This document shows positions 1 through 64,000 of a stretch of DNA of 64,000 bases, piece by piece. Every line of letters begins with the position of its first letter. Within the stretch, counting starts at the first letter, position 1. This stretch comes from Capsulimonadales bacterium (GTDB taxonomy: Bacteria; Armatimonadota; Armatimonadia; Armatimonadales; Armatimonadaceae). The notes under the pieces are model-generated. The model had not been told where the DNA came from, made no database searches, and saw nothing but the letters and a program-made list of their open reading frames with translations. Position numbers and translations under genes: made by a program. The DNA is taken from contig JANRLW010000075.1 in the NCBI GenBank assembly GCA_033762295.1, positions 32,197-96,196 on the forward strand, given 5' to 3'.

Positions 1-2
1 TC

Positions 3-1004
3 CTGTACTCGGTGCCGGTCGACGGCGGCGCGCCGACCCGGATCGTCCGTCTCTCGGGAGCCGAGGAGGATACCGCCATCCCCTCGCCCGACGACCGATT
101 TCTGGCCGTGGTCCGATCGGAAAGCCATCGACCGCCCGAGCTTTTTCTGCTGCCCAATCGTCCGGACCCCTCCGCCATCGGGATACGGGTCACGCAGTCC
201 CCGACGACCGAGTGGCTGAGCCACCCGTGGAGCCGTCCGCCGATCGTGACGTTCCGCGCCCGCGACGGACGAATGGTCCCCGCACGACTGTACCGACCGC
301 CGAACTGGCGACCGGGCGGACCGGCGGTGCTGTTCGCGCATGGCGCGGGCTACCTGCAGAACGTTCACCACTGGTGGAGCGGCTACTTTCGTGAGTACAT
401 GTTTCACCACCTGCTGATGGCGCGCGGTTTCCTGGTGCTGGATGTCGACTACTGCGGATCGGCGGGATACGGTCGGGACTGGCGAACGGGCATCTATCGG
501 CACATGGGTGGAAAGGACCTGAACGATCTGGTCGACGGCGCGAGGTGGATCGTCGCGAAGTATGGCGTCGCGCCCCGGCAAATCGGGGTCTACGGGGGCA
601 GTTACGGCGGGTTCCTGACCCTGATGGCGATGTTCACCACCCCGGAGGTCTTTGCGGCCGGGGCCGCGCTTCGTCCGGTCACCGACTGGGCGCACTACAA
701 CCACCCCTACACCGCGAATATTCTGAATCAACCGCAACACGACCCGGAAGCCTACCGGCGGAGTTCCCCGATCTTCTTCGCCGGAGGATTGCGGGGCGCG
801 CTGCTGATCTGTCACGGCATGAACGACAGTAACGTCCACTTTCAGGACTCGGTGCGGCTCGTGCAGCGGCTGATCGAGTTGCGCAAGGAGAACTGGGAAC
901 TGGCCGTCTACCCGGTCGAGGACCACCGGTTCACGGAACCGACCGGGTGGGCCGACGAGTACCGCCGCATCCTGAAACTGTTCGAAACGACGCTGAAAAA
1001 ATAG
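3..1004 (+). CDS. S9 family (prolyl oligopeptidase/DPP IV-like) serine peptidase, 5' truncated by window edge
   Basis: GGSYGG nucleophile motif, HGMNDSNV (Asp), EDH (His); PD40-like propeller remnant at N-terminus. Confidence 0.92.
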   Translation: MYSVPVDGGAPTRIVRLSGAEEDTAIPSPDDRFLAVVRSESHRPPELFLLPNRPDPSAIGIRVTQSPTTEWLSHPWSRPPIVTFRARDGRMVPARLYRPPNWRPGGPAVLFAHGAGYLQNVHHWWSGYFREYMFHHLLMARGFLVLDVDYCGSAGYGRDWRTGIYRHMGGKDLNDLVDGARWIVAKYGVAPRQIGVYGGSYGGFLTLMAMFTTPEVFAAGAALRPVTDWAHYNHPYTANILNQPQHDPEAYRRSSPIFFAGGLRGALLICHGMNDSNVHFQDSVRLVQRLIELRKENWELAVYPVEDHRFTEPTGWADEYRRILKLFETTLKK

Positions 1005-1058
1005 GCTCCGGGTGACCGGCTCGCCCCGGCCCGCTTACCCTCGCCTGCTTACTCTCGC

Positions 1059-1400
1059 CTACTTGCCTTCGGCAACGGCGTCGATCTCGAACAGCAGACC
1101 GGGGGGCAGGCAGTTGACGATGGTCGTGCGGGCCGGATAGGGTTCGGAAAAGAACTCGCGGTAGAGGCGGTTGTAGGTCGGCAGGTCGGCGGCGTTCTGC
1201 ACGTAGCCGCGCACCATGACGATGTCGGCATGGGTCACGCCCGCCGCCGCCAGCGTCTGCGCAAACTGCTCCATGGTCGCCCGCATCTGGGCTTCCAGGG
1301 TATCGCCGGCGGTGGGGACGCCATGACCGGCGATATAGACGGTGGTGCCGATACGGCGGAACATCGATAACGGCAGGGCCGGTTTCTTCTCGTCACTCAT
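1059..1400 (-). CDS. RidA/YjgF/YER057c/UK114 family protein
   Basis: YNRLYREFFSEPYPARTT and LLFEIDAVA signature; 113 aa. Confidence 0.9.
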   Translation of the reverse strand: MSDEKKPALPLSMFRRIGTTVYIAGHGVPTAGDTLEAQMRATMEQFAQTLAAAGVTHADIVMVRGYVQNAADLPTYNRLYREFFSEPYPARTTIVNCLPPGLLFEIDAVAEGK

Positions 1401-1433
1401 GAGGGTATCCGTTCGCTTCCTTTTATCGTAAAA

Positions 1434-2240
1434 TCAGGGCTGGCTTTCCAGGGTTTCCGGCCCGAGGGTGTCGGGCCAGGTGGCGAAATCGCGCACGAAG
1501 GCGACGACTTCGCGGGTCGCTATCCGCAGCAGAGCCTCGCCTTTTTCCGGGTCCGCCCGCTCGGGATAGCCCAGCGCGCCGGTCGGCGACGACTGCTCCA
1601 GCGCGCGCCCGATAAAGACGCGGCTCGGTTTGCGGAAGTCGGCGGACCAGTACGGCGATTCGAACGTTCGCCGCGTCGATGGTCGGTCCGGCCCGACCAG
1701 GTCGGGTGACGTCACCTGCAGGACGCTCGTCTCCCATTCGCAGGCGTGGCTGATCTGCGTTTGCTGCAGGGACGGTGTCAGCGCCGCCAGTTCGTCTTTC
1801 GGCAGCAGATCGAACCAGCTGACAAAGGCCAGATAGAGGTTCGGAAGCTCCTGACGATACTCGATGTTCTTTTCGTTGATCGCCATCTGCGCCGGAACGA
1901 TATTCCCGGCATGGGAGTTCAGCAGGAAGATACGCCGGAACCCGGAACCGATCAGGCTGTCGATCAGCTCTTTCAGCACGTTCGTATAGGTCTGCGAGGA
2001 CAGACTGATCGTACCGGGGAACGACCGATGATGGTCGCTCGCGCCCAGCCAGAGCATCGGCAGGAAGACGGCTTCCTCCCCGAGAGCCTCCTCCGCGCGC
2101 AGGGCCACCTCGCCACCGATCAGGCTGTCGGTGAGAAGCGGCAGATGGTGTCCGTGCTGTTCGAACGACCCGATCGGCGCGACGACGACTTTTCCGGTCA
2201 GGTCAGGCACCTGACGCCAGTTACTTTCGCCCAGTTGCAT
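1434..2240 (-). CDS. Creatininase/creatinine amidohydrolase family protein
   Basis: EQHGHHLPLLTD, GASDHH, NSHAGN and HACEWETS metal-binding motifs. Confidence 0.92.
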   Translation of the reverse strand: MQLGESNWRQVPDLTGKVVVAPIGSFEQHGHHLPLLTDSLIGGEVALRAEEALGEEAVFLPMLWLGASDHHRSFPGTISLSSQTYTNVLKELIDSLIGSGFRRIFLLNSHAGNIVPAQMAINEKNIEYRQELPNLYLAFVSWFDLLPKDELAALTPSLQQTQISHACEWETSVLQVTSPDLVGPDRPSTRRTFESPYWSADFRKPSRVFIGRALEQSSPTGALGYPERADPEKGEALLRIATREVVAFVRDFATWPDTLGPETLESQP

Positions 2241-2246
2241 GCGAAT

Positions 2247-3593
2247 CTATCCTTCCGAAACCGGCCCGCGTTCGGCGCGGGCATAGAGGGACGCCCATTC
2301 GTCGGTCCCGTCGTCCTTGCGAACGATCAGTGTGACGCCCCGTTCCTGCACGGGATGGTTTCCGGCCAGAAAATCCTCCCAGAGCTGACGGCCCGCTTCG
2401 GCATGGCTGCCCGCGCCGTAGGCAAGATGACTGTACGGCGCGGTGCCGGCCGGTTTGGGCGTGTTGGCATGGGCGTAATGCACCTGTTTGCCATCGGCCC
2501 AGCGAACGGTCAGAAGATGCCGGGGCTCCGGCAGACGGTAGCCACCGGTGGAATCGGGATCGACACGGTACTTTTCCAGAGCCTCCTCATCGACCGTGAC
2601 GCCCAGACCGGGAGCCTCCGGAACCCGGACCGCGCCGTGTCGGATGGTGAGCGGCTCGACCAGCAGATCGTCGGCGTAGTTGTTCATGCAGGTAATGGCG
2701 GGCCAGCGGGCCTGGATCAGGACCGCGCCCAGATGCGCCACCATGGCCGTGGTGAGACCGAGGCCGACCTGTTGCAGGAAGAACGGTTTCTCGAACGTCG
2801 CGCAGAGCATCCCCTGGCGAATCACCTCCTGCACCCCTCCGAAGACGACGAAACCGTCGCACATCCGGTTTTGGAGGGCGGTCGGGAACGGCGGCAGACC
2901 GAAATGAGTGACGAGCGGTTTGGCGACCTTGCGGCGCAGTTCCGCGTAGCCCTCGATATCCCTCTGCGGGATCGGCCCCTCGTAGAGGGCGACCTTCTCA
3001 AAGGTATCGAGTTCCTGCAACACCGGGGCGGCGTTGCCCGCCGAGAGCAGCATATCGTTCCAGTCGATATCGATCTTGTAGCTGGGGCCGGTCGCTGCGG
3101 AGACATGACGAACCTGTTCGTAGACATCGAACCAGGGACGAGCCTTGATCTTGTGGGCGCGATACCCCTGCGCATAGGCGTCCGCCGCCTCTTCGGCCAG
3201 AACCTCCGGCGGCATATCGATGTTCCACCAGCCGAGGGGGCACCATTCCCGCACCTTCGGCAGGGGGAGCAGCCGGTAGACAGGCAGTTCCAGCGCCTTG
3301 CCGACGACATCGTAGAGCGCCATCTGCAGATCGAGTCCGATACCGTCCTCGTTGAGCCATCCGGCGGGATTCTCACCGATCAGACGGGCCATGGCCTCGG
3401 GCCGCGCGTTGCCCGAGGTGTAGTGATACATCGATTCGCCGTAGCCGACGACCTCCGGGTCCTCGGTGCGGACCCGGACGATCTCGGGAATGTGCCACTG
3501 ATGCACCAGAGGAGCGTTCCACTCCTCGCAGCGCGGAGTGAAGGGAACGTTCAGCAAAAGACGGTCGATCGCCGTGATACGCGGCATTCTCAT
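2247..3593 (-). CDS. Mandelate racemase/muconate lactonizing (enolase superfamily) enzyme
   Basis: VGYGES, QMALYDVVGKALELPVYRLL, KIK motif, D/E metal ligands, PEAPGLGV. Confidence 0.9.
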   Translation of the reverse strand: MRMPRITAIDRLLLNVPFTPRCEEWNAPLVHQWHIPEIVRVRTEDPEVVGYGESMYHYTSGNARPEAMARLIGENPAGWLNEDGIGLDLQMALYDVVGKALELPVYRLLPLPKVREWCPLGWWNIDMPPEVLAEEAADAYAQGYRAHKIKARPWFDVYEQVRHVSAATGPSYKIDIDWNDMLLSAGNAAPVLQELDTFEKVALYEGPIPQRDIEGYAELRRKVAKPLVTHFGLPPFPTALQNRMCDGFVVFGGVQEVIRQGMLCATFEKPFFLQQVGLGLTTAMVAHLGAVLIQARWPAITCMNNYADDLLVEPLTIRHGAVRVPEAPGLGVTVDEEALEKYRVDPDSTGGYRLPEPRHLLTVRWADGKQVHYAHANTPKPAGTAPYSHLAYGAGSHAEAGRQLWEDFLAGNHPVQERGVTLIVRKDDGTDEWASLYARAERGPVSEG

Positions 3594-3605
3594 AGCCTGA
3601 TTCTA
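3594..3605 (-). promoter_or_regulatory. Putative -10 box (TAGAAT) 6 nt upstream of ATG; probable leaderless promoter
   Basis: Minus strand reads TAGAAT-caggct-ATG; no Shine-Dalgarno. Confidence 0.55.
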
Positions 3606-3777
3606 CCCGTTTTTGCCGCGAAGCAAGACAGCGGGATGGGACGCCGGAAAAATCCCGAATCCGCGCTTCCTCACGCATCGGAATCGGCGGGAAGGCTTCG
3701 TTCGACGAACTTTTGCCGCGCTCGGAATGTAGTTCCGATGGCTTTCGAAACGAACGAAAACCGGAAGGAACTGTGGA

Positions 3778-4686
3778 ATGAAAGAGAAACGGGCCGATTC
3801 CGGGAGTGTCGCCGCTGATTCCGTGCAACCGGAAACGATCCGGGCGCGTTCGGAAGGGTGGCCCGATGTTCGGCTGCTGATCCGGTCACGCGGACCGGGC
3901 GTGATATGCCTGCCGCACGGGCATCGTGAACATCTGCTTTTCTGTAAATCCGGAACGCCGGACGGAGACCGCCCGGTCCGGTCCGTCGTCCGAACGGGCG
4001 GTCAGGTGCGCCAGTGGGACGAACTCCCCGACCGGAGCGTGACCTTCCTTCCGGCCGGTTATCCGTTCGAGTGGGAATGGACCTACATCTCACATTCGAT
4101 CCACCTGATTTTGCCGGTCGACGTGATGGCGCGGGCGACGTCCGAGATCGTCGGCGGTGCGGCCTGCGCCGGCGAACTCACTCCGCTGTTCTGCGTCGCC
4201 GACCCCGTCATGGCGTCCCTTCTGGGGCGGTTGGGGGAGGAGTTGCGCGGGAATGGGTACGGGACGTGCATGGCGGTCGCGGCGGTCACCCAGTTGCTGA
4301 TCGTGCATCTGTTGCGGGCCGGCGGCGAACGCCCCGTACGCCCGGAAGCGGAACCGTCCGGCCTCTCTCCGAAGCAGCAACGATGCGTTCTGGCGATCCT
4401 CGGAGACCACCCTACCGAAAATCTCCGACTGCAGGAACTGGCGGAAGCGGTCGGATTGTCGCAGTTTCATTTCGCGCGCCGGTTCAAGCAATCGTTCGGC
4501 GTCCCGCCGCATGAATATCAGATCCGCCAACGCATCGAAAAGGCGCGGACGCTGTTACGGGAAGTCGATGAGGAACCGATCGCGAACATCGCCGCTCTGC
4601 TGGGGTTCAACGATGAAAGCCATTTTCGTCGGCACTTCAAACGGGTCGTCGGGGTCACGCCCTGCCAGTATCGGCGTCATCCGTGA
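3778..4686 (+). CDS. AraC family transcriptional regulator
   Basis: C-terminal double HTH: LAEAVGLSQFHFARRFKQSFG...IAALLGFNDESHFRRHFKRVVGVTP. Confidence 0.95.
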   Translation: MKEKRADSGSVAADSVQPETIRARSEGWPDVRLLIRSRGPGVICLPHGHREHLLFCKSGTPDGDRPVRSVVRTGGQVRQWDELPDRSVTFLPAGYPFEWEWTYISHSIHLILPVDVMARATSEIVGGAACAGELTPLFCVADPVMASLLGRLGEELRGNGYGTCMAVAAVTQLLIVHLLRAGGERPVRPEAEPSGLSPKQQRCVLAILGDHPTENLRLQELAEAVGLSQFHFARRFKQSFGVPPHEYQIRQRIEKARTLLREVDEEPIANIAALLGFNDESHFRRHFKRVVGVTPCQYRRHP

Positions 4687-4809
4687 AAACCGGAGCAAGT
4701 CCATACCGTCAAACAGCAAAAGCGTTCTTTTCCGACCGCGCGATGGGCGCGTATAACCTAACCGATACCGGGCGCGATGCGCCCTTCAAAACCTCGAAAG
4801 GGTAACAAA

Positions 4810-5970
4810 ATGAACCTGTCCATCGATCGACGCGGTTTCCTGCGTTCGACCATTCATCTGGTAGCTATTGGTAGTATCGCTGTCTTCACCGCCGGAAACG
4901 CTCCGGCCCATGCCGACGACGGCGCGGTGTTCACGTCCACGAACAGCGCGGGCAGCAATGGCGTCGTCATGTTCCGCCGTGCCAATAACGGCGCGCTGAC
5001 ACCGGTCGGCACCTATTTCACCGGCGGGATGGGAACCGGCGCCGGACTGGGCAACCAGGGAGCGGTCGCCCTGTCGAAGAACAACCGGTGGCTCTTCGTG
5101 GTGAACGCCGGCAGCAACGATATCTCCGTCTTTTCGGTACGTTCGAACGGTCTGCGCCTGGTCCATCGAACACCGTCCGGCGGCGTTCGCCCGGTCAGCC
5201 TGACGCTCCATGATAACCTGCTGTACGTCCTGAACGCCGGGGACCGGACCGATAGCACCGGTATGCTGCCGGGCAACATCGCCGGATTCGTCGTCCGGGA
5301 TAACGGGGGCCTGTCCCCGATCCCCGGATCGGTGCAGGCGGTGAGCGCGGTCAATGCCGGGGCGGCCCAGGTTCAGTTCGATCCGTACGGGGAACTGCTC
5401 GTGGTCACCGAACGCCTGACGAACAATATCGACGTTTTCCCGGTGAATATTCTGGGCGTTGCCGGTCCGGCGGTCGTCGGTCATTCCTCCGGAGCGGTTC
5501 CCTTCGGCTTCGATTTCGATACCGAGGGACGGCTGTTCGTGACCGAGGCGGCCGGAAACCCGAGCAATGCCTCCGCGGCGGGAGCGGTCTCCTCCTATTT
5601 CGTGTCCTCCTTCGGGATTCTGCCGATTTCCGCATCGATTCCGACGAATCAGGCGGCGGCCTGCTGGCTGGTGACCCGCAAGACGCCGGGAAAAACGGGC
5701 CTGCTTTTTACGGGGAATGCGGGCGCGGCGCGTTCGATCTCCGCCTTTGACATCGCGGGCAACGGCAAAGTGGCGAACCTGGGCATCGTCTCCGGGAACC
5801 AGCAGGGTTCGCTCGACCTGGCGATCGGCGGAAACGGTCGGTTCCTGTTCTCGCTGGAGAACTCGGTGGGCGGCGTCCGCTCCTTCCGAATCAACAACGA
5901 CGGCACGCTGAACCTGATCGGCTCGTTCGGCGCCCTGGGTACGGGCTTTACCGGCCTCGCCGCCTACTGA
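4810..5970 (+). CDS. Secreted lactonase-family (6-phosphogluconolactonase-like) beta-propeller, Tat signal
   Basis: RRGFL twin-arginine signal; repeated LFVVNAGSNDISVF / LYVLNAG blades; start at ATG 4810 after AAAGGG. Confidence 0.85.
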   Translation: MNLSIDRRGFLRSTIHLVAIGSIAVFTAGNAPAHADDGAVFTSTNSAGSNGVVMFRRANNGALTPVGTYFTGGMGTGAGLGNQGAVALSKNNRWLFVVNAGSNDISVFSVRSNGLRLVHRTPSGGVRPVSLTLHDNLLYVLNAGDRTDSTGMLPGNIAGFVVRDNGGLSPIPGSVQAVSAVNAGAAQVQFDPYGELLVVTERLTNNIDVFPVNILGVAGPAVVGHSSGAVPFGFDFDTEGRLFVTEAAGNPSNASAAGAVSSYFVSSFGILPISASIPTNQAAACWLVTRKTPGKTGLLFTGNAGAARSISAFDIAGNGKVANLGIVSGNQQGSLDLAIGGNGRFLFSLENSVGGVRSFRINNDGTLNLIGSFGALGTGFTGLAAY

Positions 5971-5984
5971 TCGCATCACCGGGC

Positions 5985-6022
5985 GACGTCGTCGGGCTAC
6001 GGCACGACGACGTCCTTTCTTT
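5985..6022 (+). terminator. Intrinsic terminator hairpin between convergent genes
   Basis: gacgtcgtcg/cgacgacgtc 10-bp stem followed by ctttcttt. Confidence 0.6.
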
Positions 6023-6039
6023 GATGTCCGTTCCCGATG

Positions 6040-6966
6040 TCAGTCCTCGCCGTCGATCAGGACCTTACCGGTTCCCCCACCGACCTTGCCCTTGCCGGGA
6101 GCGACGGCCGCCGGTTTGTTGTCCGACGCTTTGCGATAGATCCGTACATAGTCGATCCGCATCTCCTGCGGGAAGATCGTGGTCTCGTCCGGGCTGCCGG
6201 GGAAGTTGCCGCCGACCGCGACGTTCGTGACGAGGAAGAAGGGGCGATTGAACGCCCAGGGTTTGCCCGGAATATCCGCCGGGGTACGCGTCCGGTACTT
6301 TTTGCCATCCACGTAAAACTCGACGCGATCCTTTTCCCAGAGAATGGCGAAGAGGTGGTAGCCGTCCTTGAAGAAGACGCCCTCGGGCATATCGATATAC
6401 TCATGCAGCGAATCGGCCCCGCTGTAGCCGGGACCGTGCAGACTTCCCTCGTTCCTGCCCCACCATTCGCGCTTACCGATATTTTCCATGATGTCGATCT
6501 CGCCGCATTTGGGCCAGCCGACCTCCGGGTTGAAGATATCCGATCCGAGCATCCAGAAGGCGGACCAGATGCCCTGCCCGTAGGGAAGACGGATACGCGC
6601 CTCGATATAACCGTACTGGATGCTGACCTTTCCGGCGGTTTGCAGACGGGCGGAGGTGTACTTCCCCGGCCCTTCCGAGGTAACCTTGATCTGTAGCGCC
6701 TTCCGGTCGACCGCCGCCGGATCGGCGACGATCCGGGCGTGTTCGCCATCCTTGACATAGTTCTGAAGTTCGTTGTTTCCCCATCCGCTCGCGCCCGTCT
6801 CATGGTTCCAGAAGCGGGGGTTCGGCGGAGAACCGATCGTGCCGGAAAACTCATCCCGCCAGAACAGACGGTATCCGGGCGGAACGCGCGGGGGCGCTTT
6901 CACCGTGCCGTTCTCCTGTGAAACTATCAGGACCAGAGGCGAAACGCCGGTCAGTATGCTCAGCAT
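6040..6966 (-). CDS. Glycoside hydrolase family 16 (beta-1,3-glucanase/laminarinase-like)
   Basis: WRDEF, GWGNNELQNY, YTSARL and WPKCGEIDIME catalytic ExDxxE motif. Confidence 0.93.
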   Translation of the reverse strand: MLSILTGVSPLVLIVSQENGTVKAPPRVPPGYRLFWRDEFSGTIGSPPNPRFWNHETGASGWGNNELQNYVKDGEHARIVADPAAVDRKALQIKVTSEGPGKYTSARLQTAGKVSIQYGYIEARIRLPYGQGIWSAFWMLGSDIFNPEVGWPKCGEIDIMENIGKREWWGRNEGSLHGPGYSGADSLHEYIDMPEGVFFKDGYHLFAILWEKDRVEFYVDGKKYRTRTPADIPGKPWAFNRPFFLVTNVAVGGNFPGSPDETTIFPQEMRIDYVRIYRKASDNKPAAVAPGKGKVGGGTGKVLIDGED

Positions 6967-7037
6967 CCGTTTCCGTTTCCTTTCATGCGTTGCCTTTACA
7001 TTGTCGGAACGTCGTCGGCCGTTTCGGAGGTCGGGCG

Positions 7038-7901
7038 TCAGAACAGCGCCAACTGCACGGCCCGGGAACGGGCGCGGTAGACCAGGGAGGGGACATCCCG
7101 CAGAGCCACCTCCACCGAAGCCGGGCTGTCACGATGCCCCGCCTCACGATACCGCGTCTTCCAGTAGTTCATCGCCATTTTCGGCGTGTTGTTCACTTCG
7201 GAAAGATGCAGGAGCCAGACGCAGGACGGTCCGCTGCGCTCGGTATGCGCGAGAATCAGGTCGCAGGCGGCATTGTTCGACAGATGCCCGTTCCGGCCCA
7301 GAATCCGGGCTTTAAGCGCGTCCGGATAGGGGCCGAAACGCAGTTTATGGATATCGTGGTTGCTTTCGATGGCCAGCAACGAGACACCGTCACAGGCCGC
7401 GCCGAACTCCGGGGTCACCGTTCCGGTATCGGTGGCGTAGGCCAGGGCGTTGGTGCCGCACTCGACGCGAAATCCGGTCGGATCGGCGGCGTCGTGCGTG
7501 ATCGGTGCGGCGTAGATCCCGAACGGACCGAGCCCGATCTGCTCCTTCGCTTCGAGCACGCGATGCGGTGCGTCCCGGCGGTCGTGTGCGAACAGCATGC
7601 GGAGCGTCCCGGAGGTGGCGATGAGCGGGACATCATATTGCCGGGCGAACGGAATCGCTCCCTGGACGTGGTCGTTGTGCTCATGGGTGAGGAGGATACC
7701 GGACAGCGCCGCGGGCGCGACCTTCCGGGCTTCCAGTTCACGCTTCAGGGTCCGAACCCCCAGACCGGCGTCGATCAGCAGGGCGGCCCCCCCGGCGACG
7801 AGCAGAATGGCGTTCCCCGTGGAACCGGATGCCAGGCAGTAGACCGAGAACTCATCCGCCGGGAGCGGCGGTCGCGGGGTAGCTGCCTTTCTTTTGCCCA
7901 T
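7038..7901 (-). CDS. MBL-fold metallo-hydrolase (YycJ/WalJ-like)
   Basis: LASGSTGN, THEHNDH, HDAADP, ESNHD, GHLSN, HLSEVNN. Confidence 0.9.
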   Translation of the reverse strand: MGKRKAATPRPPLPADEFSVYCLASGSTGNAILLVAGGAALLIDAGLGVRTLKRELEARKVAPAALSGILLTHEHNDHVQGAIPFARQYDVPLIATSGTLRMLFAHDRRDAPHRVLEAKEQIGLGPFGIYAAPITHDAADPTGFRVECGTNALAYATDTGTVTPEFGAACDGVSLLAIESNHDIHKLRFGPYPDALKARILGRNGHLSNNAACDLILAHTERSGPSCVWLLHLSEVNNTPKMAMNYWKTRYREAGHRDSPASVEVALRDVPSLVYRARSRAVQLALF

Positions 7902-7936
7902 GCGGTCAGTATAGCCGTTTCGACATCGGCCGTCAA
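7902..7936 (-). promoter_or_regulatory. Sigma70-type promoter, leaderless
   Basis: Minus strand TTGACG-N17-TATACT-N6-ATG. Confidence 0.75.
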
Positions 7937-8089
7937 ACGATGTGTTTGCCCCGACCGTTCGAAACGTCGAGAAAAAGATTCGCCTGACCGGCGGCGGAAC
8001 GGGAACTTTGGCAAAGCGACGGTGTGTTAAGAAATGAATACTGAATTATCTGCAGTGCGGAAAGAAACGCACTGCAAAGGAGCATTGGA

Positions 8090-8749
8090 ATGCGAAACTC
8101 CGCTTTTGCCGCTCGTGTCGTGCTGGCCGTCGGCCTCCTGGCCACCCTGGGAAACGTGGGCGTTCCGGTCCGCGCCGAAGGCGGTCAGTCCGCCGCGCAA
8201 CCGGCGAAAAACGTCAAGCCGGCTGATCTGACCGGTACCTGGGCGGTGGACAAGGCTCATACCGACATCAGTTTCTCGGTGATGCACCTGGGTGTCAGCA
8301 AAACCCGCGGTCGGTTTACGGATTTCGACGGAACCTTGACCGTCGATGGAGTTCGCCCGGAGAAATCCTCGGTCGTCTTTACGATCAAGGTCGACAGCAT
8401 CGATACGGGGAACAAGGACCGGGACAACCACCTGCGGGGCAAGGAGTTTTTCGACGTGGCCACCTACCCGGAAATCACGTTCAAGAGCACTCGCGTACAA
8501 AAGAAGGGCCGGGAGTATGCGGTCACGGGGGACCTGAGCCTGCATGGCGTGACCCGCCCGGTCACCCTCACCTTCGTCCCGAGCAATCCGCAGGTATCGT
8601 TCGACAAGAAACTGCACGCGGGACTCGAAACGCGGACCCGGATCAACCGGATGGACTACGGCCTGAAATGGAACGCGCTGATCGAGGGAACGCAGGTGGT
8701 CGGGGCCGACATCGATATCGACATCAACTTTGAGGCCATCAAGCAGTAG
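8090..8749 (+). CDS. YceI family polyisoprenoid-binding protein, secreted
   Basis: Signal peptide; W.VDKAHTDISFSVMHLGVS, SIDTGNKDRDNHLR, FFDVATYPEITFKS, GDLSLHGVTRPV. Confidence 0.93.
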   Translation: MRNSAFAARVVLAVGLLATLGNVGVPVRAEGGQSAAQPAKNVKPADLTGTWAVDKAHTDISFSVMHLGVSKTRGRFTDFDGTLTVDGVRPEKSSVVFTIKVDSIDTGNKDRDNHLRGKEFFDVATYPEITFKSTRVQKKGREYAVTGDLSLHGVTRPVTLTFVPSNPQVSFDKKLHAGLETRTRINRMDYGLKWNALIEGTQVVGADIDIDINFEAIKQ

Positions 8750-8774
8750 TCAGAACCGGTAGTCAGAACCGCAC

Positions 8775-8809
8775 GGACCGGACGGGTTCAGGCAGAACCC
8801 GTCCGGTCC
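8775..8809. terminator. 15-bp perfect hairpin between convergent genes, preceded by a 13-bp tandem duplication
   Basis: ggaccggacgggttc-aggca-gaacccgtccggtcc; gtagtcagaaccg twice at 8746-8771. Confidence 0.6.
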
Positions 8810-8822
8810 TGAAGCCGTTGTC

Positions 8823-9236
8823 CTAAACGCCATCGTCCTGGAGACGGACAATGGAGTGCGGAAAATCCGGATTGGAGAAAAAGGAGCAGCGCGGATTCCG
8901 GTCCACCTGCCGCAACGTATAGGTTCCTCCGCTCGGGCAGGCGGGTTTTCGGCGCAGGTAAAGAGCGTCGCCGAACAGGTCCGCGTCCGTCGGTGTCGCC
9001 GTTCCCGGCCGACGCATTTCCAGGGCCCATTGCTGTTTGGCCGCCCGAATCTGCATCAGATTGGCGATGCAGGCGTTGCGTCTCGACTTCTGCCGTGCGC
9101 GAACGAAGTTCGGCGTCGCGATACTGAGCAACACCCCGATGACCAGCACGACGATCATGATCTCGATCAGAGTAAAAGCCGTGCGACCCTGCTTCGCCGA
9201 ACGCGAAGGAACGTGGGGCGTGTATTTTCGTGCCAT
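8823..9236 (-). CDS. Short type IV pilin/pseudopilin (prepilin N-terminal cleavage/methylation domain)
   Basis: A|FTLIEIMIVVLVIGVLLSIATPNF; C-terminal CPSGGTY...PRC. Confidence 0.9.
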   Translation of the reverse strand: MARKYTPHVPSRSAKQGRTAFTLIEIMIVVLVIGVLLSIATPNFVRARQKSRRNACIANLMQIRAAKQQWALEMRRPGTATPTDADLFGDALYLRRKPACPSGGTYTLRQVDRNPRCSFFSNPDFPHSIVRLQDDGV

Positions 9237-9396
9237 TGAAGTTTAATACCTCTCCAGTAATAAATTCCACTGGCAAGACGCTTTTTGAGATGATTTTTTC
9301 ACACAACTTTTGTGATTTTTTCGGTTAGAACACCCTTCAATGCACTGATATTTGTTGATGTTATATGTACAGGAATAATTCGATCTATGGGGGAGA

Positions 9397-9771
9397 TCAG
9401 GGTTGGACGGAAGCGATCGAGTGGGGGTACACCGGATCGTTTTCGAACGTGCAGATCGGGTGGAGACTGACACGGCGAATGGTATAGGTCCCCCCGCTCG
9501 GACAACTGGGGGCGGAACGAATATATTGATCCGGTCCGAACAACTCGGCGCTCGTCGGAATCTGCGAACTGTTCTTCCGCGTGTCGATCACCCACTGCTC
9601 CTTCGCTCCCTGAATCTGCACCAGATTGGAGATACAGGAGTTCCGTCGGGACTTCTCGCGGGCCTGGGCAAAGTTGGGGAGGGCGATGCTCAGCAGCACC
9701 CCGATAATCAGAACGACGATCATGATCTCGATCAAGGTAAAACCGCGAAGCGGTGATTGCTTTCGTGTCAT
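9397..9771 (-). CDS. Short type IV pilin/pseudopilin, paralogue of 8823-9236
   Basis: G|FTLIEIMIVVLIIGVLLSIALPNF; CPSGGTY...PIC. Confidence 0.9.
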   Translation of the reverse strand: MTRKQSPLRGFTLIEIMIVVLIIGVLLSIALPNFAQAREKSRRNSCISNLVQIQGAKEQWVIDTRKNSSQIPTSAELFGPDQYIRSAPSCPSGGTYTIRRVSLHPICTFENDPVYPHSIASVQP

Positions 9772-9914
9772 GGAAATTTAATCCTTCTCCATCACTTTAA
9801 TTCCATCGTTTGACCTTGATTTCACACAATATAAGTGCTTGCTTTTGAGTGTAATTATTTGGTGTGATCCTTCCGGACGGGAGATCTCGCAGCCGACCGA
9901 ATCGGTCGGGGCCG

Positions 9915-9950
9915 TTGACACGCGACCGGGCGTTTTGCTACACTCGAAGT
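9915..9950 (+). promoter_or_regulatory. Sigma70-type promoter, leaderless
   Basis: TTGACA-N18-TACACT (extended TGn) then N6-ATG at 9951. Confidence 0.75.
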
Positions 9951-11033
9951 ATGCCGGAAACGAAACTATGGCGAATCGCCGGGATCAATTTCGATCATAT
10001 GCATATGGGCGATCTGCTGCGCGAAGTGCACGGGCACGCCAACGCCGAGATTGCCGCGATCTGTGACGAGGCCCCCGAACGGATGGCCGCCGCCGTCCGT
10101 AATTTCGCGATCCCGGCCGAACGGCAGTTCTCCGATGTCGCCGTCTGTCTGGAGACGACGAAGCCCGATATCGTGATCCTCTGCCCGAAGACGGCCGCGC
10201 ACGCCGACTACGTCGAGCAGGTCGCTCGCTACGGCGTCCATGTGCTGGTCGAAAAACCCTTTGCGGCATCGCTGGCCGATGCCGATCGCATGATCGCGGC
10301 GATGACCGGAACGGGCAAAACCCTGGTCATCAACTGGCCGCTTGCCTGGTATCCGCCGCATATCACCACCAAACGCCTGATCGGGGAGGGGGTGATCGGC
10401 GACGTGATCGAGGTGCATTTTTACGACGGAAACCGTGGCCCGCTCCGGCATCTGGCCGATAAGGTCGAGGTCTCGCCCGAGGAGGCGAACCGGAAAAAGT
10501 CGGAGTCCTGGTGGTATCAGCCGCCGGGAGGCGGCTCACTGCAGGACTATCTCGGCTACGGCGTGACCCTCGGAACCTGGTTCCTCGACGGGCGCGCGCC
10601 GGTCGATGTAACCTGCGTGGTCGACGAACAGCCCGGACTCTCCGTCGACGAACACAGCATCACGATCTGCCGTTACGCCTTCGGCCTGTCGAAGTTCGAG
10701 ACACGCTGGGGGACGTTCACCGATCCCTGGACGCACCAGCCACAGCCCAAATGCGGCTTCGTCGTGCAGGGAACGAAGGGCACCATCTCCAGCTACGACT
10801 ACGAACCGACCGTCCGTGTCCAGACCGAAGCCCACCCCGAAGGCGAAGTCGTCCCGGTCGATCCGATCGCCGCGCCGAACCGATCGCCGATCGAACACCT
10901 GATCGCCGTTCTGGAAGGCAGAGTCACCCTCCATCCGCCGCTCGACCCGGCCCTCTGCCGCATCGGCCAGCAGATTATCGATACGGCAGTCGTCTCGGCG
11001 AAAGAGAAGCGCACCGTCCCCCTGATCGCCTGA
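9951..11033 (+). CDS. Gfo/Idh/MocA family oxidoreductase
   Basis: GVHVLVEKPFA, GGGSLQDYLGYG; start moved to MPETK. Confidence 0.9.
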   Translation: MPETKLWRIAGINFDHMHMGDLLREVHGHANAEIAAICDEAPERMAAAVRNFAIPAERQFSDVAVCLETTKPDIVILCPKTAAHADYVEQVARYGVHVLVEKPFAASLADADRMIAAMTGTGKTLVINWPLAWYPPHITTKRLIGEGVIGDVIEVHFYDGNRGPLRHLADKVEVSPEEANRKKSESWWYQPPGGGSLQDYLGYGVTLGTWFLDGRAPVDVTCVVDEQPGLSVDEHSITICRYAFGLSKFETRWGTFTDPWTHQPQPKCGFVVQGTKGTISSYDYEPTVRVQTEAHPEGEVVPVDPIAAPNRSPIEHLIAVLEGRVTLHPPLDPALCRIGQQIIDTAVVSAKEKRTVPLIA

Positions 11034-11049
11034 ACCGGGTCGTACACGT

Positions 11050-11805
11050 ATGCCACTGACCACGCCGCTCAACCATGACATCACCAAAGCGGCCGCCGGG
11101 TACTCGCAGCTTTCGGGCATCATGGCGGGCTTCTCCTTCGCCGTTCTGGTCTGGGTGGTGGAAAGGCTGAATACCCGGGACGATAACCTCCAGGAGGACA
11201 TCCTGGTCATCCGGGCGCTTGTCTACCTGGGAATAACCTTTCTGGGGAACCTGGTGGATTCCTTTTTTTGGGCATTGCTGTCGGGAGTCCAGTCGTTGGA
11301 CTCCCCGCAAGTCGGCATTCTGGCGCATATTTCAGCCTGGCAGATGGCGCAACTCGCGCCTCTGACAATGCAGGCGATGACCCTGGTAGTGTCCACGGCG
11401 GGATCGCGCTATGCCGTAACGCTGTTCCGGCGCCTGTTTTTCGTGACGGCCCTTATCGGAGCGGCCTTCACCTGGACCCATACGTACGCGGTGATCCAAC
11501 GTTACTCGGCGAGCCCTGCGATGATGCCTTACATGCCGGTCTGCGTCGCGCTCTTCGCTGCCCTTCTGCTGGGCGGTTTCCTGCTTTCGGGCCGACCGAG
11601 CGGACAACGTTTCGGGGCGGATACGGAGGCAAGCTTTTCCCGGTTCGTCTCGATCTCCCTGGTGGGGACGCTGCTAGCCGGGGTGGCTTTCGCCTGGGCC
11701 ACCATTTCGCCGAGCGGCATCCCGGTATCTCAGGGGGCGATTGCCATCGCCAATCTTCTCTGGGCGGCGCTGGTAGCCTGGTCCTGCGCCTATCTACCGG
11801 ATTAG
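11050..11805 (+). CDS. Hypothetical polytopic membrane protein (about 7 TM)
   Basis: 251 aa with repeated hydrophobic stretches; 16 nt after upstream stop. Confidence 0.7.
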   Translation: MPLTTPLNHDITKAAAGYSQLSGIMAGFSFAVLVWVVERLNTRDDNLQEDILVIRALVYLGITFLGNLVDSFFWALLSGVQSLDSPQVGILAHISAWQMAQLAPLTMQAMTLVVSTAGSRYAVTLFRRLFFVTALIGAAFTWTHTYAVIQRYSASPAMMPYMPVCVALFAALLLGGFLLSGRPSGQRFGADTEASFSRFVSISLVGTLLAGVAFAWATISPSGIPVSQGAIAIANLLWAALVAWSCAYLPD

Positions 11806-11975
11806 TTGGGACAATGTCAAAGACCGGTTGTCCGGCCCCGGTGTGTTCACGTCCGGGCATTCGTTATCGTCGTTCGGTGAAGGGAAAAACCCGCCCGCTC
11901 CGGAAATGTAAGGGCGGACCGTGACAGCGCGACGGGAACGAACCCTGACCGCGCCGGTCCGACGGAGGAGCAAGC

Positions 11976-13100
11976 ATGGAACCCATCACCGGGCGGAAGG
12001 TCCGCATCGGCGTCATCGGCTGCGGACAGATCGCGCAGCAGCATTTTACCACCTATAAAGATATTCCCGACGCGGAAATCGTCGCCTGCGCCGACATCAA
12101 CCCCGAAGCCGCCGACAAATCCGCCGCGAAATTCGACATTCCCAATGTCTACTACAACGCCCACGATATGCTGCGGCGGGACGACCTCGATGCGATCGAT
12201 GTCTGTCTGCATAACAACCTGCATATCTCCGGAACGCTCGCCGCGCTCGAATCCGGTCGGCACGTCTACTGCGAGAAGCCGATGGCGGGCACCTACCGCG
12301 ATGCCGTCACCATGCGCGACCGCGCCAAAGAGCTTGGCCTGAAACTCCATATCCAGCTCGGTCAACTCTATTCGGCGGAGACCCGCGCCGCGAAAGAGTT
12401 GATCGATGCCGGACAACTCGGCGAAGTCTACCATGCACGCTCCACCGGACACCGCCGACGGGGCCGCCCCTATGTCGATGGCTACGGCAGACCCGACTTC
12501 GTACAGAAGGAAAGAAGCGGCGGCGGCGCGCTCTACGATATGGGCGTCTACCACATCTCCCAGATTCTTTACCTGCTGGGCAACCCGACCGTCGAACGTG
12601 TCTCCGGCACCACCTACCAGAAAATCCCCATCGACCCCAAACGGCTCGAACTCTCCGGGGCGAATGTCGAGGAGTTGGGCATGGGCTTCGTCCGTTGCGC
12701 CGGTGACCTGACCATCGATATCATCGAAGCCTGGGCCATTCACCTGGATAAGTTCGAAGGCTCCTATGTGGTCGGCAGCGAGGGCGGCGTCCGTCTCTCG
12801 CCCTTCGGCTTCTTCCGCTCCTTCGGAGATTTGAATGTCAACGGCGGCGGCGATATGGAGACTTTCTCCTACCTCAAACGCAAACTGCGCAGCGCCGACG
12901 GCGACACCGACGAATACTCCAACTCGCAGCGTCTCTGGGTCGCCGCCCTCCAGGGGAAAGCGGAACTGCTCCCCACCGCCGAGATCGCGCTGACCACCAT
13001 GCTCATCTCCGAGGGCATCTATCTCTCCGCACAGGAACGCCGCGAGATGACGACCGAGGAGATCGTCGCCCGCTCCGTTTCCAAAGCGCTGCCACTGTAG
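11976..13100 (+). CDS. Gfo/Idh/MocA family oxidoreductase
   Basis: GVIGCGQIA Rossmann motif, HVYCEKPMA, GGGALYDMGVYH; GGAGG RBS. Confidence 0.93.
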   Translation: MEPITGRKVRIGVIGCGQIAQQHFTTYKDIPDAEIVACADINPEAADKSAAKFDIPNVYYNAHDMLRRDDLDAIDVCLHNNLHISGTLAALESGRHVYCEKPMAGTYRDAVTMRDRAKELGLKLHIQLGQLYSAETRAAKELIDAGQLGEVYHARSTGHRRRGRPYVDGYGRPDFVQKERSGGGALYDMGVYHISQILYLLGNPTVERVSGTTYQKIPIDPKRLELSGANVEELGMGFVRCAGDLTIDIIEAWAIHLDKFEGSYVVGSEGGVRLSPFGFFRSFGDLNVNGGGDMETFSYLKRKLRSADGDTDEYSNSQRLWVAALQGKAELLPTAEIALTTMLISEGIYLSAQERREMTTEEIVARSVSKALPL

Positions 13101-13113
13101 AAAGAAGAAACCG

Positions 13114-13965
13114 ATGAAAATATCCATCGCCGGTTACAGCGTCCACGGTCTGCTGGCCGAGGGCAAGATCGACATCTTCGGCTACCTCGAATCCTGCCGC
13201 TATCGTTACGGCCTCGATACCGCCGACCTCTGGAACGGTCTCCTCCCAACCCTCGACGAAGACTTCATCCGCAAGGTGCGCCAGGGACTGGAGGAGCGCG
13301 AACTGACGCTCGTCAACTACCATGCCGACGGCTGCCACCTCTGGGAGGACGATCCCGCCGCCGCCGAACGTAACCGCGAACTCGCCTACAAGCACCTGAA
13401 AACGGCGGCGATGCTCGGGGCGAAGACCTTTCGGATCGATACGGGAGGCACGCTGGAACGCATGACCCCCGACCAGCTTACCTTCGTCGCCGATCGCTAT
13501 CGCGAGTACTGCGAGTTCGGGCAGCAGCACGGCTTCAAGGTCGGGCCGGAAACCCACTGGGGCTTCTCCCTGATCATTGAGAACATGGAGGAGATCGCCA
13601 GAACCGTCGATCATCCGGCCTACGGCATTCTGCTGCATATCGGACACTGGGAGAAGGGCGACCCGGATGAGGGAGACCGACGACTGGCTCCCTATACGGT
13701 CCATACGCATGTGGACGCCAACATTACCCGCACCAGCCTCGCCGAAAAGATCGACCTGCTGCTGGATGCCGGATATCAGGGCTACTGGGGGGTCGAGCAC
13801 CACTCAACCAGGAACGAGTATGCCGAAATCGCGGTGCAAGTGGCGACCGTACGCCGCGTGCTGGCCCGGAAACTCTGGGATCGACAGAACGAGGAGAACC
13901 TGTCGAGCAAAAAGGAGAAAGAAGGCAACCCCCTCCTCACCGAGGAACAGGAAAACAATCTATAA
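13114..13965 (+). CDS. Sugar phosphate isomerase/epimerase (xylose isomerase-like TIM barrel)
   Basis: AAMLGAKTFRID, GPETHWG, HTHVD, GYQGYWGVEH. Confidence 0.85.
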   Translation: MKISIAGYSVHGLLAEGKIDIFGYLESCRYRYGLDTADLWNGLLPTLDEDFIRKVRQGLEERELTLVNYHADGCHLWEDDPAAAERNRELAYKHLKTAAMLGAKTFRIDTGGTLERMTPDQLTFVADRYREYCEFGQQHGFKVGPETHWGFSLIIENMEEIARTVDHPAYGILLHIGHWEKGDPDEGDRRLAPYTVHTHVDANITRTSLAEKIDLLLDAGYQGYWGVEHHSTRNEYAEIAVQVATVRRVLARKLWDRQNEENLSSKKEKEGNPLLTEEQENNL

Positions 13966-13970
13966 CTGAC

Positions 13971-14053
13971 ACGAGGCAATGAATTGCCTCGCTGGGGGAC
14001 GCTTCGCGCCCAAACGTCCTCACGGACGAATGCAGGAATCTTCGTCCGTGAGG
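13971..14053. repeat. Left REP-like palindromes
   Basis: cgaggcaat-ga-attgcctcg hairpin and cctcacggacgaa-N10-ttcgtccgtgagg hairpin. Confidence 0.8.
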
Positions 14054-14089
14054 TCATCTAATCCTACACTATCTGTTCTGGGGGCATGG

Positions 14090-14536
14090 ATGCGTCGCAG
14101 CCATATTGTTGTACCAGTACATCTTGTCTGGGCGACTTATCAACGTATGCCACTGATTCAGCCAGAATGGGAAGACGATCTTTACCACTGCATTGCCCAG
14201 GATGCGGCTAAATTGCGTTGTGAGATTCTCGCTCTGAATGGGATGCCGGATCATGTTCATCTTGCCGTGATGCTCCCCGCCACGGTCACCATTGCCAGCA
14301 TCATGAAACAGGTCAAAGGAAACTCCTCCAACTTTATCACGGAGCAAATTCTTCCCAAAGACTCCTTCTTCTACTGGCAGGAAGGCTACAGCGCCTATGG
14401 CTTCCACATAAACCTCACGCCCCGAGTCGTCTCCTATATACAAAACCAGAAGAAACATCATTCAGGAGGAACCGTCTGGCCAACCCTCGAAAGCATTGGC
14501 GAAGAATTACCCGAAGAACCCAAAATTAGCCCGTAA
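14090..14536 (+). CDS. tnpA: HUH (Y1) tyrosine transposase, IS200/IS605 TnpA / RAYT-like
   Basis: HLVWAT, MPDHVHL (HUH), KGNSS, FYWQEGYSA, YIQNQKKHH (catalytic Tyr). Confidence 0.93.
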   Translation: MRRSHIVVPVHLVWATYQRMPLIQPEWEDDLYHCIAQDAAKLRCEILALNGMPDHVHLAVMLPATVTIASIMKQVKGNSSNFITEQILPKDSFFYWQEGYSAYGFHINLTPRVVSYIQNQKKHHSGGTVWPTLESIGEELPEEPKISP

Positions 14537-14549
14537 GGAAACGAAAACC

Positions 14550-14607
14550 CGTCCGTGAGGACGACTGGAGGCTTCGCCTCCCCCAGCGAGGCAATTCATT
14601 GCCTCGT
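14550..14607. repeat. Right REP-like palindrome, inverted copy of the left end
   Basis: cgtccgtgaggacg...tcccccagcgaggcaattcattgcctcgt is the reverse complement of the left end. Confidence 0.8.
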
Positions 14608-14626
14608 ACCCAGAAGGTTAAACACG

Positions 14627-15763
14627 ATGTCCGAACCAGCCAAAGACGACTATGCCCTGAAAGCCGACGCACCCGTGCGGACGGTCGCCGCGCCGGAACT
14701 TCCTTACCGGCCGCGCGACCCGGAGGGGTACCGCCCCAAAATCGGGATGATCGGCTGCGGCGGTATCACCCAGCATCACCTGACGGCCTACCGAAACGCC
14801 GGGTACGATGTCGTCGCCTTTTACGATCTCCGCCGGGAGCAGGCCGAAAAGCGGCGGGACGCGTTTTATCCGGATGCGACCGTGTACGATTCGCCGGAAG
14901 ACCTGCTTGCGCGGGACGATATCGAGGTCGTCGATATCGCCACCCATCCCGCCCCACGCGTCGCGCTGATCGAAGCGGCGCTGGACGCCCGGAAACATGT
15001 CCTTTCACAGAAGCCGTTCGTCGTCGATCTCGACACCGGCGCACGGCTGGCGGATCGGGCGGACGCGCAGGGCGTCCGACTGGCCGTCAACCAGAACGGA
15101 CGCTGGTCGCCGCACCACGCCTATCTGCGCGAAGCCGTGCGCCGGGGAATCCTCGGCGACCTGGTCGCCGCGCACATCGCCATCCACTGGGACCACACCT
15201 GGGTCCGGGGAACCCCGTTCGAGGAGATTCGGGAGGTCATCCTGTACGATTTTTCGATACACTGGTTTGACTTTCTGTGTACGCTGCTCGGAGATCGCCC
15301 GATGACCCGGGTCTTCGCCACCCGGAGTCACGCGGCAGGGCAGACGATCCGGCCCCCGATGCTCGCGCAGTGCCTGGTCTCCTTCGAGGGGGGGCAGGCC
15401 AGCCTGGTTTTCGATGCCCATGTGCCGTTCGGAGCGCAGGACGCCACCTATCTCGGCGGGACGCGCGGGACGCTGACCAGCGTCGGCCCGAACCTGGGAG
15501 AACAGACCGTGACACTGGTCACGGCAGAGGGAGTCGCAACACCGTCTCTCGAAGGAACCTGGTTTCCGGACGGCTTCCACGGAACGATGGCCGAACTGCT
15601 CTGCGCCATCGCCGAAGGGCGGGAACCGCAAAACTCCGCCCGTAATAACCTGAAATCACTCGGACTCTGTTTCGCCGCCATCGCGTCAGCCACGGACGGA
15701 ACGCCGAAAACGCCGGGAAGCGTGCGGCGTCTGCCGCCCGGCTCCGCGCCGGGCGTCGAATGA
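14627..15763 (+). CDS. Gfo/Idh/MocA family oxidoreductase
   Basis: GMIGCGGI, HVLSQKPF, AVNQNGRW, YDFSIHWFD; start MSEPAK. Confidence 0.9.
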   Translation: MSEPAKDDYALKADAPVRTVAAPELPYRPRDPEGYRPKIGMIGCGGITQHHLTAYRNAGYDVVAFYDLRREQAEKRRDAFYPDATVYDSPEDLLARDDIEVVDIATHPAPRVALIEAALDARKHVLSQKPFVVDLDTGARLADRADAQGVRLAVNQNGRWSPHHAYLREAVRRGILGDLVAAHIAIHWDHTWVRGTPFEEIREVILYDFSIHWFDFLCTLLGDRPMTRVFATRSHAAGQTIRPPMLAQCLVSFEGGQASLVFDAHVPFGAQDATYLGGTRGTLTSVGPNLGEQTVTLVTAEGVATPSLEGTWFPDGFHGTMAELLCAIAEGREPQNSARNNLKSLGLCFAAIASATDGTPKTPGSVRRLPPGSAPGVE

Positions 15764-15776
15764 AAGGAAAAACGCC

Positions 15777-16526
15777 ATGTATCTCACCTTCAAAGAGGTT
15801 GCCGATTACCAGCGGGACGGATATGTGATCGTTCCGGAACTGTTTCGGTCGGACGAGATCGCCGCCATGATCGCCGATGTCGAGGGGGGCGAACGGGTCG
15901 CGACACATACGCGCGGCAAGGAGGACACGACCGGACGCAAGGCGCGGCTTGCGATCTGGCACGAACTGGGCGATGACATCTGGGCGGCCGTCTCCACCAA
16001 CCCGCGCGTCGTCAATAATGTCCGTATGCTGGTGGGGGAGGATATCGCCTTTTTCCATGGCAAGGTGATGCTGAAGGAGGCCGGAACCGGCGGCGCGTGG
16101 GAATGGCACCAGGACTATGGCTACTGGTACAACCAGGGGTTTGTCTTTCCGCGCCTGCTCTCGGTCTTTGTCGCGCTGGATCAGGCGACCATCGAGAACG
16201 GCTGCCTCCGGGTCCTCAAAGGCTCCCATCTGCTGGGACGGCTGGACCATGGAAAGGTCGGCGATCAGACCGGCGCGGACCCGAACCGCATGGGCGAACT
16301 GGAGAAACTCTTCGAACAGGTCTATGTGGAACTGAATCCGGGCGATGCGCTTTTCTTTCACAGCAACCTGCTGCACACGTCCGGCCCGAACGATTCGACC
16401 AGGCACCGGCGTTCGTTCATCATCTGCTACAACGCCCTGGCGAACCCGCAGCTCGGCGAGAAGCAGACCGCCGAGAAACGCCCCTGTCCCGTCTCCGCCG
16501 ACGACGCCATCCTCCGTTTCGCCTGA
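15777..16526 (+). CDS. Phytanoyl-CoA dioxygenase family Fe(II)/2-oxoglutarate dioxygenase
   Basis: WHQDYGYW (HxD), NGCLRVLKGSH, GDALFFHSNLLHTSGPN...R. Confidence 0.92.
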   Translation: MYLTFKEVADYQRDGYVIVPELFRSDEIAAMIADVEGGERVATHTRGKEDTTGRKARLAIWHELGDDIWAAVSTNPRVVNNVRMLVGEDIAFFHGKVMLKEAGTGGAWEWHQDYGYWYNQGFVFPRLLSVFVALDQATIENGCLRVLKGSHLLGRLDHGKVGDQTGADPNRMGELEKLFEQVYVELNPGDALFFHSNLLHTSGPNDSTRHRRSFIICYNALANPQLGEKQTAEKRPCPVSADDAILRFA

Positions 16527-16536
16527 TCCGAACCGT

Positions 16537-16578
16537 CGACCTCCCATGCCGAAAACAGGCTTTCGGCACGGGAGGTCG
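16537..16578. terminator. Hairpin between convergent genes (possible bidirectional terminator)
   Basis: cgacctcccatgccgaaa / tttcggcacgggaggtcg near-perfect stem. Confidence 0.55.
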
Positions 16579-16619
16579 GCTCCGGTTTGCGCTGCGGAGG
16601 CGGTCGCCGGTGACGGCCG

Positions 16620-17483
16620 TCAGGCCGACAGGGTGACCGTCCCGGTTCCCGAATCGTAGTGCAGAAGATACGGGCCGCCGGGGAGCAGAGGCGCGATTTC
16701 CCGCAATACGGCCATGGTCCTGCCGTTCAGTTTGTCGTAGAAATCACCTTCCGTCCGGTCGAGCAGCGTCTTGACCCCCGCCATATCGAGGCCGAAATGC
16801 GCTCCGAAGGGGTACGCGGCGACCAGGACACGTCCGCCGATCTCCTCCGTCTCGTCGGGAGCCGTCCCGAAGCGGACGCCATCGGGAAGCAGAACGATCG
16901 GACCCTGCGTCGGCGACGGGGCGGACCCGGGCTGACCGAACGGTGTCATGGACGCCTGGGCAGTACGCACCAGACTGAGAAACCACGCCTTGCCGATCCG
17001 GCGTCCCGGACAGGTTTTCGTGGTGGCCGGGTCATCCCGATGGAACTTCAGCGTGGTTTCGTCGTCGGTCAGGTTCAGGCGGCTCAGCAGCAGAGCGGTC
17101 GCCGCCGCCGAGTTCTCGAGAACACGCCGACCGCGCCCGGTGGCCGGGTCCTCGACGTCGTAATCGCCCAGCATCTCGATACCGAGGTAATGGGCATTGA
17201 ATCCTGTCGCGTGGACGCCCCGCTCGTCCGGAGGGCACATACCGAAGATCTGATCCTCATCGATAAAAAAGTGCGGGCCGCTGCTCCAATGCTTTACATC
17301 TTCATAAAAATCCCGGATGTTGCGAATATGCTGCACGGTCAACCCGCCGACCCGTTGAGCGAGGGAGGGGGCCGCCGTGTGATGAAGGGTAACGCCTTTC
17401 CACGGTCGCATCGGGGCCGTCGTTCGCAGATAATCCTCGAACTCCTTCCGTGTCCAAACCTGACCGACATTTCCGAATCCCAT
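16620..17483 (-). CDS. N-acetylmuramoyl-L-alanine amidase (Amidase_2/PGRP fold) with C-terminal extension
   Basis: LHHTA, HFFI, GIEMLG, HRD...CPG zinc ligands; start MGFGN after AAGGA RBS. Confidence 0.85.
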   Translation of the reverse strand: MGFGNVGQVWTRKEFEDYLRTTAPMRPWKGVTLHHTAAPSLAQRVGGLTVQHIRNIRDFYEDVKHWSSGPHFFIDEDQIFGMCPPDERGVHATGFNAHYLGIEMLGDYDVEDPATGRGRRVLENSAAATALLLSRLNLTDDETTLKFHRDDPATTKTCPGRRIGKAWFLSLVRTAQASMTPFGQPGSAPSPTQGPIVLLPDGVRFGTAPDETEEIGGRVLVAAYPFGAHFGLDMAGVKTLLDRTEGDFYDKLNGRTMAVLREIAPLLPGGPYLLHYDSGTGTVTLSA

Positions 17484-17599
17484 AATCCTTATCCTTTCCA
17501 ATAATCGTCCGTGAACCGAACGGTCATTTTTCGTTACGAGGACTTTTGGAACAGGGTGCCTGTCAGGGAAGAAAACGGAAAGAAAATTATAAAGAAAGC

Positions 17600-18685
17600 T
17601 TATCGCCGTTCCGAGGTGACGGGTTCCGCAGGTTCGACCGCGCCGGGCGGCGGGGTGTCTCCCCCGCCGCTTTGGCCCCAGCCGGGGAAATAATCGACTG
17701 AGCCGTCCGCGTAGGTGACCGTCGTGTTGCCATAGATATCCCAGACGATGGTGACCGGAAGGCCGGGATCGGGACCGGTGATGCGGGCGCGTCCGGAACC
17801 GTCGGCATGGTAGAGGTACTCCGCCGTGTAGCCGTCCGATCCGGTGAACCGGGTGCCCCCGCTGCCGTCGGCCCGCCAGGAGCTGACGCTTTCCGACCAG
17901 TTTCCGTCCGCCGAATCCCAGCGGCTTTTCCCGGTCGAATCGCCGTTTCCGGTCCACGAACTCACCCCGCTCTCCTTGCTGCCGTCGGAAAAGCGGTGTT
18001 CATAATCCGATCGTCCCGAACCGTCGGCGTTCAGGACATTCAGAGAGCGACCACCGGTTCCGGCGAGGGTGCCTTCGGTGAAGGAGTAGGAGGACTCGTA
18101 CGTTTGCGGGTAGATCGAGTAGTCCGTCGGGTGCGTGGTGACGATCCGGCCCGCCGTCCGCGTCTTGCCCTCATCGACGAACAGGGAATAGGTCTGTTTG
18201 CCCGGCTCATTGGTAATCTCCACCCAGAGTCCGAGGAAAAAGTCGTAATAGAAGAAGTCCTCGAACCCGTCAGGACCGGGAGAGGGACCGGGGGAAGCGC
18301 CGTCCTCCCTGCCGGTATCCGCGATCACGAGCCGGGAGAGCGCGGCAAAACTCGCCAGGGAGGCCGCCTGTCGAGCCGGGGGAACACAGGCGACATGACG
18401 CAAAAACGCTCCGACCAACGGCGCTCCGTTCCCTTTGGGAACTCCGGGCCGGGTCGCCGGACCGTTCCGGACGAGCGCGGTGCTCTCGGTCTGAAAACCG
18501 GCGAGTTCCGCGCGTCGGGTCGCGTTTTGATGCAGGGATTGCACCTGGGTGCGAGTGGCCGCGTTCGGCGCGGACTTCGACACCGTCCTCCCGCTGCCCG
18601 AGCCGCCGCACCCGGCGAGCAGTAGCGCGACAACGGCGACGGCAAAAATCAACAAGCGGCGTATCCATAATGTCGGTCGAACCAT
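17600..18685 (-). CDS. Hypothetical lipoprotein with (A/S)DG(S)G beta-hairpin repeats
   Basis: LLAGC lipobox; about 8 degenerate xDGS repeats in C-terminal half. Confidence 0.7.
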   Translation of the reverse strand: MVRPTLWIRRLLIFAVAVVALLLAGCGGSGSGRTVSKSAPNAATRTQVQSLHQNATRRAELAGFQTESTALVRNGPATRPGVPKGNGAPLVGAFLRHVACVPPARQAASLASFAALSRLVIADTGREDGASPGPSPGPDGFEDFFYYDFFLGLWVEITNEPGKQTYSLFVDEGKTRTAGRIVTTHPTDYSIYPQTYESSYSFTEGTLAGTGGRSLNVLNADGSGRSDYEHRFSDGSKESGVSSWTGNGDSTGKSRWDSADGNWSESVSSWRADGSGGTRFTGSDGYTAEYLYHADGSGRARITGPDPGLPVTIVWDIYGNTTVTYADGSVDYFPGWGQSGGGDTPPPGAVEPAEPVTSERR

Positions 18686-18847
18686 AACATACCCCCGGAG
18701 AAGAATGGCCGACTCTTTCGACCGACCACTCGCTTCCTTTCTTCAAATATACCAAAAAAAGAACGAAACGAACGTTCGGCGCTTCTCCGGTTCGTGCCGA
18801 ACGTGAAAACTTGCCGGATGGGGCGTGAGCAGGATAGTCTATAGGGA

Positions 18848-20920
18848 GTGTCTACCACCCGTCGCAGCCGCCTGGAACGTCTTTTCGGAGCGCAGGGGCC
18901 GCTCCTCCGGCACTGGCCCGGCTTCATCCCCCGACCGCAGCAGATCGCGCTGGCGGAGACGATCACGAACGCCCTCGCCGACGGACGCCCCGCTCTCTGC
19001 GAAGCGGGGACCGGGGTGGGCAAGACGCTGGCCTATCTGGTGCCGCTCGTCCATTATCTGAAACGGGGCGGACGCGCGGTCGTTTCCACCCATACGCTCG
19101 CCCTGCAGGCGCAGCTGGTCGAACGTGATATCCCCAACCTCTGCGCGGCGTTCCCCGAACTCGATATCCGGCCCGCCGTACTGAAAGGCCGGTCGAACTA
19201 TCTCTGTCTGCAGGACCTCGATATCGCGACCGGAGAACTCTGGACGGTCGGCGACGCCCAGTTCACGCAGATCCGACGCTGGGCCAGGGAGAGCGAAACC
19301 GGCGATGTCGCCGAACTGGATTTCTCCTATCCGTACTGGAGCGATATCGCCGCCAACCAGGATACCTGCCGGGGACGGGAGTGCCGGTTCTTCGACCGCT
19401 GCTTCTACTACCGCGCCCGACGCGAGGCCGAGGACGCCAACCTGCTGGTCGTCAATCACGCGCTCTATTTCACCGATCTCCGGCTGCGGCGCGAGATGCC
19501 GGGCATGTCTCACCTGATTCCGGAGCACACGATGGTCGTCTTCGATGAGGCGCATCATGTCGAGGACGCGGCGACCAGGGCGTTCGGTCTGGAATGGGGA
19601 TCACGACGGGTGCCGACGCTTCTCGGACGGGCGCGACGTGTACCGGGGATCGAGCGCGGGACGCTGGATGCGATCGAAACCCTCAATGCCGGCCTGCTCG
19701 CGCCGTTCGCCGGAACCGATCGGCAGGAGGCGTTTATGGAGGAAGCCTTGATCTCCGACAGCGACCGACAGGCGTTCGGGCAGACGCGCGATGAGCTGGC
19801 AGCCTCCCTTCGCGCCCTCTCCCGCGAGTTAACCAGAGCCGCCGATAACGCCGACGCGCCGTCGGACCGGGACCGTGCTCAGGGACTGGCGCGTCTCGCC
19901 TCCCGGACCGCGCTCGAACTCCGGACCGTGACGCGGGCGGAGAAGGGGATGGAGGAGAAGGAGTCCGACGCCGCCGACGAGACCCCTTACTTCCGCTGGT
20001 ACCAAACGCGGAAAAGCCGCAACGGACAGGTATTTTCCACCCTGATCCGGACGCCCCTCGAAATCGGAAAGTACCTGCGCGAAACCCTGCTGAAAACCAC
20101 CCCCCGCTGTATCTTCGTTTCCGCCACCCTGTCGACGGGCGGCGGATTCGATTATCTGAAGCAGCGGCTCGGAATGAACGAGAGCGCGGTCGAACCGTAC
20201 GAGACGTGTCAGGGGTCGCCCTTCGATTTTCGTAGCAACTGCTTGCTGTACGTTCCCCGAACGCTCGGACTGCCGGTCGGAGGGTTTCGCCAGGGCGGCT
20301 CCGACGCCACGGACGACTATCATCGCCGCCTCCTCGATGAAGTCGAGCGATTGATCCGGGCCGCGCGCGGGCGGACCTTCGTGCTGTTCACCTCCCATCG
20401 GGTCCTGCGGTTAGCGGAGGAGCGACTGCGAGAGTCCTGCCCCTACCCGTTGTTCGTCCAGGGAGAAATGCCCAATGGCCGGCTGGTCGAAGGATTTATC
20501 GACGCGGGGAACGGGGTCCTTCTCGGAACAAACTCCTTCTGGGAGGGAGTGGATGTTTCCGGACCGGCGCTCTCCTGTGTCGTGATCGATAAACTGCCCT
20601 TCCCGACACCCGACACGCCGCTGCAGCGGGCGCGCGAGCAGGCGATCAAGGAGCGAGGGGGCGATACCTTTCGCGAGTGGTCCCTGCCGCAGACCCAGAT
20701 CCGTCTGAAGCAGGGGTTCGGGCGGCTCCTGCGCACGGTGACCGATCGCGGAGTGGTGGCGATTCTGGATGAGCGTCTTCGGACGAAGGGGTACGGGCGC
20801 GGCCTGCTGAACGAACTGCCGCCCGCGCCGCGCACCGACGATTTCGCGGAGGTCGAAGCCTTTTTCGCCGTGGCCGAGCGCGCCGAGTCCGTTTCGACGT
20901 CGGAACCGGCGGGCAATTGA
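18848..20920 (+). CDS. dinG: ATP-dependent DNA helicase, DinG/YoaA family with Fe-S cluster
   Basis: EAGTGVGKT Walker A, KGRSNYLC, CRGRECRFFDRC, DEAH, SPFDF, VLFTS, FWEGVD, QGFGRLLR. Confidence 0.93.
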   Translation: MSTTRRSRLERLFGAQGPLLRHWPGFIPRPQQIALAETITNALADGRPALCEAGTGVGKTLAYLVPLVHYLKRGGRAVVSTHTLALQAQLVERDIPNLCAAFPELDIRPAVLKGRSNYLCLQDLDIATGELWTVGDAQFTQIRRWARESETGDVAELDFSYPYWSDIAANQDTCRGRECRFFDRCFYYRARREAEDANLLVVNHALYFTDLRLRREMPGMSHLIPEHTMVVFDEAHHVEDAATRAFGLEWGSRRVPTLLGRARRVPGIERGTLDAIETLNAGLLAPFAGTDRQEAFMEEALISDSDRQAFGQTRDELAASLRALSRELTRAADNADAPSDRDRAQGLARLASRTALELRTVTRAEKGMEEKESDAADETPYFRWYQTRKSRNGQVFSTLIRTPLEIGKYLRETLLKTTPRCIFVSATLSTGGGFDYLKQRLGMNESAVEPYETCQGSPFDFRSNCLLYVPRTLGLPVGGFRQGGSDATDDYHRRLLDEVERLIRAARGRTFVLFTSHRVLRLAEERLRESCPYPLFVQGEMPNGRLVEGFIDAGNGVLLGTNSFWEGVDVSGPALSCVVIDKLPFPTPDTPLQRAREQAIKERGGDTFREWSLPQTQIRLKQGFGRLLRTVTDRGVVAILDERLRTKGYGRGLLNELPPAPRTDDFAEVEAFFAVAERAESVSTSEPAGN

Positions 20921-21015
20921 TTTTCGCGAGGAGCGAGCAACAATCCCGGTGCCGTGTGGTTAAATAGGGGAAAATCGGACGTCGGGCGCGTCTCTACGGT
21001 TACGCCTGAACGAAT

Positions 21016-21408
21016 ATGCATATCGGAGTGGTAACGCTGCGTTTGGAAATCGACTCCGCTGACTCACTGAAGGACAAACGGCAGGTCGTGCGCAGCCTGC
21101 TGCAGCATCTTCGCAACAAATTCAATGTTTCCGCCTCCGAGGTGGACGATCTGGGACTGTGGCGGCGGGCGACCGTCGGCGTCGCCATTGTCACCAATGA
21201 CGCGCGGTTCGCCAATCAGGTGTTATCGCAGGCCGTCAACCATGTGGAGTCGGACCCGCGCGTGGCTCTGGAAGACTACGCCCTGGAAATCCTTCCTTTT
21301 GTTCCGAGCGGAGACCCGGAAGAAGGGATGCAAGCGATCGGCGACGAACCGGACGACCGGGAGCAAACGGAGTTCCGTCAATGGTTTTTGACGCCGCCGA
21401 CGGATTGA
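21016..21408 (+). CDS. DUF503 (YlxP-like) protein with acidic tail
   Basis: SLKDKRQVVRSL...RNKFNVSASEVDD.GLWRRATVGVAIV. Confidence 0.88.
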   Translation: MHIGVVTLRLEIDSADSLKDKRQVVRSLLQHLRNKFNVSASEVDDLGLWRRATVGVAIVTNDARFANQVLSQAVNHVESDPRVALEDYALEILPFVPSGDPEEGMQAIGDEPDDREQTEFRQWFLTPPTD

Positions 21409-22179
21409 TGTCGACTAAAGATTGATTTCGGAAACGCAGATAATAGCCAAAGGGGAATAGGAAATGATACCGGGTGCGCCCGCCTGGCGCGGGTAAAATA
21501 ACTCGGTGATCCTGTCCGTATACTGGCATGACGATTCCGGAAATTCTTGGTGAGGTCGCGGGCCTTCCCGTGCTGACGGTAGCGGAGACGACGGGTGCCT
21601 CCACGGACACCCTTGTTTCGCCTCTGACCGTTCTGTCGAAGCAGGGCCGCCTTCTCTTGCGACTCTCCGCCGCGCTCGATACCCTGGAAACTCGTGTCGG
21701 CGAGCTCCGGGCGCAGCAGGAGGCGGAACGTCAGGAGCGAGAGCGGCTGTTGCGGATCGCCGATCAGTGGCATACCGCCGAACGTCGCTTGCGACAGGAG
21801 TCGGAGGAGCGGTTCGAGAAAACCGTTCTGGAAGCGATCCACTTTCTCGATTCGCTGGAGTGGGCGGCGGACGCGCTGGCGGCCAAACGGCATGCGCTGG
21901 CGAAGGAGGTGGCCCTCGCGCGCAAGGATGGCGTTCAGCGTCTGGCATCTCTGGGAGTCACCGAAGTGCCTGCGGTCGGTCCGGCCGACGGGCGTCTGCA
22001 TGAAGGAGTGGACACGGTTTCGACGAACACCGTGCCCCCCTATCATATTGTGAAAGTCATCCGGTGCGGATGGCAGGCCGGCGAAAAGGTGCTGCGTCGT
22101 GCGGCGGTCCTCACGGCCGTTCCCCTGACGGCAGGGAAGAATGGAGCGGAGGCCGACTCCGCCACCACGGAAGAAACAA

Positions 22180-23979
<1,800 letters not shown>

Positions 23980-23999
23980 GGAAGAGGAGGAAGAGGTTC

Positions 24000-24521
24000 A
24001 TGGAGAATCGCCAGGATCGCCCGTCGGAAGCCGTGCTGGAAATACCGATCCCGGAGGCCTGCCCCGTGTGCGGCGTCGCCTGGGCGGAAGGCGTTTGCGC
24101 CCGGTGCGGGCTGACGCGCGAGGACATCGTCGGTCTGTTGCGGCGGGGCTGTGATGCCTATGTTGCGGCGCGGACCGCGGCCCGACAGGGCGATTTTGCC
24201 GGCGCACGACGTCTGCTGCACGAGGTGCGTCGCTCCGGCATCCCCGCCCTCTCGGAACATCCCGCCGTCCTCCGTCTCGCCGAACTCTGTGCCGATCCTT
24301 TCCTGGTCCCGGACGATGACATGCCGGCAAAAGGTGATTCCGTTATCCCGGCGGCCACGGCAACGCCCGCCGGGGAATCCGGCGGTCTTCCGGCCTGGCT
24401 GACCCCGTTCGCCGTCGGAGGCAGCCTTTTCGGATTGGCGGCGTTCGTCATGGCGTTCTTCGCCCTGCTGCTGTCCGTCGTCGCTCTCGTACTCGCTCTG
24501 ATCGCCTTGCTTCGCTCCTGA
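24000..24521 (+). CDS. Zn-ribbon + TPR-like helices + C-terminal membrane anchor protein
   Basis: CPVC...CARC; AARQGDFAGARRLL helix pair; hydrophobic C-terminal ~35 aa; GAGG RBS. Confidence 0.75.
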   Translation: MENRQDRPSEAVLEIPIPEACPVCGVAWAEGVCARCGLTREDIVGLLRRGCDAYVAARTAARQGDFAGARRLLHEVRRSGIPALSEHPAVLRLAELCADPFLVPDDDMPAKGDSVIPAATATPAGESGGLPAWLTPFAVGGSLFGLAAFVMAFFALLLSVVALVLALIALLRS

Positions 24522-24712
24522 AAAAACACAGCCCGTTTCTCAGTACATCAGGAATTTACCGGGAATACTGAAGAACCGGGAGCGTTTCGACCGATACTTC
24601 AAATAGCACTTCCTGGAAATGTTTCTTCGTCGAACCGTTCCGTGGGCGAACGATACCGAAGAACCGGTCCGGGAGCCTCGCGTTTCCGCGGAAAGATAAC
24701 ACTCTTACCGAT

Positions 24713-26083
24713 ATGTCAGCAGAAGAATCGGAAAACAAAGAAATGGTAAGTGCAGCCACATCCAATACACTGTTGGGCGGTATCTCGTCGGGCGAAAGGG
24801 AAACGCTATACGATGCACTCGGCGTCGCGGAAAACGCGACGATCGATGAGATCAAACAGGCCTACTACCGTTTGATACGGCAGTACCGACCGAATGACAA
24901 TCCGGAACGGTTTCAGAAGTTCAATGAGGCCAGCCGAACGCTCACCGATGCGCGTCGCCGGGGAGAGTACGACCAGCATCGTCGGGTCGGTCGCCGAATC
25001 CAAACGCTTTTGGATCAGGCCGCCTTCTCGCTGGACAGCGATGCTCAGAAGGCGATTCAGCTCCTGAAAACGGCGATCGCCCTCGCGCCGGATATGCAGC
25101 GGCCGCGCTACCTGCTCGCCCATGTCCTGATGAAGGTGGAGGAGTATGAGCAGGCGGAAAAGCAGTACCGCTGGCTGCTCAAGGCCAATCCTCGCGATGA
25201 AACCCTCTACTATCGCATTGCTCGCTGCCAGTTCTATCAGGAACAGTACGGCATGGCACGCAAGACCGTGGGACGCGCCTTCGCGCTGAATCCGCGGTAC
25301 TACGATGCCTGGGTTCTTCTGGCGAGAATCGAGGAGAAGGTCGGCGACATCGAACGCGCGGTCTCCCTGCTCGAACGGGCGATCTCCAACGACAATGTCG
25401 AGAGCTTTGCCGACCTGGAAGCGATGATCCGACTGCTCTCGCTCGTCCATCGACAGAAGGATTCCACGCTTCAGGACGCGACCTTCGTTCGCCTGAAAGC
25501 GATCCTGCCGGAAGGAGACGTCGAAAAAGCGGGTCGCGCCGTTCGATCCTGTATTCGCCGCGCCATCGAACTGCAACAGGAAGGCAACGTTCACGCCGCC
25601 CGAAGTCTCCTGCGATATGCCGGGCGGATCAATGAGGCCGATCCGCAGGCGCTTAGAGAGGCCGCCCACCTCCAGCGAGAGATCGAACGGAACGAGGAAG
25701 TGCCCGAACTGCTGAAGGATAGCCAGGTTCCCGTGCCGTTGCGGGAAATTCTGCTCACGCACCATACCCACGTAATGACCGAGGATCAGAAGACAGGCTG
25801 GCGGGAAGCGGTGGTGGATAACCTTCTGAAGATGTTTTCGGCGGACCTGAACGGCCTGCAGCGAACGGCGCTCTATGCGCGGATCAAGTATCCGCGGATC
25901 GCTCAGGAAAACGGGATCTTGCTCGATCTGCTCGAACAGCGGATCGATCGGCAGATGAGCGGAATGTTGCAGGCGGCACGTCTCGGCAATAAACTCGATA
26001 CCCTCCCCGGCGCGACACCCGTCGTCGAGGAGGAGAAGCCGGCCCGAAAAGGAATCCTCGATATTTTCCGTCGGAAAGCCTGA
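24713..26083 (+). CDS. Atypical J-domain (RPN in place of HPD) + TPR repeat protein
   Basis: LYDALGV...EIKQAYYRLIRQYRPND..RFQKFNEA..LTDARRRGEYD; TPRs (AIALAPD, LKANPRD, AFALNPRY). Confidence 0.88.
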   Translation: MSAEESENKEMVSAATSNTLLGGISSGERETLYDALGVAENATIDEIKQAYYRLIRQYRPNDNPERFQKFNEASRTLTDARRRGEYDQHRRVGRRIQTLLDQAAFSLDSDAQKAIQLLKTAIALAPDMQRPRYLLAHVLMKVEEYEQAEKQYRWLLKANPRDETLYYRIARCQFYQEQYGMARKTVGRAFALNPRYYDAWVLLARIEEKVGDIERAVSLLERAISNDNVESFADLEAMIRLLSLVHRQKDSTLQDATFVRLKAILPEGDVEKAGRAVRSCIRRAIELQQEGNVHAARSLLRYAGRINEADPQALREAAHLQREIERNEEVPELLKDSQVPVPLREILLTHHTHVMTEDQKTGWREAVVDNLLKMFSADLNGLQRTALYARIKYPRIAQENGILLDLLEQRIDRQMSGMLQAARLGNKLDTLPGATPVVEEEKPARKGILDIFRRKA

Positions 26084-26106
26084 CGGTAAAACGGTCCGTG
26101 ACTGCC

Positions 26107-27288
26107 TCAGTGAGGGGAGCGACGGGCCGTTTTTTCCGCCGGGCGAGTGGTGGCGAACGCCCGGATGCGTGAACGGTTCTCCTCCGAGACCGTCAGATGA
26201 AACGGACGGAACTCCGGCATCTCCTCCAGACCACGCGCCAGCAACGGAACGGCATCGGTGACAATATCCATCTCCCATTGCGCGGTGCCGGCAACAAAGG
26301 AACGGCGCGTGACCTTACGAACCCCGGCGAACCGCTCCAGAGCGTCCTCCAGCTTCCCCGCCTGCGCCGCGCTGCGCAAATGGGTGACCACCAGAGTCAT
26401 CGGCTGGGAAAGGGCGGCCGGAAGCACCATCAGCGAATCGATCAGCCGTGGAGCGATCACCCCGATCGCCGTTCGAGCCGTCTCCCCGCGCGCGGTGTGG
26501 GCATTGATGTGATTGGCGGTATCCTCGGCGGCGAACGCGGCAACGATCTCCCCGGTACCTACCCGAACGGCCTGGACGGAAACTTCTCCCTCAATGGAAT
26601 ACATCGTCATCGGACCGGCCGCCGTATCGAGCGGCGTCTCATGCGTCGTCGTGAAGCGCGGTCGAATGCGGACGAGGATATCCGCGTTTTCCGACTGATC
26701 CACCACGACGAATCCCGCCTCGGCCAGACGGTGGCGAAGTTCCTCCGTGGCGATCGGCTCCTTTTGAAGCGGCTTTCCCGCCGAATCCGCCGTCTCGACC
26801 GAGAGGCGGAAATCGCGCGTCAGCTTCAACGCTTTCAATTCGCGAGCAAGCGGCTTCAATGTCACCAGGGCGCGGACGGTGACCGTCACCTCCTCCGGGC
26901 CGATCTTTTCACGGACCACCTCTTTCAAAGTGGCGAACCCATCGGCGCGGGTCAATACCTGATCCCGCACGAGCGAATAGTTCCGGGTCAGGGATTGGGC
27001 CGAGACGAAAACGCCCAGCGCCTTCTCCACCGCATGGCGCAACGCCTGGGCTTCCGCCGCACGCCGCGCGCCCGGCACCCCGCCGACACCGATGGCGGCC
27101 GTACCTTCCGCCACCACCTCGCGAATCTCCTGCGGCGTCACCGTCGACCGCACCGTCGCCCGCCTCGATAGCGCCGCTTCGTCCGCCGGTCGTTCCGGCG
27201 ACCTCCCCGCCTGTGCGAATGCGGACGAGACCGGAGAGGCAAAAAAGGCTGCCAGAATCAACACGATCGGACCATGGGGGAAATTCAT
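26107..27288 (-). CDS. Secreted protein with FlgT N-terminal-like domain
   Basis: Signal peptide (AFA|Q); VVAEGTAAI...ARRAAEAQALRHAVEKALGVFVSAQS...VTVTVRALV; ATGA overlap with upstream gene. Confidence 0.7.
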   Translation of the reverse strand: MNFPHGPIVLILAAFFASPVSSAFAQAGRSPERPADEAALSRRATVRSTVTPQEIREVVAEGTAAIGVGGVPGARRAAEAQALRHAVEKALGVFVSAQSLTRNYSLVRDQVLTRADGFATLKEVVREKIGPEEVTVTVRALVTLKPLARELKALKLTRDFRLSVETADSAGKPLQKEPIATEELRHRLAEAGFVVVDQSENADILVRIRPRFTTTHETPLDTAAGPMTMYSIEGEVSVQAVRVGTGEIVAAFAAEDTANHINAHTARGETARTAIGVIAPRLIDSLMVLPAALSQPMTLVVTHLRSAAQAGKLEDALERFAGVRKVTRRSFVAGTAQWEMDIVTDAVPLLARGLEEMPEFRPFHLTVSEENRSRIRAFATTRPAEKTARRSPH

Positions 27289-27737
27289 CGATTTCGACCT
27301 TTCCTCAGAAGCCTGCCGAAAGGAAGCGACGGCAGGGAGAAGAGCGCCTCCCGCCACCAGCGTCCCGCCACCAGCCAGAAAACCGCCTGCACGAGAAGGA
27401 GAACCGCTTTGTAGGAAAAGTCCACCCACCCGGCAGTCCACCAGCGCTCCAGGTTTTGCAGCCCGGCAAGGAGGCTGACGGTGAACAGGCCGAGCGTCAG
27501 AAGATGAAAGATCCGCTTCCCTCCACCGGGCAAACGGTAGGGAGCCAGCATCCGCGTACGCTGCGTACGGTCCTGCCAGAGCAGGAGGCCGACCATCGCC
27601 ACAAAGAGGAGCGCCGTCAGCCAGACGAACGTCATTTCCCATCCGTGTCCGAAGTAGAGAGCCGCGCCCGCTCCGTACAGGGCGCGATCCAGGCAAATGT
27701 ATAGCATCAGTGCCGCGGGGCCAAGAAAACGGGGCAT
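27285..27737 (-). CDS. Small hypothetical membrane protein (about 4 TM)
   Basis: Hydrophobic 150 aa; GGAAGG-type RBS; stop overlaps downstream start. Confidence 0.65.
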   Translation of the reverse strand: MPRFLGPAALMLYICLDRALYGAGAALYFGHGWEMTFVWLTALLFVAMVGLLLWQDRTQRTRMLAPYRLPGGGKRIFHLLTLGLFTVSLLAGLQNLERWWTAGWVDFSYKAVLLLVQAVFWLVAGRWWREALFSLPSLPFGRLLRKGRNR

Positions 27738-27794
27738 CGCACTCTCTTTCCTTCCTGGAACCGTCGTTATTCGACCATGCATTCGCCCGGGACA

Positions 27795-29876
27795 CTAATC
27801 CGACGACCGGGTGACGACCTGACCGGCGGAGAGTCGAGCCTGTAGCGCGACTCCGATATCCGGGTCGATCCGGGCGTCACAGGTGCGCGGACGCACTCGT
27901 GTCACGGTGGCGCGGACCTGGACGGTATCCGTGACCGAGATCAGCAGGGAATCGCCCTGACGCACTCCGTCCGTCGCGCCCAGTCCGACCAGAGCGCAGT
28001 CTCCGTCGATGTCGAGGACACGTCCCGAGATGCCGGGCGAAGCGGACGAGGCATCCGCCGTCGGCGCAACGACCGGGAGAGAACCCGCCGGTAGGAGAGC
28101 GGTTCCGCGCAGGGCAAGCAGACCCCCGGACAGGGCGGTATCGGCGGCGCGGTTGATCAGATCCGGCGAGACCTCCGACGTCGGTTTGGGCAGGTCTTCC
28201 GCCGTCGGGCGACTGTCCTCACCGATCGTGGTCAGGCTGCGCATCCCCTCCGGCGTTTCGCCCGACTCGGTCGTGGAGAACGGTGTCTCCCAGAGAACCA
28301 GACCGTCGGCCAGATCGACCAGACGCAGACTCCCCGACACGGTTACCGTACTTTTCGCGGTCGTATATTGTTCCCAGGTAATCGGACGCGTCCGGCGTTC
28401 CTCCTGATACCGGGCGACCTGCTGTTGCCATTGCGGAACGATCTCTCGCTGGTAACGCCGAATCTCCCGTTGATACTCCTCATCGTTTTTCGTCCCGACG
28501 ACCTTCGCGAGCAGCGGCTCGGCCACCGAGCGAACATTGTCGTTACGGATATTGAGATCGAATCGGAGGCGGGACGGACGGCTCGGACAGGCCGGCGCGG
28601 CGGCCATCCAGGGGGTGACCCGTTTGAATTTGGTCGCGTACTCGGTACGGCCCGTGGTGTCCGTGATTTCGATGAGCAGGAGGGCATCGGCAGCCGCCAT
28701 CTGACGGACCCGCGCACGATCCTTCGCCCGGGTGATGCCGGCCTGATCGAGGGCGATTTCGGAAAGCACCTCCGATAAACCCGACCGCTCCAGAACCTCG
28801 AACGTATTCAACAGACGCAACTCGGTGGCCGCGCGGCTGGCGAGACGGCGACGCAGCGCCTCCTCTCCGGGGCCGCTTTTCACTCCGACGACGGCCACGC
28901 GTCGAACGGACCGGAGGTCCCGTGCCGAGTTCAATACCGTCATCGCCTCCGGAAGGGCGAGCGGGTCCGGATGCTGCCGCAGGACGCCGGTCAACTGGTC
29001 GGCCGTCGGCGCGGAAATGACCACGCGGACGCGTCCGCCCGGCTTGCGCTCCCGCCAGGACACCGTATCCCCCGGCGCGATCGTCCGGCCTGCCGTCAGA
29101 GCCGTCAGCGTCTCCCGGAAACCCTCCGGAGTCGGTGCGCTCCGATCGAGCAGGATCAACTCGTCCATTTCGGCGCACCGGGCGGTCACCTTCGGGTACT
29201 CCCCGGCGGCGACGAAATGTGAACGACGGACGTCCGGGGCGGTCGAACCCATCACGATCCGAACGAACGGCGTCGCCGCCGCGTGGGCTTCGGGCGACGA
29301 CGGAACCACCGCCAGGGAACGAACATTCCGCTTCCGGAACCCGCGAGGCGGTTCGGTCAGACGGCGAAAATCCAGAATCGCCTGTTTGAGCCAGACCGCA
29401 TCCGGGGCGGACAGAATCACCTCATAGGTCGGCCCGGAAGAGTAGACGACGCGCGTCACCTCTTGATAGTTGTCGTCCCGTTCCGCCGTGCAGCGTTCCG
29501 GGAAGCGAACCCCGTCGGGCAACCGCTGACGATTGATCAGGTAGACCGCAGAGACAAACCGACGAAGATCGCTCGGAAGTTTGTCCCACTCCTCGGGCGT
29601 GACAATCCGCCGTTCACGATGCTGGCAGCCCTGCAACAGCAGATCGGCGAGAGCTGGGTCCTCATTGGTGATGACATACACCCGGCTCTTTCGAAAGATA
29701 TTCAGGATGTCGCCTTCCCGCTTCGGCGCGGCCTGCGCGGCGGATGGCGGAATGATCAGCGGTGAGATAAATGGCAGAACGCTACCCGGCAAAAGTGCGG
29801 GAAGCGTTGCGACCGCCGCCAGGAATCCGCCTGGGCGTCGCCCGCGGAACCTCGTTGAAGAATCCCCTTGTCCCAT
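27795..29876 (-). CDS. Secreted multidomain protein with CsgG/HfaB-like domain and FlgT C-terminal-like domain
   Basis: RVAVVG...FEVLERSGLSEVLSEIAL...ADALLLIEI...LRLVDLADGLVLW; C-terminal GRVLDIDG..LVGLGATDGVRQGD. Confidence 0.72.
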   Translation of the reverse strand: MGQGDSSTRFRGRRPGGFLAAVATLPALLPGSVLPFISPLIIPPSAAQAAPKREGDILNIFRKSRVYVITNEDPALADLLLQGCQHRERRIVTPEEWDKLPSDLRRFVSAVYLINRQRLPDGVRFPERCTAERDDNYQEVTRVVYSSGPTYEVILSAPDAVWLKQAILDFRRLTEPPRGFRKRNVRSLAVVPSSPEAHAAATPFVRIVMGSTAPDVRRSHFVAAGEYPKVTARCAEMDELILLDRSAPTPEGFRETLTALTAGRTIAPGDTVSWRERKPGGRVRVVISAPTADQLTGVLRQHPDPLALPEAMTVLNSARDLRSVRRVAVVGVKSGPGEEALRRRLASRAATELRLLNTFEVLERSGLSEVLSEIALDQAGITRAKDRARVRQMAAADALLLIEITDTTGRTEYATKFKRVTPWMAAAPACPSRPSRLRFDLNIRNDNVRSVAEPLLAKVVGTKNDEEYQREIRRYQREIVPQWQQQVARYQEERRTRPITWEQYTTAKSTVTVSGSLRLVDLADGLVLWETPFSTTESGETPEGMRSLTTIGEDSRPTAEDLPKPTSEVSPDLINRAADTALSGGLLALRGTALLPAGSLPVVAPTADASSASPGISGRVLDIDGDCALVGLGATDGVRQGDSLLISVTDTVQVRATVTRVRPRTCDARIDPDIGVALQARLSAGQVVTRSSD

Positions 29877-29888
29877 GGCCTGAGTATA
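29877..29888 (-). promoter_or_regulatory. -10 box TATACT 6 nt upstream of ATG (leaderless)
   Basis: Minus strand TATACT-caggcc-ATG. Confidence 0.6.
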
Positions 29889-29992
29889 CCTTCCGGAACA
29901 TGATCTGCCGGGAGATGTAGGGCTCCCGGCAGAAAAACCTGCAAAACTTTGGGGAGTCGCCCGTCCGGCGACCGTCTATCGGTAATCGTGCA

Positions 29993-31090
29993 TCAGTAGC
30001 GGACGGGGTCGACCAGCAGGATGACCCGTGTCTGTTCCAGGAACCGGTCACGGTTGTTCGCCGCCAGAATCCGGTCGGCATCCTCCATCGAGATGACCGG
30101 GTTGAACCTGTGTCGGTCGGCGGTGCGGATGCCGCGGACGATCAGGGGATGGGCGCCCGCCCGGGCGGAGCGGATCGCCTCGCCCATGCTGCGAGGATAT
30201 GAAACGATGCCGGTGTCGATCGCGTACTCGGGAGTGACACGCACGGTGCCGTAGACCTCGCGACCGGTCGTATCGTAGATTTTGGGCGACATGATCGCTT
30301 CCACATTCAGCCCCCGGCAGTCGATCAGGACGGAGGTGAAGGGGCCGTTATCGGAGCGAGGGGTCAGCCCGGGCTCGACCGCCGAGTAGATGCGCCCCGA
30401 GCGAACCACCGGTGGGACGACCTTGATCGCCGGTTTCGCCGGTCCGCGGAAATTGCCGCTCACATCCGCTCCGGCGCCGCCCGCCGGTAAGGCGGACGCG
30501 ATACGCACGCCCGGCCCGGAGAAGGTCGAAGGGGCGGCCGCCGAAAACTCCTCGGTCTCCGTGCGGGGCGCCGTTCGGTTCTTCAGCACCTCCGGATAGA
30601 CGATCGATGCGACCGAACGCGGACCGTACAGCGGCAGTTCCATGACCACGACGGCGGTGCCATCGGCCTGCATCGCTTCCGAAACGACCCGTGGGGATTT
30701 CAGCAGCGCGGACAGGGAGGTGCGGACTTCATCCTTTTCCAGGACGTAATTTTTCACCTTGGTCTCGGCGGTGACCTGGATCGAGGAAACGGTCATGGCG
30801 AGAGTGCGCAGGGCGTCCGCGCGCGCGGCGCCGAGCGCCATCAGCTTCGCCTGGGCCGGAGTGCCGGCCACTCCTTCGGCGGGCGGCGCACCGTAGCCGG
30901 TCGCCTTGACCACGCCCGCCGAATAGTTGATCCGTCCCCGGCCGTTCGATACCGTATCCACCAGGGGGTCGTCCTGCCGCTCCTCCGCGCTAACCGCCAC
31001 CGGCGGGACCATCGGCAGCAACAGACCGGCAAGGACAAGCGCCAGCATTCGTCGGCGGGCAAAAACGAAAAAGGAGTGCTTGATAGGCAT
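29993..31090 (-). CDS. Secreted LPP20/FlgP-like domain protein
   Basis: Signal peptide; VVKATGYGAPP...ALGAARADALRTLA.TVSSIQV; C-terminal FTSVLIDCRGL...MSPKIYD..GREVYG. Confidence 0.7.
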   Translation of the reverse strand: MPIKHSFFVFARRRMLALVLAGLLLPMVPPVAVSAEERQDDPLVDTVSNGRGRINYSAGVVKATGYGAPPAEGVAGTPAQAKLMALGAARADALRTLAMTVSSIQVTAETKVKNYVLEKDEVRTSLSALLKSPRVVSEAMQADGTAVVVMELPLYGPRSVASIVYPEVLKNRTAPRTETEEFSAAAPSTFSGPGVRIASALPAGGAGADVSGNFRGPAKPAIKVVPPVVRSGRIYSAVEPGLTPRSDNGPFTSVLIDCRGLNVEAIMSPKIYDTTGREVYGTVRVTPEYAIDTGIVSYPRSMGEAIRSARAGAHPLIVRGIRTADRHRFNPVISMEDADRILAANNRDRFLEQTRVILLVDPVRY

Positions 31091-31216
31091 CGTGGTCCTT
31101 TCGCCGCAGTTTAGGCAGTTGTGGCGTTATGGGAAGTTGTTCCGTCTGGTAAGACTGTGCCGATCGGAGAACGCTTCAATTTTTCGGCGGCTCTCAGGTC
31201 CCGTCCGCTGCAAATT

Positions 31217-31256
31217 AAAAAAGAAAAGGCGGCGGCAGGGCTTCCCCCGCCACCGC
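31217..31256 (-). terminator. Intrinsic terminator of the DUF1559 gene
   Basis: GC-rich imperfect hairpin followed by a T-tract on the minus strand (aaaaaagaaaa on plus). Confidence 0.6.
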
Positions 31257-31289
31257 ACGGTCACGAATCGCTCCGGAACCGGTCGCCGG

Positions 31290-32093
31290 TCAGTTGCAGC
31301 CCGGACAGGCGCCGTCGTCGGCCAGTTTCGCCCCCCGGTAGAAACCGAAGTTATAGGCGTCCTCGGTCGTATTTGGGGTGCGCGTCGGACGCGACCACTT
31401 CGCATGACCATCTCCGAAGGTAAAGTTCGCCCCGCCGGAGTGGCGCGCCGGTCCGTAGAAGTCCCATCCCCGGCCCCCCTGGTTCCAGTAATACTCGCTT
31501 ACCTCGTCCCCGTTGGTGTCCTGGGTATTCCAGAAGTTCCAGGCGTACACGCCGTCTCCGATCAGCGCGATTTCCGCCGGACTCTGCATCCCCGCCTGCG
31601 CCATGCCGTCGGGCTCGACGCCGGACGCCGTTCCGTTCACCATACCCGTAAAGAACGGCTCGTTCAGTCCGTAACCGACTTCATAGTCGACCGGAACCCC
31701 TTCCGGGTTGGCGGCAGTTCCCGGCTTGCAGTACGAACGCCAGTAGGAAAACGGCGCTTTGAAGGCGTTGCTCGGACAGTTAAAGATCCCCGTATTCTTC
31801 ACATACGGCATCATCTTTTCCGGCCAGGCGATCCGGCCGAGAACACACTGGGTGTTCTCGGCCTGCCAGCGGTAGGGGAAAAACTTCTCATCGTAGTCCT
31901 GAACGTACATCATCAACGCGATGCCCATCTGCTTGGTGTTGGAAAGGCAGGAGGTCTGGCGGGCCTTCTCCCGGGCCTGAGCGAAGACGGGGAAAAGGAT
32001 CGCGGCCAGAATGGCGATGATAGCGATCACCACGAGCAGTTCGATCAACGTAAAACCGGGGGCGGGACGCCGGGTGCGGAGGTAGGTGGGCAT
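31290..32093 (-). CDS. DUF1559 / prepilin-type protein with H-X9-DG motif
   Basis: [42 protein letters not shown]...[24 protein letters not shown]. Confidence 0.95.
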
Positions 32094-32224
32094 GAAACGA
32101 TAAAACCTTTCCGAAAGGAGGGAGTGAGATACCGTGAGAAAAGGCTCACGACTTTGTGTGCCATTAGTATATACTTAAAAAACGATAATATCAATACATA
32201 TGTATGCTTTTTTTATACAGGTAT

Positions 32225-32842
32225 CTATGTCCCCTCCTCTGCCGGAGGAGCCACCACGGGACGATCCCACCCGTTGAGAAACGCGAAAGAGGCGATCGGA
32301 TGGCGTTTTCGAGGAGCGGTCTCGCCCTCACGGTACTCCTCCGGCAGCGATTCGGGGGCGCCCGGGTAGCCCAGGGCGATCGCCGCCATCGGCTCGTAGT
32401 CCTCGGGAAGGGAGAACGCCGATCGGACCTTCTCGGGCGAAAACCCCGCCATCTGATGGATTTGCAGGCCCAGGGCGGTCGCCTGAAGCGCGAGAGCGGC
32501 GGTTGCCTGCCCGGTGTCGTAAGCGGCGTGCGCATTCGGCATGCCATTACGCGCGAACGTCTTTTTCGCCACGCTGACCATCAGGACCGGCGCGGATTTC
32601 GCCCAGTTTTGATTGAACTCGACCAGGGTCTCCAGAAGACGGGCGAACGCTTCGGGTTCGTCCCGCGTCACGATCAGATAACGCCAGGGCTGCTCGTTGA
32701 AACAGGAGGCGCTCCACCGCGCGGCCTCCAGCAGCGAATGCAGTGTTTCCGGTTCCACCGGACGATGCGAGAAGGCGCGGGGACTCCAGCGATGCGAGAT
32801 CAGTTCATGGACCGGGTAGTCCGTCGGCGCGATTTTTTCCAT
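32225..32842 (-). CDS. Nitroreductase family protein
   Basis: RWSPRAF, AARWSASCFNEQPW, YDTGQA, HQMAGF, ALGYPG. Confidence 0.92.
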   Translation of the reverse strand: MEKIAPTDYPVHELISHRWSPRAFSHRPVEPETLHSLLEAARWSASCFNEQPWRYLIVTRDEPEAFARLLETLVEFNQNWAKSAPVLMVSVAKKTFARNGMPNAHAAYDTGQATAALALQATALGLQIHQMAGFSPEKVRSAFSLPEDYEPMAAIALGYPGAPESLPEEYREGETAPRKRHPIASFAFLNGWDRPVVAPPAEEGT

Positions 32843-32905
32843 TCGATGCCTCTTTCTCCGTTCGGGCGCAGCGATCCGCCCCGCCCGATGGTCCCTGCGG
32901 GACCG

Positions 32906-32921
32906 TGTTACAATAGACGAT
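32906..32921 (+). promoter_or_regulatory. Extended -10 promoter (TGtTACAAT) 7 nt before ATG; leaderless
   Basis: tgtTACAAT-agacgat-ATG. Confidence 0.65.
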
Positions 32922-34100
32922 ATGGCGACCAACGAAACGAGTTCCGAACGACCGGAACCGGAAGAGATTCCCTCGGTACGCACCGGGATCGATATTCTGC
33001 AACGAGACGAGTTCGCCCTGCTGCGCGGGTCACGGGTCGGACTGATTACCAACCTTACGGGCCTTTCTCGGATGGGAACGCCGACGATCGATCTGCTGCA
33101 TCAGGCGTCCGGCGTCCGCCTCACGGCCCTTTTCGGACCGGAGCACGGGATACGGGGCGCGGTCGATGAACCGGTGCCGGACGGTCACGACCCGCATACC
33201 GGACTGCCGATCCATTCCCTGTACGGCCAGCGGACCGAACCGACCCCCGAACAGTTGTCCGACATCGATACCCTGGTCTTCGATATCCAGGACATCGGCT
33301 GCCGGTTTTACACCTACATCTCCACCCTCGGGCATTGTCTGCTCGCCGCCGCGCGGCATCGACTGCGGGTGGTCGTTCCGGATCGCCCGAACCCGATCAA
33401 CGGGGTCGGCGTCGAGGGGCCGTTGCCCGACGAAACGCGTCTTTCATTTACCGCGTTCCATCCGATCCCGATCCGGCACGGAATGACCGTCGGCGAACTC
33501 GCCCTCCTGATGAATGCGGAACGGGACCTGAAGGTGGACCTGGTCGTCGTCAAGTGCGAGGGCTGGAAACGAAGCGACTGGTGGGACGCGACAGGACTGA
33601 CCTGGGTGAATCCGTCCCCGAATATGCGTTCGCTGACCCAGGCGACCCTCTATCCCGGAGTCGGGCTGCTGGAGTTTACCAATATCAGCGTCGGGCGCGG
33701 CACGGACACGCCGTTCGAACTGATCGGCGCGCCATTTATCGACGGACGCGCCCTGGCGTATATGCTGAACGCCCGTAACCTGCCGGGGATTCGATTCATC
33801 CCGGTGCGCTTTGTCCCGCGCGCCTCAGTCCATGCCGGAGAGGTTTGCGGCGGGGTTCAACTGCTGGTCACCGACCGAAACCGCTTCCTGCCGGTTCGCA
33901 CCGGTATGGAGATCGCGCTTTCGCTCCGCGCCCTCTACCTGGAGGAGTGGCAGGCCAGCAAATACATGACCCTGCTGGCGCATCGTCAGACGATGGACGG
34001 TCTGCTGGCCGGACAGGATTACGCCGCCATCGCGCGGCGATTCGCCCCGGACCTGAAGGGCTTCCTGCAGGCCCGTTCGCATTTCCTGCTCTACGAGTAA
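32922..34100 (+). CDS. namZ: Exo-beta-N-acetylmuramidase (DUF1343)
   Basis: VGLITN.TG, LFGPEHGIRG, FDIQDIGCRFYTY, DRPNP, HGMTVGELA, PSPNM, EFTNISVGRGT. Confidence 0.9.
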   Translation: MATNETSSERPEPEEIPSVRTGIDILQRDEFALLRGSRVGLITNLTGLSRMGTPTIDLLHQASGVRLTALFGPEHGIRGAVDEPVPDGHDPHTGLPIHSLYGQRTEPTPEQLSDIDTLVFDIQDIGCRFYTYISTLGHCLLAAARHRLRVVVPDRPNPINGVGVEGPLPDETRLSFTAFHPIPIRHGMTVGELALLMNAERDLKVDLVVVKCEGWKRSDWWDATGLTWVNPSPNMRSLTQATLYPGVGLLEFTNISVGRGTDTPFELIGAPFIDGRALAYMLNARNLPGIRFIPVRFVPRASVHAGEVCGGVQLLVTDRNRFLPVRTGMEIALSLRALYLEEWQASKYMTLLAHRQTMDGLLAGQDYAAIARRFAPDLKGFLQARSHFLLYE

Positions 34101-34118
34101 TAAGGCAATAAGGTCGGT

Positions 34119-34144
34119 CCTCCCTCCGGTGGGCCGGAGGGAGG
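34119..34144. terminator. Hairpin between convergent genes
   Basis: cctccctccgg-tggg-ccggagggagg 11-bp perfect stem. Confidence 0.55.
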
Positions 34145-34165
34145 GGACGAAAGCAACCGGACGGG

Positions 34166-35959
34166 TCAGACGGCGGTCCGGGTCAGCTCTTTCAACTGGG
34201 CCGGATCGGTGATCGGGTCGAGCCGGCGCAGGCCGATGTTGATATAGGCTACCGGAAGCGAGGTCGTGTCGTAACCGAGTTCGCTGATATGATGCGCGTC
34301 GTCCTCGTCGGACGGATCGAGCGGCTGTACGAACCGTTCGAAACGGTACGCCGACTGCGCGGCCGCCAGAAGCTCGTTCGTTTTCGCGTCACCGGCCTTG
34401 CCGAGCACATGCACGATCATCGGCGGCAGGATCGCACGTTCGGCGGCCAGGGCGAAGCTGGCTCCGAAGAAGCCGAGGTTCTGCAGGGCGGGAAGAAATG
34501 CCTGCAGAATACGCTGGGCTAACCGGGCATGCTCCTCCTCGCCGGTGGCGAGGAACAGACGGAGCAGGTTTTCCGCCATATGCAGATTGTCCGCCGGATC
34601 CTTCGCCGGGACTTTCAGGTTCCCGATGGCGCTCGGACTGATGACACCGTCGTACAGACCGCCGCCGCGCGGGTCCTCCAGGTGACCCCGGACCCAGTTG
34701 GCGATCTCTTCGGCCTGATCCAGGTAGCGAACTCCCTGCCCGGCCTCGTAGAGGTCGAGACAGGCGGCGCAGACATCCGCGGAATCGCCGAGCAGCCCGG
34801 TCGGAACGCGCCCCGCGAACGTTTCTCCCGTCTCCGGATCGGTGTCCGGCAGGAAGTGATCGATCGCTCCGTCCGATCCGACCAGATCGGTCAGCAGGGC
34901 GTCCAGACCGCGCCGCGCGATCGGAAGGCTGGCGGTATCGCCGGTCGCCTGCCACCAGGCGACGTGCGCCCGCACGGCCAGGGCGTTCGGACCGGCATAG
35001 ACCGTTCCATCGACGGTCGGCGGGTTCCACTCCGCTCGCTCCTCGACCGGCTGGGCGTAGTACTCGGCATCGGCGTACTGAGAACCGCCCCAGGTGCCCG
35101 GCTCGCTATCGTAGAGCGAATTCTGCAGATACCCCAAAGTCTTCTCCGCGACCTCCTTCCACCGCTCGTCGCCGGTCACCTGAAAGGCGCGGGCGTAGAT
35201 ACGGGCGATGGTGGCAGAGTCCTCCAGCAGTTTCTCCACCTGGGGATCGCGCCAGTCCGGGGTCTGCGTGTAGCGGAAGAAGCCGCCGCTGACCTGGTCG
35301 TGCAGTCCTCCCTCGGCCATGCCGGTCAGGGTGCGGTCCAGGATCAGACGGAGGTCGGCGTCCGGTTCGCCTTCCAGCATCGTACGGGCATACTGCGACA
35401 GCACCAGTTCGATCGCGTCCACGTGCGGGAATTTGCTGCTCGCATGACCGAATCCGCCGAATGCGAAGTCGAAGTTGTGCTTGATGCCCAGAAGAATGCC
35501 GTGCGGCAGGTCCGGCGTAATCTCCAGGGAGGTATTGAGCGGCGGCGGCGTGTTCTGCTGGCGGATCTGTTCGCGTAGCTGGCTGACATGCTGGGCGACC
35601 CCCGCCTTATTATTGTCGTACTGGTTCTTGATCTGCGGAAGGAGCTGCGCCATCTGATCGGCGGGCAGGAAGGTGCCGCCCCAGAGCACGTCGCCTTCGG
35701 GCGTCAGAATACAGGTCGAGGGCCAACCGCCCTGGCCATAGCGGGTGTTGATATCGGGACGTTTATCGGTATCGACGCGAACCGCGACGAAGTTTTCCGT
35801 CGCGTACTGGGCGATCGCCTCATTGCCGTACGTTTGTTCGTCCATCGTGGCGCAGAACTGGCACCAGGGCGCGGTCAGGGAGAGGAGGACGGGTTTGTTC
35901 TGACGCTGGGCCTCGGCGAAAGCCTCATCGCTCCAGGGCCGCCATTTGATTTCGGTCAT
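34166..35959 (-). CDS. Thioredoxin-domain + alpha/alpha-barrel protein (DUF255/YyaL/SPATA20-like)
   Basis: WRPWSDEAF...KPVLL...WCQFCATM, VDTDKRPDI, GGWPST, GGFG...KFP, GGFFRY, EKLLED. Confidence 0.9.
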   Translation of the reverse strand: MTEIKWRPWSDEAFAEAQRQNKPVLLSLTAPWCQFCATMDEQTYGNEAIAQYATENFVAVRVDTDKRPDINTRYGQGGWPSTCILTPEGDVLWGGTFLPADQMAQLLPQIKNQYDNNKAGVAQHVSQLREQIRQQNTPPPLNTSLEITPDLPHGILLGIKHNFDFAFGGFGHASSKFPHVDAIELVLSQYARTMLEGEPDADLRLILDRTLTGMAEGGLHDQVSGGFFRYTQTPDWRDPQVEKLLEDSATIARIYARAFQVTGDERWKEVAEKTLGYLQNSLYDSEPGTWGGSQYADAEYYAQPVEERAEWNPPTVDGTVYAGPNALAVRAHVAWWQATGDTASLPIARRGLDALLTDLVGSDGAIDHFLPDTDPETGETFAGRVPTGLLGDSADVCAACLDLYEAGQGVRYLDQAEEIANWVRGHLEDPRGGGLYDGVISPSAIGNLKVPAKDPADNLHMAENLLRLFLATGEEEHARLAQRILQAFLPALQNLGFFGASFALAAERAILPPMIVHVLGKAGDAKTNELLAAAQSAYRFERFVQPLDPSDEDDAHHISELGYDTTSLPVAYINIGLRRLDPITDPAQLKELTRTAV

Positions 35960-36081
35960 GGTATTGTGTTCCGTTCGGGAATTGGTAAATCGGTTCCTTA
36001 TTCGGGGACAGGGCAGGAGCGCAACGCGCCGCACTACCCCCGGCAGTATACAACGGCGGCAGGGAGCAGGGCAAGAGCAAC

Positions 36082-36107
36082 AAAAAGAGCGGGGAAACCC
36101 CCGCTCT
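36082..36107 (-). terminator. Intrinsic terminator of the NlpC/P60 gene
   Basis: agagcgggg/ccccgctct stem with T-tract on the minus strand. Confidence 0.7.
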
Positions 36108-36132
36108 CCGGCAAAAAACCACGACGGCGCGT

Positions 36133-37440
36133 TTAACGGACGCGACGTGCGCCCGCATAATGCCGTGCGTAGTAGGAGGCGTTCAGGTCACTGACCGTGA
36201 CACCCGTTCGTCGGCTGGACGCATGAATGAACCGATCGTTCCCGATGTAGATACCGACATGGGAGATTCCGCGCTTATAGGTGTTCTTGAAGAAGACCAG
36301 ATCACCCGCCTGCAGATCGTGCCGGGCGACCGGCGTCCCTTTGTGGTACTGTTCGGCGGCGGTGCGCGGCAGGCTCGTCCCGTTTCGGGTGAGAATATGC
36401 CGGGTGAAGGCGGAACAGTCGAACGCGCCGTAACGGCCGGTCGCGCCCAGACGATACGGTGCGCCACGGTAGGCGAGCGCGGAACGGACGATACGTTCGC
36501 TGCGCAGGACCGTCGCCGGATCGACCGTGTCCGCTGCGCCCGACTCCTCGACCGGCATCACATCCGCTTCGGTATTTTCGGCGGTCAGCGTCTCGGTATC
36601 GCCGACGACCGGCTCCGACTGAAGCATCTCCGGCGGCAGATCCGCCTCGACCGTCACCTCCTCCGGAGGGGTCCGCTCGGAGGAAGCGGAACCTTCCGTT
36701 CGCTCGACCGGACGGGGTGGTTCGGTTTTGGCGAGGGGACGGAGCGTAACCGAGCGAACGAAGGGCAGTCGGGCGGCCGCAATCACCTCCGGAGAGGGCG
36801 CGGTCGGCCGGGCGGAAGGAACCGGGGCAGCCTTCGGTTTCGTTCCGGGCGAATCATGCAGAGCGACGCGCTTCGAGGGTCGGGGGGTCGGACGTTTGCT
36901 GGCGACCCGTTTGCCGCTCCGGTCGGCATCGCCGGACGTCTTTCGGCTCTTGTTCCGGCTCGAACGGGACTTTTCCTCGGAGACGGCGGATTTTTTGGAA
37001 ACGGTGAGAAGGTCGGCGCGAACCCAGCCTTCGGTGCCGGAGGCGAGACGCAATTTGAGCCAGCCGTCGCGGCGTTCCAGCACCCGCGCCTTGCGCCCGG
37101 CATCCAGAAGGCCCGTCGCTTTGCTCTTCCGGTTCGGACCGGAGCGAAGAAAGGCGGTCTCGACCCGGACATGGGCGGCGCGGACCGAACGGCCCTGCGG
37201 ACGGTTTTGAGATCGGCTATGGGAACGGCTATGGGAACGGCTCTTCCGACGGGGGGAAGCGGCAGCGGAACTGCCGGAGAGAACCGGGTGAATCACTCCA
37301 AAAACGACCAGGCCGGACAGGGCGGCGGCGGTCAGCCTGCGGAGCAGGGAGGAACGAAACGTCCCCCGGACACGCAGAAACGGCAAAGCGACACATCCTT
37401 CCCGGGCTTCGCGGCCCGTAGTGTTTGTCTGCATCGGCAA
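36133..37440 (-). CDS. SH3b + NlpC/P60 (C40) peptidoglycan endopeptidase
   Basis: LRSGP...GWVRADLL SH3; FDCSAF, LPRTAAEQ, GDLVFF, SHVGIYIG..FIHAS; exact start uncertain. Confidence 0.92.
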   Translation of the reverse strand: MPMQTNTTGREAREGCVALPFLRVRGTFRSSLLRRLTAAALSGLVVFGVIHPVLSGSSAAASPRRKSRSHSRSHSRSQNRPQGRSVRAAHVRVETAFLRSGPNRKSKATGLLDAGRKARVLERRDGWLKLRLASGTEGWVRADLLTVSKKSAVSEEKSRSSRNKSRKTSGDADRSGKRVASKRPTPRPSKRVALHDSPGTKPKAAPVPSARPTAPSPEVIAAARLPFVRSVTLRPLAKTEPPRPVERTEGSASSERTPPEEVTVEADLPPEMLQSEPVVGDTETLTAENTEADVMPVEESGAADTVDPATVLRSERIVRSALAYRGAPYRLGATGRYGAFDCSAFTRHILTRNGTSLPRTAAEQYHKGTPVARHDLQAGDLVFFKNTYKRGISHVGIYIGNDRFIHASSRRTGVTVSDLNASYYARHYAGARRVR

Positions 37441-37552
37441 GGGTCACAACCGGGCGACCGGAAAACACGATGCATAATCGTCGGCGGATTCACCGACCGA
37501 GACACGGCATTGCCGGACGAGAAACGGGAGCAGCCTGGCAACGCACGGATTC

Positions 37553-37581
37553 AGTTTAGCAGAATTAAAGTTTTGCGTCAA
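37553..37581 (-). promoter_or_regulatory. Sigma70-type promoter for the NlpC/P60 gene
   Basis: Minus strand TTGACG-N17-TAAACT with extended TG. Confidence 0.65.
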
Positions 37582-37753
37582 TGCGAAAACGACGCCCGAT
37601 AAAACAAATTTACTGAAAATGTTCCGTATTTTTTATCGGTTCCCAGGTTCCATGGACGGTTTCATAAACCCGGACGCCGTATTTCAGTACCTTCATCGTC
37701 GGTTATATACAGACAAAAATATAGTTTATTTAACGAGAAAACGCCGATTTCCA

Positions 37754-37788
37754 GCGAAACCGCCGAGCCACTTGCCCCGTCTTGCGCC
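37754..37788 (+). promoter_or_regulatory. Putative ECF sigma promoter (copy 1)
   Basis: GCGAAACC-N15-CCGTCTTGCGCC; matches 58483-58517. Confidence 0.6.
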
Positions 37789-37827
37789 AGGGGAATCTTC
37801 CCTCCTGACGAAGGAAATGAGGATGGT

Positions 37828-38454
37828 ATGGACACAGGGACGACGAGAACGATGGGGACGACGGAGACCGGTTCCACCGGTGCGGGCCTGGAAACGGTGA
37901 CCGAGACCATTCGGGGCGGAGTGATCGGCGTTCCCCCCGAGGCGGCCATCGGCGCGATCATCCGCTGGGAAAATACGCTGGTTTCGGCTGGAGACGCCGA
38001 TCTGCAGGCGATCGCCACCGACCTGGCGACCCTGCGCGGCGCGCTGACCGCCGACTCGCTCGATGGGGTGACCATCGGGGAGGTTCTGCTCTCTCTGGGA
38101 AATCGGGTTCAAAATGCGGCAGGCAACCTCGACGGCGCTCTGCTCGGGCAGTTGATGGAACTCGGCGATGCGCTGAATCAGGAAGGGGCGCGACTGCGCG
38201 GCGATGCGCCCGAAAGCGACAACGGAGCCGGAATGAGTGGGCGGGACCTGACCGGAGAAACCCGTGGCCCTGAGGTGGGAGGAACCAGCCTGACCACCGG
38301 AGCGAGTTTCACCGGCGGCAGCGCCACCATGGATCGCGCCGGGGACTTCGATGCGGATGCGACCGACGTTACCGACACATCCGGTGACTCAAATGATCGA
38401 TCGGAGGACCGATCGGATTTCGCGGCGACCGGTCGCTCGGGCGGCGGTATTTGA
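37828..38454 (+). CDS. Hypothetical acidic protein (helical domain + D/G/T/S-rich tail)
   Basis: 208 aa open frame, GAGG RBS, upstream ECF-like promoter. Confidence 0.7.
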   Translation: MDTGTTRTMGTTETGSTGAGLETVTETIRGGVIGVPPEAAIGAIIRWENTLVSAGDADLQAIATDLATLRGALTADSLDGVTIGEVLLSLGNRVQNAAGNLDGALLGQLMELGDALNQEGARLRGDAPESDNGAGMSGRDLTGETRGPEVGGTSLTTGASFTGGSATMDRAGDFDADATDVTDTSGDSNDRSEDRSDFAATGRSGGGI

Positions 38455-38476
38455 CGGTCGGGGGCGGTCGACGGGG

Positions 38477-39919
38477 TCAGGGCATCGGTGACGGCACGGC
38501 CTCGGTCGCCGGCTGTGAGAAGACGGTGACCGGGTGCGTGGTGAGCAGACGGCGCGCCAGTTCGTTGACATCCTCCGGAGTCACGGCCTCCAGATACCGA
38601 TCGAAATCCGTCGCGAACGCCGCCCCCAACCCCATCACTTCGCACCATCCGGCGTAAAAGGCGCGATCTCGCACTCTTTCAGCATCTCGCAGACGCCGGA
38701 TGCGACAGTAGGTACGGGCGCGCTCCAGTTCCGGCTCCGTGACCGGTCGTTGACCGCTCATCAGCATCGCCAGTTCCGCTCCGACGGCTGCCCGGCAGGT
38801 CTCCCGGTCCCGATCCCCCGTGACATAGACGCACCAGAGACTGGCGCCGCGTCCCGGCTGCAGCGTGGTCCGGATGTCGTAGCCGATCGGGTTCATATCG
38901 CGCAGGCTGCGGAAGAGCCGCGCGGATTTTCCGCCGCCGAGAACGGCGTCGAGCAGCAAGAGAGTCGCGTACCGTTTTCGGTTTACTGCCTCGGACCCGC
39001 CCTGCGCCAGACCGGGAGCGAGCCACCCGGTCAGAAAGAGGGTCGAGGCGGCCTGACGTTCCGCTCCCAGATCGCGCAGACCCGCCGGAATACGGCTTAC
39101 CGAAATGTCGGGGACCGGAGGCGCGGTCGGCCCGCGGTTCCAGTCGCCCGCCCCGAAACTCGCCTCCGCCAGACGCCGCATCCGATCGGGGTCGACCTTT
39201 CCGGCCACGGCCACCACACAGCGGTTCGGTCGGAAAAGTCGCCGGTAGTAGGCGTCGAGCGTTTCCGCCCGGATTCCGACAAGACGTTCCGGCACGCCGG
39301 CGGCGGAGATGCCGTAGGGAGACCCGCCGAACGCCCGTCGGCGAAGGATCTCCAGGGCCGATGTCAGCAGGTCGTCCTGTTCCAAAGAGAGGGAGCGTTC
39401 CTGCTCCTGTCGCGCCTGGGTGACCGCCTCCGGGGTGAAAAGCGGATTGGTCACCAGGTTGACGAGGACCGTCCGAAAGCTTTCACGAACCGCGTCGGAG
39501 TCGTTGTCGCTGATTCCCCAGATCTCCACCCAGTCCTCGCTGTATTCGGTGCCGACACTGCCGACACGGGCGATATCGTTCTGAAGCAGTGGGGCGGTGC
39601 GGAACGCCGAAGCGTTCCCCCAGGTCCGACAGAGCAGTGCGTTGATTCCGGGATGGTTCCGCTCGTCGGCTCGCCCGATGTTGAAAAACACGTTGACGGA
39701 TACGGTGTCGGCGGTCGGGTCGGGAAGGACGATCAGGCGGACGCCGTTGTTCAGCACCTGGACCGTCGCCGGGACCGGGGCGGCGGGAGCCGTCGTGTTC
39801 GTAGCGGCCGGTTCCCGCACCGGTGCAGGCACCGGTTCCTGCGCCGGTAGCGGTCGGGGGGTAAGGGCGATCCCTCCGGCCACGAAGAGGAAAAGGAGCG
39901 AACGGGCGAAACCGGTCAT
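38477..39919 (-). CDS. M16 family peptidase, non-catalytic subunit
   Basis: LNNGVRLIV; lacks HxxEH; LDAVLGGGKSARLF; VTPEDVNELARR; ATGA overlap with upstream gene. Confidence 0.85.
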   Translation of the reverse strand: MTGFARSLLFLFVAGGIALTPRPLPAQEPVPAPVREPAATNTTAPAAPVPATVQVLNNGVRLIVLPDPTADTVSVNVFFNIGRADERNHPGINALLCRTWGNASAFRTAPLLQNDIARVGSVGTEYSEDWVEIWGISDNDSDAVRESFRTVLVNLVTNPLFTPEAVTQARQEQERSLSLEQDDLLTSALEILRRRAFGGSPYGISAAGVPERLVGIRAETLDAYYRRLFRPNRCVVAVAGKVDPDRMRRLAEASFGAGDWNRGPTAPPVPDISVSRIPAGLRDLGAERQAASTLFLTGWLAPGLAQGGSEAVNRKRYATLLLLDAVLGGGKSARLFRSLRDMNPIGYDIRTTLQPGRGASLWCVYVTGDRDRETCRAAVGAELAMLMSGQRPVTEPELERARTYCRIRRLRDAERVRDRAFYAGWCEVMGLGAAFATDFDRYLEAVTPEDVNELARRLLTTHPVTVFSQPATEAVPSPMP

Positions 39920-41352
39920 CGTCCCGCCTCCCCGTCCGGCGCGACTCCCGAGGCCGCGGACTCCTCCGGGTCGGGCGGCGGAGGCGGCGGACCGATTTCG
40001 GCGACGGCGTAGGAGAGCGTCGTCAGGTAGGTTTCGACCAGCCGGTTCAGTTCGTCGACTTTCATTTTTGAGACGCGCCCGACGTAGGTGTCCGGATCGA
40101 GGAGCGGTGCGGCCAGATCGAGGGAGGCGAGCCAGGACGCCCGCTCCGCCACCGACCGGGCGCCATATGCGACCCGTCCGAGAACGACGCCGACAGCGCG
40201 ATCGGTTTCCGCTTCGGTCAACTGATCCTCGCGCAGACGGCGAAGCTCCTCGATCAGGGAGCGTTCGGCGATTGCCGAACGTTTCGGCGTCGTGACCAGG
40301 GTGAACAGGATCAGGCTGACCTGATGTCCCGGAATGAAATCGGCGGCCACCGAGAGCGCCACCCCTTCCTTCCGAACCAGGCGTTCGGTCAGGCGTCCGA
40401 GGCGTCCGTTCGCCAGTATCGGCATCAGGGTATCGAAGGCGGGCAGGGAATCGTCCGAGCGAACGGACGGCGCGCGAAACGCGACCAGCACCGTGGTGAG
40501 GGGACGACCTTTCTGCTCCGACGGCGGAACCGGCGTCGCCCGGACGATACGCCCGAGCGGCGCGTAGACCGTGGCCTCGCCCGTCCCGGTTTGCGGCGGG
40601 CGCGGACCCCCGCGAAAAAGGAACCCGACAAACTTGCGCGCTTCCTCGGGAGCGATATCTCCCACAAGCACGATGGTGATATTCTCGGGACGGTACCATT
40701 TCCGGTGGAAGGCCGCCAGTTGCGGCGAGGTCACGGCGGCGACCGAGTCCGGACTGCCCATCAGCGGCAGGTGCGCCGGGTCCGTGCGATCATAGGCGAC
40801 CGAGGCGAGGCGCGAAAAGCCATGTTTCTCGGGGTCCGTCCGGGCGACGGCCATCTCGGCGGCGATCACCCGGGCTTCCGTCGCGCGGTCGGCGTCGGTA
40901 AAGGTCGGGGATAGCAGGGCCTCGGCGAACAATGCCAGCGCCGCTTTCCATTGTCCGGCGGGAACGACCGTGGAAAAGTGCGTCGACTCCCGTGTCGTGC
41001 GCGCGCTGATCTCGCCGCCCAGTTTTTCCATATCCGCGTCGATCCCGCCCGAGGGATGGTTCGCGCTGCCCTTCAGCACCATATGCTCGACAAAATGCGC
41101 CAGTCCGTTTTCGCCGGGGCGTTCCCGACCGCTACCGACACGGACGCGGATTTCCATCGCGGTCAGGGACGACGATTTCCGGGGTTCGATCAGCAGCCGC
41201 AGTCCGCCGGGAAGCACCTCCCGAACCAGCGAGGAAGTTTTGGGCGCAGCGGGCGGAGCACTTCCCGGCTCCTGCGCGAAAAGTGGCGATATAATGCCAA
41301 CGAAAAGGGACAGCGCGGCTCCGAGGGCACGCGCGGCGTTCATTCGATTCAC
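39916..41352 (-). CDS. M16 family zinc peptidase, catalytic subunit, secreted
   Basis: GSGRE...GLAHFVEHM (HxxEH), WYRPENITIVLVGD; signal peptide. Confidence 0.9.
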   Translation of the reverse strand: MNRMNAARALGAALSLFVGIISPLFAQEPGSAPPAAPKTSSLVREVLPGGLRLLIEPRKSSSLTAMEIRVRVGSGRERPGENGLAHFVEHMVLKGSANHPSGGIDADMEKLGGEISARTTRESTHFSTVVPAGQWKAALALFAEALLSPTFTDADRATEARVIAAEMAVARTDPEKHGFSRLASVAYDRTDPAHLPLMGSPDSVAAVTSPQLAAFHRKWYRPENITIVLVGDIAPEEARKFVGFLFRGGPRPPQTGTGEATVYAPLGRIVRATPVPPSEQKGRPLTTVLVAFRAPSVRSDDSLPAFDTLMPILANGRLGRLTERLVRKEGVALSVAADFIPGHQVSLILFTLVTTPKRSAIAERSLIEELRRLREDQLTEAETDRAVGVVLGRVAYGARSVAERASWLASLDLAAPLLDPDTYVGRVSKMKVDELNRLVETYLTTLSYAVAEIGPPPPPPDPEESAASGVAPDGEAGR

Positions 41353-41415
41353 AACGGTTAGTTTATCCCCGAAGACGGCCGTTCCCTGCCCGGATCGGTG
41401 TGTCGGAAAACTGTC

Positions 41416-42531
41416 ATGACCCTGCCTTTGATCGAGCCGCGTCTGCGCCGTAATCTGGATCGACTGCTCCTGCTGTCGATGCTGCTGCTGTTCGGCATCA
41501 GCATGTCCACGATCTATTTCGCCTCGGGCTCCCCGAAGACGGCGATCCGGCAGGGGGTCTATTTCACGATCGGGCTGTTGCTGATGGGCTACGTCGCCGC
41601 GCAGGATTACGGCAAGCTGGCCCGATTTGGCAACCTGTTCTACTGGGGGAATGTCCTGCTGCTGCTCGTGGTAAAGCTGTTCGTTCCCAAGATCAACGGC
41701 GCCGCCCGCTGGATTCCGCTACCGATCCCCGGAATGGATGTCAAACTCCAGCCGTCCGAGTTCGTGAAGATCGTGATTATCCTGACCCTTTCCGTTTACG
41801 TCGTGCGGATCGGGACACGAATCCGGGAGTTTCCGTATCTGCTCCGAACGCTGGCGCATATCGCGTTACCGGTCGGACTGATCATGTGGCAGCCGGACCT
41901 CGGGACCGGACTGGTGGTGGTGGTGATCTGGGCCGGAATCGTGTTTCTGGCGGGGGCGGACTGGCGTCATATGATCGGCCTCGCGGTGGCGGGTCTGGCG
42001 CTGTTCGGAATCGGCTGGCAAACGGGACTGGTCAAGGACTATCAGAAGGACCGGGTCATCACGCTGCTGAACCCGATGCACGATCCGCGGGGCGACGGTT
42101 ATCATGTCCTGCACAGCATGAGAGCGATCGGCGGCGGTCAGGTCACCGGTCAGGGTTTCGGAAAAGGGGTTCAGACCAACGGCGGGTTCATCCCGGAGAA
42201 CCATACCGATTTTGTCTTCACGGCATTGGGGGAGGAGGCGGGGTTTGTCGGTGCCTGCGTATTGCTGACGGTCTATGCCCTGTTCCTCTGGCGCGGTCTG
42301 GCGATCATGGCCGATTCGGAAGACCCTTTAGGCCGGTTGATCGCCGGGGGCGTTGTGACGCTCTTTACGTTCCATATCCTGGTGAACATCGGCATGACGA
42401 CCGGAATCATGCCGGTCGTCGGCGTTCCTCTGCCCCTGGTGAGTTTCGGCGGCTCGGCGGTCTGGGCGAATCTCTGCGCCATCGGCCTGTTGCTCTCCAT
42501 CTCGATGCGCCGCCACAAAATCCAGTTCTGA
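41416..42531 (+). CDS. rodA: Rod shape-determining SEDS peptidoglycan polymerase
   Basis: GAARWI, LQPSEFVK, QPDLGT, YQKDRV, IPENHTDFVF, EEAGFVG, PVVGVPLPLVSFGGS. Confidence 0.9.
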   Translation: MTLPLIEPRLRRNLDRLLLLSMLLLFGISMSTIYFASGSPKTAIRQGVYFTIGLLLMGYVAAQDYGKLARFGNLFYWGNVLLLLVVKLFVPKINGAARWIPLPIPGMDVKLQPSEFVKIVIILTLSVYVVRIGTRIREFPYLLRTLAHIALPVGLIMWQPDLGTGLVVVVIWAGIVFLAGADWRHMIGLAVAGLALFGIGWQTGLVKDYQKDRVITLLNPMHDPRGDGYHVLHSMRAIGGGQVTGQGFGKGVQTNGGFIPENHTDFVFTALGEEAGFVGACVLLTVYALFLWRGLAIMADSEDPLGRLIAGGVVTLFTFHILVNIGMTTGIMPVVGVPLPLVSFGGSAVWANLCAIGLLLSISMRRHKIQF

Positions 42532-42535
42532 TCCC

Positions 42536-43144
42536 TCAGTCGGGGATGGAGCATCCGATGACGGAGGTGGTAGTGGGAGCGACCGGGCGGTTCTCCGTCA
42601 GGGCGTCCAGCACCAGCCGCAGGTCCCGCCGGGAGGGCAGATGCCGCGCCTTGCCGAAATCGACGTAGCGATCGTCGATCCGTCCCTGATACACCACCTT
42701 TCCCGCACGGTCGATCACCACCGCCTCAGGCGTCCGCTGAGCCTTCCAGCGCCTGGCCAGCGTTCGCTGCGAGTCCGACAGTGCGGAGCAATGGTAACCG
42801 TACTCCCGGTAGTGCCGACGCAGTTCCGCCGTCGGGATATCGGAGTCGGCGTAAACCAGGTAGAACGTGACCTTTTTCCGTGAGAAGTCGTTGACGATCC
42901 GATCGAACTCCGGCGCGTAGGCATTGGCGATCGGGCAGTCCCGCAGGATGAACAGCAGGACGGTGGCTGTCCGCCCGGAGAAGCGATGGACGTCCGCCGT
43001 CTTACCGAACAGGTCTTTGACCGGGGCTACGCTCGAAACGGTCGGGGCGTCGCCCGTCACCGTGGACGGCGTCTGTTGCGCTACGGCCGGAACCGTGAAC
43101 GCAACGGCAAGAACGGTCAGGAGGGTCGGATTCAGTCGTTTCAT
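42536..43144 (-). CDS. Secreted redoxin (AhpC/TSA-like) domain protein
   Basis: DCPIANAY, AQRTPEAVV, YQGRIDD, IGCSI; signal peptide. Confidence 0.85.
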   Translation of the reverse strand: MKRLNPTLLTVLAVAFTVPAVAQQTPSTVTGDAPTVSSVAPVKDLFGKTADVHRFSGRTATVLLFILRDCPIANAYAPEFDRIVNDFSRKKVTFYLVYADSDIPTAELRRHYREYGYHCSALSDSQRTLARRWKAQRTPEAVVIDRAGKVVYQGRIDDRYVDFGKARHLPSRRDLRLVLDALTENRPVAPTTTSVIGCSIPD

Positions 43145-43201
43145 AGGTTTTCAGGCCCCTCTCCCAAAACGGGAGAGGGGAAGCGAGCCGAGGTCGCCGG
43201 A

Positions 43202-45661
43202 TCAGTTGCCGGAATGGAGCTGGCTTTGCGGGACGATCTGGCGGCCGATGAATTCCGAGGACCAGAACAGCTGGATGACCGCGCCGCCCCCGCCCTGGAA
43301 GAAGTCCAGCCGGATATCGTACAGCTTGCCCTCCTCCAGGAAGATGGTGCCGTTGTCGACGGTCGGAGCATGGTATGTCCAGTTGTCGATCACCGTCTTG
43401 CCGTCGATGATCAGCCGAACGCCGTCATCCGAGTTGGTGCTGAAGACATAGTTGCCACTGGCGCGCGGCTGAATCTTGCCGGTCCAGCGCACGGAGAAGT
43501 CGAACGGACCGACGCCGGCGACCGGCTGGATGCCGCCCCAGTTCGGGAAGTCGATGACGCCGTCCTTGCGGACGACGGGCGTTCCGGTCAGATCGATCCG
43601 GTTGAAATAGCTCCCGTTCAGACCGTCACCCTGACCGGGCCCGTTGTCGATCAGGTAACGAGCGGTTGCGATCGCGCTCGGCTGAGCGTTCGTGGCAAAC
43701 GCCCGCGCCTTGACGACCGCGCTCTGCGTCAGCGAGAACGGACCGGTGTAGGCGCGTGAGGCCGGGGTGGGATCGGAACCGTCCAGAGTGTAGCGAACGG
43801 TCGCGCCGGAAGCGTTGTTGGTGATCCGGACGACCAGCGGCCGGTTCGGAACCCGGGGATACTCGCCGCTCGGAGGGTCGATCGTCGGCGCGGCGGCCCA
43901 CTTCCCGATTCCGTAGACATGGAGTTCGCCGGAGAAACTGGCCATGTATACCTTGCCGTTGACGACCGTCGGCGGGGTAAACTTGGCGAAAAGACCGATA
44001 TCATCCCGTTCCGGGACCATCTTGCTGTTCCACAACTCCTTCAAAGTGACCGCATCGAAGGCGCGCAGAATGCCGGGAACGATCTTGTGAACGGCGTCGT
44101 CGTCGTACGGGTGCGCCGCCCAGAGGACGCCCGTTCCGGCCTTGCCGCCGTTCGCGGACAGCGAAAGGATGCCGCCCGGCATGCCCCACGGAACGTACAT
44201 CTCACTGGTCGCCACCGGGGTCGTTTGGAGCTGACGGGCGGTCCTGTCCAGTTTGAAGGCTTTCAGCTTATCGTTCTCGCTCCACGCATAGACCAGCGGG
44301 CCGACCGGACTTTCCCAGAAGACCGGCGACCCGTGCAGGTGGGCCGGGAAGGTCCAGAGCCACTGCGGAATCTGCGTGTCCCCGTTCGGATTGAACCTGC
44401 CCATCTTCTTCTGATCGAGCAGGTACAGCTTGCCGGCTTTGCCGCCGCCGACCAGAAGGGAGGTGCCGGGGACGAGCATCGGACCGGAAACGCCCAGGTC
44501 GGCGTCCACCCGGTTCAGCCAGTCCTGATCGAACGGAGTGAAATAGTCGATGACGTCGAACCGCATCGGGCGAACCAGGCGGTTCAGTTTGATCTTGACG
44601 AAGCTGTCACCGTAATCGACGCCCCCGGTGTTCGCGCTGAAACTGCCGTTCCCGGTCTCCAGATAGATGTTGCCCGAAGCATCGGCGGTCAGTCCCTGCC
44701 CGGACTGCCAGATGCCGCCGCCGCCGATCGGATAGCCCGACGGGTCGGTTTTGCCGTTCGGCGTGGAGCACCAGACCGCCATCGGGCGCATAAATTTGGC
44801 GTCATGCGCGAAGACCCAGCCATGGTAGGGGGTGATGTCCGAGTGCGCGCCGAAGGCCGTGTAAACGACGCTGTCCATCATCAGCAGGCTCGGACGATTC
44901 ATATGGCGGGGCGGATCGAAGGAGAGGGTGCCGTTCGGATTCGCTCCGTCCCCGGTTCCGGGCACGGTGGCCGCGAACTCGATGCCGCTGCCCGGCAGTT
45001 CCTTGCCGGTCCGGAGATCCAGTTTGCGGAGACGGCTCGGATAGCGCACGCCATTTGGCGTCTCCTCCTTCGTCTTCGTGACGCAGATAAGGAAGTTGTT
45101 GGCGACATCGATGACCGGCGTGCTGATGATGCCCACTTCGGGCCAGATATTGGTGTCCCAGCCGCCGACCTCCCAGATCGGACAGGCTTTGATCCCCTTG
45201 CTTTCGTTCAGAAACGGCGTATACCAGAGCGGTTCGCCGGCATTGGGATCGTCGGCATCGAAGGCATAGACGCTGTTATGCATCGTCGCCAGAAAGATCA
45301 CGTTACGTTTGACGCCCTTGATCGTCACTCCGGAAACGTAGAGCGGCTGTGCGTACAACTGACCGTCGACCTTCCGGCTGAACAGCTTGCCGAATCCCTC
45401 GCCACCGCCTGCGGGGGGACGGACATTCCCGGTGTTCAGAACGGTTTCCCGGAGGTTCGCGCCGGTACGGGCGTTATCGTTGTGCTGGGTGACGACGGAG
45501 AGGCGGCTGAGCGGCACCACCGTACCGGTCGCCGCCGGTTGAATCGATTCGCGGCGAACCTCCGCTCCGGGGTTCGCGGTCTGCGCTCCCGCCCCCGTGG
45601 CCATACCGACCAGGGCGAAAGCGACCAGGTTAAGTGTCGTCTGTCTTTGACTTATGCGCAT
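43202..45661 (-). CDS. Secreted PQQ-like beta-propeller + chitobiase/Fn3-associated + PA14 domain protein
   Basis: TQHNDNARTGAN, VDGQLYAQPL, GGGIWQSG, FAKFTPPTVVNGKVY; YTLDGSDP; FSVRWTG...NSDDGVRL. Confidence 0.85.
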   Translation of the reverse strand: MRISQRQTTLNLVAFALVGMATGAGAQTANPGAEVRRESIQPAATGTVVPLSRLSVVTQHNDNARTGANLRETVLNTGNVRPPAGGGEGFGKLFSRKVDGQLYAQPLYVSGVTIKGVKRNVIFLATMHNSVYAFDADDPNAGEPLWYTPFLNESKGIKACPIWEVGGWDTNIWPEVGIISTPVIDVANNFLICVTKTKEETPNGVRYPSRLRKLDLRTGKELPGSGIEFAATVPGTGDGANPNGTLSFDPPRHMNRPSLLMMDSVVYTAFGAHSDITPYHGWVFAHDAKFMRPMAVWCSTPNGKTDPSGYPIGGGGIWQSGQGLTADASGNIYLETGNGSFSANTGGVDYGDSFVKIKLNRLVRPMRFDVIDYFTPFDQDWLNRVDADLGVSGPMLVPGTSLLVGGGKAGKLYLLDQKKMGRFNPNGDTQIPQWLWTFPAHLHGSPVFWESPVGPLVYAWSENDKLKAFKLDRTARQLQTTPVATSEMYVPWGMPGGILSLSANGGKAGTGVLWAAHPYDDDAVHKIVPGILRAFDAVTLKELWNSKMVPERDDIGLFAKFTPPTVVNGKVYMASFSGELHVYGIGKWAAAPTIDPPSGEYPRVPNRPLVVRITNNASGATVRYTLDGSDPTPASRAYTGPFSLTQSAVVKARAFATNAQPSAIATARYLIDNGPGQGDGLNGSYFNRIDLTGTPVVRKDGVIDFPNWGGIQPVAGVGPFDFSVRWTGKIQPRASGNYVFSTNSDDGVRLIIDGKTVIDNWTYHAPTVDNGTIFLEEGKLYDIRLDFFQGGGGAVIQLFWSSEFIGRQIVPQSQLHSGN

Positions 45662-45667
45662 TTTCGT

Positions 45668-47047
45668 CTATCTTCCTTTGGCAGGCGGGTCGGAGACGGG
45701 CGGCCCCGGACGGGGGGCGGGTTTCGGACCGTCCGGTTCTCGTTCGTCAATATCGATTATCGGCTGGTGACGCGCGGACGGGAGACTCCGCGTCAGAATG
45801 GCCCGAGCGGCGGGCGTCGTGGGTAGAAGGCGAAGCCAGACACTACTCATCTCCTCCATGAACTCCAGTCCGGGGACCACACGGTGGGACGGCGTCCAGG
45901 GGTTGCGCGGGTTCTCCTCCGTATTATTGAAGGTAATCCGAAGCGAGAGGCGCGTTCCGGCGGGAAGGGACAGCGGCGACGGAAGACGGTACGCCTGCTT
46001 CCAGTTGGCGTCCCAGTCCGGGATGTCCAGCAGCGAGAGCGTCTTGCCGTCGGGAAGGGCGGCGGTCACGGTCACGGTTCGTGCGACAAAGTGCGCGTTC
46101 GGCACAATCTCCATCAGGCGAACCGCCGTCGGAAGGGTGAAGGAGTCGGTGAGAACGGCGGTTGATTGACGGGGCAGATACAGGGGAGCCTTACCGAGCC
46201 GCAGTATGACCGGTTCCAGCGGCGACGGGTCCTTCGAAAAGTACAGGCCGACCTGCATCCGTTCGCTCTCCGCCTTGCCGGTCGGGTGAAATCGTACCTG
46301 GAGAATAAGATCGGTCTTCGGGGTAAGCCGGTAGGCGAAGCCGGGCGGCAACGCCATGGTGACCCCTCCGGGCGACCAGTCGGCAAGGGTGCCCGCCGGG
46401 GAGGGAGACAGTCCGGCGGTAAAGCCGAAGTACCCGACCGCGCCGGAAAGCGTCTCCTGACGACGTCCCTGTCCGGTGGGGTCGGCGTAGAGAGAGACAT
46501 AGCGGATCGCGGCGGGATTGGACGGACGGAAGGCGATAGCGCGCAGACGAGCCGCTTTCCCGAGGGCGGGCAGCACGAAACAGCGGGTGGCTTCGAGAGT
46601 ATTCGGCGGAACGACGTAGGGACGGGCCATCGTCAGAACCCGATCCGGCGTCCCGAGCGGCCAGGGCGACGACGGCCCCGCCGACAGAGGGGCTATCCGT
46701 TCTCCTTCCGGAGCGCCGGCGTCCGCCCAGCGTTTGATCGTATCGCGGTCCGTTGCGCTGAGATGACGCTCCCCGCAGAAACCGGGGGTCGCCGCCTGCC
46801 AGGGCGGCATATAACCGCTCTGCGTGACCTGAACCAGTTGCCGCGCCCGTCGGTAGGCATCGCCGTAGGTGAGCAGAGGAAACGGACCGACTCGACCGGG
46901 GGCATGACAGGACACGCACGCCGATTTCAGAATAGGCGCGACATCGCGACCGAAAACCGGTGTTTCCTGTCGGGCGGACACCGACGGCATCAGGAAAACG
47001 AGAAGCAGCATCGCTCCGGGCGCCGCCTCGAGAAGGCGAAGAAGCAT
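45668..47047 (-). CDS. Cytochrome c + copper type II monooxygenase-like protein with degenerate Cu ligands
   Basis: DVAPIL..CVSCH, MPPW, WADAGAPEG, WPLGTPD, WSPG, WDANWKQAY, NNTEENPRNP, EEM. Confidence 0.8.
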   Translation of the reverse strand: MLLRLLEAAPGAMLLLVFLMPSVSARQETPVFGRDVAPILKSACVSCHAPGRVGPFPLLTYGDAYRRARQLVQVTQSGYMPPWQAATPGFCGERHLSATDRDTIKRWADAGAPEGERIAPLSAGPSSPWPLGTPDRVLTMARPYVVPPNTLEATRCFVLPALGKAARLRAIAFRPSNPAAIRYVSLYADPTGQGRRQETLSGAVGYFGFTAGLSPSPAGTLADWSPGGVTMALPPGFAYRLTPKTDLILQVRFHPTGKAESERMQVGLYFSKDPSPLEPVILRLGKAPLYLPRQSTAVLTDSFTLPTAVRLMEIVPNAHFVARTVTVTAALPDGKTLSLLDIPDWDANWKQAYRLPSPLSLPAGTRLSLRITFNNTEENPRNPWTPSHRVVPGLEFMEEMSSVWLRLLPTTPAARAILTRSLPSARHQPIIDIDEREPDGPKPAPRPGPPVSDPPAKGR

Positions 47048-47357
47048 AACCCATTATGACTTGCTTAGTTGCATTAAACAAGTACGAACGGAGGAATTTT
47101 TACTGAAGAGCTCCTTTTCGGAGCCGGCATCTCCTGCCCGCAATCCGCTCCCGGGGGAGAGGAAGGTATACTGAACGCCGTACCTCCTTCGCGAAAGCCA
47201 CCGGGAAACGTTCGGGCGGGAAGCGACGTAGAGGAATGCGGGTGAGGAACGCAACCCCGTCGTCCGCTGACGTGTCCGATGAAATGGGATGTTACGCAGA
47301 CAGGAATTCAGTGGTTTGAATCGCATCGCAGCAACTTCGAATATTAAAGGAAAACAT

Positions 47358-48575
47358 ATGACTAAGCCGATCGTATCCTTGGGGCTGATCGCCTTCGCGG
47401 TCTCGGTCGCCGGGTGTTCGCGACCGCAACCGGTCACGATGGCGCCGCCCGTTCCGCAGCCGCCGGTTCAGCAGGCGCCCGCGCCGGGTAGCGCCGGCGT
47501 GTTCAACTGGCAGGATGTTCCGCAGGGCCAGCAGGTGCCGATCAATCGCGCCATCTTCGATCAGGGGGGCTACCAGATGTATGCCGCCTCCGGCGAAACG
47601 ATCGTGGTGCCGTTCGTCAACCAGAACATGTACGTCATGAAGTTCGGCAGGTCGAATAACGGCGGGATGTATTTTGTCAATGAGGGCGCCGCGCCCACGC
47701 TGTATGTGCCGAACGGCGGCTTCCTGGAGAATGCGGCGGCGCAGAACGCCCGGTGGTATCCGTTTTCAAACAACTATTCCTATACCCGTCCGGTCTATAT
47801 CGGACTGGCGCCCACGTGGGGCGATTATCTGGCCATGGGATGGTACCCCGGAATGACCTACTATGGCGGCTACTGGGGCTATAACCCGTGGCGACCCGGT
47901 TTCGCCTTCACGCCGATGATCGGCCTGAACTTCAACATCGGCGGACGACCGTATTACGGCTGGGACTCCTACCGGAACTACTACACGTACAATTCCGCCG
48001 GACGGATCGGCTGGAACAATCGGTCGAGCTACAACTACGCCAGCGTTAATCGCCGCTCGCCGGGCACCGGCTCGTTCGGAAGGACGTCGTTCGGCTCCAC
48101 GGGTCGTTCCACCGGCTCCTTCGGCTCCACAGGTCGTTCCGGCGGGTCCTCGTTCGGGCGTTCGTCGGGTTCGACCGGCTCGTTCGGTGGCAGCCGCAAC
48201 AACTTCGGGACGGCGTCGAATCGACCCGGCACGGGCTTCTTCGGTTCCGGCGGTTCGTCGTCGTTCGGTCGATCGTCGGGCGGCTCCTCGTTCGGTAGCG
48301 GTTCCTCGTCCTTTGGCAGCCGACCCTCCTCCGGTTCGTTCGGCGGCTCCTCGTCCGGATTCGGCACGACCTCCCGATCCCGCGGCTCCTTTGGCAGCGG
48401 CTCCTCCGGTTTCTCCGGCGGTTCGTCGTTCGGCCGGTCTTCCGGTAGCTCGTTCGGTGGCGGCTCATCCTCGTTCGGACGCTCGTCGGGTAGTTCGTCG
48501 TCGTTCGGTCGGTCTTCCGGGAGTTCTTCGTTCGGTCGGTCTTCCGGCAGCTTCGGCGGCGGACGGCGACGTTAG
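47358..48575 (+). CDS. Lipoprotein with Y/W/G/N-rich segment and long Gly/Ser FG-repeat tail
   Basis: VAGC lipobox; about 19 FG dipeptides in SSFGRSSG-type repeats; AAAGGA RBS. Confidence 0.85.
   Translation: MTKPIVSLGLIAFAVSVAGCSRPQPVTMAPPVPQPPVQQAPAPGSAGVFNWQDVPQGQQVPINRAIFDQGGYQMYAASGETIVVPFVNQNMYVMKFGRSNNGGMYFVNEGAAPTLYVPNGGFLENAAAQNARWYPFSNNYSYTRPVYIGLAPTWGDYLAMGWYPGMTYYGGYWGYNPWRPGFAFTPMIGLNFNIGGRPYYGWDSYRNYYTYNSAGRIGWNNRSSYNYASVNRRSPGTGSFGRTSFGSTGRSTGSFGSTGRSGGSSFGRSSGSTGSFGGSRNNFGTASNRPGTGFFGSGGSSSFGRSSGGSSFGSGSSSFGSRPSSGSFGGSSSGFGTTSRSRGSFGSGSSGFSGGSSFGRSSGSSFGGGSSSFGRSSGSSSSFGRSSGSSSFGRSSGSFGGGRRR
48067..48560 (+). repeat. Coding low-complexity repeat (tcgttcgg... = SFG units)
   Basis: Recurrent tc(g/c)ttcgg(c/t) codons encoding SFG. 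Confidence 0.85.
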
Positions 48576-48590
48576 AAGGGAGGCCGGAAG

Positions 48591-49037
48591 ATGAACGAAC
48601 TGATTTTTCGTACCGGCGGAAGCTGGGAGACGACGACCCTGTTCAACCGGGGAATGGAAGTGAACACCGCGCAGTTGTTCGTCGATCTGCGGGCGGGGCG
48701 CGACGAGTGGGGCGATCCGATTCGCGGCGGCATCTTCGAGGGGGCGGACCTGACCGCAATCGTCCGCCCCGCCGAGGACCCCTATTCGCCCTGGGACGTG
48801 CTCCCCGGACGACTGATGATGCAGTTTCCCGGGTACGAACTCATCCTGGAAAACTACCATCCGGCCGTTTACCTGGATCATACGCGCGTTTTCATGAACG
48901 GTGAGAATATCACGGACCGCGTGATCGACCTCTATGTCGATATCAATGCCGTGGATGACGTCGTTTCCGCGTATGTCACCGTCTACAAGAGTCACTTCTT
49001 CCGCCGTGACGAAGTGATTACCCATAACATTATTTAG
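48591..49037 (+). CDS. Hypothetical protein (internally duplicated beta-rich motif)
   Basis: 148 aa, GGAGG RBS, 15 nt after upstream stop. Confidence 0.8.
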   Translation: MNELIFRTGGSWETTTLFNRGMEVNTAQLFVDLRAGRDEWGDPIRGGIFEGADLTAIVRPAEDPYSPWDVLPGRLMMQFPGYELILENYHPAVYLDHTRVFMNGENITDRVIDLYVDINAVDDVVSAYVTVYKSHFFRRDEVITHNII

Positions 49038-49057
49038 AACCATCAGGAGGCAGACCG

Positions 49058-49579
49058 ATGTTTGGTGGGCCCAAAACCAGCGCGACACCGCCGCCGGGCG
49101 ACGACGGGGGCAGACCGCAGACCGCCCGGGTCGCTCAAATCACGGGGACTCTGACCCATGTTTTCGTTCACGGAAAGGGCGCGGGAAGCCTGGACGTCTT
49201 CGTCAACGGACAGCCGCTTCTCTCCGGACAGGTCGAGAGCCTGAGCGTCGAGATCGTCGCGCCCGGAGAACGGGACGACGGCACTCTGACCGGAATCCTG
49301 TCCTATTTTGAGTCCGGCGGCGACGGCGGGCGAACCAACAAGAGCCTGTCGCTGTTTCCCGGAACGGTCGAACTGATCGCCGAAAATCGCCGGGTCTCCG
49401 TGACCTGCGCGGAGGAGGGGTCGTTCGAGGGCCTTTTCCTGCGTTTCGGAACTGAGAACGACGGGATCGGATTGGAGGCGAGCGGCGTGAAAAGCCTGCG
49501 TATCGTGGTGACGCCCGAACTGCGCGATGTCCGTCTGGTCTGGGTCGAGGACGGGCGCGAGGATATTCTCCTCGGATAG
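49058..49579 (+). CDS. Hypothetical protein, apparently related to 48591-49037
   Basis: 173 aa, AGGAGG RBS; VFVNGQ...VESLSVEIVA and FPG..ELIAEN motifs shared with the upstream protein. Confidence 0.8.
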   Translation: MFGGPKTSATPPPGDDGGRPQTARVAQITGTLTHVFVHGKGAGSLDVFVNGQPLLSGQVESLSVEIVAPGERDDGTLTGILSYFESGGDGGRTNKSLSLFPGTVELIAENRRVSVTCAEEGSFEGLFLRFGTENDGIGLEASGVKSLRIVVTPELRDVRLVWVEDGREDILLG

Positions 49580-49601
49580 CCCGCTTCCGGCCCGCGAAAA
49601 G

Positions 49602-49635
49602 AAACCCCGGACTTTCCGTCCGGGGTTTTTGTTTT
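49602..49635 (+). terminator. Intrinsic terminator closing the 47358-49579 operon
   Basis: aaaccccggac-tttcc-gtccggggttt followed by ttgtttt. Confidence 0.8.
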
Positions 49636-49691
49636 CCTCCGTGGCAAACAAAAGTATGATATAATATTGTGTATTTTTGAAAGGGAAAAGT

Positions 49692-50315
49692 ATGAAAAAG
49701 GAGATCGCGAAGTCGAGCGATGATCGCGCGTTCGACGGGCTGTCCAATCGGGAAATGGCGGCGATCCTTTTCAATATCGCGACGGTGTTGCGTGAGGAGG
49801 GCAATGTCAATCCCTGGCGAACGGCGGCGTACGAGCGGGGCGCGCGGGCGTTGATGGGCTACCCGACCGAGGCAACGGCAGTGCTTGCGGAGCAAAAGAA
49901 CGTACCGTTCCGACGATGGCAGCATATCGGCAAACGTCTGCAGCGGAAGATCCGGGAGATGGCGACGGTCGGTGAACTGGCGCAGTACCGGGAACTCCTC
50001 GGGACCCTGCCGACCCATCGTCAGGAACTGATGACCCTGCCCGGGATCGGTCCGCGAACGGCGGATCACCTGCATCGGGTTCTCGGGGTTTCGACCGCTG
50101 CGGAACTGGTCGCCGCGGCGCGGGACGGACGCCTTCGGTCGGTACGGGGCTTCGGCCCCCGTCGGGTGGCCCTGCTGGCGGCCGTCGGTCCGCCGGACGC
50201 CGCTTCACGCCATCTGTTCAGCGATCAGGAGGTCGAAGCCGCGGTCGCCGGTCCCGACGGCGCGGCGATGGTAACCACCGATTCGCCCGGAATCTCCACC
50301 ACGTCGCCCGCGTAG
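49692..50315 (+). CDS. Stand-alone PolX N-terminal (8 kDa + HhH) protein lacking the polymerase core
   Basis: SNREMAAIL..IA.VL...NPWRTAAYERGA, HIGKRL, LPGIGPRTA, VRGFGPR; no nucleotidyltransferase or PHP domain; tgaTATAAT upstream. Confidence 0.8.
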   Translation: MKKEIAKSSDDRAFDGLSNREMAAILFNIATVLREEGNVNPWRTAAYERGARALMGYPTEATAVLAEQKNVPFRRWQHIGKRLQRKIREMATVGELAQYRELLGTLPTHRQELMTLPGIGPRTADHLHRVLGVSTAAELVAAARDGRLRSVRGFGPRRVALLAAVGPPDAASRHLFSDQEVEAAVAGPDGAAMVTTDSPGISTTSPA

Positions 50316-50473
50316 AGCTTCCGACCGCGCCGCGCCTCACGTTCGCCGTTGACTCGCACCCGGATCTCCGCCAGGAACGTCCGGGCCTCGCCCCCCGTTT
50401 GAATCTGCCCTAAGAACTTCAACAACTGGCCCAGAGTGATAAACTCCTCGCGCAGTTCGAACGTCTCGCTCAT
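50225..50473 (-). CDS. S4 domain RNA-binding protein (YaaA/YbcJ-like)
   Basis: FITLGQLLK..GQIQTGGEAR..VRVNGE...RRGRKLYAGDVV. Confidence 0.9.
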   Translation of the reverse strand: MSETFELREEFITLGQLLKFLGQIQTGGEARTFLAEIRVRVNGEREARRGRKLYAGDVVEIPGESVVTIAAPSGPATAASTS

Positions 50474-50949
50474 TCCGGGGCCTTTTCGTTTTCCGAGGGA
50501 GCGGGCGACGGGGTCGGTCGGCCTGCCGTCATCGCCGCGCAGGCCCGGAAAAACAGTTCGATCCCCCGGGACGCGATAAAGGAACCGGCGATGCACATGA
50601 GCAGGAGGAGCAGCCACTGCCGCGCGAAACCGAGCAGGGAGTTCGAGACCTGAGAGATCGCATCGGAGGTGGCCGAGGGAGTGGCGGAAGGAGTCGCCGA
50701 CGGAAGCGGAGACGGGACGCCTGTCGGACGAGCGGCAGGGGCGGTCGGCGAAGGGGTGGGGGAGGGAGCGGCGGGCGACGTCACGGAGAAGCGGAGCGGA
50801 GGCGCCGGGGTTTCGAAAAGCGTCTGCGCCAGACGATAGACCCCGAAAAGCAGGCCGACGCCGACGAAAAAGACACCCAGACCGATCAGCGCGCCCGAAA
50901 GACGCACCGTATTATCCGCAACACGAGAAGAATGGGACTGAACTGACAT
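50470..50949 (-). CDS. Hypothetical 2-TM protein with Pro/Ser/Thr-rich linker
   Basis: Two hydrophobic helices flanking PSPT/ATPS repeats; ATGA overlap with the S4 gene. Confidence 0.7.
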   Translation of the reverse strand: MSVQSHSSRVADNTVRLSGALIGLGVFFVGVGLLFGVYRLAQTLFETPAPPLRFSVTSPAAPSPTPSPTAPAARPTGVPSPLPSATPSATPSATSDAISQVSNSLLGFARQWLLLLLMCIAGSFIASRGIELFFRACAAMTAGRPTPSPAPSENEKAPE

Positions 50950-51179
50950 CGGCTCTCTGATTCGGGGCGATTCCGGGACACGCACCGAACCACCGGAAAA
51001 GCGAAACCATCGTACCCCGTTCGCGACACGAATGTCAAGAATCGCGAAAACCGTAGACGAAAGCGGTCCCTGCGCCTCAATTCCCGCTTTTCCAGTCGCT
51101 TGCCGGTCAATTCGGGAACCATTCCGGCCTGGTAAAGTCGTCTATGTCATCGTTATTCGTCTTTATCAGGAGCAAAGGT

Positions 51180-52955
51180 TTGGAAACGCTGCCCCCTTCC
51201 GCGAGTCTGCCGCGCTGGAATCTTTCCGATCTGTTCACGGGACCGGACGACCCCCGGATGTTCGCCCGCCTGACCGCTCTCAAAGAGGAAGCGGAGAGGT
51301 TTTCCGGACGCTACAAAGGTCGGATCGCCGAACTGACCCCCGCCGAACTGGCCGAGGCGATGGTCGAGTATGAACGAATGGATCAGGACCTGACCCGAAC
51401 GGCGTCCTATTCCCGCCTGCGGTTCGCCGCCGATACCGCGCCGGAAAACGGCGCTCTGCTGCAGAAGGTGCGCGAACTGGCGACCGCCGCATCGGTGCCC
51501 CTGCTCTTTTTCGATGTCGAACTCCGCGCCCTGCCGCCGGAAACCCTGGAGGCGCGGATCGCCGCGCCCGAACTCGCCGGGTATCGACATTTCCTCGAGA
51601 CCGTGCGGGCCTTCGCCCCGTACCGGCTGACCGAACCGGAGGAACGCATTCGCGCCGAGTTCGCCGACACCGGCCGCCGCGCGTTCGTGCGGCTGCACGA
51701 TGAGATCTCCGCCGCGCTTCGATTTTCCGTGGCCGGACGGGAAAAGCCGCTGACCCTCTCCGAAACCATCCACCTGATGTCGGACGCCGACCGTCCAACC
51801 CGCAAAGCGGCCTCCGATGCCCTGACCGACGGACTTTCGGAGCAGGGACGAACCTACGCCTTCATTTTCAATACGCTGGTGCAGGACAAGGCGACCGAGG
51901 ATCGTTTGCGCGGTTACGCCTACCCCGAACAGGCCCGTCATCTGGATAACGAACTGACCGAGGAGATTGTCGAGGCGGTGACCACCGTCGCCGAAAGCGG
52001 CTACCCGCTCGTCGCACGCTATTACGCCGTCAAGAAACGTCTGCTCGGGGTGGAAACCCTCTACCAGTACGACCGGTATGCCCCGCTGCTGACCGAAGAA
52101 CGGACCATCGCCTTCGAGGAAGCCCGCGAACTGATTTCGGACGCGTTCGGACGGTTTCATCCGGCCTACCGGGACGCCGCCCGCGCATTCTTCGATAACG
52201 CCTGGATCGATGCTCCGGTCCTGCCGGGAAAACAGGGCGGCGCCTTCTGCTCCTACATCACTCCCGATCATCATCCGGTCATTTTCCTGAACTATCTGGG
52301 GCGGCCGGGGGATGTCCGAACGCTGGCCCATGAACTCGGCCATGGCATCCATGCCTACCTTTCGAGAGAGCGAACGTTCATCAATTTCCAGGGGACGCTG
52401 CCGATGGCCGAGGTGGCCTCCACCTTCGCCGAACAACTGGTATTCGATCGGATGCTCGAAGGCGCGAGCGAGGAGGGACGGCGCGCCGCGTATGCCGAGC
52501 AGATCGAACAGCAGTTCGCAACCACGTTCCGACAGACGATGCTCTACCGCTTCGAACAGAGCGTTCACCGTGAGCGACGCAGCGGCGAACTGTCGCTGGC
52601 CCGACTGAATCAGCTCTGGCAGGAAGGGAGCCACCGGATGTTCGGCGACTCCGTGACCTTCGAGGAAGGGCATGGAAACTGGTGGATGTACATCTCTCAC
52701 TTTATCGCCACGCCGTTCTACGTCTACGCCTATACCTTCGGCTTGATGCTGGCGCTGGCGCTCTATCGCAAATACCGCGAGGACGGCGATGCCTTCGCGC
52801 CCAAATACCTGGAGATGCTCCGGGCGGGCGGATCGCTCTCGCCGACGGCGCTGGTCGCCCCCCTCGGCATCGATCTCGCCGATCGAACGTTCTGGGAGGG
52901 CGCACTCAAAATCATGGAGGAACAGGTCACCGCTTTCGAACGGCTGAACGCCTGA
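51180..52955 (+). CDS. pepF: M3B oligoendopeptidase F
   Basis: PRWNLSDLF, YDRYAPL, GKQGGAFC, TLAHELGHGIH, AEVASTFAE, HFIATPFYVYAY; TTG start after AGGAG. Confidence 0.88.
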   Translation: METLPPSASLPRWNLSDLFTGPDDPRMFARLTALKEEAERFSGRYKGRIAELTPAELAEAMVEYERMDQDLTRTASYSRLRFAADTAPENGALLQKVRELATAASVPLLFFDVELRALPPETLEARIAAPELAGYRHFLETVRAFAPYRLTEPEERIRAEFADTGRRAFVRLHDEISAALRFSVAGREKPLTLSETIHLMSDADRPTRKAASDALTDGLSEQGRTYAFIFNTLVQDKATEDRLRGYAYPEQARHLDNELTEEIVEAVTTVAESGYPLVARYYAVKKRLLGVETLYQYDRYAPLLTEERTIAFEEARELISDAFGRFHPAYRDAARAFFDNAWIDAPVLPGKQGGAFCSYITPDHHPVIFLNYLGRPGDVRTLAHELGHGIHAYLSRERTFINFQGTLPMAEVASTFAEQLVFDRMLEGASEEGRRAAYAEQIEQQFATTFRQTMLYRFEQSVHRERRSGELSLARLNQLWQEGSHRMFGDSVTFEEGHGNWWMYISHFIATPFYVYAYTFGLMLALALYRKYREDGDAFAPKYLEMLRAGGSLSPTALVAPLGIDLADRTFWEGALKIMEEQVTAFERLNA

Positions 52956-53097
52956 CACAACCGAAGTTTGAAAAATCCGTCGGAAAAGGCTCGAAAAGTT
53001 ACGGGTTTTGTCCGATATCAAAGATTTCAGGCACGTAGTTCCGGCACGGGCATGTTAGTTGCGAATATGGGTAATCGCACGAGAAACACCATCCTTG

Positions 53098-53140
53098 CCC
53101 GGTGAGAACGGTTCGCCGTTCTTACCGGGACTTTTTTTTT
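53098..53140 (+). terminator. Strong intrinsic terminator
   Basis: 14-bp stem (one G-U) with TTCG loop followed by ac and T9. Confidence 0.85.
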
Positions 53141-53166
53141 CCATTTTCGCGTAAAGGTAAGTGGCC

Positions 53167-53817
53167 ATGAAACGCAAACTCCTCTCCGCTTTCTCGTCGA
53201 TCTGCCTGCTGGGCTTTTCCGCGTTCGCTTCTCCGGTTCGCGCCGACGATCCGCCGGCAAGCGGGGAAAACGCCACCCGGATAACGTACCGCCAACTGAC
53301 CTGGGACGATTTCCGGGTGGATGACCGGACACCCGGCATGTCCGCCCAGTCCCATATCTATACGTCGTTCGGGTTCAAAAGCCGGGTGGAGGGGCGCAAC
53401 GATTCCTACGTCGCCACCGTGACCGAACTGACTTTCAACGGCGGGTTTGACCGGCAGCGTTCCTGGCGTCGCTCCTCGGTCGGCGCTCGCAGCGAACTGC
53501 TCCTCGATCATGAACAGGGGCATTTCGACCTGGCCGAACTGAAACTGCGTCAGCTGCGGCGCTGGAAGCCCGAGGAGATGCCGACCGGTGCCGGTCGCTC
53601 GCCGGAGGAAGCCTACCGCGATCTGAAAAAGAAACTGCAAACCCGCTACCATGACGAGATAAAGGACCTGGAACGGACTCAGCGGCGGTACGACGAGGAA
53701 ACCAAACACGGCGTACGGCGCGACATTCAAAATCAATGGCGGGAACGGATCGACCGCGCGCTGAAGGAACTGCCCCAGGTGACACCGACCGCTCCCGCCG
53801 CAGGACGCGTCCGATGA
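53167..53817 (+). CDS. DUF922 family secreted putative zinc protease
   Basis: Signal peptide; LTWDDF, RSW, LLDHEQGHFDLAE, YDEETKHG, QNQW. Confidence 0.85.
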   Translation: MKRKLLSAFSSICLLGFSAFASPVRADDPPASGENATRITYRQLTWDDFRVDDRTPGMSAQSHIYTSFGFKSRVEGRNDSYVATVTELTFNGGFDRQRSWRRSSVGARSELLLDHEQGHFDLAELKLRQLRRWKPEEMPTGAGRSPEEAYRDLKKKLQTRYHDEIKDLERTQRRYDEETKHGVRRDIQNQWRERIDRALKELPQVTPTAPAAGRVR

Positions 53818-53914
53818 CGTTTCGTCTCCGCCGGTCGACGAATTCCCGCTAAAACGCGTATAATGGAGCGAACAACCCGGCGGCATCGCCGGAACGGTGG
53901 CGGAGGGGAAAACG

Positions 53915-55126
53915 ATGTCGGAGAACGATCTGCCGGACGGCATGGGAATGACACGGCGGAACCTGTTGCTCGGGGCCACCGCCCTGGCGATGACACGCTA
54001 CGCCGGCGCGGCCGCGGACCCCGCGAAAACCCCTTACGGCCTCCCCGGACCGTACCGCGGGCGGGTCGTCGAAGTCTTTCATCCCGACTCCGTCTTCGAT
54101 GGAAAGATCGATGCCGACGCCGTGCGCACCATGATGCGGCGCGGAATGTGCGAACTGACCGGCGCGAAGGACGAAACCGCCGCCTGGAAACGCTTCTTCA
54201 AGCCGGGCGATGTGGTGGCCGTCAAGGGCAGCGGCGTCGGACAACCCAGATCCATCAGTCAGCACGAAACCCTGAAAGAGGTTTTCCGCGGATTATCCCT
54301 GGCCGGCGTCCGCAATGAGGATATCGTGATGTACGAACGGTACGAGGTCGAACTGTTCGGCAACGGTTTCGATAAGATCATCCCGCCCGGCGCGCGGTTC
54401 GCGTTCGTCTCCCACGACGCCAATACCATGCAGGTCGATACCGACGGGTACGATCCCGAGACCTATGTCGAGTTCCCCCGTATCATGACCGGCGCGGACG
54501 CCGGAAACCCGGTGCATCGACGTTCGCACCTCAATGTGGTGGTCAGCAAACAGGTGACCAAGGTGATCAATGTCGCCGCCCTCAAGGACCATGCCTCCGC
54601 CGGGGTCACCATGGCGCTGAAAAATATGTCGCATGGCTTCGTCAATAACGTCTGCCGGACCCATATCAACGCCGATAACAACTGGTGCGCGACCTTCATC
54701 CCCGCCATCGTCGCCCTGCCGAAGATCCGTCAGAAAGTCGTCCTCCATATCGGCGACGGACTGATCGGCACCTATGACGGCGGTCCCGGAGCATGGAACC
54801 TGCACTTCAAAACCTGGGAGTACCGTTCGCTGTTCTTCGCGACCGATCCCGTCGCCATGGACCGGATCGGATGGGAGATTCTGGACCGGAAACGGGTCGA
54901 GGCCGGACTGCCCCGACTGGCCGAAACCGGCATCAAGGCGAAGAATCCGGGGTTCGAGCAGTTCAATCACCGTCAACCGGAACATGTTCTGCTGGCGGCC
55001 AAAGCCGGACTCGGCGAGGCGGACCTGGCAAAGATCAAGCATACCAGAATCGAACTGAAGGGCGACCCCAACAAGCCCCGCCCGACGAAACCGCCGGTGT
55101 CCTCCGACGAGGAAGCGGTGCGTTAG
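53915..55126 (+). CDS. DUF362 domain protein with Tat signal
   Basis: TRRNLL; PGDVVAVK, INVAALKDH..AGVTMALKN, DPVAMD, HVLLAAKAGLG; TATAAT at 53859. Confidence 0.85.
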   Translation: MSENDLPDGMGMTRRNLLLGATALAMTRYAGAAADPAKTPYGLPGPYRGRVVEVFHPDSVFDGKIDADAVRTMMRRGMCELTGAKDETAAWKRFFKPGDVVAVKGSGVGQPRSISQHETLKEVFRGLSLAGVRNEDIVMYERYEVELFGNGFDKIIPPGARFAFVSHDANTMQVDTDGYDPETYVEFPRIMTGADAGNPVHRRSHLNVVVSKQVTKVINVAALKDHASAGVTMALKNMSHGFVNNVCRTHINADNNWCATFIPAIVALPKIRQKVVLHIGDGLIGTYDGGPGAWNLHFKTWEYRSLFFATDPVAMDRIGWEILDRKRVEAGLPRLAETGIKAKNPGFEQFNHRQPEHVLLAAKAGLGEADLAKIKHTRIELKGDPNKPRPTKPPVSSDEEAVR

Positions 55127-56211
55127 CCGTCGCTTCCGTCGGAGTCGGTCGGGGAGGGGACGAGAGCGATCTCCTGCTGACTGGCGCAGTGGATCGCGCC
55201 CAGTCCCCAGATGAGTTCGCCGCAGTGGATACCGACGACCGAACGATCGGGGAAACAGTCGCTCAGGATGTTCAGCGCGATCCGGTCGTTGGGATCGTTG
55301 AACGTCGGCACCAGCACGAGGCGGTTCGTGATCAAAAAGTTCGCGTAACTGGCCGGCAGCCGTTGTCCGTCGAAGACGACCGGCCCCGGCATCGGCAGTT
55401 CGACGACGGTCAGGGGGTGACCCGCCTGATCCCGCGCCGCGAGCAGACGGTTCCGGTTGTCGCGGAGGGCGGCATAGTTGTCGTCCTGCGGGTCCGTCTC
55501 GGTGACGAGAACGACCGTGGTCGGGTTGACGAACCGGGCCAGGTCATCCACATGCCCGTGGGTATCGTCGCCCGCAATCCCTTTCCCCAGCCAGATCACG
55601 TTCGACACGCCGAAGTATTCCGCGAAGGTCGCCTCGTAATCCGCGCGAGTGAATCCGGGGTTCCGGCACTGGACGTCGCTCAGAAGGCATTCCTCGGTGG
55701 TCAGAAGCGTGCCCTGACCGTTCACATCGATCGATCCGCCCTCCAGCACCGTCCACCGGGTCTCCCCCGCCACCTCCCGGTGTGGCTGCAGACGGGGCAG
55801 ATCCAGCAGGCGCGAAATCCGGTATGGCAACCGGTTATCCTGTCGCCAGTCCTCATACTTCGCCCAGGCGTTGAACCGCCAGTCGAGAAGGACGCGCTCC
55901 GCGCCACGATAAACGAAGATCGGCCCGGAGTCGCGCAACCAGACCCGTTCGGTCGGAAGCGGAAACAGGTCGACCCGGAACGGGTCGACCCCGCTCCGCT
56001 CCAGGGCGCGGACCGCCTTCGCCCGTTCGCGGACGTTGCGCACGACCAGACGGACGCGCACGCACGTCGTCATCAGACGGATCATCTCGACGAAGACCCA
56101 GGGGATAGGTTCGAAGCGGTCGGGCCAGTCCTCGCGATGGTGCGGCCAGGCGAGCCAGATCGCTTCATGCGGCTCCCATTCGGCGGGCATTCGCAGGGCA
56201 AAATCGCTCAC
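55123..56211 (-). CDS. aguA: Agmatine deiminase
   Basis: MPAEWEPH, WLRDSGP, FNAWA, LEGGSID, DDTHGHVDD, ASYANF, GAIHCASQQ. Confidence 0.93.
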   Translation of the reverse strand: MSDFALRMPAEWEPHEAIWLAWPHHREDWPDRFEPIPWVFVEMIRLMTTCVRVRLVVRNVRERAKAVRALERSGVDPFRVDLFPLPTERVWLRDSGPIFVYRGAERVLLDWRFNAWAKYEDWRQDNRLPYRISRLLDLPRLQPHREVAGETRWTVLEGGSIDVNGQGTLLTTEECLLSDVQCRNPGFTRADYEATFAEYFGVSNVIWLGKGIAGDDTHGHVDDLARFVNPTTVVLVTETDPQDDNYAALRDNRNRLLAARDQAGHPLTVVELPMPGPVVFDGQRLPASYANFLITNRLVLVPTFNDPNDRIALNILSDCFPDRSVVGIHCGELIWGLGAIHCASQQEIALVPSPTDSDGSDG

Positions 56212-56224
56212 GCGTCGATCTCCG

Positions 56225-57106
56225 TCACCGTCCGAACCGCCGGGTGAGATCGCCGTAGGCGTCGATCCGCCGGTCCCGGAAGAAGGGCCATCCGCGGCGG
56301 GTCGATTCCATCAGGGCGGTATCGCACACGGCGGTCAGAATCTCCTCCCGGTCGGTCGAGGCGCGGGCGAGAACCCGTCCGAACGGGTCGACGATGAACG
56401 AACCGCCCCAGAACTCCAGTCCGCCGTTCGGGTCGCCTTCATGACCGATCCGGTTGCAGGCGGCCACATAGACGCCGTTGGCGATCGCATGGGAACGCTG
56501 AACGGTCTCCCAGGCATCGGTCTGAGCCGGTCCGTATTCGGCCTTCTCGGCGGGATGCCAGCCGATCGCGGTCGGGTAACAGAGCACGTGCGCCCCCTGC
56601 ATGGCGGTCAAACGCGCCGATTCCGGATACCACTGGTCCCAGCAGACCAGCGTCCCGATACTGCCGTACGCGGTGTCGAACGCCTGAAAGCCGAGGTCGC
56701 CCGGAGTGAAGTAGTACTTTTCGTAGTACAGGGGATCGTCGGGGATATGCATTTTGCGGTAGATACCGGTCAGGGTTCCGTCCCGATCGAGCACGACCGC
56801 CGTATTGTGGTAGACCCCGACCGCCCGTCGTTCGAACACCGAGCCGATGATGACCATGTTCGTGGCGCGGGCGGTATCCGCCAGAGCATCGGTCGTCGGC
56901 CCCGGAACGGACTCGGCCAGATCGAAAAGGGCGGGGTCCTCCGTCTGACAGAAGTAGGGCGAGGCGAACAGTTCCGGCAGACAGGCGACCTGTACCCCTC
57001 GCGCGGCGGCGTCCCGCAGAAGGTCACAGGCATGAGCGACGTTGGCCTGTTTCTCGGCGACCATGCGCATCTGGATCAGGCCCAGGGTGAAACGGATATG
57101 GGACAT
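56225..57106 (-). CDS. aguB: N-carbamoylputrescine amidase (carbon-nitrogen hydrolase)
   Basis: PELF, YRKMHIPDDP.YYEKYYF, VCWDQWYPE, YPTAIGW; adjacent to aguA; alternative start 57118. Confidence 0.9.
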   Translation of the reverse strand: MSHIRFTLGLIQMRMVAEKQANVAHACDLLRDAAARGVQVACLPELFASPYFCQTEDPALFDLAESVPGPTTDALADTARATNMVIIGSVFERRAVGVYHNTAVVLDRDGTLTGIYRKMHIPDDPLYYEKYYFTPGDLGFQAFDTAYGSIGTLVCWDQWYPESARLTAMQGAHVLCYPTAIGWHPAEKAEYGPAQTDAWETVQRSHAIANGVYVAACNRIGHEGDPNGGLEFWGGSFIVDPFGRVLARASTDREEILTAVCDTALMESTRRGWPFFRDRRIDAYGDLTRRFGR

Positions 57107-57185
57107 AGGCACCGACATTGTACCCCGTGTCCCGTTTTCCCCGACGAAGGGAGCGCCCCGGATGGCGTCGATCGTGATGATATCG

Positions 57186-58256
57186 TTAGCGGGTCGGCGA
57201 TGTCGCGAAACGGTTCGGGCTGCCCTCGGTGTCCCGGTCTTCGCTCTGAGGCTGACCTTCGCCCTGACTCCGACGTTCGCCCTGACGCCGATCCTTCGGC
57301 GTGACCCGGTACTGATCCCAGATGCGCCGGGCGATACCCTCCAGGAAATTGATCGTCCGCGCCTCGGGAAGCGGATACTCGGTGCCGACCTCGGCGTACC
57401 GATCCCGCACCCGGCAGATCATGTAGTGAACCGCCTCCTGCAGGATATCGATCGCCTCCCGTTCGGTCCGTTTCTCCTCCCCAGTGGCCCGATCGACGAA
57501 CGTATAGCGGACGATCTCACGGGAAAGGTAGGAGACCAGTTTCTTCCGCTCCTCCATGAAATGGAATTGGCGGGCCATATGGATGGGCTCGAGCATCTCC
57601 ATCGTGGCGTCCGGCGCGCTGTATCCCCAGGTGTAGTAGGCCTGCCGGAAGCCGACGCGCAGTCGAAGGCCGATACAGCGACCGTCCGGATCTCTGGGAT
57701 TGTAGAACAGGTCCTCCGTGTTGCGCTGATCCTTCCGAACGCGCCGTTCGCCCCGGCGGCGGTCGGCGCGAAGAAGATCCTGAAAATACGGAATCTCCAG
57801 GGCGTGGCAGAGAGCCTTCAGTCCGTCGCGGAGATGGCGAAAATCGAGGTATTCGTAGTTTCCGAGCGCAGGATCGACATCCTGCAAATCGACATCGTCG
57901 ACCCGAATCGGAAGGATGCGACCCTCCGGATGGAACTCCCGGAAACGACGGATCTCGAAGCCCACCCACTGACCCGTGTTCTCACCGGCAACGGTACGCC
58001 GGGAGAGCACGGCGATCAGGCAGGTCGACTGGCGCAGAGCTTCCATGACCTTGGGACGAATCCGCGCGCCGGGGTCCGCCATCTCCCGGCTATACCAGAC
58101 GGAAACCCCCTGAACCGTCAGCCAGTCGTAAATCAGGTCGCTGATTCCCGCATCCGCGCCGGTGTGCGACAGGAAACAACGGATCGACGATTCCTCCGGA
58201 GGGGTGGAACCATCGGCAGCGGAGAGAACACCGACGCTCGGAACGGAAGGATTCAC
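57186..58256 (-). CDS. TIR domain protein with two DRRxGERR motifs and an unknown C-terminal domain
   Basis: CFLSH..AD, VSVW, PG.., S.CLIAVLS, WVGFEI (conserved Glu), ILPIRV, YLDFR. Confidence 0.85.
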   Translation of the reverse strand: MNPSVPSVGVLSAADGSTPPEESSIRCFLSHTGADAGISDLIYDWLTVQGVSVWYSREMADPGARIRPKVMEALRQSTCLIAVLSRRTVAGENTGQWVGFEIRRFREFHPEGRILPIRVDDVDLQDVDPALGNYEYLDFRHLRDGLKALCHALEIPYFQDLLRADRRRGERRVRKDQRNTEDLFYNPRDPDGRCIGLRLRVGFRQAYYTWGYSAPDATMEMLEPIHMARQFHFMEERKKLVSYLSREIVRYTFVDRATGEEKRTEREAIDILQEAVHYMICRVRDRYAEVGTEYPLPEARTINFLEGIARRIWDQYRVTPKDRRQGERRSQGEGQPQSEDRDTEGSPNRFATSPTR

Positions 58257-58482
58257 GGTTTACCTCTTCGGTCGCGTTTGGAGTCGCGATAGGAGCGGTA
58301 ACGGCGACCTTTCGTGGACGTCGGCCCGCTTTCTCAATGAATTGACACCCCTTTATCCGGCATCGCTCTGCGGAAATCATCGGTAAAATTACGGGAACTT
58401 GTCTTTTACAACGAAAGAAAATTGACTGTACGCTTTATGTTGACATTTTTTAGTTGATCAATGTTAGGGAATCGGGTGCGAA

Positions 58483-58517
58483 GCGGAACCCTTCTCCCGG
58501 AATGCCCGTCTTGCGCC
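58483..58517 (+). promoter_or_regulatory. Putative ECF sigma promoter (copy 2)
   Basis: GCGGAACC-N15-CCGTCTTGCGCC (GGAAC-N17-CGTCT). Confidence 0.65.
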
Positions 58518-58549
58518 TGACAATGCCGGCAGGGCAGAGGAGGGACCGA

Positions 58550-58888
58550 ATGGGGGATACCACCATCATCAAAGTGCAGTCCGCACACTCCCCGCACGGG
58601 CAGGACGGACAGATCTATCTGGCGAGCGGAAAGAACGTGGCGATGCGCCTTTGGAAGGAAGTCCCGCCCGCAGAGCCGAACCCGCCGGTCACCCGCGACT
58701 ACGAAACCGTGGGCTTCGTTCTCGAAGGCCGCGCCGAACTGCACTCCGAAGGACAGATGGTCCTGCTGCAACCGGGCGACTCCTGGGTCGTTGCTCGGGG
58801 CGCGTCCCACTTCTACAAAATCCTCGAACCCTTTACCGCCGTCGAGGCGACCTACCCGCCCTCCCACGTCGAGGGGCGCGATCGATAA
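58550..58888 (+). CDS. Cupin domain protein
   Basis: YETVGFVLEGRAEL...LLQPGDSWVV.RGASHFY; GGAGG RBS. Confidence 0.88.
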   Translation: MGDTTIIKVQSAHSPHGQDGQIYLASGKNVAMRLWKEVPPAEPNPPVTRDYETVGFVLEGRAELHSEGQMVLLQPGDSWVVARGASHFYKILEPFTAVEATYPPSHVEGRDR

Positions 58889-58935
58889 CCCCGGGATCGA
58901 GAACCCTGAGACCCGTTCGTCGGAAAGCGACCCGA

Positions 58936-60135
58936 ATGCGAAAAATCAGACTGAATGCTATTATTGCCCTTTATGGCGGGCTTCTGGCCCTGCCGGTCGC
59001 GGCCCAGAACGCGCCGCGCGTCGAACGAAAGGATAACGCCGACCTGCGGATCGTCCATTCCTTTCAGGAAGCGATGCCCGTCGGAATCGCCGTCTCGCGA
59101 ACCGGGCGAATGTTCGTCAGCTACCCCCGATGGGAGGATCCACTGACGTTCACTCTGGCAGAACTCAAGGACGGCAAGGAAACACCCTTTCCCGAGGGGG
59201 GAACCTACCAGCAGGGGAACCGCTTCGATCCGCAGACCAATCTGGTATCGCTCCAGGGATTGCGTATGGACTCCCGCGATCGCCTCTGGGTTCTGGATAC
59301 CTCGACCGTCAACATGCAGCCGGTACAGCCGTTTTCGCCGAAGATCGTCTGTTACAACCTGCAAACCGGTCGCGAGGAGTTGAAATTCCGGATTCCCGGC
59401 GATGTCGCCCCGGAAGGGACCTACCTGAACGACCTGCGGATCGACCTGACGCGAGGCACGAAGGGGATGATCTACATCACCGATTCCGGACAGCGTCCCG
59501 GTATCCTTGTCTTCGATATCGGCGCGCAGAAAGCCTGGCGACGGCTGGCCGATCACCCGTCGGTAAAGCCGGAAGAGAAGTTCATGGGGTTCCCGGAGGG
59601 CCGTGCCCTGTTCCGTATGCCCACGCCGGAGCGGCGAGAGCACCTGAAGATCGGTTCCGACGGCATCGCCCTTTCGCCGGATGGCAAAACGCTCTATTAT
59701 ACGCCTCTGGCGTCCCGACGGCTTTTTTCCGTCTCCTGTGACGCCCTGGTCGATCCGGCCAAACCCGAGGAGGAGGTCGCCGCCACCGTGCGCGATCTGG
59801 GGGAGAAGGGAGTGGCCGACGGACTGGAGGAGGATACCCAGGGCAACGTCTATATCACCAACTGGGAGCAGAATGCCATCATCCGCCGCCGCCCGAACGG
59901 AATGTTCGAAACGGTCGTCCACGATGAGCGTCTCCTCTGGCCGGACACTCTCGCCCTGACCGAGGACGGTTACCTGTACATCCTTTCGAACCAACTGCAC
60001 CGGCAGCCGGGATACAACGCCGGCAAGGACCTGCGGAAGAAGCCGTATATTCTGGGCCGGGTCAAAACCGACACGCGCCCGGTCGCGCTCGGACCCGGCA
60101 ACACCGCGCAACCCGTCGCCCGGCGGGATCGATAA
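58936..60135 (+). CDS. Major royal jelly/yellow family (L-dopachrome tautomerase-related) secreted beta-propeller
   Basis: Signal peptide; GRMFVSYPRW, DRLWVLDT, YLNDLRID, GSDGIALS.DGKTLYY, LLWPDT, SNQLHRQ. Confidence 0.88.
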   Translation: MRKIRLNAIIALYGGLLALPVAAQNAPRVERKDNADLRIVHSFQEAMPVGIAVSRTGRMFVSYPRWEDPLTFTLAELKDGKETPFPEGGTYQQGNRFDPQTNLVSLQGLRMDSRDRLWVLDTSTVNMQPVQPFSPKIVCYNLQTGREELKFRIPGDVAPEGTYLNDLRIDLTRGTKGMIYITDSGQRPGILVFDIGAQKAWRRLADHPSVKPEEKFMGFPEGRALFRMPTPERREHLKIGSDGIALSPDGKTLYYTPLASRRLFSVSCDALVDPAKPEEEVAATVRDLGEKGVADGLEEDTQGNVYITNWEQNAIIRRRPNGMFETVVHDERLLWPDTLALTEDGYLYILSNQLHRQPGYNAGKDLRKKPYILGRVKTDTRPVALGPGNTAQPVARRDR

Positions 60136-60164
60136 CGGCGGAGGAAGAAAGGAAGGGGCCACCT

Positions 60165-61046
60165 ATGAACGGACGATTGGAAGGGAAGGTCGCGATCGTG
60201 ACCGGAGGCGCGACCGGAATCGGTGAGGCGATCTGCCATAAGTTCGCGCGAGAGGGAGCGAAGGTGACCGTCTGCGGGTTCGCGACCGACCCGGTGACCG
60301 ATGTCGTCGCCCGACTGCGTGAACTGGGTTTTACGGCGATCGGACACGAAGGCGATGTCAGCGAGGAACGCTACGCAGAAGAGTGCGTCGCGCGAACCGT
60401 CGGTGAGTTCGGCAAACTGGATATCCTGATCAACAATGCCGGAATCTTCATCACGACCGCCGAAACGGACAGGTTTCCGGTGGCGGATTTCGATCTGATG
60501 ATCCGAATGAACCTGCGTTCGGCCTTTCTGATGACGCGGGCCGCTCTGCCGCATCTGCAAGCCTCCCGAGGCTGTATCGTTTCCGCCGGTTCGGAAGCCG
60601 GGTTCAACGGACTGGCGCTCAACTCGCCCTACGGCGGAACGAAGGGGTTCATCCACTCCTTCATGATGGGCGTGGCCGTCGAGCAGGCGAAATACGGGGT
60701 TCGCGCCAACTGTGTCTGCCCCGGAGCGATCGACACTGCCTGGACCCATAAGGAAACCGGGCCGATGGACGCACAGATGGAGCAAATGCTCATCGACGCG
60801 ACCCCGATGGCACGGCGGGGTACGCCGGAGGAGATGGCGAACGTCTATGCCTTCCTCGCCTCGGACGAGGCATCCTACGTGACGGGCGCTCTCTGGCTCG
60901 CCGACGGCGGAGTGACCCCGGCCAAGGGCGCGGTCGGCAAGGAAACTCCCAATTCCCTGCGTCGCGAACCCGAAGGCCCCGTTTCCGCCGGGACCGAACA
61001 TGCCCACGACGGCCTGAAGAACAAAACCTACCACGAAGTTCGCTGA
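60165..61046 (+). CDS. SDR family oxidoreductase
   Basis: TGGATGIG, NNAG, YGGTK, NCVCPG. Confidence 0.93.
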   Translation: MNGRLEGKVAIVTGGATGIGEAICHKFAREGAKVTVCGFATDPVTDVVARLRELGFTAIGHEGDVSEERYAEECVARTVGEFGKLDILINNAGIFITTAETDRFPVADFDLMIRMNLRSAFLMTRAALPHLQASRGCIVSAGSEAGFNGLALNSPYGGTKGFIHSFMMGVAVEQAKYGVRANCVCPGAIDTAWTHKETGPMDAQMEQMLIDATPMARRGTPEEMANVYAFLASDEASYVTGALWLADGGVTPAKGAVGKETPNSLRREPEGPVSAGTEHAHDGLKNKTYHEVR

Positions 61047-61080
61047 CAACAGCGGGCAATATCGGAAAGTCTTCCCTCGA

Positions 61081-62301
61081 ATGAATCCGTTGACTGTCTC
61101 CGCAATTTTACGACGGCGAGAGATGCTGACCCGCACGGGTCAGGGCATTCTGGCCGCCGGTATCCTCGGTATGGCGAGCGAACCTGTGGGCGCCGATCCG
61201 CAGCCGCCCGATCTCGCCCGCAAACCGATCGAACCGCCGACACCGGAACCCGAACCCGCTCTGCCGCCCGAACAGCGGGTTGGGTTCGCCATCCTCGGAC
61301 TGGGGCAGTACGCCACCCGGCAGATACTGCCCGCGTTCTCGGACTGCCGTCAGGCGCGGGTCGTCGCCCTGATCTCGGGGTCGCCGGACAAGGCCCGGAA
61401 GATCGCCGCCCAGTACGGGATCACCGGGGAGAATATCTACGGTTACCAGGAGATGGACCGCCTTCAGCGCAATACTTCCGTCCAGGTGGTGTACGTCATC
61501 ACGCCGAACTCCACCCACCGGGATTTCACCCTGGCCGCCTTCAAGGCCGGGAAGCACGTCCTCTGTGAAAAGCCGATCGCCGTCTCCTCCTCGGACGGTG
61601 AAACGATGATTCGGGCGGGCCGTGCGGCGAACCGTCTCCTGATGATCGGATATCGGGCGCATTACGAACCGTTCAACCTGGAGTGTATTCGGCTCTGCCG
61701 ATCGGGCGAACTGGGACGGATCGGGACGATCACCGCCGATCATGGCCGACAGATCGATCCGTCGAACCCCGCCGATCAGTGGCGTATCCGCAAGGAACTG
61801 GCCGGAGGCGGTTCGCTGGTGGATATCGGGATCTACTCGCTCAATGCCGCCCGATACCTGACCGGCGAGGAGCCGACCGAGATCCTGGCGAAGATGGAAT
61901 CGCCCGACGATCCCCGGTTCCGGGAAGTCGAGGCCACGGTCCACTGGACGCTTCGCTTTCCGTCGGGAACCCTCGCCAACTGCTCCTCCTCCTACGACTG
62001 GCTGGACACCAAACGCTACCGCGTCCAGGGATCGAAAGGCTGGCTCGAACTCGATCCGGCGACCGACTACTATCGTCATCACCTGAGAATCGGACGATCC
62101 GGCGAGGGGGATCGAACGCGGATCGAGGAGCCGCAGATACGGGAACGCAGCCAGTTCGCCCGTCAGCTGGACCATATGGCGCAGTGCGTCCGCGAAAACA
62201 AAACGCCGCGAACTCCGGGCGAGGAAGGATTGCGGGATATGCGCTATATGGAGATGATCTACGAAGCGGCGCGCACCGGTAAATCGATCAAGGTCCGCTG
62301 A
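61081..62301 (+). CDS. Glucose-fructose oxidoreductase-like Gfo/Idh/MocA protein, Tat signal
   Basis: RRREML; GFAILGLGQYA, HVLCEKP, IGYR.HYEP, WR...LAGGGSLVDIGIY. Confidence 0.9.
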   Translation: MNPLTVSAILRRREMLTRTGQGILAAGILGMASEPVGADPQPPDLARKPIEPPTPEPEPALPPEQRVGFAILGLGQYATRQILPAFSDCRQARVVALISGSPDKARKIAAQYGITGENIYGYQEMDRLQRNTSVQVVYVITPNSTHRDFTLAAFKAGKHVLCEKPIAVSSSDGETMIRAGRAANRLLMIGYRAHYEPFNLECIRLCRSGELGRIGTITADHGRQIDPSNPADQWRIRKELAGGGSLVDIGIYSLNAARYLTGEEPTEILAKMESPDDPRFREVEATVHWTLRFPSGTLANCSSSYDWLDTKRYRVQGSKGWLELDPATDYYRHHLRIGRSGEGDRTRIEEPQIRERSQFARQLDHMAQCVRENKTPRTPGEEGLRDMRYMEMIYEAARTGKSIKVR

Positions 62302-62319
62302 GCCGATCGGCAGGGAACC

Positions 62320-63402
62320 CTATTCCGCGACCGTGTCGAACCAGTCTACCCCCTGGACGATCAGGGTAAAGGTGGTCGGAGAAACGGGAGCGACCTCCTC
62401 GCTTTCCCAGGCGCTGTCCGGCAGGGGAATCCGGTAGAGGTCGAAGACCGCCTTCTGCCCGGTCAACGGGCGCGGCAGGAGGCAAAGGACCGCCTTGCCA
62501 TCGGCGGACCAGCGGGGCCGGAGCGCATTGCCGTCGAACAGTTTGCGGTAGCTCTTTCCGAACTTATCGGTCAGGAACAGGGCGCGCTGGTTCGCCGTAA
62601 AGACGATTGCCCGATTTTCCGGGGCGAGCGCCGGAGCGGAGGCGAACGCATAGTCAGGAAGTTCCGCCAGTCCGGATTCGGCCGTATAGAGCGCGTTCCG
62701 CGCCCCCTCGATCAGATTGACCGCGACCAGGGGAGAGTAGTTCAGGGGCGACCCGCCGCTCTCCGGTCGGTAACGCGCGAATCCGCTGCCGACGATCAAC
62801 CCGCCGCGCGCCTCGGCATAGGTAACCGGAGCGATGCTTTTCCAGCGTCCGTCTCCGTCGATCACCGCGATTCCGGTGGCCGCGTCGACGGCAAACATGG
62901 CCTTGGCCGCGGGATTCGGCAGGAAGAAGCAGGAGACGTAGAGCGTCCGACTGTCCGCGCTCCACGAAAGCGAGACCGGCTCCCATTCGGCCAGGCTGCC
63001 CGTGCCGGTGCCGCCGCCCGACGACAGGGGAACGCCGACCAGAGTGACGGCGCGGTTCTGACGGTCTTTCAGTCGGTCCGTCGAAAAAAGTCGCTTCTGC
63101 CGTCGCCCCGTCAGATCGGAGAGACGAACGGTGGCCGGACGATCGGCGAGTCCGGTCACCGCGCTCTCGGGGGAACCGGCCGCCGCGCGTGTCAGCCAGA
63201 CGATCCGGCGTCCGTCGGGCGAGGCCGACCAGAGTGTTCCCGACGCCGCTCCGATCGAAAACAGCTTCCGCGGGTCCTTCCCGTCCTCCGCCACGGAGTA
63301 GAGCGAGTCGCCCTGCTGATACACCAGTCGCTGGGCGGCGACCGGGGAACCACAGGCGGCGGCGAGGAGCAGCGAACCGCAAAGAACGGGCAGGATTTTC
63401 AT
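62320..63402 (-). CDS. Secreted TolB-like (PD40) beta-propeller protein
   Basis: Signal peptide; SPDGRRIVW, WSADSRTLY, PRWSADGK. Confidence 0.75.
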   Translation of the reverse strand: MKILPVLCGSLLLAAACGSPVAAQRLVYQQGDSLYSVAEDGKDPRKLFSIGAASGTLWSASPDGRRIVWLTRAAAGSPESAVTGLADRPATVRLSDLTGRRQKRLFSTDRLKDRQNRAVTLVGVPLSSGGGTGTGSLAEWEPVSLSWSADSRTLYVSCFFLPNPAAKAMFAVDAATGIAVIDGDGRWKSIAPVTYAEARGGLIVGSGFARYRPESGGSPLNYSPLVAVNLIEGARNALYTAESGLAELPDYAFASAPALAPENRAIVFTANQRALFLTDKFGKSYRKLFDGNALRPRWSADGKAVLCLLPRPLTGQKAVFDLYRIPLPDSAWESEEVAPVSPTTFTLIVQGVDWFDTVAE

Positions 63403-63414
63403 GCTTCCATTGTA
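63403..63414 (-). promoter_or_regulatory. -10 box TACAAT 6 nt upstream of ATG (leaderless)
   Basis: Minus strand TACAAT-ggaagc-ATG. Confidence 0.6.
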
Positions 63415-63466
63415 CCGGACCGCCGCCCCGGTTGGAGGAGCGCGGGAAACGGACCCGGAAAAGAAC

Positions 63467-64000
63467 CTACCGGCGGGAGGACAGGGGACGACGGTCGCGG
63501 CCCGGAACGCCCGTGCGTGGCGGGGGGGCCGGCTCCTTCAACGCCCGGTCGATCACCTCGACCATCTCCTCGGTCATCCGCAGAATCTGAGAACTCTGGA
63601 TCGTCAGCACCACCTGTTCGGTCGTGAAATGGTGCTTCTGCGCCTTGAAAGCGGTCGTCAGCGGTTTGATCGTATGCAGCGGCAGCTTCACCCCTTTTTT
63701 CAACTGAATCGTGATCCGGGGACTCTCCGTCGTAATGCTCTCGATACCGACCTCCTGGCAGCGGAGACGGAGACGGATCAGCGAAAGCGCGTTCCATACC
63801 GGCGCGGGCGGATCGCCGAACCGGTCCTCGAACTCCTCCTGAAGTTTCGAAACGTCGAGACGATCGCGAACCGCCGACAGCTTTTTGTACATCAGGATGC
63901 GCTGCGGTTCGGAGGGGATGTAGCCCTCGGGGATGATGGCCGCCACCGGCAGATCGACCGTCGGCAAGGGGATATCCTGTTTCGACGGCTCCTCGCCCTT
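63467..64000 (-). CDS. mfd: Transcription-repair coupling factor, C-terminal TRCF domain (5' part outside window)
   Basis: VDLPVAAIIPEGYIP...RILMYKKLS...EFEDRFGDPP.PV.N. Confidence 0.9.
   Translation of the reverse strand, partial: KGEEPSKQDIPLPTVDLPVAAIIPEGYIPSEPQRILMYKKLSAVRDRLDVSKLQEEFEDRFGDPPAPVWNALSLIRLRLRCQEVGIESITTESPRITIQLKKGVKLPLHTIKPLTTAFKAQKHHFTTEQVVLTIQSSQILRMTEEMVEVIDRALKEPAPPPRTGVPGRDRRPLSSRR

Follow-up and report, generated by a model that had tools for sequence, protein, structure and literature searches.

An FG- and arginine-rich lipoprotein tail in Armatimonadota points to an undescribed cell-envelope module with two alternative carriers

Exported bacterial proteins with tails rich in Gly, Arg and aromatic residues are common, and we know of no such tail with an agreed job. 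The YgiB/YjfM lipoproteins have a basic Gly/Ser-rich C-terminal tail, and proteins of the DUF3300, WXXGXW-repeat, DUF1517/FLAP1, TPM and Tim44 types combine a signal peptide and a Tyr/Trp/Gly-rich stretch with a polycationic disordered tract ending in Gly-Arg. In the DUF1517 and Tim44 types, the layout runs from signal peptide to RGG/SFG tract to membrane helix. According to the excerpt available of a survey of PspA-linked systems, YgiB/YjfM (DUF1190) lipoproteins sit in GspS/PspA/DUF350 operons, and PspA-linked operons bring together lipoproteins, low-complexity segments and beta-rich proteins of the cell interior (PMC11237479).

FG-containing disordered regions have been described in other settings, and we cite these from partial texts of the papers. 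Nup98 FG domains have a median of 43 FG over 549 residues with 2.5% charged residues, and an FG density of about 1 per 12.5 residues, or 6.3–10.3 per 100 aa in ten domains (PMC4283134). In Ddx4, FG pairs lie 8–11 residues apart in positive blocks near Arg, and phase separation further depends on blocks of the opposite charge (PMC4352761). Work on hnRNPA1-type regions ranks Phe below Tyr as a sticker and finds phase separation disfavored by net charge (10.1101/2021.01.01.425046). CsgF of E. coli is an exported protein that undergoes Phe-dependent phase separation into a condensate on the bacterial surface (PMC10133297). Of all residues, Arg passes through Sec most slowly, and secreted proteins are depleted in it; pre-proteins as a rule cross Sec with a net negative charge (PMC10465204).

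The window analyzed here, a 64,000-nucleotide stretch of DNA from a Capsulimonadales bacterium (Armatimonadota), holds a plus-strand open reading frame at 47358..48575 that translates to a 405-aa lipoprotein. A ribosome-binding site, AAGGA (47347..47351, +), lies 7 nt upstream of the start at 47358, and orthologues begin at the same place; a 428-aa frame from an upstream ATG at 47289 was rejected on both of these grounds. The N-terminus (MTKP...) has a basic N-region, a hydrophobic stretch and the lipobox VAG-C at Cys20, and thus the features of an SPase II substrate (signal peptide, 47358..47417, +); an [LVSTGA]xGC lipobox was present in 20/20 genome orthologues. Next comes a Pro/Gln/Ala linker (residues 21–47; 47418..47498, +) that is 32% Pro, carries a MAPP motif conserved in the alignment, and has a pLDDT of about 50 in the AlphaFold2 model. 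After residue 25, the best 19-residue hydropathy was 0.67, leaving no second hydrophobic segment. The lipobox, the Pro/Gln linker and the GGGRRR end listed in an earlier note on this DNA were all found in the translation. This is a real, conserved gene for an exported, membrane-anchored protein, its export and lipidation being predicted from sequence. The RNA data do not count as evidence of expression: one metatranscriptome held a small share, with one 215-nt contig on the downstream gene dn1 and zero on the lipoprotein. A search of open-access titles and abstract openings returned no description of the family or of FG-tailed bacterial lipoproteins.

The C-terminal 173 residues (residues 233–405; 48054..48572, +) form a tail that appears disordered from its sequence and from the AlphaFold2 model, in which pLDDT is <50 for most of residues 241–405. 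The tail is 37.6% Ser, 30.1% Gly, 12.1% Phe, 10.4% Arg and 5.8% Thr; it has 18 Arg, no Asp, Glu or Lys, a net charge of +18 and the C-terminus GGGRRR. The earlier note had counted about 19 FG repeats in a long Gly/Ser/Arg/Thr tail, and 19 is what we found over the 173 aa, all within residues 240–400 at spacings of 5–13. In 10,000 shuffles of the tail, the mean was 6.3 FG and the maximum 14, with none reaching 19, and SFG was observed 16 times against a shuffled mean of 2.4. Aromatic residues were also more evenly spaced than in shuffles (CV 0.29 vs 0.86), and every Phe lies 2–8 residues from an Arg. Lys accounts for 0/18 basic residues in the tail vs 28% of basic residues in 13 neighboring genes, and the tail frame is the FG-densest of the genome's 32,920 stop-to-stop frames (12 FG per 100 aa). 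Simple DNA repeat expansion was rejected for the tail, with only four short, imperfect tandem arrays detected (scores 44–82).

The tail is kept by composition, not by alignment. The earlier note had named an absent or unconserved tail in orthologues as grounds for dropping its idea; instead, 19/20 genome orthologues have at least 7 FG and 20/20 end in R[RH]R, and the median orthologue tail holds 13.5 FG over 142 aa. For the wider comparison, 142 aligned proteins minus 8 that were N-terminally short gave 56 strict-lipobox relatives and 78 others, mostly with Sec-type signal peptides. Among the strict-lipobox relatives (median 13.5 FG), 51/56 have at least 8 FG, 52/56 have at most one acidic residue, 52/56 have at most one Lys, and 51/56 end in RRR, RHR or RRH. 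The corresponding counts among the 78 others were 7, 8, 58 and 5, and the tails of these mostly Sec-peptide relatives contain His/Asp. A looser lipobox rule (62 proteins) admitted some Sec-peptide proteins, for which reason the stricter rule was used; under the looser rule, 49/59 scorable lipobox-bearing relatives had significantly even aromatic spacing (p < 0.01), with a median FG spacing of 10. Since the composition, the Phe spacing and the preference for Arg over Lys are kept across relatives, we conclude that the tail is under selection for composition and pattern, a selection visible in the absence of acid, the use of Arg and not Lys, the even Phe spacing and the Arg cluster at the free end. 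At one locus (L046), the lipoprotein keeps its Arg and a GGRRR end with only 1 FG, which suggests that charge may matter more than FG.

By analogy, the tail's chemistry would be closer to that of the sticker-spacer regions of Ddx4 and hnRNPA1. As far as the excerpts of those papers describe them, these regions share with the tail an even series of FG (median spacing 10) near Arg in a disordered Gly/Ser chain. Unlike Ddx4, the tail has no acidic blocks (NCPR +0.104), and it differs from both in having no Tyr, a higher net charge and no homology, and in being bacterial, exported and lipid-anchored. With a net charge of +18 and Phe as its only sticker, the tail should self-associate weakly and bind polyanions well.

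The lipoprotein heads a three-gene operon, with gaps of 15 and 20 nt to dn1 (148 aa; 48591..49037, +) and dn2 (173 aa; 49058..49579, +). The operon is closed by an intrinsic-terminator-like hairpin of 13 pairs followed by a T run (49600..49630, +), recognized by consensus match only. We used dn1 as the marker gene of the module; in most of its metagenome loci the gaps are 0–181 nt. Neither dn1 nor dn2 has a signal peptide or a membrane segment. Both are acidic (net −11 and −9), and their orthologues are as well, at −10 to −17 for dn1 (17/17) and −5 to −9 for dn2 (17/17), although many cytoplasmic proteins are acidic too, which weakens this as an argument for contact with the tail. An N-terminal MFG motif is present in 13/17 aligned dn2 orthologues. 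The dn1 model is all-beta (pLDDT 89); its best fold-search match had Z 3.7, rmsd 5.4 and 75 aligned residues, the ESM Atlas gave no usable match for it, and no dn1 relative was found on viral contigs. Profile comparison of dn1 with dn2 (probability 32%, E 5e-4, 50 columns) suggested at most a repeat unit common to both, and the predicted dn1–dn2 complex scored 0.20 against a mark of 0.32, a value that we count neither for nor against such a complex. Searches of Pfam, NCBIfam and PHROGs found no family above cut-off for the lipoprotein, dn1 or dn2, and Foldseek found no match at E ≤ 0.001 for dn1 or for the lipoprotein model, in which the domain was searched as part of all 405 aa; this argues neither for a different fold nor for a new one. 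With the second carrier described below, the locus adds three to four protein families without a family or fold match.

We then looked at the distribution of these genes in 201 genomes of the phylum. dn1 was present in 30/201 and dn2 in 29/201, each in single copy and in the same genomes except G053, and the two co-occur even in genomes where they lie apart. All 30 dn1 genomes encode the lipoprotein (20), a second FG protein that we call F12 (18), or both; 10 have F12 only and 8 have lipoprotein and F12, while the window's genome has the lipoprotein without F12. Lipoprotein, dn1 and dn2 were together in 18/21 neighborhoods of 8–17 kb; beyond these three and F12, no family was common to more than five of the 21. 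A scan of contigs with dn1 alone yielded two loci, a real one with F12 in Fimbriimonadales (L063) and a weak one (L064, E 1e-4) that was not used. Adding L063 to the 30 genome loci, a carrier adjoins dn1 at 28/31; at the other three (L053, L060 and L061) the carrier is elsewhere in the genome. At L053, for example, dn1 is followed by an acyltransferase-like frame, and F12 is encoded at another place in the same genome (G022).

The same adjacency was seen in metagenomes, where we took the best 80 of 109 dn1 loci (42 distinct at 90%). An FG carrier adjoins dn1 in 72 of these best 80 of 109; where they extend at least 500 nt upstream and at least 700 nt downstream, the carrier is adjacent in 43/46 and not adjacent in 3/46. 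FG-poor lipoprotein copies beside dn1 are rare, at 1/20 in genomes and 3/42 in metagenomes (best 80 of 109 loci), and all four (L046, L120, L129 and L131) have an FG protein downstream. Hypergeometric values for co-occurrence were 0.0015 by genome and 0.005 by genus; these overstate the case because the genomes are kin from five families of one phylum with few independent losses. FG tails do not need dn1, since G148 encodes a Sec-type paralogue with 25 FG and has no dn1. A strict DNA pattern for the tail end was found in none of 5 dn1-less genomes, the pattern being too strict to inform.

F12 is unrelated to the lipoprotein. Its signal peptide is followed by an RRGGG/ARGG-SFG tract and then by a Tyr/Trp/Pro stretch; a single membrane helix leads to the end of the protein, which is short and basic. 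This layout resembles that of DUF1517 and Tim44-type proteins. Its FG region (n = 19) has a median of 93 aa and 9 FG and is 39.5% Gly, 29.5% Ser, 11.6% Phe and 8.4% Arg, with acid absent in 19/19. Arg sits at the free end in both carriers, N-terminally in F12 and as the C-terminal RRR of the lipoprotein, so that one is the mirror image of the other. The F12 tract is predicted to be placed outside, since a cleavable-looking signal peptide precedes it and the helix beyond it has basic residues on its far side. After the helix, a short C-terminal motif, RxRY[TS][TS]Y, is well conserved. No family match was found for F12 in Pfam or NCBIfam (six F12 proteins against Pfam), and DUF3300-, WXXGXW- and DUF1517-type Pfam models matched neither the lipoproteins nor these six; an ESM Atlas row for DUF3300 reached 0.79, below its bar. 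Compared with the DUF3300/WXXGXW/DUF1517 class, the aromatic block of the lipoprotein is folded, and its tract is acid-free, Phe-patterned and tied to dn1/dn2. The kind of protein is already known; the dn1/dn2 link, the domain, the acid-free Phe/Arg tract and the two alternative carriers are not known to have been described. Taken with dn1 and dn2, the lipoprotein or F12 suggests a sticky-tail module of the cell envelope that has so far gone undescribed, in which the tract has moved between two unrelated carriers and dn1/dn2 offer a genetic handle on it.

The reading we favor, while giving it somewhat less than an even chance, is that an envelope-tethered, multivalent polycationic tail binds anionic envelope material and is served by cytoplasmic dn1 and dn2. 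It builds on what the computations found, namely the gene, the lipobox, the folded domain, the tail conservation, the operon, the co-occurrence with dn1/dn2 and the two carriers; from these we infer the ligand, the coacervation and the contact of dn1/dn2 with the tail. Some Armatimonadota would have a lipid-anchored exported protein in which a folded binding domain of a new type is joined to a long polycationic sticker-spacer tail, the latter perhaps the working part of a three- or four-gene envelope module. With Phe and Arg set at even intervals along a Ser/Gly chain, the tail could bind polyanions weakly and many times, whether phospholipid head groups, peptidoglycan, LPS or others, and might act as a tether or cross-linker of envelope layers. 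It may cluster by complex coacervation rather than as a self-cohesive gel, and F12 would supply an equivalent tract in relatives. Going by the Sec excerpt cited above, the Arg of the tail should cost the cell, being slow to export and depleted in secreted proteins, and this cost suggests that the guanidinium group is specifically needed to bind phosphates, carboxylates or aromatic rings. dn1 and dn2 would form the cytoplasmic arm, whose simplest role would be to bind the Arg-rich tract and keep it shielded until, or while, it passes through Sec. We assign them to the tract because it is the only feature seen to be common to both carriers and because the mature lipoprotein has no cytoplasmic part; since they are predicted to lie across the membrane from the mature tail, direct contact would need a pre-export step. 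A point against this reading is that Gly/Phe-rich segments turn up often among the genome's other exported proteins. Among the options raised in the earlier note, envelope-anchored polyanion binding is the best supported. The module makes a long-ignored class of tails testable as tethers or condensates in the bacterial envelope, and it opens the question of how Sec exports a strongly basic tail.

An alternative that we judge unlikely, though worth serious weight, is a co-regulated envelope-stress or scaffold unit without contact between the tail and dn1/dn2. The domain would sense or bind an envelope ligand, the tail would anchor the protein flexibly through its positive charge, in the manner of the short Gly-rich tails of YgiB and TPM proteins, and dn1/dn2 would act in the cytoplasm, docking on the RxRY[TS][TS]Y end where F12 exists. 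The make-up of PspA-linked operons, with lipoproteins, low-complexity segments and intracellular beta-rich proteins combined (PMC11237479, in excerpt), is consistent with such a unit, as are the conservation of the F12 C-terminal motif and a relative (P0234) in which an anti-sigma zinc finger and a hydrophobic stretch precede the domain. However, no PspA, GspS, DUF350, Band-7 or CesT gene recurs beside the module in the 21 neighborhoods of 8–17 kb; the window's genome has two PspA genes and a GspS-lipoprotein pair, on other contigs. Such a unit also leaves the retention of dn1/dn2 in lipoprotein-only genomes, which have no F12, unexplained. DUF1190 (PF06693) had no match in the lipoprotein (P0001), in 74 relatives or in the whole genome, while the control was found in E. 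coli and Caulobacter. The lipoprotein is therefore not the typical DUF1190 member that the earlier note had considered, in sequence match or in GspS/PspA/DUF350 context; it shares with YgiB/YjfM the state of a lipoprotein with a basic Gly/Ser-rich tail, here of 173 aa and 19 FG. The genome's GspS gene is preceded by one for a different lipoprotein, of 79 aa, whose GGFG tail is short.

We consider it improbable that slow or failed passage through Sec leaves the protein threaded or anchored with its Arg-rich tail in the cytoplasm, where the tail would be read by dn1/dn2 or RNA as a monitor of export capacity or proton-motive force. Its 18 Arg, lack of acid and RRR end do run against the net-negative rule for Sec pre-proteins (PMC10465204, in excerpt), and the partners are acidic, signal-less and encoded by closely packed genes. 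Against this, the lipoprotein lacks a further hydrophobic segment that could keep it in this orientation, the F12 tract is predicted to be outside, and no sec gene recurs in the 21 neighborhoods.

We likewise see little chance for a bolder reading. Here the FG/Arg tract would condense, in a way that depends on Phe and Arg, into a layer within the periplasm or along the membrane; dn1/dn2 would be dedicated FG-tract receptors that keep the tract soluble en route to Sec, with the MFG of dn2 as a decoy; and the whole would be a bacterial pair of FG domain and FG-binding protein, independent of the nuclear pore, with two interchangeable carriers. CsgF, as described in the excerpt of PMC10133297, shows that a Phe-dependent condensate can form outside the cytoplasm of a bacterium, but differs from the lipoprotein in family and composition; no curli genes lie beside the module in the 21 neighborhoods (8–17 kb).

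A surface or matrix adhesin, displayed outside with the domain binding glycans and the tail binding extracellular DNA or polysaccharide, has a slim probability in our view. Its glycan-binding part would be the folded domain (residues 48–222; 47499..48023, +), which we delimited from the AlphaFold2 model, the alignment and its behavior as a unit. It is duplicated in tandem in P0121, P0123 and P0124, and in relatives it is fused to NPCBM, 3-keto-disaccharide hydrolase, Cu-amine-oxidase-N and a zf-HC2 anti-sigma N-terminus. Because it is duplicated and fused as a unit, we take residues 48–222 to be one mobile exported module, and the fusions to NPCBM, 3-keto-disaccharide hydrolase and the anti-sigma zinc finger are consistent with a putative extracytoplasmic binding module, as in the favored polyanion-binding reading. 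The NPCBM and hydrolase fusions of this aromatic-rich domain in paralogues would suit an adhesin, and the Phe-driven condensate of CsgF does form on a bacterial surface (PMC10133297, in excerpt). However, the 21 neighborhoods show no recurring gene for secretion, a glycosyltransferase or a pilus, the inner-membrane helix of F12 would make its tract periplasmic, and the need for cytoplasmic partners goes unexplained.

The earlier note had described the repeats as nucleoporin-like, and we find it very unlikely that they form a cohesive FG hydrogel serving as a selective periplasmic or surface barrier. The likeness to Nup98-type domains, for which we rely on the values in the excerpt of PMC4283134, lies in the high FG density (11 per 100 aa, compared with 6.3–10.3 in the ten domains), the Ser/Gly/Thr spacers and the near absence of acid; spacing is even, and one F12 gave a weak score to the Pfam Nucleoporin_FG model (E 6.5e-4, 20.9 bits against a cut-off of 32.2). 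In charge, FG count, length and FILVM content, however, the tail is off the Nup98 values. It is 10.4% charged, all Arg and about four times the median of 2.5%; it has 19 FG in 173 aa against 43 in 549, a third of the length and under half the FG count; and its FILVM content is 12.1% against 13–17%, with no GLFG or Leu. An NCPR of +0.104, Phe-only stickers and the lack of opposing charge blocks would further weaken self-association (10.1101/2021.01.01.425046 and PMC4352761, in excerpt). Nucleoporin_FG matched neither P0001 nor its 74 relatives, and no pore or scaffold gene lies nearby.

Least probable of all, and close to negligible, is a functional amyloid seeded by the Y/W/G/N stretch (residues 151–222; 47808..48023, +), which finds some support in composition (17% Tyr, 16% Gly, 11% Asn and 7% Trp over residues 151–232) and in a poor ESM Atlas single-sequence model of the whole lipoprotein (pLDDT 0.39, which counts against a folded reading), but is opposed by five AlphaFold2 models that agree with one another (mean pLDDT 65.8–68.5), with blocks 151–220 at pLDDT 92–98, and by the duplication and shuffling of residues 48–222 as one module. 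What the earlier note had called a prion-like segment is the second half of the folded domain and not a separate low-complexity stretch. With 142 aligned relatives, pLDDT was 92–98 in every block of residues 51–220, and residues 151–222 were modeled as a helix, hairpins and a helix. Conservation is position-specific, as expected of a folded and not a disordered region: W162 is invariant, A151, P152, M160, G161, Y163, M166, G170, G171, G195, Y205 and Y208 are nearly so, and column conservation is 0.71 over residues 151–175 vs 0.70 and 0.63 in the first half, with 0.49 over residues 176–210.

A PDB sequence search with the lipoprotein returned 0 matches at E ≤ 1, and the best fold-search match of the domain within the 405-aa model was OB-like (residues 44–118; Z 3.4, rmsd 3.4, 57 aligned). 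In the ESM Atlas, residues 46–232 reached a best score of 0.85, which we treat as leads only. The domain was present in 24/201 sampled genomes of the phylum. Four of these 24 are without the lipoprotein; we saw all domain copies in G148 and G184, 1/2 in G175 and 2/3 in G053. Beyond the genomes, 290 of 336 candidates were domain relatives at E ≤ 0.001, and 182 clusters at 50% identity were found. Among the best 120 of the 290, the taxon-named relatives were almost all Armatimonadota, and one was labeled both Cytophagales and Armatimonadota.

F12, an unrelated single-pass membrane protein and alternative carrier of the FG/Arg tract (examples at L040:6217-6912, L051:6510-7199, and L079:1174-1752), retains a cytoplasmic end of the form RxRY[TS][TS]Y in copies adjoining the two acidic genes of the module, dn1 and dn2. 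This end is missing in three F12 copies of genus g9, all located away from the operon, as well as in the F12 of L062, which belongs to a genome without dn2, and in that of L063. A resembling R-x-x-Y-N stretch is found at residues 216-228 of the lipoproteins; this likeness may be due to chance. The F12 family may extend outside this lineage, given P0402, a distant relative (39% identity) in which a Lys-rich tract replaces the Arg/FG tract.

The N-terminus of dn2 is MFG in 13 of the 17 aligned orthologues (window 49058-49066) and is followed by a variable Pro/Ala linker. In a single case (P0234), a zf-HC2 anti-sigma factor carries the domain of the lipoprotein as its C-terminal part, placed as if it were an extracytoplasmic sensor.

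Several loci, the majority from family f8, have a gene for a secreted M48 peptidase next to dn2 or the lipoprotein (L038, L040, L042, L032, L051, L057, L059, and L084; Pfam match checked for L040 only). At L062:3821-7320 (G053), groES-groEL-like genes are directly followed by diverged dn1 and F12. In the window itself, three exported proteins are encoded in a run divergent from the module (42536-47047(-)): a redoxin (42536-43144(-)), an Fn3/PA14-domain protein (43202-45661(-)), and a cytochrome-c-like/monooxygenase-like protein (45668-47047(-)). This run is not kept beside the module in related neighbourhoods. A stand-alone helix-hairpin-helix protein (49677-50315(+)) resembles the N-terminal part of family X polymerase and has no catalytic domain match.

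Several further exported or membrane proteins of the source genome, one of them secretin-like by eye, contain GGFGG-type segments (C77:79910-81700(-), C76:46644-47063(-), C107:15174-16259(-), C101:30348-31331(+), C27:1279-3099(-), and C34:43603-45657(-)), though these are Gly-only rather than of the Ser/Arg type. FG-rich segments may be an envelope theme across the lineage. Elsewhere in this genome, a 79-aa lipoprotein (C28:6026-6265(-)) with an ISG-C lipobox, two additional Cys, and a short GGFG tail, undetected by Pfam DUF1190, lies directly upstream of a GSP_synth gene (C28:4884-6020(-)); together they form a YgiB/YgiC-type pair in miniature.
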